Shown here: positions 1 to 25,254 of the stretch, one piece after another
How positions within the stretch are numbered: the stretch's first letter is position 1
Layout: each line of letters starts with the position of its first letter
DNA from: a virus
Taxonomy: Duplodnaviria; Caudoviricetes
Virus record (IMG/VR): IMGVR_UViG_3300032373_001188
Span: 1-25,254 of that record
Direction: 5' to 3' (one strand)
DNA length: 25,254 nt
Notes under the pieces: generated by a model
Databases searched by the model: none
What the model was told of the DNA's origin: nothing
What the model saw: the letters and a program-made list of their open reading frames with translations, nothing else
Made by a program: the position numbers and the translations under genes

Positions 1-159
1 ATGAAATCTAAGCTGATCTATTTCGGGCTCATGGTGGGGTTTGTTTGGTTGTCTGGGTTTGCGGGTGGGCGTGGTTGCCAATTAGAGGCGGTGATTTCAC
101 TTTGGGGAGCGAGTTTGTGTTTTGCGATGCTTGGGAAAAACAGGAGGGAACATGGCTGA
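1..159 (+). CDS. Small hydrophobic (membrane) protein, 52 aa; may start upstream of the window
   Basis: Read manually: MKSKLIYFGLMVGFVWLSGFAGGRGCQLEAVISLWGASLCFAMLGKNRREHG*. Two hydrophobic stretches; the 3' end overlaps the transposase start. Confidence 0.55.
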   Translation: MKSKLIYFGLMVGFVWLSGFAGGRGCQLEAVISLWGASLCFAMLGKNRREHG

Positions 160-2458
160 GTTAGAGGTGACCCTCAAGCACATGGCCGAATTAATGGGTT
201 TAAAGTCTATATCTAGTCTGTCGGCTAAAGCTAGACGCAACAATTGGTTATTTAGAGAAGAAGGGGGTTCTGGTCGACTTGAGCGGCACTACAACTATAG
301 CTCTCTGCCAATCGACACCCAAAAAGAAATAGCCCAAAAAGCCTCTGAAATGTGGGTCATCAAGTTGTCGATGGCCGATGGGCTGAGCGATGAAGTTTCA
401 GGCATCCTGGAAAGCCGGATTGTCGAGATGATCCAACACCGGGACCAAGTGACGGCGCAGCAGAAGGCCGCAAAAAAGACGGCCAAACAGGCACCGAAAA
501 AGACCGTCAGGTTGGTCGGGGTGGACACCACTCCCCTGGTGAAAGCCCCGGCTAGCTTGGCATGGCAAGAGAAGATGGAAGCGGCTGGGGTTACCCTGCC
601 CTGCCCGGCTTCGCTGGTTGTCGCCAAGCGGGCGGACCCTGAGAAACGTATCCCAGACGAAGCCCGGCGGGATGGGGCGATGAACAAACAAACGTGGATC
701 AACTGGTATGATACCCAAAAGCGGAACCGGTTCAAGTCACGAGAGATAGAATTGATGCTGGGGCAATTCAAGGAAGCGGGTGAGGCGGTGCCCGCCCTCA
801 GGACTATCCAGTGGTGGTCACAGAAGACAGACGAAAAAGGGGCGGTGGGGCTGCTGGACGGGCGGATCAGCAGCGGGAGGAAGCCTATCATTACACATGA
901 ACTCAGTGAGTTGATTATGATGTTGTATGTGTATTGCCCTGATGCTCGGCCAAAGCGGCTTGCGGAGGTGGTGCAGATAGAGGCTGGGGTGGCTATCTCT
1001 GAAAGGACCATGCTGAACTGGCTGAACAAGCAGAAGAACAGCCTCAGCAAACGGCTGTTTGCGTTTTTGGCGAATCCAGACAAGGCCAAGCGGTTTTTGC
1101 CCTTTCCTGGGGACGCTGAAGGCTGGCGGCGGATGGGCTTTTTGGACCGGGTTGAGTGGGACGGTAGCCCGGCGGATGTGCATTGCACGGACGGCAGGTT
1201 TAGTCTCATGGCCGGGATCGACGTGGCGACACGTCAGGTTCAAGTGATCCTGGCTCCGTCCTCTGGCACCTACGCCACCAAGCTTTTGCTCCGGCAGATC
1301 TTGTTGGCTTGGGGGAAGCCTAAGAGCTTCCGAGGGGATCAGGGGTCTGAGTTTATCAACAGCGATATGGAGTGGATTTTTAACTCCCTTGATATCTTCA
1401 ACAGCCCGGCGATGCCCTACTCTGGCGACCAAAAGCCTTTTGTGGAGCGGTTCTTTGGGACCTTGACCCGTGGGTTGTTTGAGGTTTTGCCTGGGTACTC
1501 TGGGCACAATGTTGCCGATGCTCAGAACATCCGTTCCCGGCATCGGTTTGACCAGCGAAGGCAGATCGAAAAGCAGGATGAGGAGGCGCAGGACAAGGCT
1601 TATTACCGGGTCAAGTTGGACCATACAGAGCTTTACGAGCTGATCCAAAAGGCTCTGGCTGTATACCATGAAGAGGAGCACAGCGGGCTTAAGAAGACGC
1701 CGAACCAGCGGCTGGAGGAGTTGTTGCCGCAGGCTGTGATTGTGAAGCCAGACGTTCGGGAGTTGGATATTTTACTCAACGAGCAGCAGACCCGGCAGGT
1801 CACTGCTAAAGGGATTCGGTACAAAACCCTTGGGGAAACTCGGGTTTATAGCTGCGCTGATTATGACCCTTATATTGGGCATCAAGTGCGGGTGTTTTTC
1901 GATCAGAACCCCCACCAGATCCACGCCTTCAGCATGGAAGGGGAGTATCTGTTCACCGCTTACGACAGGGCAATCAACTCAGAGCAGGCGATTGCTATGA
2001 GGGAAGCGGCTCTGGAGCAGGTGAGTACTCAGATTGATTATTATCAAGCCTTGATCAAGCGGGCTGGATATGAAGAGAACGATCCATTTATTGAGTCGTT
2101 GGACCAGCGGGCTGTGGTCGGTTTGGAGCGGCATGATCAGGTGATTGGCAAGATTCACCAGCAATCCTCCATCGAGCAGCAAAGCCAGCTCCAGTTGGCT
2201 GTTGTTGCAGGGGAAGAGTTCGATAAACAAGAAGCGGACTCCACCCAAGAGGAAGTGGTGGTGGAAGATTTGGGGCCCATAGCGGCTGCCCCGGCGGAAG
2301 TGCAGGGACCAGACCGGTTCTTGGTGCTGTACAAAGAGCTTGAAGCGCAGATCCAGCGAGGCGAGCAGCTGGATAATGACGACTTAGACTGGATGGAGCG
2401 GCTGGAGAAAACCCCGGCGGTCAAGGATTACAAACAATCTTGCTTAGGAGTGAAATGA
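152..2458 (+). CDS. A: Mu-type DDE transposase (MuA-like)
   Basis: RBS AGGAGGG at 142-148 before ATG 152. N-terminal Mu-type HTH (KARRNNW...YNYSSLP). Catalytic motifs VEWDGSPAD, FRGDQGSEF and KPFVERFFGTL; YHEEEHSGL..TP motif; Mu C-terminal beta domain (RQVTAKGIRY). Confidence 0.95.
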   Translation: MAELEVTLKHMAELMGLKSISSLSAKARRNNWLFREEGGSGRLERHYNYSSLPIDTQKEIAQKASEMWVIKLSMADGLSDEVSGILESRIVEMIQHRDQVTAQQKAAKKTAKQAPKKTVRLVGVDTTPLVKAPASLAWQEKMEAAGVTLPCPASLVVAKRADPEKRIPDEARRDGAMNKQTWINWYDTQKRNRFKSREIELMLGQFKEAGEAVPALRTIQWWSQKTDEKGAVGLLDGRISSGRKPIITHELSELIMMLYVYCPDARPKRLAEVVQIEAGVAISERTMLNWLNKQKNSLSKRLFAFLANPDKAKRFLPFPGDAEGWRRMGFLDRVEWDGSPADVHCTDGRFSLMAGIDVATRQVQVILAPSSGTYATKLLLRQILLAWGKPKSFRGDQGSEFINSDMEWIFNSLDIFNSPAMPYSGDQKPFVERFFGTLTRGLFEVLPGYSGHNVADAQNIRSRHRFDQRRQIEKQDEEAQDKAYYRVKLDHTELYELIQKALAVYHEEEHSGLKKTPNQRLEELLPQAVIVKPDVRELDILLNEQQTRQVTAKGIRYKTLGETRVYSCADYDPYIGHQVRVFFDQNPHQIHAFSMEGEYLFTAYDRAINSEQAIAMREAALEQVSTQIDYYQALIKRAGYEENDPFIESLDQRAVVGLERHDQVIGKIHQQSSIEQQSQLQLAVVAGEEFDKQEADSTQEEVVVEDLGPIAAAPAEVQGPDRFLVLYKELEAQIQRGEQLDNDDLDWMERLEKTPAVKDYKQSCLGVK

Positions 2459-3174
2459 GCAAACTACCTTTTGTCGCTGACCTAGCGAACATCAATAAAT
2501 TCAACGAGGCCATTGGGTCTTTGATGAGCAAAACCACAGGCAACGCCAATTTTGGGCTGGTCTATGGGGAGCCGGGCCTCGGCAAAACTGAGACGATCAT
2601 CAACCGAAGCGCCAAAGACGGGCATCCGATGATCCGGGCCAAACGAGCCTGGAGTATCCGGTGGATGTTGACCGAATTATCGGACGCCTTGGGTTTGCCT
2701 GTTAGCGGGCGAACGCAGGTGTTGTACGGGCAGATCAAGGACGAGCTGATGCGTCGAGAGATCGTTGTCTATATCGACGAGCTGGACCATGTGATCAGCA
2801 ACAAGGACTTGATCGAGACACTCAGGGACCTGAGCGACGAATCAGGGGCGAAGATCGTTTTGATTGGGATGCAGGACGTCTCGAATGAGCTGAAGCGGTA
2901 TCCTGTTTTGGAATCTCGGATCAGTGCGACGGTCAAGTTTGCGCCGCTCACCGAGATCGACGTGGCGACGGTGATCCAAGCTGCCCTGCCACCCAAGGGA
3001 GACGGTGAACATGACCGGGACGCTCTGCGGATGATTCACAACTTAACCAAGGGGAATTTCCGAAGGCTCAGCGACCTGATCGACAAGCTATCGACTCAGA
3101 TGAAGGTCAAGAAAACGGGGCATTTAACCTTGGGGTTGGTTCGTGAGGCGGCTGATTTGAAGGGGTTGAAGTGA
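2455..3174 (+). CDS. B: MuB-like AAA+ transposition ATPase
   Basis: ATGA overlap with the transposase stop; Walker A GEPGLGKT, Walker B VYIDELD, LRDLSD, VLIGM, SRI arginine finger, GNFRRL sensor. Confidence 0.92.
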   Translation: MSKLPFVADLANINKFNEAIGSLMSKTTGNANFGLVYGEPGLGKTETIINRSAKDGHPMIRAKRAWSIRWMLTELSDALGLPVSGRTQVLYGQIKDELMRREIVVYIDELDHVISNKDLIETLRDLSDESGAKIVLIGMQDVSNELKRYPVLESRISATVKFAPLTEIDVATVIQAALPPKGDGEHDRDALRMIHNLTKGNFRRLSDLIDKLSTQMKVKKTGHLTLGLVREAADLKGLK

Positions 3175-3581
3175 AACGGGATCGGGATTTAGAACGAGTT
3201 GGGGCCTATGCGGTTTATCGAGCCTGGAGAAGTGCCATTGATGCCTGTGAGGGTGGATCGCTGACAGTTGGTGTTTTGCTGGGCATCGAGAAGGACGTTC
3301 GACAGCGAATGGCCGATAAGCGAAGCCAACTGCCTGATGTGGAGAGGTGTTATAATGTGCTGATCAAATTGCCACCCAAGGGCATCACCGTGGCTGAAGT
3401 CGCCCGGTTGGCGGAGGTCGAGGTGTATCAGACAAGGCGAGCTGTCGCTGAGGTTACAAAGGCTGGGTACCTGAGGCAGGTTGGCACAGGGTACAAGACG
3501 GACTACAAGGTGATCAAAAAACTACCTGGAACATGGTCTCAGTTTAAAGAAAAACACAGGCCACCTAAGAAAAAAGCGTGA
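3171..3581 (+). CDS. Putative winged-HTH DNA-binding protein
   Basis: GTGA overlap; ITVAEVARLAEVEVYQTRRAVAEVTKAGYLRQV is an HTH-plus-wing pattern; basic C-terminus. Confidence 0.65.
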   Translation: MKRDRDLERVGAYAVYRAWRSAIDACEGGSLTVGVLLGIEKDVRQRMADKRSQLPDVERCYNVLIKLPPKGITVAEVARLAEVEVYQTRRAVAEVTKAGYLRQVGTGYKTDYKVIKKLPGTWSQFKEKHRPPKKKA

Positions 3582-3820
3582 CCCGAAAAAAGCGAAGCTG
3601 GGGTGAGTTTTTCCCTCAGCAAAAACGGCAGCCCCGGTCACAGGTCGCCAAGAAAATAAACCCTGCGCAATTGGCAGAGTTGAAAGAGCTGGCGGCGTTA
3701 CGTCAGGTGAATCTAACGGAATTAGTGATCAGCCGGTACCAGATCAGGCGGGCTGATTGGATCTATGAGCTACAAGCTCAGGCTTTAATCAAGGAGATGC
3801 GGGATGGCAGGCCAAAATAA
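3578..3820 (+). CDS. Hypothetical protein with one GemA-like helical module
   Basis: GTGA overlap; INPAQLAELKEL...RYQIRRADWIYELQAQALIKEM resembles the repeat unit of the next gene. Confidence 0.6.
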   Translation: MTRKKRSWGEFFPQQKRQPRSQVAKKINPAQLAELKELAALRQVNLTELVISRYQIRRADWIYELQAQALIKEMRDGRPK

Positions 3821-4214
3821 GGACCGAATGTTGAGCAGAAACCAGATTGCATCGATGCACGTTTGGAAACAGCAATCTGGGCTAGATGATGACGCCTACC
3901 GGGGTTATCTCCAGGCGAATTTTCAGATAGGCAGCAGCAAGGAGATGACTCAGGCCCAATTTTCCCGGCACATGGCGACCGTCAAGGGTACACAGAAGAA
4001 AAAGCAGCCATGGGTGCAAAGGCCGGACGGGATCACCGAGGCGCAGAACAACAAGATCTTGGCGCTGTGGTCGTCCAAAGCCAAAAACACAAGCTTCAAG
4101 GCTCTGTCAGCGTGGCTAGAAGGCAAATTCCAGGTCAAGACTTCTAGGCAGCTCAGCAAAAGCCGGGCTAGCGATGTGATCACAGCATTAGAACGAGGGG
4201 GGTGGCTTGGGTGA
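3804..4214 (+). CDS. gemA: GemA / Mu gp16 (DUF1018) family regulator
   Basis: RBS AAGGAG; motif QIASMHVWKQQSGLDDDAYRGYL...SSKEMT and C-terminal AL.AWLE..F.V.....L....ASDVITALE. Confidence 0.85.
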   Translation: MAGQNKDRMLSRNQIASMHVWKQQSGLDDDAYRGYLQANFQIGSSKEMTQAQFSRHMATVKGTQKKKQPWVQRPDGITEAQNNKILALWSSKAKNTSFKALSAWLEGKFQVKTSRQLSKSRASDVITALERGGWLG

Positions 4215-4977
4215 GCGGAAGAAGACGACCAAGGCGGATTTTTCGATGCCTGAGTCTGACCCTCTGACGGCAGCCAGGGAGAGGCTGAAAGATCCGGCCT
4301 ACCTAGCGGCGTTACAGCAGAAACGTATTGAGCGGGAAGGGCTAGGTAAGGACGAGAAGGGGCGAGATATCGTGGTGGACTTGAAGACCTACCGACGGTC
4401 TTTCTATCCCACTGTTGACCCGGTATCCGTTGCGGGGGTTTTGATGCGAATGGAGGAAGCCGGCTGGCCTTTGAGTTTTCAAACCAGGGCGGTGGTGTTG
4501 GAGCAGAACCCACTCAGCCACCCTAAGGCTGATGAAATGCGCAAGGCATGGTCCTTGGGGGCAGAGAAGTGGATTTGGGTTCGGGCGTTTGATGGGTTGT
4601 CAGCGGTCAATTTGGTGACTCAAATGGCCACGGGGTACTTGAAAAAACAAAAGGATGCATCGGTGGTTTTCATTGATGTGAGCCGGTGGTTAGGGGACCA
4701 GAAAGGTTCGATTGACAGCAAGGAGAAGGTCGCTAGCGCCGATGATATGAAGCTTGGCGATCTGACGGTGATCCGAGGGCTCAATGATGTGGGGCAGACC
4801 GAATGGTCAACCCGGGAATTGGCGGTCTTGATTGACCGGCTTGATCAAGAAGCGCCCCGTCGGGTGATCTTGGTTGGGCGAAGAGGCCCGGCGGCTTTTG
4901 TGTTGGGGAATTATGAGCAGGTAGCGGTTGCGACCGTTTTGAAACGGCGGTGCATCGAGGTATCGCTGAGCGTTTAA
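4207..4977 (+). CDS. DnaC/IstB-like AAA+ fold protein with degenerate Walker A and B
   Basis: TTG start after GAGGGG. Segments EEAGWPLSF, WIWVRAFDGLSAVNLV, SVVFIDVSRWL, DLTVIRGLNDVGQTEW, LIDR, RVILVG and KRRCIEVSL follow the DnaC/IstB pattern in order. Confidence 0.6.
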   Translation: MGERKKTTKADFSMPESDPLTAARERLKDPAYLAALQQKRIEREGLGKDEKGRDIVVDLKTYRRSFYPTVDPVSVAGVLMRMEEAGWPLSFQTRAVVLEQNPLSHPKADEMRKAWSLGAEKWIWVRAFDGLSAVNLVTQMATGYLKKQKDASVVFIDVSRWLGDQKGSIDSKEKVASADDMKLGDLTVIRGLNDVGQTEWSTRELAVLIDRLDQEAPRRVILVGRRGPAAFVLGNYEQVAVATVLKRRCIEVSLSV

Positions 4978-4996
4978 CAGCCAATTGGAGAGGCAA

Positions 4997-5620
4997 ATGG
5001 CAAGGTTTAAAGAAATTAACGGGGTGAAGTGTTGGCTCAACAGTCAGGAGATACCGGTGCCACCTCGGATGATTAAGGATTCGGACAAAAAGCGGGACAG
5101 GTTCGTGGAAAAGCGGGTTTCGGACTGGAAGAAGGAGCAGGCACGGCTGAAAGCTTTCAAAACCAAGCTGTTTAAGGAATTTTACGGCTACGTGAGCGAA
5201 ATGTTGGCCCAACATGGGGTCAACCACGGTGGCGAGAAGGGCAACGTCACGGTTCGCAATTACTCCGGGAACCTCAGGATCGAGTTACAGGTGGCCAACT
5301 TGATCACCTTCAATGAAGAGATATCGGCAGCCAAGGCGATCATTGATGCGTGCATCCATGAGTGGAGCAAAGGGGTCAACGTCAACCTATCGGCTTTGAT
5401 TTTACAAGCATTCCAGGTGGACGACCAAGGGAAAGTCTCGGTCTCTAAAGTGCTTGGGTTGCGCCGAGTGGCGATCAAGGATGAGCGGTGGAAGCGGGCG
5501 ATGGAGATTTTGACTGACGCCATCACCATTGAATCAACCAAAAAATACATCCGAGTCTATGAGCGGTCCGAGGAAGACGGGCAATGGCAGGCACTCTCTC
5601 TTGATTTTGCAGCACTATAA
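4997..5620 (+). CDS. DUF3164 family protein of Mu-like phages
   Basis: RBS GGAGAGG before ATG 4997; motifs GGEKGNVT..YSG, I.FNEEI.AAKAIIDAC..EW, AFQVD..GK, VLGLRR..I.DERWKRAM, KKYIRVYER, LSLDFAAL. Confidence 0.85.
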   Translation: MARFKEINGVKCWLNSQEIPVPPRMIKDSDKKRDRFVEKRVSDWKKEQARLKAFKTKLFKEFYGYVSEMLAQHGVNHGGEKGNVTVRNYSGNLRIELQVANLITFNEEISAAKAIIDACIHEWSKGVNVNLSALILQAFQVDDQGKVSVSKVLGLRRVAIKDERWKRAMEILTDAITIESTKKYIRVYERSEEDGQWQALSLDFAAL

Positions 5621-5640
5621 CCCAGTTAAATGGAGAACAA

Positions 5641-6306
5641 ATGAAGAACGCACAGCTATTAACTATTATCGCCAGCCTACCCAACATCAAGCGGCATGAA
5701 GGGTACCGCTCGAAGCCATACAAGTGCAGCGAGGGGGTTTTGACCGTTGGGTATGGCACCAACCTTGATATTGGGCTGGATGAAGACGAGGCAGCCTTCT
5801 TATTGGAATACCGGCTGAAGAAGGTCTCCGCTGAACTCAGCAAACACTTGCCTTGGTGGGAGGGGATGCCTTTGGGGCTTCGGTTGGTGTTGTTGGATAT
5901 GGGGTATCAGCTTGGGGTCAGTCGTTTGCTGAGGTTTCGCAAGGCTCTAGGGGCTCTGAAAGCCAAGAGATACATCGAGGGGGCAGCCGAAATGCTGGAC
6001 AGCAACTGGGCCAAACAAACGCCAGAGCGGGCGAATGAAAACGCCCGGAAGGTGCACCGGTTTGGTGAACTGATCGAGGAATTGCCTTGGGTGGCCGGCT
6101 TGATGCCTGGGCCACAGCATGCCTTGCTTGAAATGTACGCTGAATTAGGTCTAGCCGGCTTGCTGAGTTTCAAACAGATGCTCAGTGCCCTGCATGCCGG
6201 TGAAACAACCAAAGCGGCTGAGGAGATGACCAACTCAGCCTGGGCTAGACGGCCCGACTCCCACGCTAAAAGCTTGTGGCCGTACATGGCTGGCTTGGAG
6301 GTGTGA
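5641..6306 (+). CDS. T4-like (GH24) lysozyme / endolysin with duplicated C-terminal lobe
   Basis: RBS GGAG; HEG.R..PYKCSEGVLTVGYG gives the E-x8-C-x5-T triad; DMGYQLGV..L..F and AAEMLDSNWAKQTPERA motifs. Confidence 0.9.
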   Translation: MKNAQLLTIIASLPNIKRHEGYRSKPYKCSEGVLTVGYGTNLDIGLDEDEAAFLLEYRLKKVSAELSKHLPWWEGMPLGLRLVLLDMGYQLGVSRLLRFRKALGALKAKRYIEGAAEMLDSNWAKQTPERANENARKVHRFGELIEELPWVAGLMPGPQHALLEMYAELGLAGLLSFKQMLSALHAGETTKAAEEMTNSAWARRPDSHAKSLWPYMAGLEV

Positions 6307-6665
6307 TGTCTGGGATCGGCGTGCCCAACTTGCTGAATGCGATCGGACCTGAGGCCACCCAAATGCTGGTCCATGCCAAAGGTGGCCAAGAATTTTGGAT
6401 TCCCCAAAAGCTCCGTGATGACCATTGGCTGGTGGGTGTGATTGGCAAGGAGGCGGCTCTGGGGCTCTGCGAGGGGTTTGGTGGTGAGCAGGTGATTCTA
6501 CCGCTTGGTTATGAATACCAGCGCCGCCAAGCGAAAAGTACAGCCAAACAAATGCGGGCTGATGGGGCGAAGATCAATGAAATTGTGAAAGCGACCGGGG
6601 TGTCGATCAATACGTTACAGAAGTGGTTCGCTGAGAAAGTGGACCCAAACCAAACTTGTTTTTAA
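6306..6665 (+). CDS. mor: Mor/C-family transcription activator
   Basis: TGATG coupling with the lysozyme; two IG.EA...L....GG....P repeats; C-terminal HTH (GAKINEIVKATGVSINTLQKW). Confidence 0.8.
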   Translation: MSGIGVPNLLNAIGPEATQMLVHAKGGQEFWIPQKLRDDHWLVGVIGKEAALGLCEGFGGEQVILPLGYEYQRRQAKSTAKQMRADGAKINEIVKATGVSINTLQKWFAEKVDPNQTCF

Positions 6666-6688
6666 TATTATCAAATTACAGAGGAATC

Positions 6689-6874
6689 GTGAAGACAAAA
6701 GCGCAAATCAACCCAAGGGGTGGGAAATTCGAAATCTCGATCTTGGTTACCGACAAAGACAAAAACATCCGCTGGGTTTTGGTCCGGTCAGGCAGGAAAA
6801 GGTACAAGGCAGAGAGCCACGCAGAGGCCAAGGAATATGCCGCCGGGCAGGGCTGGGAGGTGATCTGTGTGTGA
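6689..6874 (+). CDS. Small basic hypothetical protein
   Basis: GAGGA RBS before GTG 6689; overlaps the next start. Confidence 0.55.
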   Translation: MKTKAQINPRGGKFEISILVTDKDKNIRWVLVRSGRKRYKAESHAEAKEYAAGQGWEVICV

Positions 6875-7148
6875 TAGTTTAGTCGGCCAGATTAAGGCCG
6901 CCGATTGGGCTGTGACTCAGTCTTTGGAAAAACTGCAAAATATGATAAGGGATGCGTCGGTGTTGTTGGGCTCACTGTCTTACACTTGCCCTGCCTGTGG
7001 GGAGAGATATCTACCTCACACAACAGAGAACAATGTTTGCGGAAATATCCATTATTATCAATGTAAATGTGGGGCGGATGCAACCCGGCAGTCGGTTTTG
7101 TTGGTGGCTCACATGCCGCCGAAAGATATTCCTAAGGAGGAAGCATGA
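6867..7148 (+). CDS. Zinc-ribbon protein
   Basis: GGAGG RBS; CPACG...CGNIHYYQCKCG Cys cluster; ATGA overlap with the next gene. Confidence 0.6.
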   Translation: MCDSLVGQIKAADWAVTQSLEKLQNMIRDASVLLGSLSYTCPACGERYLPHTTENNVCGNIHYYQCKCGADATRQSVLLVAHMPPKDIPKEEA

Positions 7149-7789
7149 GTCAGTCAGTTAATCCGCTTTTCCGCACCTCGCAGCGGGTTGCATTTAATCC
7201 GCTGGAGCCGGATCAGGGGATTGTGGATATCGAGGATATCGCCACTGGGTTAGCGAATACCTGTCGGTATGGCGGGGTGTTGCCGGATGGAATCTGGTAC
7301 AATAATGCGAGTCACAGTGTGTTTGTGATGCAGTTGTTGGAATATGTCTACGACAAGGAAGAGCTCGACAAAGGGATGTTTGAGGTTATTTTACTTGCAG
7401 GTCTGTTGCATGACGCCCCTGAAGTGTATTTGCAATTAGATATACCCAGTCCAATCAAAGGCATTGTTAAACTTAATGGTCTGGCAATCCGGCGGATTGA
7501 AGGTGACTGGATGAAGGTCATATTCGGTGCCCTGCTTCCTGAAATCTCGGAGGCTAAATATCATGTGGTGCTGCGAAATATCTTATCTGCAGATCGAGCC
7601 GTAAAGGAGATCGAAGAGCAAATTATTTGGAACGCTGAAATTCAAACTGATGTCGGTTGGGCTGCGTGGGATTCAAAGATTCGGCCTAGTTTTTGGTGTC
7701 CCAGGGACAGCCGGTCGATCTTCTTGCAACATTATCACCGGCTCCAGGCGGAGTTGAGCGGTTTAGGTTGTGTTGGAGATTTGGGATGA
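7145..7789 (+). CDS. HD-domain phosphohydrolase (YfbR/YfdR-like 5'-deoxynucleotidase family)
   Basis: FNPLEP....DIEDIA.GLAN.CRYGG, ASHSV, LLHDAPEVY..DIPSPIK, AD......E motifs. Confidence 0.85.
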   Translation: MSQSVNPLFRTSQRVAFNPLEPDQGIVDIEDIATGLANTCRYGGVLPDGIWYNNASHSVFVMQLLEYVYDKEELDKGMFEVILLAGLLHDAPEVYLQLDIPSPIKGIVKLNGLAIRRIEGDWMKVIFGALLPEISEAKYHVVLRNILSADRAVKEIEEQIIWNAEIQTDVGWAAWDSKIRPSFWCPRDSRSIFLQHYHRLQAELSGLGCVGDLG

Positions 7790-8511
7790 GCGATGCAAAT
7801 TCGGAGATGATCGGAAAAATCAAGAAGCTCCTGGCATTAGCAGAGAAAAACCCGAACCAAGCAGAGCGAGAGGCCGCTTTTGGCAAGGCTCAGCAGTTGA
7901 TGCTCAAGCACCGCATCGAGCAGAGCCAGCTCCATAAAGATACAGACGAAGACTTTGCCTTTGAAGGTGAAGCGTTTCGGGTACCAGCGTGGAGAACCAA
8001 CAAGCGTCGGTACCTGGGCAGACTGATTGGGCTGGCTGCAGATGTATTTTTCTTAAGCTTGGATTTAGGGCAAGGGAGATGGGGGGTTACCTTCATTGGT
8101 CGCCGGGAGTCAGTGGCGTTCGCCGAAACCTTGTGGGGCTGGTTGAACAAGGAGTTTGAACGGCAGTGGAAGATCTTCTTGGCGGCGGAAATCAAGGCAC
8201 GGCGGAAAAATACCACTGCCAAGAGGGATGAATTCTACTTAGGCATCACTGTTGGTTTGATCATGAAGATAAAGGCTCAAAGATCACAATTCGAGCAAGA
8301 AAACGCTTTGGTCTTGATTAGTGAGTCAGAAAAAGCCAAAGAGTTGTACGGAGCGAATCACAACCTGAGTAAATCCCTGACCAAAAAGTTCAACCGGAAT
8401 CAGTCCGCTTTCGGTGGCGGGATCGAAGCGTCCAAGGGCATCCATCTCAATAAACAAGTCGACTCTCCCAAGGGGACAAAGCGGCTGATGATTGAATCTA
8501 AAGAGGGTTAA
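7786..8511 (+). CDS. DUF2786 domain protein
   Basis: ATGA overlap; N-terminal KIKKLLALAE...N.AEREAAF.KAQQLMLKH; F.G and FYLG motifs. Confidence 0.85.
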   Translation: MSDANSEMIGKIKKLLALAEKNPNQAEREAAFGKAQQLMLKHRIEQSQLHKDTDEDFAFEGEAFRVPAWRTNKRRYLGRLIGLAADVFFLSLDLGQGRWGVTFIGRRESVAFAETLWGWLNKEFERQWKIFLAAEIKARRKNTTAKRDEFYLGITVGLIMKIKAQRSQFEQENALVLISESEKAKELYGANHNLSKSLTKKFNRNQSAFGGGIEASKGIHLNKQVDSPKGTKRLMIESKEG

Positions 8512-8512
8512 T

Positions 8513-9193
8513 ATGAAGTCATCCTATGAAGCAGTAGATGAACAACAATGGGTTTGGCTTAGAGGCGACTTTAAGGAGCATGTTGCCACGGTCAGGAGGT
8601 ATGCAGATGGGGTTGAAACGATGACCTGGACCAAACCTGGGTCATCAATTAGCGCTATGTATTTCTGCCTTTTTAACGGGATGCTTTCGGTTACAGGTGA
8701 TCTAGGTGAAGCGGTGATCGAAAACCGGGGTGATGGTGTTGAAGGTTGGGGGTCTTTGAATGATTTTTCTTATTACTTCATGCAGAAAATCAGAGCAACC
8801 AGCGAAGGTAAACCTGCGAACAGGAAATCTCTGTGCACATTTGAGCAAAGCGGTGCTATCCAAGCATTTAAAGATAATGTGATGCTTTTCATGAATGATG
8901 AACCCACTGAAGCTAAATCAGCAATGAAATCTCATATCGAGGATGATCTTTTTGAAGCTTTTCCTGACTGCCGGGATGGTGATGATTTCACTCAAACTGT
9001 CTTCCGGGAGAATTCGAATTTTTGTAGAATAGGCGGGTCACCCGCTGATGACCTCCAAGAGGCCTTACTGGAGGGAGTGGTGGTGATTCAAACAGGACCG
9101 GTAAGCATTCGGATTAAGGCCATATGGCTGGCCTTGCAGATGGCATATAAACAGCTGCACGAGGTTAGTCTATTGGGTACAGAAGGGAAGTGA
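8513..9193 (+). CDS. Hypothetical phage protein
   Basis: AGAGGG RBS before ATG 8513; F.EH.A...W.KPGSS...L.VTGDLGEAV resembles a recurring phage protein family; function unknown. Confidence 0.7.
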   Translation: MKSSYEAVDEQQWVWLRGDFKEHVATVRRYADGVETMTWTKPGSSISAMYFCLFNGMLSVTGDLGEAVIENRGDGVEGWGSLNDFSYYFMQKIRATSEGKPANRKSLCTFEQSGAIQAFKDNVMLFMNDEPTEAKSAMKSHIEDDLFEAFPDCRDGDDFTQTVFRENSNFCRIGGSPADDLQEALLEGVVVIQTGPVSIRIKAIWLALQMAYKQLHEVSLLGTEGK

Positions 9194-9200
9194 GAGGTCT

Positions 9201-9228
9201 ACCCCTAGCCCAGGGATGGGTTAGGGGT
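9201..9228. terminator. 12-bp stem-loop between convergent genes (terminator-like or REP-like)
   Basis: ACCCCTAGCCCA-GGGA-TGGGTTAGGGGT (one G-U pair); no strong U-tract on either side. Confidence 0.6.
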
Positions 9229-9234
9229 GTGTAT

Positions 9235-9657
9235 CTAGCTGTCTGTTTTTGTATCGGTTACTGATGCATGATCAGAGCAACCGTCTATTTTTTTGATTGG
9301 GACTCTAACTGCATTGTCATAACTCCACATGGTGCCTGTTGCTGCATCAAGAATAAAGCCCCATCCACCATTAAAAATATTCAGCCAATAAGTACCTGAA
9401 ACACTCCGTTGAACCTGAACGGGCCGTTGTTCGAAGCATTTTTCTGAAACCTGGACAGAGACCTCTTTCCATCCAGGGCTGACGTCAATCGTGGTTGGTA
9501 ATTTTGCGGAAAAATAGGTTCCACTTTGCCGGACCTCCACGGAAATCCCATCTCCATCTGGGCTATCTGGCCGCAGAGAAATGGGTTGAGAGCCGGAGTT
9601 AAACATTGTTGAGCAGCCAGACAAGGCAAGGATTGCGACGGCGATAAGTATCTTCAT
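9235..9657 (-). CDS. Lipoprotein moron (PEGA-like beta region)
   Basis: Signal peptide MKILIAVAILALSGC with lipobox LSGC; GC.T...G..Q and YWLNI...G...D..TG.M patterns; only convincing reverse-strand gene. Confidence 0.85.
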   Translation of the reverse strand: MKILIAVAILALSGCSTMFNSGSQPISLRPDSPDGDGISVEVRQSGTYFSAKLPTTIDVSPGWKEVSVQVSEKCFEQRPVQVQRSVSGTYWLNIFNGGWGFILDAATGTMWSYDNAVRVPIKKIDGCSDHASVTDTKTDS

Positions 9658-9677
9658 GAAGCTCTTTTCTGAAAAAA

Positions 9678-9706
9678 AATATATAGAAATAGCCCACTAG
9701 GGGCAA
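9678..9706 (-). promoter_or_regulatory. Putative sigma70 promoter of the lipoprotein moron
   Basis: On the minus strand, TTGCCC-17 nt-TATATT, ending 20 nt upstream of the ATG at 9657. Confidence 0.4.
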
Positions 9707-9864
9707 AAATTGATTTGTTTGTCCTTAAATATCAAGTGTCCTGCAAAAAGACAACATCATAAAAAATCCCCAGAAGTCAGTAACCAAGGTTACAAGCTGC
9801 TAAATCACCAATCCTGTTTCGGTCAAGTTTTCAGGTAATGATTATACCCATTGTTCCTACCCCC

Positions 9865-9905
9865 GACCCTAGGGTCTTCTATTTGTTATTATTTAATCTT
9901 ATATT
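9865..9905 (+). promoter_or_regulatory. Putative activator-dependent late promoter
   Basis: Perfect 12-bp palindrome GACCCTAGGGTC (9865-9876), an AT-rich tract, then -10-like TATATT (9900-9905); no good -35; directly upstream of the late operon. Confidence 0.5.
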
Positions 9906-9961
9906 CAAATCTACTCTTAAGGATAATCAAAATCTAGCTTTTAATTGAACGGAGATCCAAG

Positions 9962-10267
9962 ATGCAAGATTCCCTGCAACAAATTTTATCAAACCCAGAA
10001 ATTGTCTCTGTTTTGATCGACGTCGGGCTGTTTGCCTTGGTCGCCGTTTTTCCCGCCTCAGCCGGGGCAGTGATGACGCTACGCAAAGTCAAGCGGGCTG
10101 CTCTCACCCGGAGCTATCACACTGTCTTGGCTGAGGTGGCACCTTTGTTTGATCAACTGCCGATTGCCAACCAAGAGATCAAAAAGTTGGCGGCTCAGAT
10201 GGGGCATGATGCGGTTGAGCAGGCGTTGACTCGCCTCGAAGAAAAAAGAGGGGATCATGTTGTCTAA
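9962..10267 (+). CDS. Membrane protein, candidate holin
   Basis: GGAG RBS; hydrophobic IVSVLIDVGLFALVAVFPASAGAV followed by a basic patch; first gene of the late operon. Confidence 0.6.
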   Translation: MQDSLQQILSNPEIVSVLIDVGLFALVAVFPASAGAVMTLRKVKRAALTRSYHTVLAEVAPLFDQLPIANQEIKKLAAQMGHDAVEQALTRLEEKRGDHVV

Positions 10268-10640
10268 GGTATTGAAGGGTATCGCTTCAGGGTTGCTGTT
10301 CTTGTTTTTGGTGTTGATCGCTGTGTTGCTTTGCAGCAGCACGGCCACTGCGGCAAACACAGCCCCGTCTACGCTTGATTCAAGCTGGCTTGCCATATTT
10401 TTTGGGGTTGGCGGTTCTATCCTTGGTGTTGCTGTGACTTACGGCGCACTGAAGGGGCGGGTTGGGGAGCATGGTCGGCGGCTTGATGGGCATGATCAGG
10501 CCATTGAAGGGCTAGAAAAAGAGATTGATGACAAGATTGGGACGATTCAAGGGGACATCAAAGATTTGCAGAAGCAAATCAGTGATATTCCCCAAAAAAC
10601 AGCTGAATTGATAGGCAGCCTCTCCAAGCTACGAGGATAA
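10257..10640 (+). CDS. Two-TM plus coiled-coil protein (holin-like or DUF2730-like)
   Basis: Two hydrophobic segments then a heptad-like C-terminus; occupies the position just before DUF1804. Confidence 0.65.
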   Translation: MLSKVLKGIASGLLFLFLVLIAVLLCSSTATAANTAPSTLDSSWLAIFFGVGGSILGVAVTYGALKGRVGEHGRRLDGHDQAIEGLEKEIDDKIGTIQGDIKDLQKQISDIPQKTAELIGSLSKLRG

Positions 10641-10641
10641 C

Positions 10642-11169
10642 ATGGCCAAGGGCTCATCCACCAAAGCACAGGCCGCCAAAGCCAACGCCAGGCGTTTGTT
10701 TGTGGACGAAGGGATCACCATTGCTTTGATCGCCGAACAACTAGGCAAGAGTGAGTCCAGTATCCGTAAATACAAGGCGGCGGACGAAAAGGCCGGGGTG
10801 AGTTGGGATAAGGCTAGAGTGGCGAAAATCGCCAGCACAACGGGGTCGGATGATATGTTTCGGGCCTGCGTGGTTGGGATTGTGGATTCGATCAGCACGA
10901 CACTGGAGTCAATCAAAGCCGACGTTGAGCTCAAGCCAGCGGCCAAGGCAAGCCTGTTGGCTGGGTTGGCGGATAGTTTACGAAAAACGATCAGCAGCGC
11001 CAAGGCATACAGCCCAGACGTGGCCCTCGAAGTGGTGGCTGGCGAGGTGTTAGAAATTGTCGCTACTGAGTTGACCAAGCGCAATCCAGAAGCGGCGCAG
11101 GTGATGGTTGAGTCTTTGGATCAGATCAAGGCGGAAATCTTCAAGCGGCAGAAGTCATGGCAAAACTAG
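10642..11169 (+). CDS. DUF1804 family, probable terminase small subunit
   Basis: GAGGA RBS; ARRLFV..G.T...IA..LG.S.S.I..YK...G.SWDKAR HTH; LAGLADSL.K; overlaps TerL. Confidence 0.85.
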   Translation: MAKGSSTKAQAAKANARRLFVDEGITIALIAEQLGKSESSIRKYKAADEKAGVSWDKARVAKIASTTGSDDMFRACVVGIVDSISTTLESIKADVELKPAAKASLLAGLADSLRKTISSAKAYSPDVALEVVAGEVLEIVATELTKRNPEAAQVMVESLDQIKAEIFKRQKSWQN

Positions 11170-12776
11170 ACAAACGAGCGTTAAGCGAACGGCTGGCTGA
11201 GCTGAAGGTTAGCCTGATGCTGGAGATCGAGCGGGCAGCAACCCCGCTCGATGCCGTCAATGCCGATAGCCGTAGGGCTGCAGCCAGAGCGAGTTTTCAG
11301 TCTTTTTTGGAGACTTATTTGCCTCATTACTTTGCGGGCAAACGGGACTACAGCTCGATGCACAAGGACTTCTTCGGTGATGCGGACTTGATGTTTGCTG
11401 GCGACAAGGGCGCTGGGCTCAGGTTGGTGCGATCGGCACCGAGAGGTAACGCAAAAACCACCATCGCCAAGGGGATTGCGCTGTATGCGCTGGTGTTTGG
11501 GTTGCGCAAGTTTGTGATCTTGATTTCTGATGCGCTTGATCAGGCGGTTGAGAATTTGGAAGCGATCAAGATTGAATTGGAAGGCAACGGTCGTCTGAAG
11601 GCGGACTTCCCAGACGTGTGTGGGGCCGGGCCGGTATGGAACCAGGGGACAGCGGTCACCAATCTTGGTGGTAAGATCAAGGCTTATGGCAGCGGGAAGC
11701 GACTGCGTGGGGTGACCCATGGAGTCCACCGGCCAGATCTGGTGATCGTGGACGACTTGGAGAACGACGAGAACGTTGGTAATCCAGGTCAGCGGAAAAA
11801 AGGGGAAAACTGGATGTTGAAGTCTGTTGTGCCTTTAGGCCCTCCAGACGGCTCGATGGATTTATTGATGCTCGGTACTGTGCTGCATTACGACGCTGTG
11901 CTTGTGCGCTTGGCTAAGAACCCAGGGTTTGCAGCCCGGACATACAGGGCGATCTTGACCATGCCCGCTCGAATGGACCTCTGGGACGAGTATGAGCGTT
12001 TGTATCACACCCAAGGGTTGGCCGAAGCGGTTGAGTTTTACATCGACAGCCGAGAAGAAATGGACCGAGGGGCTCAAGTTTTATGGCCTCAGGTTCAGGC
12101 CCTGCGTTGGTTGATGACTAAGCGAGCGGAGCACAAGGCGGCGTTTAGCAGTGAGTACCAGAACAACCCCATTGACGAGTCGGAGCGGATCTTTGACAAG
12201 CTGTATTACTACGAGCAGCTGCCTCCGCATTTGGTTTATTTTGGGGCGGTTGATCCATCCATGGGCAAGGAGAGCCGAAGTGCGGACCCTTCGGCGATCA
12301 TTGTGGTGGGGAAGGATCCGGTGACCGGTTGGGTTTATGTGGTTGTGGCGGATATATCGAAGCTGAAGCCCTCGGCGATCATTGAGCGAGTGATTGAGTT
12401 ACAGGTTAGGTATCGCTGCCAGTTGTGGGTGGTTGAAATCAACCAGTTTCAGGAATTTTTTAAGGACACGTTGGTAGAAAAATCAGCTGAGCAAGGGGTT
12501 CCGGTGCCAGCCAGAGGGGTTCGGTCTGCGACAGACAAAGGGCTTCGGATTGAGTCAATACAGCCGCACACAAACAACGGCGTGATTTTGTTTAGTCGCA
12601 ACCAGCAGGCCTTGATCGATCAACTGACCTTTTACCCAAAGGCAGACCACGATGATGGCCCTGATGCGCTGCAAATGGTTTTTGCACAGGCACACACCAG
12701 GTTCAGCGCAGGGGTTGGAGTGTTGGTTGCGCCCTCTGGGGCGGGTGTTCAACGTGTTGATTGCGGGGAGTTTTAA
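11157..12776 (+). CDS. terL: Terminase large subunit (Mu gp28-like)
   Basis: Walker A SAPRGNAKTT, RPDLVIVDDLEND, LGTVLHYD, FSSEYQNNP; nuclease motifs GAVDPSMG, DPSAI and HDDGPDAL. Confidence 0.95.
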   Translation: MAKLDKRALSERLAELKVSLMLEIERAATPLDAVNADSRRAAARASFQSFLETYLPHYFAGKRDYSSMHKDFFGDADLMFAGDKGAGLRLVRSAPRGNAKTTIAKGIALYALVFGLRKFVILISDALDQAVENLEAIKIELEGNGRLKADFPDVCGAGPVWNQGTAVTNLGGKIKAYGSGKRLRGVTHGVHRPDLVIVDDLENDENVGNPGQRKKGENWMLKSVVPLGPPDGSMDLLMLGTVLHYDAVLVRLAKNPGFAARTYRAILTMPARMDLWDEYERLYHTQGLAEAVEFYIDSREEMDRGAQVLWPQVQALRWLMTKRAEHKAAFSSEYQNNPIDESERIFDKLYYYEQLPPHLVYFGAVDPSMGKESRSADPSAIIVVGKDPVTGWVYVVVADISKLKPSAIIERVIELQVRYRCQLWVVEINQFQEFFKDTLVEKSAEQGVPVPARGVRSATDKGLRIESIQPHTNNGVILFSRNQQALIDQLTFYPKADHDDGPDALQMVFAQAHTRFSAGVGVLVAPSGAGVQRVDCGEF

Positions 12777-14282
12777 GTGGGTAAGAAAGGCAAAAAAGGA
12801 AAAAAGCAAGCAGGGACACTGACGGGGCCAAGTCTAGCGACGAACCGACCAGACGCTTGGCTCGATGGTGTGCTTGATATGCTTCCTGATCCTGATCCGG
12901 TGCTGGCGAGGCTGTCAGACGGTGGCGAGGCGATGCTTTCATCAGCGGCGGCAGACGGGATCGTTTTCAGCTTGATTCAGACCCGAAAATCGGCGGTTTT
13001 GAGCCGGGAATTTCGGATCGTGGCTGGTGAGACTGGCGATGAGGCGAGTCCAGCAAGTGAAAAATTGGCTGCTGACTTCAAAGCAGACTTGGCATCTTTG
13101 GACCTGTACGGGCTCATTGGGCAGATATTAGGGGCGGCACTCTGGGGTTTTGTCCCCATAGAGCTGTGCTGGCGTGCGGAAGGGTTGAGCTTACGTCTGG
13201 ATAAGGTGCAGGCGTTGGAGCGAAGTTGGTTTGGGTTTGAATCCGACGGGTCATTGATGTTTCGCCAACAAGGCGGAGTGCCTGTACCGGTGGTAAACAA
13301 CAAGGTTGTGCTGGCCCGGGTTGGGGAGACGCTTTCCAATCCATACGGCGAACGGGCTTTGACTCGTTGTCTGTGGCCGGTCGCCTTCAAGAAGGGCGGT
13401 CTGAAGGCTTGGGTGAAGCTCGCCGAAGACATGAACCTGCCGTTGATGATTGGCAAGTATCAATCAGGCACCCCTGAATCGGAGCAGGTATCTTTACTCA
13501 GCGCCCTCTCAGCGGCCCGTGTTTCTGGGACAGCGGTGGTCGATCAAGGGGTTGAGGTTGATGTGGTGACCACGTCATCCAAGGGTAGCGGGGCTGGAGT
13601 GCATGAAGGCTTGGTTGATAAAATGGACAAGGTGCTCGCCCGGGTGATTACCGGCCAGACCCTAACCCACGATATCGGGCAAAGCGGCAGCAGAGCGGCG
13701 TCAGAGACCCATCTGCAGGTGATGGGCAGCATCCAGCAGGCGGATATGGCCCTGGTTCGCAACACCTTTGCTGAGATCGCCCGGACCTATCGGGACTTGA
13801 ACGACAAGTCCGCTGAGCCTCCAAAGCTGGTTTGGTTTGAGGAAGAAGACCCACAGGCGGAATGGGCCAACCGGGATGAGACTTTGAGTAAGCTAGGTGT
13901 TCGGTTCACCAAAGGCTACTTAATGGACAGATACGGCTTTTCTGAGGGTGATCTCGATGTAGTTGAGCCACCGCAACAAAAAACCGGTTCAGGGCCGGTT
14001 GAATCGTCAAATTCGGGGGATTTCTCGGAGCAAGGGGACTTGATCGGTGAGTTAGCTGGAGATTTACAGCCTATCGCCAGATGGGCGATGAGCGAAGCGG
14101 AGCGTGAGGAGGCGGATTTATTGGGGATGCTGGGGGAAGAGATCACATCGGCAAAGAATTTTGAAGAGCTTGGGGCAGCTTTGGATAGCTTAGCTGAAGC
14201 CGGCCCGGCAGAACCTTTGGCAATCGCCCTCGCAGCGGGACGGGTTTTAGGCCGGGGAGAGGCGAAAAATGGCCAAGGCTAG
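12777..14282 (+). CDS. Portal protein (Mu gp29 / DUF935)
   Basis: GTG start after GGGGAG; LPDPDPVL, RKSAV, NPYG..L..CLWPV.FK..G...W, P...GKY, GQTLT, GSRAASETH, GVRFT..Y....YG motifs. Confidence 0.92.
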   Translation: MGKKGKKGKKQAGTLTGPSLATNRPDAWLDGVLDMLPDPDPVLARLSDGGEAMLSSAAADGIVFSLIQTRKSAVLSREFRIVAGETGDEASPASEKLAADFKADLASLDLYGLIGQILGAALWGFVPIELCWRAEGLSLRLDKVQALERSWFGFESDGSLMFRQQGGVPVPVVNNKVVLARVGETLSNPYGERALTRCLWPVAFKKGGLKAWVKLAEDMNLPLMIGKYQSGTPESEQVSLLSALSAARVSGTAVVDQGVEVDVVTTSSKGSGAGVHEGLVDKMDKVLARVITGQTLTHDIGQSGSRAASETHLQVMGSIQQADMALVRNTFAEIARTYRDLNDKSAEPPKLVWFEEEDPQAEWANRDETLSKLGVRFTKGYLMDRYGFSEGDLDVVEPPQQKTGSGPVESSNSGDFSEQGDLIGELAGDLQPIARWAMSEAEREEADLLGMLGEEITSAKNFEELGAALDSLAEAGPAEPLAIALAAGRVLGRGEAKNGQG

Positions 14283-15366
14283 CGGGACCGGCGCACCACC
14301 CGCTGTGGTTGAGGCTTTGCTGGGTAAGGTGCCTCTGACGTCCGAAGGGTTTGTTGATCTAGCCACAGTGGACTATCAGGCCACGGCGGCGGCGTTTACG
14401 GCCTCTGGGCTCAGCAGTTTGAGTTTAGTGGCTCGGTTGCAAAAAGACCTGGCAACAGCGATCAGCGAGGGGCAGAGCCTAGGTAGTTTTAAGGCCCAGG
14501 TATCAACAAAGCTCAAGGAGGCTTTGTCAGACAATAGGCTTGAGTTGATCTACAGGATCAACGTGCACCAAGCGTACATGGCAGGGCGGTGGGAAGGGAT
14601 CAACGAGTCGAAGGACGACTACCCCTACTTGCAGTATGACGCTCTGGACGATGGCCGGTCTCGACCGGCGCACCAAGCGTTGGACGGGGTTGTGTATCCA
14701 GTTGATAGCCCCTTTTGGTCAGGTCATTACCCACCGAACGGGTTTCGGTGTCGGTGTAACGTGCGGCAGGTTTCCAGGGAATCGCTGGACCGAAAGGGAT
14801 TAAAGGTGAGTCAGGCCAAACCGAAAAATCAGCCGGCTCCTGACCCTGGGTGGAACGGGAATCAGGCGAAGGACCAGGTGGCTTATTTGTCGGGTTTGGA
14901 AGCCAAGAAGCTGGGGTCTGTGTCGGCGGGTTTTGCTCGTCGGTATATTTTGGGTAAGAACAGACGAGATCCGAGTTTTCAGCACTTCACTTTAGGTAAG
15001 GGTTTGCCTCATGAGATACGGCCCATCGGAGTGATTGATTCGGCAGTTGCGGCAGAGCTTGGCTCTGAAACCCAAGTGGTTTATTTGAAAGCCGAAGTGG
15101 CGGCGAAGCAGTGGCGGAATCATCCAGAGATAGGGCCAGACGCCTATTTGGGTCCGTTGGGTAAGACGTTAAAAACAAGCCCGGACCTTATTGTTAATGC
15201 AGAGGAAGGCAAGCAGTATTTTTACCGTGTTAGGGGGGATAAAAAGAAATTGTGGAAGGCTGTTGTGAGGAAAGACCAAGGCCGGCTGCTGCTGGTCAGT
15301 TATCACAAAGTGAACTTGAGAGACCTTTCCGCAGCGGTCAAAAAAACACTACGGAAAGGCGAGTAG
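14269..15366 (+). CDS. MuF (gp30) minor head protein with C-terminal PBECR-like nuclease domain
   Basis: MuF motifs RLELIYRIN..QAY.AGRW, YLQY.A..DGR.RPAH, FW..HYPPNGFRCRC, PDPGW..N. C-terminal ~115 aa contains PIGV, KQ...HPEI...Y, AVV and LLVSYH. Confidence 0.88.
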   Translation: MAKASGTGAPPAVVEALLGKVPLTSEGFVDLATVDYQATAAAFTASGLSSLSLVARLQKDLATAISEGQSLGSFKAQVSTKLKEALSDNRLELIYRINVHQAYMAGRWEGINESKDDYPYLQYDALDDGRSRPAHQALDGVVYPVDSPFWSGHYPPNGFRCRCNVRQVSRESLDRKGLKVSQAKPKNQPAPDPGWNGNQAKDQVAYLSGLEAKKLGSVSAGFARRYILGKNRRDPSFQHFTLGKGLPHEIRPIGVIDSAVAAELGSETQVVYLKAEVAAKQWRNHPEIGPDAYLGPLGKTLKTSPDLIVNAEEGKQYFYRVRGDKKKLWKAVVRKDQGRLLLVSYHKVNLRDLSAAVKKTLRKGE

Positions 15367-15427
15367 GTGCCAGGCGGGGCTAGTCTCACCCGCACGGGGT
15401 AGCTTTTTAACGAGTTCTTCAGCACCT
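15365..15427 (+). ncRNA. Candidate structured RNA element immediately after the muF stop
   Basis: AGGTGC(15365-70)/GCACCT(15422-27) closing stem; GCGGG(15374-78)/CCCGC(15389-93) hairpin; weak third stem 15396-15420 or a GCTA/TAGC pseudoknot. Confidence 0.35.
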
Positions 15428-15465
15428 GAGGCCATTATAAACGAACGACCCATGGAGTCAAGCAG

Positions 15466-16530
15466 ATGAACTGGATGCAGCTTTTTCGAACGGGGACACA
15501 CACCGATGCTAGCGGAAAAAAACGGGTTTGGTCTAAGCAAGATCTAGAAACAATCGCCAGCAAATACAACGAAGGCAAGCACGAAGCACCGCTTGTTGTT
15601 GGGCACCCGAAGGACAACGACCCGGCTTACGGTTGGATCAAGGCGCTGCGAGTGGCCGGTGAGGTGCTCGAAGGGCTGCCGAGGCAAGTCAACGCAGCCT
15701 TTGGCGAACTGGTCAATCAGGGGGCCTACAAAAAACGCTCGATCAGTCTGTACCCAGACATGACCTTGCGGCATGTGGGTTTTTTAGGGGCCATGCCGCC
15801 CGCCGTTAAAGGGCTCAAGGACGTATCTTTTAGTGATCAACACGGTGCAGGGGAAGCGTTGGTCTTTGATTTCAGTGACCCTGAGGACAATACAAACAAC
15901 AACGATAATAGCAAGGGAGAAGACAACATGAAGCGATACTTGTTACTCGCAAACGGGAAAGTGTTTGACCAAGAAAAAGGCAAGCTCGTTGAAGACGGCG
16001 ACGCCGAATACGAAGCTTGGATCAAAGACGGCAACGAGCCGGAAGGGGACGAAGACGATAAGGAGCCAGCCGGCGACCACAGTGAGCCTGGACCTGAACC
16101 AAAAGCCTTGGTTTGGAAGAAGACGGGACAAAAAGGCCAATCGTCAAGCGGGCCTGCTTCGGACCATTCAGGGCCAACGGCACGTGAGATCGAGTTGACC
16201 CGAAGGTTGGACTTCGTTGAAGCCAAAGCACGGAAAGACAAAGCAGATTCAATTGTGGAAAGGCTGGTGTCTAACGGACAGCTCACTGGGGATCAGTCCA
16301 GAGGGTTGGCTGAATACATGGCCAGCACAGAGGCAGAGGGCACGGTGCTTGAGTTTGCTGATGGCAGCAAAAAGCCAGGTGCCAACTTCTTGAGCGAGTT
16401 TCTGTCAAAACTGCCGAAGCAAGGGCACTTGGACCCACTTGGCCCCGGGGCGGTTGCAGAATTCGCAGAAGACGACAAGACAGCAAACTCGATCGCAGAG
16501 GCCAGCGGATTTGGCCCCCAAAAATCGTAG
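15466..16530 (+). CDS. Prohead protease I with C-terminal scaffold region
   Basis: GGAG RBS; FRTGTHTD, HEAPLVVGHPK...PAYGW, YKKRSISLY, LRHVGFLGA.PPAVKGL motifs. Confidence 0.9.
   Translation: MNWMQLFRTGTHTDASGKKRVWSKQDLETIASKYNEGKHEAPLVVGHPKDNDPAYGWIKALRVAGEVLEGLPRQVNAAFGELVNQGAYKKRSISLYPDMTLRHVGFLGAMPPAVKGLKDVSFSDQHGAGEALVFDFSDPEDNTNNNDNSKGEDNMKRYLLLANGKVFDQEKGKLVEDGDAEYEAWIKDGNEPEGDEDDKEPAGDHSEPGPEPKALVWKKTGQKGQSSSGPASDHSGPTAREIELTRRLDFVEAKARKDKADSIVERLVSNGQLTGDQSRGLAEYMASTEAEGTVLEFADGSKKPGANFLSEFLSKLPKQGHLDPLGPGAVAEFAEDDKTANSIAEASGFGPQKS
15928..16530 (+). CDS. Probable scaffold protein from an in-frame internal start (Mu Z-like)
   Basis: AAGGGAGA RBS at 15913-15920, then in-frame ATG 15928 after an A-rich linker. 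Confidence 0.6.
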   Translation: MKRYLLLANGKVFDQEKGKLVEDGDAEYEAWIKDGNEPEGDEDDKEPAGDHSEPGPEPKALVWKKTGQKGQSSSGPASDHSGPTAREIELTRRLDFVEAKARKDKADSIVERLVSNGQLTGDQSRGLAEYMASTEAEGTVLEFADGSKKPGANFLSEFLSKLPKQGHLDPLGPGAVAEFAEDDKTANSIAEASGFGPQKS

Positions 16531-16558
16531 TCTTTTTAAACTTTAAACAGGAGGCCAG

Positions 16559-16906
16559 ATGGCTGGACTTTTAGGCACCACGGAGGCGGTGTTACAACGA
16601 AAAACCCTTTTTGCTCAATCAAACTACGGGCCGGTGCAACAGGACGGCGTCATTACAGGCGGGCCTTACTTGAGGGGGCAGGTGTTGGGTCTGATCACGG
16701 CGAACGGGCAATACACCGCTTATAACAATGCGGCGGTCGACGGTACTGAGGTTGCGGCTGCGGTGTTGATCGAAGACGCCGATGGTTCGGTTGCTGTGGT
16801 CAACGCCGAAGTGGGCGTTGTTGGTGTGTTGATCGAAGCAAATTTAATCGGGCTTGATGCCGCTGGTAAAGTCGATTTATCGGCAGCCGGCTTCTTCTTT
16901 AAATAG
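16559..16906 (+). CDS. Head decoration protein (lambda D-like)
   Basis: AGGAGG RBS; RGQVLG.ITA.G.Y......DG.EVA.AVL..D pattern; upstream of the capsid gene. Confidence 0.85.
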   Translation: MAGLLGTTEAVLQRKTLFAQSNYGPVQQDGVITGGPYLRGQVLGLITANGQYTAYNNAAVDGTEVAAAVLIEDADGSVAVVNAEVGVVGVLIEANLIGLDAAGKVDLSAAGFFFK

Positions 16907-16912
16907 GAAAAC

Positions 16913-17245
16913 ATGACCATTGAATACAACAAAGCTTTCCCTTCCACGGTCATCCCAAGGCGGGTAGAGAGCAAGTTAAAGCCAGGTATGATCTTGGCTC
17001 GGGACGATAAAGGCTGTCTGGTTCAGTACAAGGCCGCTAACAAATTGGGTCCAACAACGATCCTGGTGTCAAAACCGGAAGAAGGCATGGCCAGGGTTGG
17101 CTTTGCGGGAGTGTATTACGCCGAAGAGCTTTTGCTTGATGGATGCCAGCCGGACACCTTAGGTCGACTGGAAGCCCGGGGGATTCATGTGATGACCCGA
17201 GGTGGCAAAGAGCTGGATGCCCCTAAAGCAAAAGAAAAGAAATAA
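16913..17245 (+). CDS. Second, divergent head decoration-like protein
   Basis: LKPGMILAR...G.LV.Y, IL, GVY..E.L and LEARGI parallel the decoration pattern. Confidence 0.6.
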   Translation: MTIEYNKAFPSTVIPRRVESKLKPGMILARDDKGCLVQYKAANKLGPTTILVSKPEEGMARVGFAGVYYAEELLLDGCQPDTLGRLEARGIHVMTRGGKELDAPKAKEKK

Positions 17246-17282
17246 AAGGCTGCATAAGAGCCAGCCAAGCAAAAGATAAACA

Positions 17283-17303
17283 GCACTCAAGGATGTTGAG
17301 TGC
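17283..17303 (+). promoter_or_regulatory. Hairpin in the capsid gene leader
   Basis: GCACTCAA-GGATG-TTGAGTGC perfect 8-bp stem, 18 nt before the capsid ATG. Confidence 0.55.
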
Positions 17304-17321
17304 GCAACCCTAGGATACCAT

Positions 17322-18314
17322 ATGGACGACCTCTTTAAAACCCGGGCGTTAACCGGGGCATTGAATCAGCTCAGACCTGCACCGACCCTTATTTTGGATC
17401 GTGTATTCAAGAGAAAAGAACCACAGCTTACGGACCGGTTCGCCTGGGATATTCAGACTCAATCCGAAGGGATTATGCCGAATATCTCAGTCTATGCGGA
17501 AGCCAGTGTGTCAGACAACGAAGGTATGAAGACCGTGACCTGTCAAAGTCCAAGGTTTTCTGAGAAGCGGATGATCAGTGCTGCTGATCTCAATGGCATG
17601 AGGGCTTTCGGATCGCAGGTTTCTGTCCAGCTTTTGACTACAAAAATTGGAGCTGTGCTTGCGAGCCTGAAGCGAAAAGCTGATATCACCCGTGAGTTTC
17701 AGGCTGCAATGTGCCTCAGCGGCAAGGTTGTGGATGCAAAAGGCGTCGTCCTTGTTGACTACGGTTTCAGTGCTGCGCAAAAGCCGGTCCTGACTTTAAC
17801 AAACAGATGGAGTGACCCAGCCAGTGACCCGCTCAAAGACATTCGGGGTTGGAAAAAGCTCATTGGCCAAGCGGCAGGGAACGTGAGTCAGTATGTTGCC
17901 TTCGTTGGCACTGACGTGATGGACGCCTTGATGAATCATACCAAAGTGCTTGAGCTGCTGAAGTATACCCACGGCAAAGAGACAGCAGAAGAAGGCCGGA
18001 TCATCAATCTAGCTGGTGTCGAGCTGGTTGAGTATCAAGGCAGTTACATTGACTCAAACGGCGCACGGCAAGACCTTGTTCCTCCGACACATTTCAGGAT
18101 GATCGGTTTGACTGGAGACCATGGAGCTGAGCTATTTGCCCCTGTTGTTGACTTGGAATCTCCAAACGGGGTTGGCATGGGCAAGCCAGGCGATATGTTC
18201 TTCTCAAAAAGCTGGCTGGTTAAAGATCCATCGGGCCGGTGGATCAAGGTTGAAGTCAGACCTTTGCCGGTCTTGATGCGGCCTGAGTGTGTGATTGACG
18301 CAACTCCGGTGTAA
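17322..18314 (+). CDS. Major capsid protein (lambda E-like family)
   Basis: F..R.LT.A.N, TREFQAA..L.GK, VDYG, W.....DPL.DI..W, FFSKSW...DPSG.WI..E.RPLPV motifs; 330 aa. Confidence 0.92.
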   Translation: MDDLFKTRALTGALNQLRPAPTLILDRVFKRKEPQLTDRFAWDIQTQSEGIMPNISVYAEASVSDNEGMKTVTCQSPRFSEKRMISAADLNGMRAFGSQVSVQLLTTKIGAVLASLKRKADITREFQAAMCLSGKVVDAKGVVLVDYGFSAAQKPVLTLTNRWSDPASDPLKDIRGWKKLIGQAAGNVSQYVAFVGTDVMDALMNHTKVLELLKYTHGKETAEEGRIINLAGVELVEYQGSYIDSNGARQDLVPPTHFRMIGLTGDHGAELFAPVVDLESPNGVGMGKPGDMFFSKSWLVKDPSGRWIKVEVRPLPVLMRPECVIDATPV

Positions 18315-18317
18315 TCC

Positions 18318-18749
18318 ATGAGCTACTCTACCCTGTTCCACATCCAACAGTTAGTCAGTGATGAAGAGTTGATCCAGTTGACTGACGATCAAGGTCTGGC
18401 GATCAATCAACCGGTCTTAGATGCTGCGATCGGAAGGGTGGATGAGCGGATTGATGGTTATTTAGCTAATCTAGCGCCGGTGCCGGTTTCTCCGGTGCCG
18501 GCGCTGATCACGCAGTACTCGGCCAAGTTGACCCTGGCTGAGTTGTATTTTCGGCGGTCTTCAGCGAGTTTGCCGGAGTTTTTGGCGAAGGAGCGAGCGG
18601 ATATTTTGAAGCATCTGGACGAACTGGCCAAAGGTAAAGCGAAGTTGGTTGGTTTGGTTTTGCCAGCCGGCCAGACGGCCACAACCCTTGCAAAGGTGGT
18701 GGCTCCAGGGTCGGAGTGTTACCCAATCAACAAGCTATCGGAGTTTTAG
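18318..18749 (+). CDS. Head-tail adaptor (Mu gp36 / DUF1320)
   Basis: MSY.T, LIQLTD, AI......IDGYL, PVP.LI, LY.RR, L..LAKGK..L motifs. Confidence 0.9.
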   Translation: MSYSTLFHIQQLVSDEELIQLTDDQGLAINQPVLDAAIGRVDERIDGYLANLAPVPVSPVPALITQYSAKLTLAELYFRRSSASLPEFLAKERADILKHLDELAKGKAKLVGLVLPAGQTATTLAKVVAPGSECYPINKLSEF

Positions 18750-19241
18750 ATGGCTGAGCTGAGTTTAGAAGGTGGAGCGGCTCTTGGGGTCGCTTTACAA
18801 GAGTTTCTAGATCAGTTCGCTGGCAATGAACGGCGGCTGCTTAAGTCGCTGGGGGTCGGTCTTGTGGAAGTCGCAAGGGACCACTTCAAAGCGGAGGAAG
18901 CACCGGACGGTAGTCCCTGGTTGAAGTCGAGGAGAGCGGACGGCAAACTCAAAACACTGCAAGACAGCCGGGTTTTATACAACAGTCTGGTCTGGAGGAT
19001 TGACGAGTCTGGGGATCTGGTTGTGGGGAGTCCGCTGGAATATGCGGCGATCCATAATTATGGTGGTGAGATTCGGCCTAGGCCAGAGTCTGGAAAAAAA
19101 AGCCTGCATTTTGGGGGTGTCATGGTCCAAAAGGTGGTGATGCCGAAACGGCAGTTTTTAGGTTGGGGTAAGGACGAGGAAGGGGCGATCAGGTCTGACT
19201 TGGCCGCCTTGGCTCGATCATTATCCAAAGGGGCTAGATGA
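18750..19241 (+). CDS. Virion morphogenesis protein (Mu gpG-like)
   Basis: F..E.APDG.PW..S, L.DS..L.NS, VGS..EYAAIHNYGG, MPKRQFLG motifs. Confidence 0.9.
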   Translation: MAELSLEGGAALGVALQEFLDQFAGNERRLLKSLGVGLVEVARDHFKAEEAPDGSPWLKSRRADGKLKTLQDSRVLYNSLVWRIDESGDLVVGSPLEYAAIHNYGGEIRPRPESGKKSLHFGGVMVQKVVMPKRQFLGWGKDEEGAIRSDLAALARSLSKGAR

Positions 19242-19648
19242 TCAAAGGACTTCAAGATGAGGTGATTGTCCGGCTGAAAGCGGCGTTGCCTGGGGTCAAG
19301 GTTGAGCCTTTCCCTGACCGACCTGAAGCGGCGATGATGACTGGGGCGAAGGGCAGCGTTTTTGTGCATTACTTAGGTACAGAGTATCTTAACCCGGACG
19401 AAATCGGGCCTGCTGCGGACCCTGCGGATTATCCGGTTGGGTCGGCAGTTAAGTTGGAGATCCTGGTTGCGTCGCTTGGGATTAATGGTGGGGGCGGCGG
19501 CTTGGTGTTGATCGAGTCTGTTGTGAGTCAGTTATCTGGCTGGAGGCCTGGAGGGTTTTTAGAGATGCAGCCATTATTTAGCAAGCTATCTGGCCGAGAG
19601 GGAAACCTTTGGCTGTACAGCGCACAGTTTAGTGTCATCAAGAACTAG
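19238..19648 (+). CDS. Tail terminator-like protein (Mu gp37)
   Basis: ATGA overlap; I..RLK..LP...VE.FPD.P, V.V.Y.G..Y, L.GWRP, W.Y...F motifs. Confidence 0.82.
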   Translation: MIKGLQDEVIVRLKAALPGVKVEPFPDRPEAAMMTGAKGSVFVHYLGTEYLNPDEIGPAADPADYPVGSAVKLEILVASLGINGGGGGLVLIESVVSQLSGWRPGGFLEMQPLFSKLSGREGNLWLYSAQFSVIKN

Positions 19649-19661
19649 TATAGGAGAATCG

Positions 19662-20822
19662 ATGATCGCAAGGAAGACAGACCAACTGGTCTTTATGATG
19701 AAAGAGGTCACAGAGGGCACGTTGGTATATCCGACGACTGCGGATTGTGTCCCGGTGGTTGGTGGTATCAAGGCCACTCAGGCCCCGGGCTACTCAAACA
19801 GCCCTGAAATGCAGGATTCCAGAGGGGTATCTGCCCGTTTCCAGGATGGTTTGGCAGCCGGTGACTTCACCGCCGATATCGTTTTGCGGCCAGCCGCTGC
19901 CGGGACGGCACCGGTGGCAGCACCTTTGTTTAACAGCTTAATGGGCACTGAAACGGTGAACGCTGGGGTTGATGTCACATACAGCCAGGCCAAAACCCGG
20001 CCTAGCCTCAGTTTGGTCTACCGCAAAGGTCATGCGGTCCATTGGGTCAGCGGGGCGAAGGTTGCGGATATGAAGTTGAGCTTGGGCGACAAAAAAGGAC
20101 CTGCTCAGGTTCAGTTTTCGGGTAAATTCCTCAAGAAAATCACTGCTGGCGACGATGTTGTCACCGTGATCGCTGCAGAGCTCCAGGCGGCGGTGACGGT
20201 GACGGAAGCCAAGCGGTATATGGTTGGTGCTAGAATATATTGCCCTGCAAATGCCGCCAACGGCGGTGCTGCTGACGACAATGCTGGTGCTGGTTATCTT
20301 GTGATTTCTGTGGATACCGCACAAAATCAGCTGATTTTAGGGACTCATCTAGCGTATAATTGGGCAGTCGGTGAGGAAGTGAAAGGGTTTTTGCCTGCTG
20401 GTCAAACCCTCGGCACCCCGCTGGAAAAGCGGCATGCTGTGGTTTCCTTTGGTGGAGTTGAAGGCGCTGTGACTGGTTTTGATGCCACTTTGTCAGATGC
20501 GGTCCAGCCCATTGAGGACGAAATCACCAGCAATCCATACCCCACCGAATCAGTCGAAGGGGAGCGCAAGGTTACTGGGTCATACAAGGTATATTTTCGC
20601 AGGGACCGGAGCGACGAGTTGATCGCCGATAACGCCGGGACGGAGCGGCCTATTGTGGTGACCCTGGGGCTTGCTGCTGGGCGTCAGATGATTTTGACCA
20701 TGCCACGGGTACCCATGGAGGTAGCTCAGGAAGAGGAAAACGGACCTACGCTGGTGCTAGCAAATAACTTTGAAGCTTTGGAAACCAGCGGCAACGATTC
20801 AGCCACTTTAAAATTCACCTAA
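19662..20822 (+). CDS. Major tail tube protein with inserted beta domain
   Basis: AGGAG RBS before ATG 19662; KEVTEGT, PSLSL...G.KV....LS...QFSG and G.RKVTGS..VYF tube-like strands; no sheath motifs. Confidence 0.75.
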   Translation: MIARKTDQLVFMMKEVTEGTLVYPTTADCVPVVGGIKATQAPGYSNSPEMQDSRGVSARFQDGLAAGDFTADIVLRPAAAGTAPVAAPLFNSLMGTETVNAGVDVTYSQAKTRPSLSLVYRKGHAVHWVSGAKVADMKLSLGDKKGPAQVQFSGKFLKKITAGDDVVTVIAAELQAAVTVTEAKRYMVGARIYCPANAANGGAADDNAGAGYLVISVDTAQNQLILGTHLAYNWAVGEEVKGFLPAGQTLGTPLEKRHAVVSFGGVEGAVTGFDATLSDAVQPIEDEITSNPYPTESVEGERKVTGSYKVYFRRDRSDELIADNAGTERPIVVTLGLAAGRQMILTMPRVPMEVAQEEENGPTLVLANNFEALETSGNDSATLKFT

Positions 20823-20847
20823 CGTTTAAACGAAAAAAAGGAACCTT

Positions 20848-21225
20848 ATGTTGTGCTTAAGAACCGAGTCAAACGAATTCACCACAGAAATCACCGTCGA
20901 CGGTGAAACGATCAAAGTTACTTTGATGCCCATGCTTCGCTCTGAGATGCAGGATCTGGTGAAGCGATACACAAAAAAAGACTGGAAGAATCACCAAAAA
21001 AGCGAGGTGACCAATTGGGACGAGGTCGCAAGGGAAAGGTACATGGGGGCTTTAAAAGGCTGGGAAGGGGTTGTTGATAACAAAGGCCAGGAGCTTAAGT
21101 GTGACGACCAAACCAAGGCCGTCGTCTATCAGTTAAACCCTGATTTTGTTGCTGCAGTACTGGACGCCACCGACAGCCACCAAGAACTTGAAAAAACCGC
21201 AGCTGAGGAAGAGCAGGGAAACTAG
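20848..21225 (+). CDS. Tail assembly chaperone (lambda G-like)
   Basis: Between tube and tape measure; LKGWEGV.D..G..L motif; ends ...EQGN at the slippery site. Confidence 0.85.
   Translation: MLCLRTESNEFTTEITVDGETIKVTLMPMLRSEMQDLVKRYTKKDWKNHQKSEVTNWDEVARERYMGALKGWEGVVDNKGQELKCDDQTKAVVYQLNPDFVAAVLDATDSHQELEKTAAEEEQGN
21216..21222 (+). promoter_or_regulatory. Programmed -1 ribosomal frameshift site G GGA AAC
   Basis: In-frame X XXY YYZ heptamer just before TAG; the -1 frame is open to 21566. Confidence 0.85.
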
Positions 21226-21566
21226 AAACATGGGCGGACTGGCACTATGACACCGAACAGCCAGACTGCCCAGAGTGTTTCGACGTGTACCAGGGCGAGC
21301 CTCCCTGTGAAACCTGTCCGTTCTACGGGGTCAACGAGCGTTTTGCTGCTTATTTTGGCCCTGCTTACGGGTTTTGGGTTGATCTAGGTAGCACTCGCCC
21401 TGTCGGGTTTGGGTTGGGGATGATTCCGGCCCATGCAGCGGCGCAATATTTGGCGTTACTGGACGAGAGTAGGGAGACTCTGGCCAAGGTCCTGCTGATC
21501 GATCGAGCTTTGTATCCCCATTTGGTCAAACAATCAGAATCAAAAGAGGGAGAGGACGATGTCTAG
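21219..21566 (+). CDS. Frameshift extension of the chaperone (GT-like) with CxxC-x9-CxxC
   Basis: The -1 frame reads KLETWADWHYDTEQPDCPECFDVYQGEPPCETCPFY...TRPVGFGLGMIP; no convincing RBS of its own. Confidence 0.78.
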   Translation, partial: KLETWADWHYDTEQPDCPECFDVYQGEPPCETCPFYGVNERFAAYFGPAYGFWVDLGSTRPVGFGLGMIPAHAAAQYLALLDESRETLAKVLLIDRALYPHLVKQSESKEGEDDV

Positions 21567-24500
21567 TGCCAAGATGACAGCAAAGCTGGTCTTAGAAACC
21601 GGAGAATTTGTAGGCGGTACTAAGCTTGCGGGCAATGCGGTTTCTCTGATGCAATCTGGGCTCAAAGGCTTAGAGGGGCAAGTCAAGCTGACCGCTGATG
21701 CCCAGGCCAAAATGACCGAGGTTGCAAAAAAGCAAGAGGCTCTGGCCAACTCGGTCCGGTCTTTCGATCAGCTATCAAAAAGCATGGGCCTGTCTGGCCG
21801 TGAAGCAGCACGATTTGGTCGGCAAATCGGTGTCAGTGAAAAAACCCTCAAATCATGGAAGCAACAAGCCGGTCAAGCAAGCGGTCAGGCAAACAAGTTG
21901 ACCGACTCGATCAAGCGGATCGCCGCTGTGGCCGGCCTGGGTTCCTTGGGTGTTGGTCTCACTAAGCTGACTAACGACAGCCTCTCAGCGGCTACACTTT
22001 ATGATTCCTCCCTGCGTTCGATGGTCAAGGTCACTGACGAATCATCGGCTCAGATCGACGTTAAGATGCAATCGCTCAGCCCGAAACTAGGTAACCTGGC
22101 GGAACTGACCTCGGCTTATTACCAGTCAATCAGTGCTGGGGCTAAAGACGCCATGGATATGGTGGTGGTGGCTAGTCAGACCAGTGTTGCGGCTGCCGAC
22201 GATGTCAACAAGGTCTATGTCACCCAAGGGGAGGCGATCAAGGCGATCAGCAAGGCGATGAACGCTTATGGCGACGAGATTAAGAGCGCTGGGCAGGTTT
22301 CTGACTGGATGTTTAAGGTTGAAAAGCTCGGCCAGACCTCGGTGGGCGAGTTGGTCCCTTACTTGGGCGAAGTTGGCTCTGTCGCCAAGGCGGCAGGGGT
22401 GCATTTTAACGACCTCGGCGGCTCGATCGCAACCATCACCCAGACAGCCGGGACCACCGGAGTCGGTATCACTCAGCTTAAAGCGTTATTCCTCGAAATG
22501 ATCAAGCCTGCTGGGGCACTGAGCAAGACCCTGAAAGGGATCGGTGTTTCTACCGGTAAGGAATTGATCGATAAATTTGGACTGGTTGGGGCGATTAAGA
22601 AGCTTAAGGTTGCGGCGGGGCCCAAAGGATTGATGGGCATTTTTGGCAGCTCGGAAGCGGGGCAAGCAGCTCAGGCGTTGGCAGCCAATCTAGACGTTGT
22701 TGCGCAAAAAACCAAAGAGGTTGCCCAGGCTGAAGGCTCTCGCCTGAAGGCTTTCGAGGCCAGGAGTCAGGGGATGGCTGGCCGGGCCAAGGAGCTGGAG
22801 AATATTATCTTCAAAGCGGAAGCCCAAATCGGGACAGCTTTGGATCCAATCAGGGCGAAGTTTTACCAGGATTTTGCCAACTTCCTGTCCCAAAACGTGG
22901 GAGGCATCCAGGGATTCGCACAGACCATGGCCGAGTTGGCGAAGAGTACCTATGAGCTAGGCCGGGCCTTGGCTCCAATCGCACCCTATTTGGCCGAATT
23001 GTTTGTGATCAAAAAAATCACGGGGTTTGCGTTGGCTGCGCAGGCTGCTTTTACAGGCATGGAGATCGCTACAAAAGGCTTGACGTTCGCCTTGAAGGGG
23101 ATGATGTCGGCCACCGGTATCGGGCTGGCTGCTTTGGCGGCCATTGAGGTCGGCAAGTTTGCGTTGGATAAATATGACAAAGAGATGGAGCGGCGCAAGA
23201 AGAGCTTGACTGCCTTTCAGGCTGCAGACCGGGCGAAGACCGTGGAGGCGATGGGACGGCAGGACTTTGCGGATAAATACAAGGGTATGTCGTCAAAAAA
23301 GCTTGCTAGAGAGCTGCATATGACCAACAAGGCAATGCGGCTTTCGAACAACTCGAAAGAGATGCATGACCTGCAAATGCGATCGAAGTTTTTGCAAACG
23401 ACGATTGATGCTTATAAAAACGGTTTGGTGCCTACCTTAGAGGCAATCGGGATCAAACATGAAGTGGCGGTGGAGCTGTCCAAGAAGCAGTTGAAGCTGG
23501 TTCAACTGCGTGTTGAAGCTCAGAGAATGCCGATAAAACCTCATACAACGCATAAACTCACTCAGCCTAAGAGTTTGGTTGCCAGTACTCCGACGGACTA
23601 TGCTCTTGCAGCACGGAAAGCAAGGGCGAAGAGCGAAATCAAAAGGCTGCAGGATCTTTACAATGGTTCAGTGTTAGATAGCCACGCACGTTATACTCGT
23701 GACCTAAAACAAGCGCACCAAGAAGCTTTGCAAATGGTGTCCAAGCTGGGGCCGGAAGCGGCGAAGGAATATGAAGCGAGTCGAAAGCTTTCTCTGGCAG
23801 TCGACCATGGGGACGTCTCGGGGGCCAGACAACAGGGCGCAGACTTGGGGCAGTTAGGCAAGACGATCAGTAATGGGATCAGCCAATCGGGGTTTATGCA
23901 GGCAGGCCAAGGGATCATGAGCGCTGCCTCCTCGATGACCTCGATGATCACCATGATCCCCCAGATGGTGACCCAAGTCATGGGTATGGTGGACCAGATT
24001 TTGAGTTCTTGGGGAAAGATCGGGTCACAGGTAGGGCAGTGGGTGAAACAACTTCCGACAGCTCTGATGAACGCCATCCATGGATTGGCCGACATTATTA
24101 TTGTCTTCTTTGAGGACATTGCGTTTGGGAAGCTTGAAGCCGCAATTATCAAAGGGTTGGTTTCCGGTCTGGATGCGGCTTTTAACACCTTGTTTAATGG
24201 AGCCCCAAGGGCGCAATCTGAAACTCAGACCAAGGCCTTAGAAAGCCTAGCTAAAAGCATCGGTGGCTGGATCACAGATCAAAACCGCAAAGACTGGGGG
24301 GCGGGAGACTGGACAGCAGAATACAAACGGCTTGAATCAGAAAAATTATCGCTCAATAAGGGGTCTGCTGACTATTGGGACCAATACATTAAACTTGGGA
24401 AACAGCAGTTTGAGACCCTCAAGAAGATCCAACAAACTGCTGAGCAGTCGGCTAGTACGCTGAAAGGGGTTTTGGGTACGTTGCAAACCACCTTGGATCA

Positions 24501-25254
24501 GATCACCGGGGCTCAGTACAACCCAGAGGGGTTGGATTTTGCGGGGCAAGCGAAGAAGTTTGCCACGTTGCTCAGCGCCGCCAAGGAAACCGGAGTGAGC
24601 GCTGATGAGCGAAAGAAGCGGGTCGGCGAGTTGACCCAGTTTTCGACCGGCTACTTGGATAATGCCAAGGCTCAGCTCCGCAGCTCTGCGGGGTATAAGG
24701 ACGTATATGACGCCGTGGTGTCTGGTCTTGAAGGGGCCAAGACTTTGGTCGCTGGTGAGCTGAGCTCAATCAACGATCAGCAGGGTCAATTCAGCGTTTT
24801 AGGTGAAGCCCAGAGTTTACAAACCGAGACTCAGTCGCAGGTAAAAGTTGTTGGAGAAGAGGAAGGCATTTTTAGCCAGATCGCCAAGACACTGACCTGG
24901 ATATGGGAGATGGTCACCAATATAGATGGGGGCATCAAGACCTTAACTGGAATTTATCATGGGGCGATCCGGTTTTTGAGTGATATCTATACGAAAGTAA
25001 TTGCGTTTGGGCAGGGGTTTTACGATACTTTACTGACAATCCCTGAGGCACTGTATGACGGGGTTAAAAATCTATGGGACAGTGCGTGGAAGTCTGTGGC
25101 TGGTATTGGGACTGTGTTTTATGGGCAGCTCCGGGCCTTCTTTAATCCCTATCTAAAAATCATCGGTCAGGCGATAGGCGGAATTTACAACGTTATTTTG
25201 GGTGTTAAAAGCGCTGTTGATGGCGCTTTAGTCGCCCTTTATGACTTACCAAAT
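21559..25254 (+). CDS. Tail tape measure protein (TP901-like core), truncated by the window end (at least 1232 codons)
   Basis: GAGG-rich RBS, ATG 21559 (MSSAKMTAKLVLETGEF). Absent from the ORF track, consistent with no stop in the window; frame checked at both ends. Core motifs AYYQSISAG, MNAYG, FKVEKLGQTSVGEL; aromatic periodic repeats near 24900-25254. Confidence 0.92.
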   Translation, partial: MSSAKMTAKLVLETGEFVGGTKLAGNAVSLMQSGLKGLEGQVKLTADAQAKMTEVAKKQEALANSVRSFDQLSKSMGLSGREAARFGRQIGVSEKTLKSWKQQAGQASGQANKLTDSIKRIAAVAGLGSLGVGLTKLTNDSLSAATLYDSSLRSMVKVTDESSAQIDVKMQSLSPKLGNLAELTSAYYQSISAGAKDAMDMVVVASQTSVAAADDVNKVYVTQGEAIKAISKAMNAYGDEIKSAGQVSDWMFKVEKLGQTSVGELVPYLGEVGSVAKAAGVHFNDLGGSIATITQTAGTTGVGITQLKALFLEMIKPAGALSKTLKGIGVSTGKELIDKFGLVGAIKKLKVAAGPKGLMGIFGSSEAGQAAQALAANLDVVAQKTKEVAQAEGSRLKAFEARSQGMAGRAKELENIIFKAEAQIGTALDPIRAKFYQDFANFLSQNVGGIQGFAQTMAELAKSTYELGRALAPIAPYLAELFVIKKITGFALAAQAAFTGMEIATKGLTFALKGMMSATGIGLAALAAIEVGKFALDKYDKEMERRKKSLTAFQAADRAKTVEAMGRQDFADKYKGMSSKKLARELHMTNKAMRLSNNSKEMHDLQMRSKFLQTTIDAYKNGLVPTLEAIGIKHEVAVELSKKQLKLVQLRVEAQRMPIKPHTTHKLTQPKSLVASTPTDYALAARKARAKSEIKRLQDLYNGSVLDSHARYTRDLKQAHQEALQMVSKLGPEAAKEYEASRKLSLAVDHGDVSGARQQGADLGQLGKTISNGISQSGFMQAGQGIMSAASSMTSMITMIPQMVTQVMGMVDQILSSWGKIGSQVGQWVKQLPTALMNAIHGLADIIIVFFEDIAFGKLEAAIIKGLVSGLDAAFNTLFNGAPRAQSETQTKALESLAKSIGGWITDQNRKDWGAGDWTAEYKRLESEKLSLNKGSADYWDQYIKLGKQQFETLKKIQQTAEQSASTLKGVLGTLQTTLDQITGAQYNPEGLDFAGQAKKFATLLSAAKETGVSADERKKRVGELTQFSTGYLDNAKAQLRSSAGYKDVYDAVVSGLEGAKTLVAGELSSINDQQGQFSVLGEAQSLQTETQSQVKVVGEEEGIFSQIAKTLTWIWEMVTNIDGGIKTLTGIYHGAIRFLSDIYTKVIAFGQGFYDTLLTIPEALYDGVKNLWDSAWKSVAGIGTVFYGQLRAFFNPYLKIIGQAIGGIYNVILGVKSAVDGALVALYDLPN

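What the first reader, a model, noticed from the sequence alone, without database searches (positions are those of the whole stretch)
15016..15465. MuF-fused BECR-like nuclease with no immunity ORF, followed by a compact structured RNA: candidate toxin / RNA-antitoxin module in the head operon
Seen: after the MuF domain (ending near PDPGWNGN) comes a ~115-aa extension with KQxxxHPE and a terminal LLVSYH strand. Only 99 nt separate its stop from the protease ATG, leaving no room for a normal immunity gene. Starting within the stop codon, that spacer folds: AGGTGC/GCACCT closing stem, GCGGG/CCCGC hairpin, and a loop GCTA that can pair with TAGC at 15400-03 (pseudoknot). It is one of the longest spacers in an otherwise tightly packed late operon and has no terminator U-tract after the closing stem. 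Established: MuF proteins can carry C-terminal toxin domains, usually with a downstream protein immunity gene, and type III antitoxins are pseudoknotted RNAs. Inference: this RNA is the nuclease's cognate antitoxin or substrate, giving either a virion-delivered RNase held in check by RNA or autoregulatory cleavage of the late mRNA.
Basis: partly seen in the sequence, partly recalled or inferred. Interest (0 to 1): 0.8.

Follow-up and report, generated by a model that had tools for sequence, protein, structure and literature searches.

The report
Antisense tRNA mimic beside phage nuclease
Right after the gene for a phage head protein that carries a predicted RNA-cutting domain, the opposite strand holds a strong promoter-like site and a small tRNA-shaped RNA, a pairing that recurs in many phages and is mostly missing where the enzyme's catalytic residue is lost, so the RNA likely acts as a decoy antidote to a toxin that the phage would carry in its particle.

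Summary
The nuclease call holds: aa 243-365 is a PBECR3-like, colicin D-fold domain, and MuF-PBECR fusions are known. The RNA is real but lies on the other strand. The only sigma70 site with at least 10/12 consensus matches in the window (TTGACT-16-TATAAT, minus strand) points into a 63-nt RNA, 15427 to 15365, which ends at the MuF stop codon. It folds as an acceptor-like stem stacked on a T-arm-like hairpin with a loop-loop helix. The same layout follows 26 of 41 PBECR3-like and 10 of 20 MuF_C genes, against 1 of 44 MuF genes without an extension and 1 of 22 with other domains. It is called in 41 of 63 domains that keep the catalytic His/Arg and 1 of 11 that lack it. RNA motifs lead back to the nuclease in 32 of 34 and 36 of 40 hits. 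Stems covary, and MuF_C versions are anticodon-less cloverleaves that RefSeq labels tRNA-OTHER. Similar antisense units sit inside polyvalent-protein ORFs. Best reading (0.55): a tRNA-mimic RNA antitoxin made in the lysogen, replacing protein immunity. Expression, toxicity and binding are untested; ten literature searches found no description.

The parts
14269..15366 (+). MuF (minor head protein) fused to a C-terminal PBECR3-like domain, 365 aa, between portal and head protease in a Mu-like prophage
   Evidence: PF04233 aa 57-165; phrog_220
14995..15363 (+). Predicted BECR/colicin D-like RNase domain (aa 243-365); K280 (15106-08), H285 (15121-23), S344 (15298-300), H346 (15304-06)
   Evidence: AF2 pLDDT 83.8; VIA top hits BrnT Z6.5, colicin D Z5.9, CdiA-CT NC101 Z5.8; Atlas PBECR2/3/MuF_C clusters at 0.93; K and H invariant in 8 rows
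15434..15461 (-). Antisense sigma70-type promoter TTGACT (15461-56), 16 nt, TATAAT (15439-34); predicted start about 15427; overlaps the protease ribosome-binding region
   Evidence: 11/12 match; only site with 10/12 or more on either strand of the 25,254-nt window
15365..15427 (-). Predicted 63-nt tRNA-like small RNA: 7-bp acceptor-like stem (15427-21 with 15371-65) ending in the MuF stop codon; no anticodon arm, no CCA
   Evidence: same layout in homologous loci
15374..15393 (-). T-arm-like hairpin GCGGG/CCCGC with 10-nt loop UGAGACUAGC, stacked on the closing stem
   Evidence: top hit in the window (E 0.029, 19.7 bits; next 8.8) of a model built from 17 segments of other loci
15379..15403 (-). 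Predicted loop-loop helix GCUA (15403-00) with UAGC (15382-79); keeps the family's invariant C-G and U-A pairs
   Evidence: family helix paired in 70 of 70 cells, 2 of 5 columns compensatory; mapping onto the window is my inference
15324..15359 (-). Second strong hairpin just downstream of the RNA, inside the last codons of the MuF ORF; possible weak terminator or processing site
   Evidence: -20.2 kcal/mol on minus against -12.6 on plus; no clear U-tract
15466..16530 (+). Head maturation protease (Mu gpI-like); flanking gene, not part of the module
   Evidence: phrog_976, E 7e-65

Best explanation
A near-consensus promoter on the opposite strand points into a 63-nt tRNA-shaped sequence that ends at the stop codon of a MuF gene with a predicted colicin D-like RNase domain, and this RNA likely binds and blocks that RNase as a tRNA decoy, taking the place of a protein immunity gene. 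Shown: gene layout, promoter-like site, conserved and covarying RNA architecture, coupling to nuclease domains that keep the catalytic residue. Inferred: (1) host sigma70 polymerase makes the RNA constitutively, so it is present in the lysogen and during late expression; (2) the acceptor-like stem plus T-like arm, locked by a loop-loop contact, copies the tRNA elbow; (3) the domain is an active tRNase or related RNase, packaged with MuF and delivered on infection; (4) the RNA, lacking anticodon loop and CCA, occupies the enzyme without serving translation, protecting the producer and immune lysogens; (5) when the enzyme decays the RNA gene is lost.
For: Fold: the top 7 VIA rows are all toxin or toxin-complex structures, led by BrnT, colicin D and CdiA-CT NC101. 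Promoter unique in the window, with its start at base 1 of the stem. Objective call (stem + abutting hairpin + promoter): PBECR3-like 26/41, MuF_C 10/20, PBECR2 6/29, no extension 1/44, other domains 1/22; shuffles 6/123, 1/60, 2/87, 3/132, 2/66. After clustering at 60% identity: 20/28, 7/16, 6/25, 1/22, 1/20; PBECR3-like against the two controls p 3e-9. Catalytic His/Arg kept 41/63, lost 1/11, p 7e-4. Reverse searches from RNA motifs: 32/34 and 36/40 hits abut the matching nuclease class on the other strand. Covariation on sequence-only alignments: 13 of 21 pairs with two-sided change, 0/500 shuffles as high; loop-loop helix found unaided by RNAalifold; MuF_C-type cloverleaf 359/366 cells paired, 14 of 23 pairs compensatory, -27.1 against -16.7 kcal/mol for the other strand. 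RefSeq labels it tRNA-OTHER antisense to MuF; ARAGORN calls one a tRNA-Ala (1 of 58 loci). 0 of 36 end in CCA; 27 of 36 end within 7 nt of the stop. Tandem arrays of two different RNAs at L182 and L211, and an orphan RNA at L189, recall orphan immunity genes. No conserved antisense ORF.
Against: No expression, toxicity or binding data. The window RNA is a short, diverged form: not more stable than shuffles, missed by the full-length model R1, its D-like stem reduced to about 2 bp, and no close relative's DNA could be read. The domain itself passes no Pfam cut-off; Foldseek gave nothing at E 0.001, and VIA Z of 6.5 or less is middling. Exceptions: L117 keeps the active site with no RNA seen; KS10 (His-less) got a borderline call; L190 has the RNA with no nuclease seen in the fetched DNA. 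L007 and L212 domains are 83% identical yet carry unlike RNAs, which strains strict cognate recognition. PBECR2 RNAs are less tRNA-like (6/29). Class labels, promoter weights, thresholds and active/inactive calls are mine, and loci are related.
Confidence: 0.55

Rival explanations
1. The RNA is the nuclease's partner, not its inhibitor: the domain binds or matures it, and the RNA or the complex is the effector, for example a tRNA decoy against host anticodon nucleases or an RNA that sets target choice.
For: Explains the co-loss with the catalytic residue equally well. Unlike RNAs beside near-identical domains and arrays of variants would suit a variable specificity part. Iyer 2017 (PMC5512222, section 19) argued that PBECRs may spare host tRNA.
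Against: [quoted passage not shown]
Confidence: 0.2
2. Cis-antisense silencing: the convergent promoter and its transcript damp leaky MuF-nuclease expression by polymerase collision or base pairing (type I/VIII-like), and the structure only stabilises the RNA.
For: Strictly antisense position. In the window, read-through to the second hairpin would overlap about 43 nt of the ORF, and in polyvalent proteins the RNA overlaps coding sequence fully. RNA sequence need not match the protein.
Against: 27 of 36 RNAs end within 7 nt of the stop, leaving almost nothing to pair with; 10 of 36 have a U-rich tail at the closing stem; conserved D/T loops and a compensatory loop-loop helix point to selection on 3D shape; silencing would not stop protein delivered from a virion.
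Confidence: 0.14
3. One reading: a plus-strand pseudoknot in the late mRNA that is the nuclease's antitoxin or autoregulatory cleavage site.
For: The stems are self-complementary, so the late mRNA carries a mirror fold (-22.9 kcal/mol for 65 nt).
Against: Promoter, G-U pairs, U-tails and canonical D/T-loop sequences all favour the minus strand; sites scoring 9 or more lie on minus in 24/41 and on plus in 4/41 PBECR3-like loci.
Confidence: 0.05
4. No nuclease-linked function: the spacer holds a late promoter for the protease gene or a decayed tRNA relic.
For: In Mu a late promoter precedes gene I; the window RNA alone is not unusually stable.
Against: The element follows the nuclease whatever gene comes next (protease, gpG or other), is absent from 43 of 44 short MuF genes, and covaries.
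Confidence: 0.05

Closest known systems
MuF-PBECR fusions and polyvalent proteins (Iyer et al. 2017, PMC5512222; section 19 and passages read)
   Same: MuF fused to a predicted BECR RNase with helix His (or Arg) and last-strand Ser/Thr; Mu gpF carries an inactive version.
   Different: The main text has no hit for antisense, noncoding or ncRNA; no immunity was proposed in the passages seen.
MuF polymorphic toxins (Jamet et al. 2017, PMC5576092; passages read)
   Same: Virion head protein with a C-terminal toxin; lysogens proposed to be immune.
   Different: Immunity there is a small downstream protein ORF; here a 99-nt spacer holds an antisense RNA gene.
Type III toxin-antitoxin systems: ToxIN, AbiQ, CptIN, TenpIN, and AbiF/RCd22 (PMC12373285; passages read)
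   Same: RNase toxin paired with a small structured, pseudoknotted RNA that would inhibit it by binding.
   Different: Those RNAs are repeat arrays upstream of and co-transcribed with the toxin, and the toxins are ToxN- or AbiF-like. Here a single tRNA-like RNA lies downstream and antisense with its own promoter, and the toxin is a BECR domain on a structural protein.
tRNA mimics: YrlA Y RNA (PMC10424219, passage), allo-tRNAs near TA loci (PMC5389517, passages), B. cereus tRNA-Other (PMC3399842, search listing)
   Same: Non-translating RNAs that keep tRNA shape.
   Different: None was tied to a BECR nuclease in what I saw; no Rfam match in the window or in 20 loci.
Colicin D and CDI tRNases (PDB 5znm, 1tfk, 5i4q)
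   Same: Predicted fold; helix Lys/His and last-strand His/Ser in the colicin-like group (10.64898/2026.08.28.747851, passages).
   Different: Neutralised by immunity proteins; delivered as bacteriocins or by contact.

Membership tests
PBECR (phage BECR) domain | N-terminal helix followed by a 4-5 strand meander | tested here: met
   AF2 model, pLDDT 83.8; best structural matches are BECR RNases, Z 4.7-6.5
PBECR (phage BECR) domain | His in the helix and Ser/Thr in the last strand | tested here: met
   H285 and S344, aligned with PBECR3-like rows
PBECR3 (PF18812) | Score above the Pfam cut-off | tested here: inconclusive
   No PBECR hit for the window domain; aligned relatives L005 (64.6 bits) and L051 (48.6) pass; Atlas neighbours are PBECR2/3
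PBECR (phage BECR) domain | RNase activity | not testable with these tools
   Predicted only, here and in PMC5512222
MuF polymorphic toxin | MuF domain plus C-terminal toxin domain in the head module of a temperate phage | tested here: met
   provirus record
MuF polymorphic toxin | Small downstream protein immunity ORF | tested here: not met
   99-nt spacer without a plus-strand ORF; antisense ORFs not conserved, 0-180 aa
Type III TA (ToxIN/CptIN/TenpIN) | Antitoxin as tandem repeats upstream of, and co-transcribed with, the toxin | tested here: not met
   Single RNA, downstream, opposite strand, own promoter
Type III TA (ToxIN/CptIN/TenpIN) | ToxN-like toxin family | tested here: inconclusive
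   No such Pfam hit; best structural matches are BECR
Type III TA (ToxIN/CptIN/TenpIN) | Pseudoknotted RNA | tested here: met
   Covarying loop-loop helix in relatives; 4-bp counterpart in the window
Type III TA (works like) | RNA inhibits the toxin by direct binding | not testable with these tools
   Needs bench work
tRNA | Cloverleaf with anticodon loop and CCA end | tested here: not met
   ARAGORN negative for the window locus, positive for 1 of 58 loci; no CCA in 36
tRNA-like mimic | Acceptor-like stem stacked on a T-arm, with D/T-loop contact | tested here: met
   canonical D and T loops only in the MuF_C class, derived loops in the window's class

The most novel reading that the evidence does not exclude
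Phages have a widespread, overlooked immunity system made of RNA: every active PBECR/LPD3-type nuclease domain, whether on MuF or inside a giant polyvalent protein, is followed by its own antisense promoter and a small tRNA-derived RNA (written inside the coding sequence where needed) that neutralises it as a tRNA mimic. Variant RNAs collect in arrays like orphan immunity genes, so virion-delivered RNases and tRNA-mimic antidotes form a polymorphic toxin-immunity network between temperate phages.
Probability: 0.4. Interest if true: 0.95.

Novelty: categorically new. Interest (0 to 1): 0.86.

Why it matters
PBECR domains occur in up to 26% of phage polyvalent proteins and on MuF of many Mu-like phages (PMC5512222), yet have no known target or immunity. 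A partner RNA makes them testable: it offers a way to clone the toxins, hints that tRNA is the target, and predicts which domains are alive. It would be a polymorphic toxin family with RNA rather than protein immunity and a case of tRNA recruited as an antitoxin, neither of which my searches found described. It would also explain the tRNA-OTHER annotations in Mu-like prophages (229 of 5,426 complete E. coli genomes match one query RNA region) and the low-complexity linkers after nuclease domains in polyvalent proteins as overprinted RNA genes.

Tried and rejected
Rfam: nothing at gathering score in the window or 20 loci, only chance hits by E-value. Folding z-scores do not separate the strands or beat shuffles. 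Close relatives: only P0003 (59% over the domain) was found as protein; viral and metagenome scans gave no second locus beyond an identical copy; alignment A1 was too diverged to scan with; the search for longer proteins gave one hit, not followed up. Foldseek against PDB: no hit at E 0.001. Model R1 of the long RNA type did not find the window RNA or the short and GATGAG types. Alignment A4 of short types with the window was too poor to count pairs on. No RNA holder listed among public runs; two DNA runs, possibly the source, match without variants. The stem-plus-hairpin rule without the promoter is uninformative, since about 80% of shuffles pass. An antisense immunity peptide (40-aa GTG ORF at 15425) was rejected as unconserved. 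The protein tree shows RNA types clustered (9 changes against 17.1 shuffled), but kinship alone gives that, so it is not used as proof of co-evolution. The Fisher line '0/11' was written before the output and is wrong; the corrected 1/11 is. Earlier scan notes gave nothing on this RNA.

Full report
Setting. The window is an IMG/VR provirus record of a Mu-like phage: transposase, AAA protein, GemA, Mor, portal, MuF, protease, decoration and capsid genes. Two DNA runs from microbial mats hold it and may be its source.

The protein. ORF 14269-15366 has a MuF domain (aa 57-165) and a C-terminal extension that passes no Pfam cut-off. Its nearest Atlas clusters carry PBECR2, PBECR3 or MuF_C (0.93). 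A search of 1.84 billion representatives gave 8 hits (itself, six weak relatives, one spurious), with K280 and H285 invariant in the 8 aligned rows. The AlphaFold model (pLDDT 83.8) is a helix plus meander. Foldseek found nothing significant. VIA ranked BrnT (Z 6.5), colicin D (5.9), CdiA-CT NC101 (5.8) and other toxin RNases first; these Z values are middling but consistent. MuF-PBECR fusions with helix His/Arg and last-strand Ser/Thr are described, and Mu gpF is noted as inactive (PMC5512222, section 19). The protein half is therefore a new member of a known kind.

The RNA is on the other strand. The promoter scan showed TTGACT-16-TATAAT on the minus strand at 15461-15434, the only site with 10 of 12 or more matches in the whole window. 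Seven bases after the -10 box lies A15427, the first base of the closing stem. Read this way the RNA is 63 nt: a 7-bp stem whose seventh pair is U-G (C-A on plus), a 5-bp hairpin GCGGG/CCCGC with a 10-nt loop stacked on it, and a 3' end inside the MuF stop codon. A second hairpin follows (-20.2 kcal/mol on minus, -12.6 on plus).

Relatives. I fetched 160 MuF loci and 8 cultured-phage loci. Of these 168 plus the window, 158 were classified (one lacked the search motif, ten ran off the locus): 42 PBECR3-like (A, with the window), 29 PBECR2 (B), 20 MuF_C (C), 23 other domains, 44 without extension. Classes came from my own hand-seeded profiles, checked by Pfam on 45 of 113 extensions. A fixed rule (closing stem of 6 bp or more near the stop, abutting hairpin, antisense promoter 2-16 nt before the stem; promoter weights approximate, from memory) called 26/41 A, 10/20 C, 6/29 B, 1/44 short and 1/22 other, against 1.7-4.9% of shuffles (two loci lacked downstream DNA). 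By 60% clusters: 20/28, 7/16, 6/25, 1/22, 1/20. A covariance model added nine class A loci that the rule had missed, giving 35 of 39 with the catalytic residue. In 27 of 36 called A and C loci the RNA ends within 7 nt of the stop; none ends in CCA; 10 have a U-rich tail.

Loss with the active site. Domains judged by eye to lack the helix His/Arg (Mu, Tongde, VW-6B, Kp4852-3, B23, KS10, JBD18, DMS3, L035, L078, L082) were called in 1 of 11 (KS10, borderline), those keeping it in 41 of 63 (p 7e-4). Some of the 11 are kin. In Mu, Tongde, VW-6B, JBD18 and DMS3 the next gene abuts or overlaps the stop. L082 is a decayed relative of the RNA-bearing L073 and L083.

Reverse test. A 21-nt motif of the long class A RNA hit 34 viral contigs, and 32 lie just past a class A domain on the other strand (two are contigs already held). 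L189 is an orphan beyond a different nuclease-like MuF and a small ORF; L190 has no nuclease seen. A class C motif hit 40 contigs, 36 beside a class C domain; two more are at contig ends and two are not tRNA-like (22 distinct RNA strings, many kin).

Structure. On a sequence-only alignment of 14 long class A RNAs, RNAalifold found a 5-bp helix between the two loops, paired in 70 of 70 cells with compensatory swaps in two columns. My full structure has 13 of 21 pairs with two-sided change, above all 500 shuffles and all slid controls, though the acceptor is only 58% paired there because of misalignment. Sixteen class C RNAs form a cloverleaf with canonical D- and T-loop sequences and a variable hairpin in place of the anticodon loop (359 of 366 cells paired, 14 of 23 pairs compensatory). 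RefSeq annotates these as tRNA-OTHER abutting the MuF stop on the opposite strand. The window RNA is a minimal form: the full-length model misses it, but a model of 17 T-arm segments from other loci ranks it first in the window on the minus strand (E 0.029; next E 9).

Beyond MuF. In 9 LPD3 or PBECR1 loci, eight of them in frames over 1,000 aa, the best antisense promoter-like site 78-225 nt after the domain outscored every other tile of the locus in 8, inside the reading frame; in 6, by eye, a closing stem with a U-tract ends at the domain boundary. This is a small sample, two loci share a genome, and these RNAs are not clearly tRNA-like. L211 and L182 carry two different RNAs in tandem. L007 and L212 have 83% identical domains but unlike RNAs.

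Mechanism. Shown: a conserved antisense small-RNA architecture tied to intact PBECR domains. Inferred: sigma70 makes it in the lysogen; it mimics the tRNA acceptor/T-arm elbow; a colicin D-like RNase carried in the head binds it and is blocked. Colicin-like BECR proteins mostly cut tRNA (10.64898/2026.08.28.747851, passage), and most recognised MuF toxins have a protein immunity ORF (PMC5576092, passage) that is missing here. I give 0.55 to the decoy antitoxin, 0.2 to a cooperating RNA-protein effector, 0.14 to antisense silencing, and 0.05 each to the plus-strand and no-function readings. That the RNA gene exists and is linked to the nuclease I put near 0.9.

Known systems and novelty. It would work like a type III antitoxin but fails that family's layout (upstream, co-transcribed repeats; PMC12373285, passages). 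It is a MuF toxin without protein immunity, and tRNA-like without being a tRNA. Ten full-text searches and term look-ups in the two main PBECR papers found no account of the RNA. The library lacks most subscription papers. I read passages only, of seven papers, plus one whole section, and no supplements; the supplement of PMC10690425 may list some of these RNAs without this context.

Noticed in passing
L257-L265 (LPD3 and PBECR1 in polyvalent proteins); L147:2770-2860, L099, L015: Antisense promoter plus structured RNA written inside the coding sequence right after the nuclease domain; the protein linker is the reverse read of the RNA gene.
   Followed up: partly
L211:1965-2260; L182: Two different RNAs in tandem after one nuclease gene. 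In L211 one resembles the L212 RNA and the other the L007 RNA; in L182 the second has a compensatory change in the loop-loop helix, and the MuF frame appears split.
   Followed up: partly
L205:1553-1632, L206:1550-1630: RefSeq tRNA-OTHER in Mu-like prophages of E. coli O157:H7 is the class C RNA; 229 of 5,426 genomes match the query region.
   Followed up: yes
L117:2199-3434 (minus strand): Active-looking PBECR3-like gene with no RNA; a large convergent ORF fills the gap and a promoter-like site sits at the stop codon.
   Followed up: no
L189:3-1390: Long ORF ending in a different BECR-like domain, then a small immunity-like ORF, then an orphan class A RNA; looks like a toxin swap that left the old RNA behind.
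   Followed up: no
L012, L014, L039, L103, L125, L130, L131: A subtype of the RNA with a conserved (U)GAUGAG motif before the last hairpin, clustered on the protein tree.
   Followed up: partly
class B loci, e.g. L031, L054, L058, L070: PBECR2 genes have the antisense promoter (19 of 29 score 9 or more) but RNAs of another fold, some sharing a GGGGGC(U)CACCC motif.
   Followed up: no
window:15434-15465: The antisense -35 box overlaps the protease ribosome-binding region, and a plus-strand TATAAA overlaps the antisense -10 box, so the site may be bidirectional and also serve as a late promoter.
   Followed up: no
window:16559-17245: A lambda gpD-like decoration gene is followed by a 110-aa gene with no Pfam or PHROG hit, ahead of a lambda-type major capsid gene, in a Mu-like genome.
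   Followed up: no
window:5641-6306: A phage lysozyme gene lies among the early/middle genes, before the Mor-like activator.
   Followed up: no
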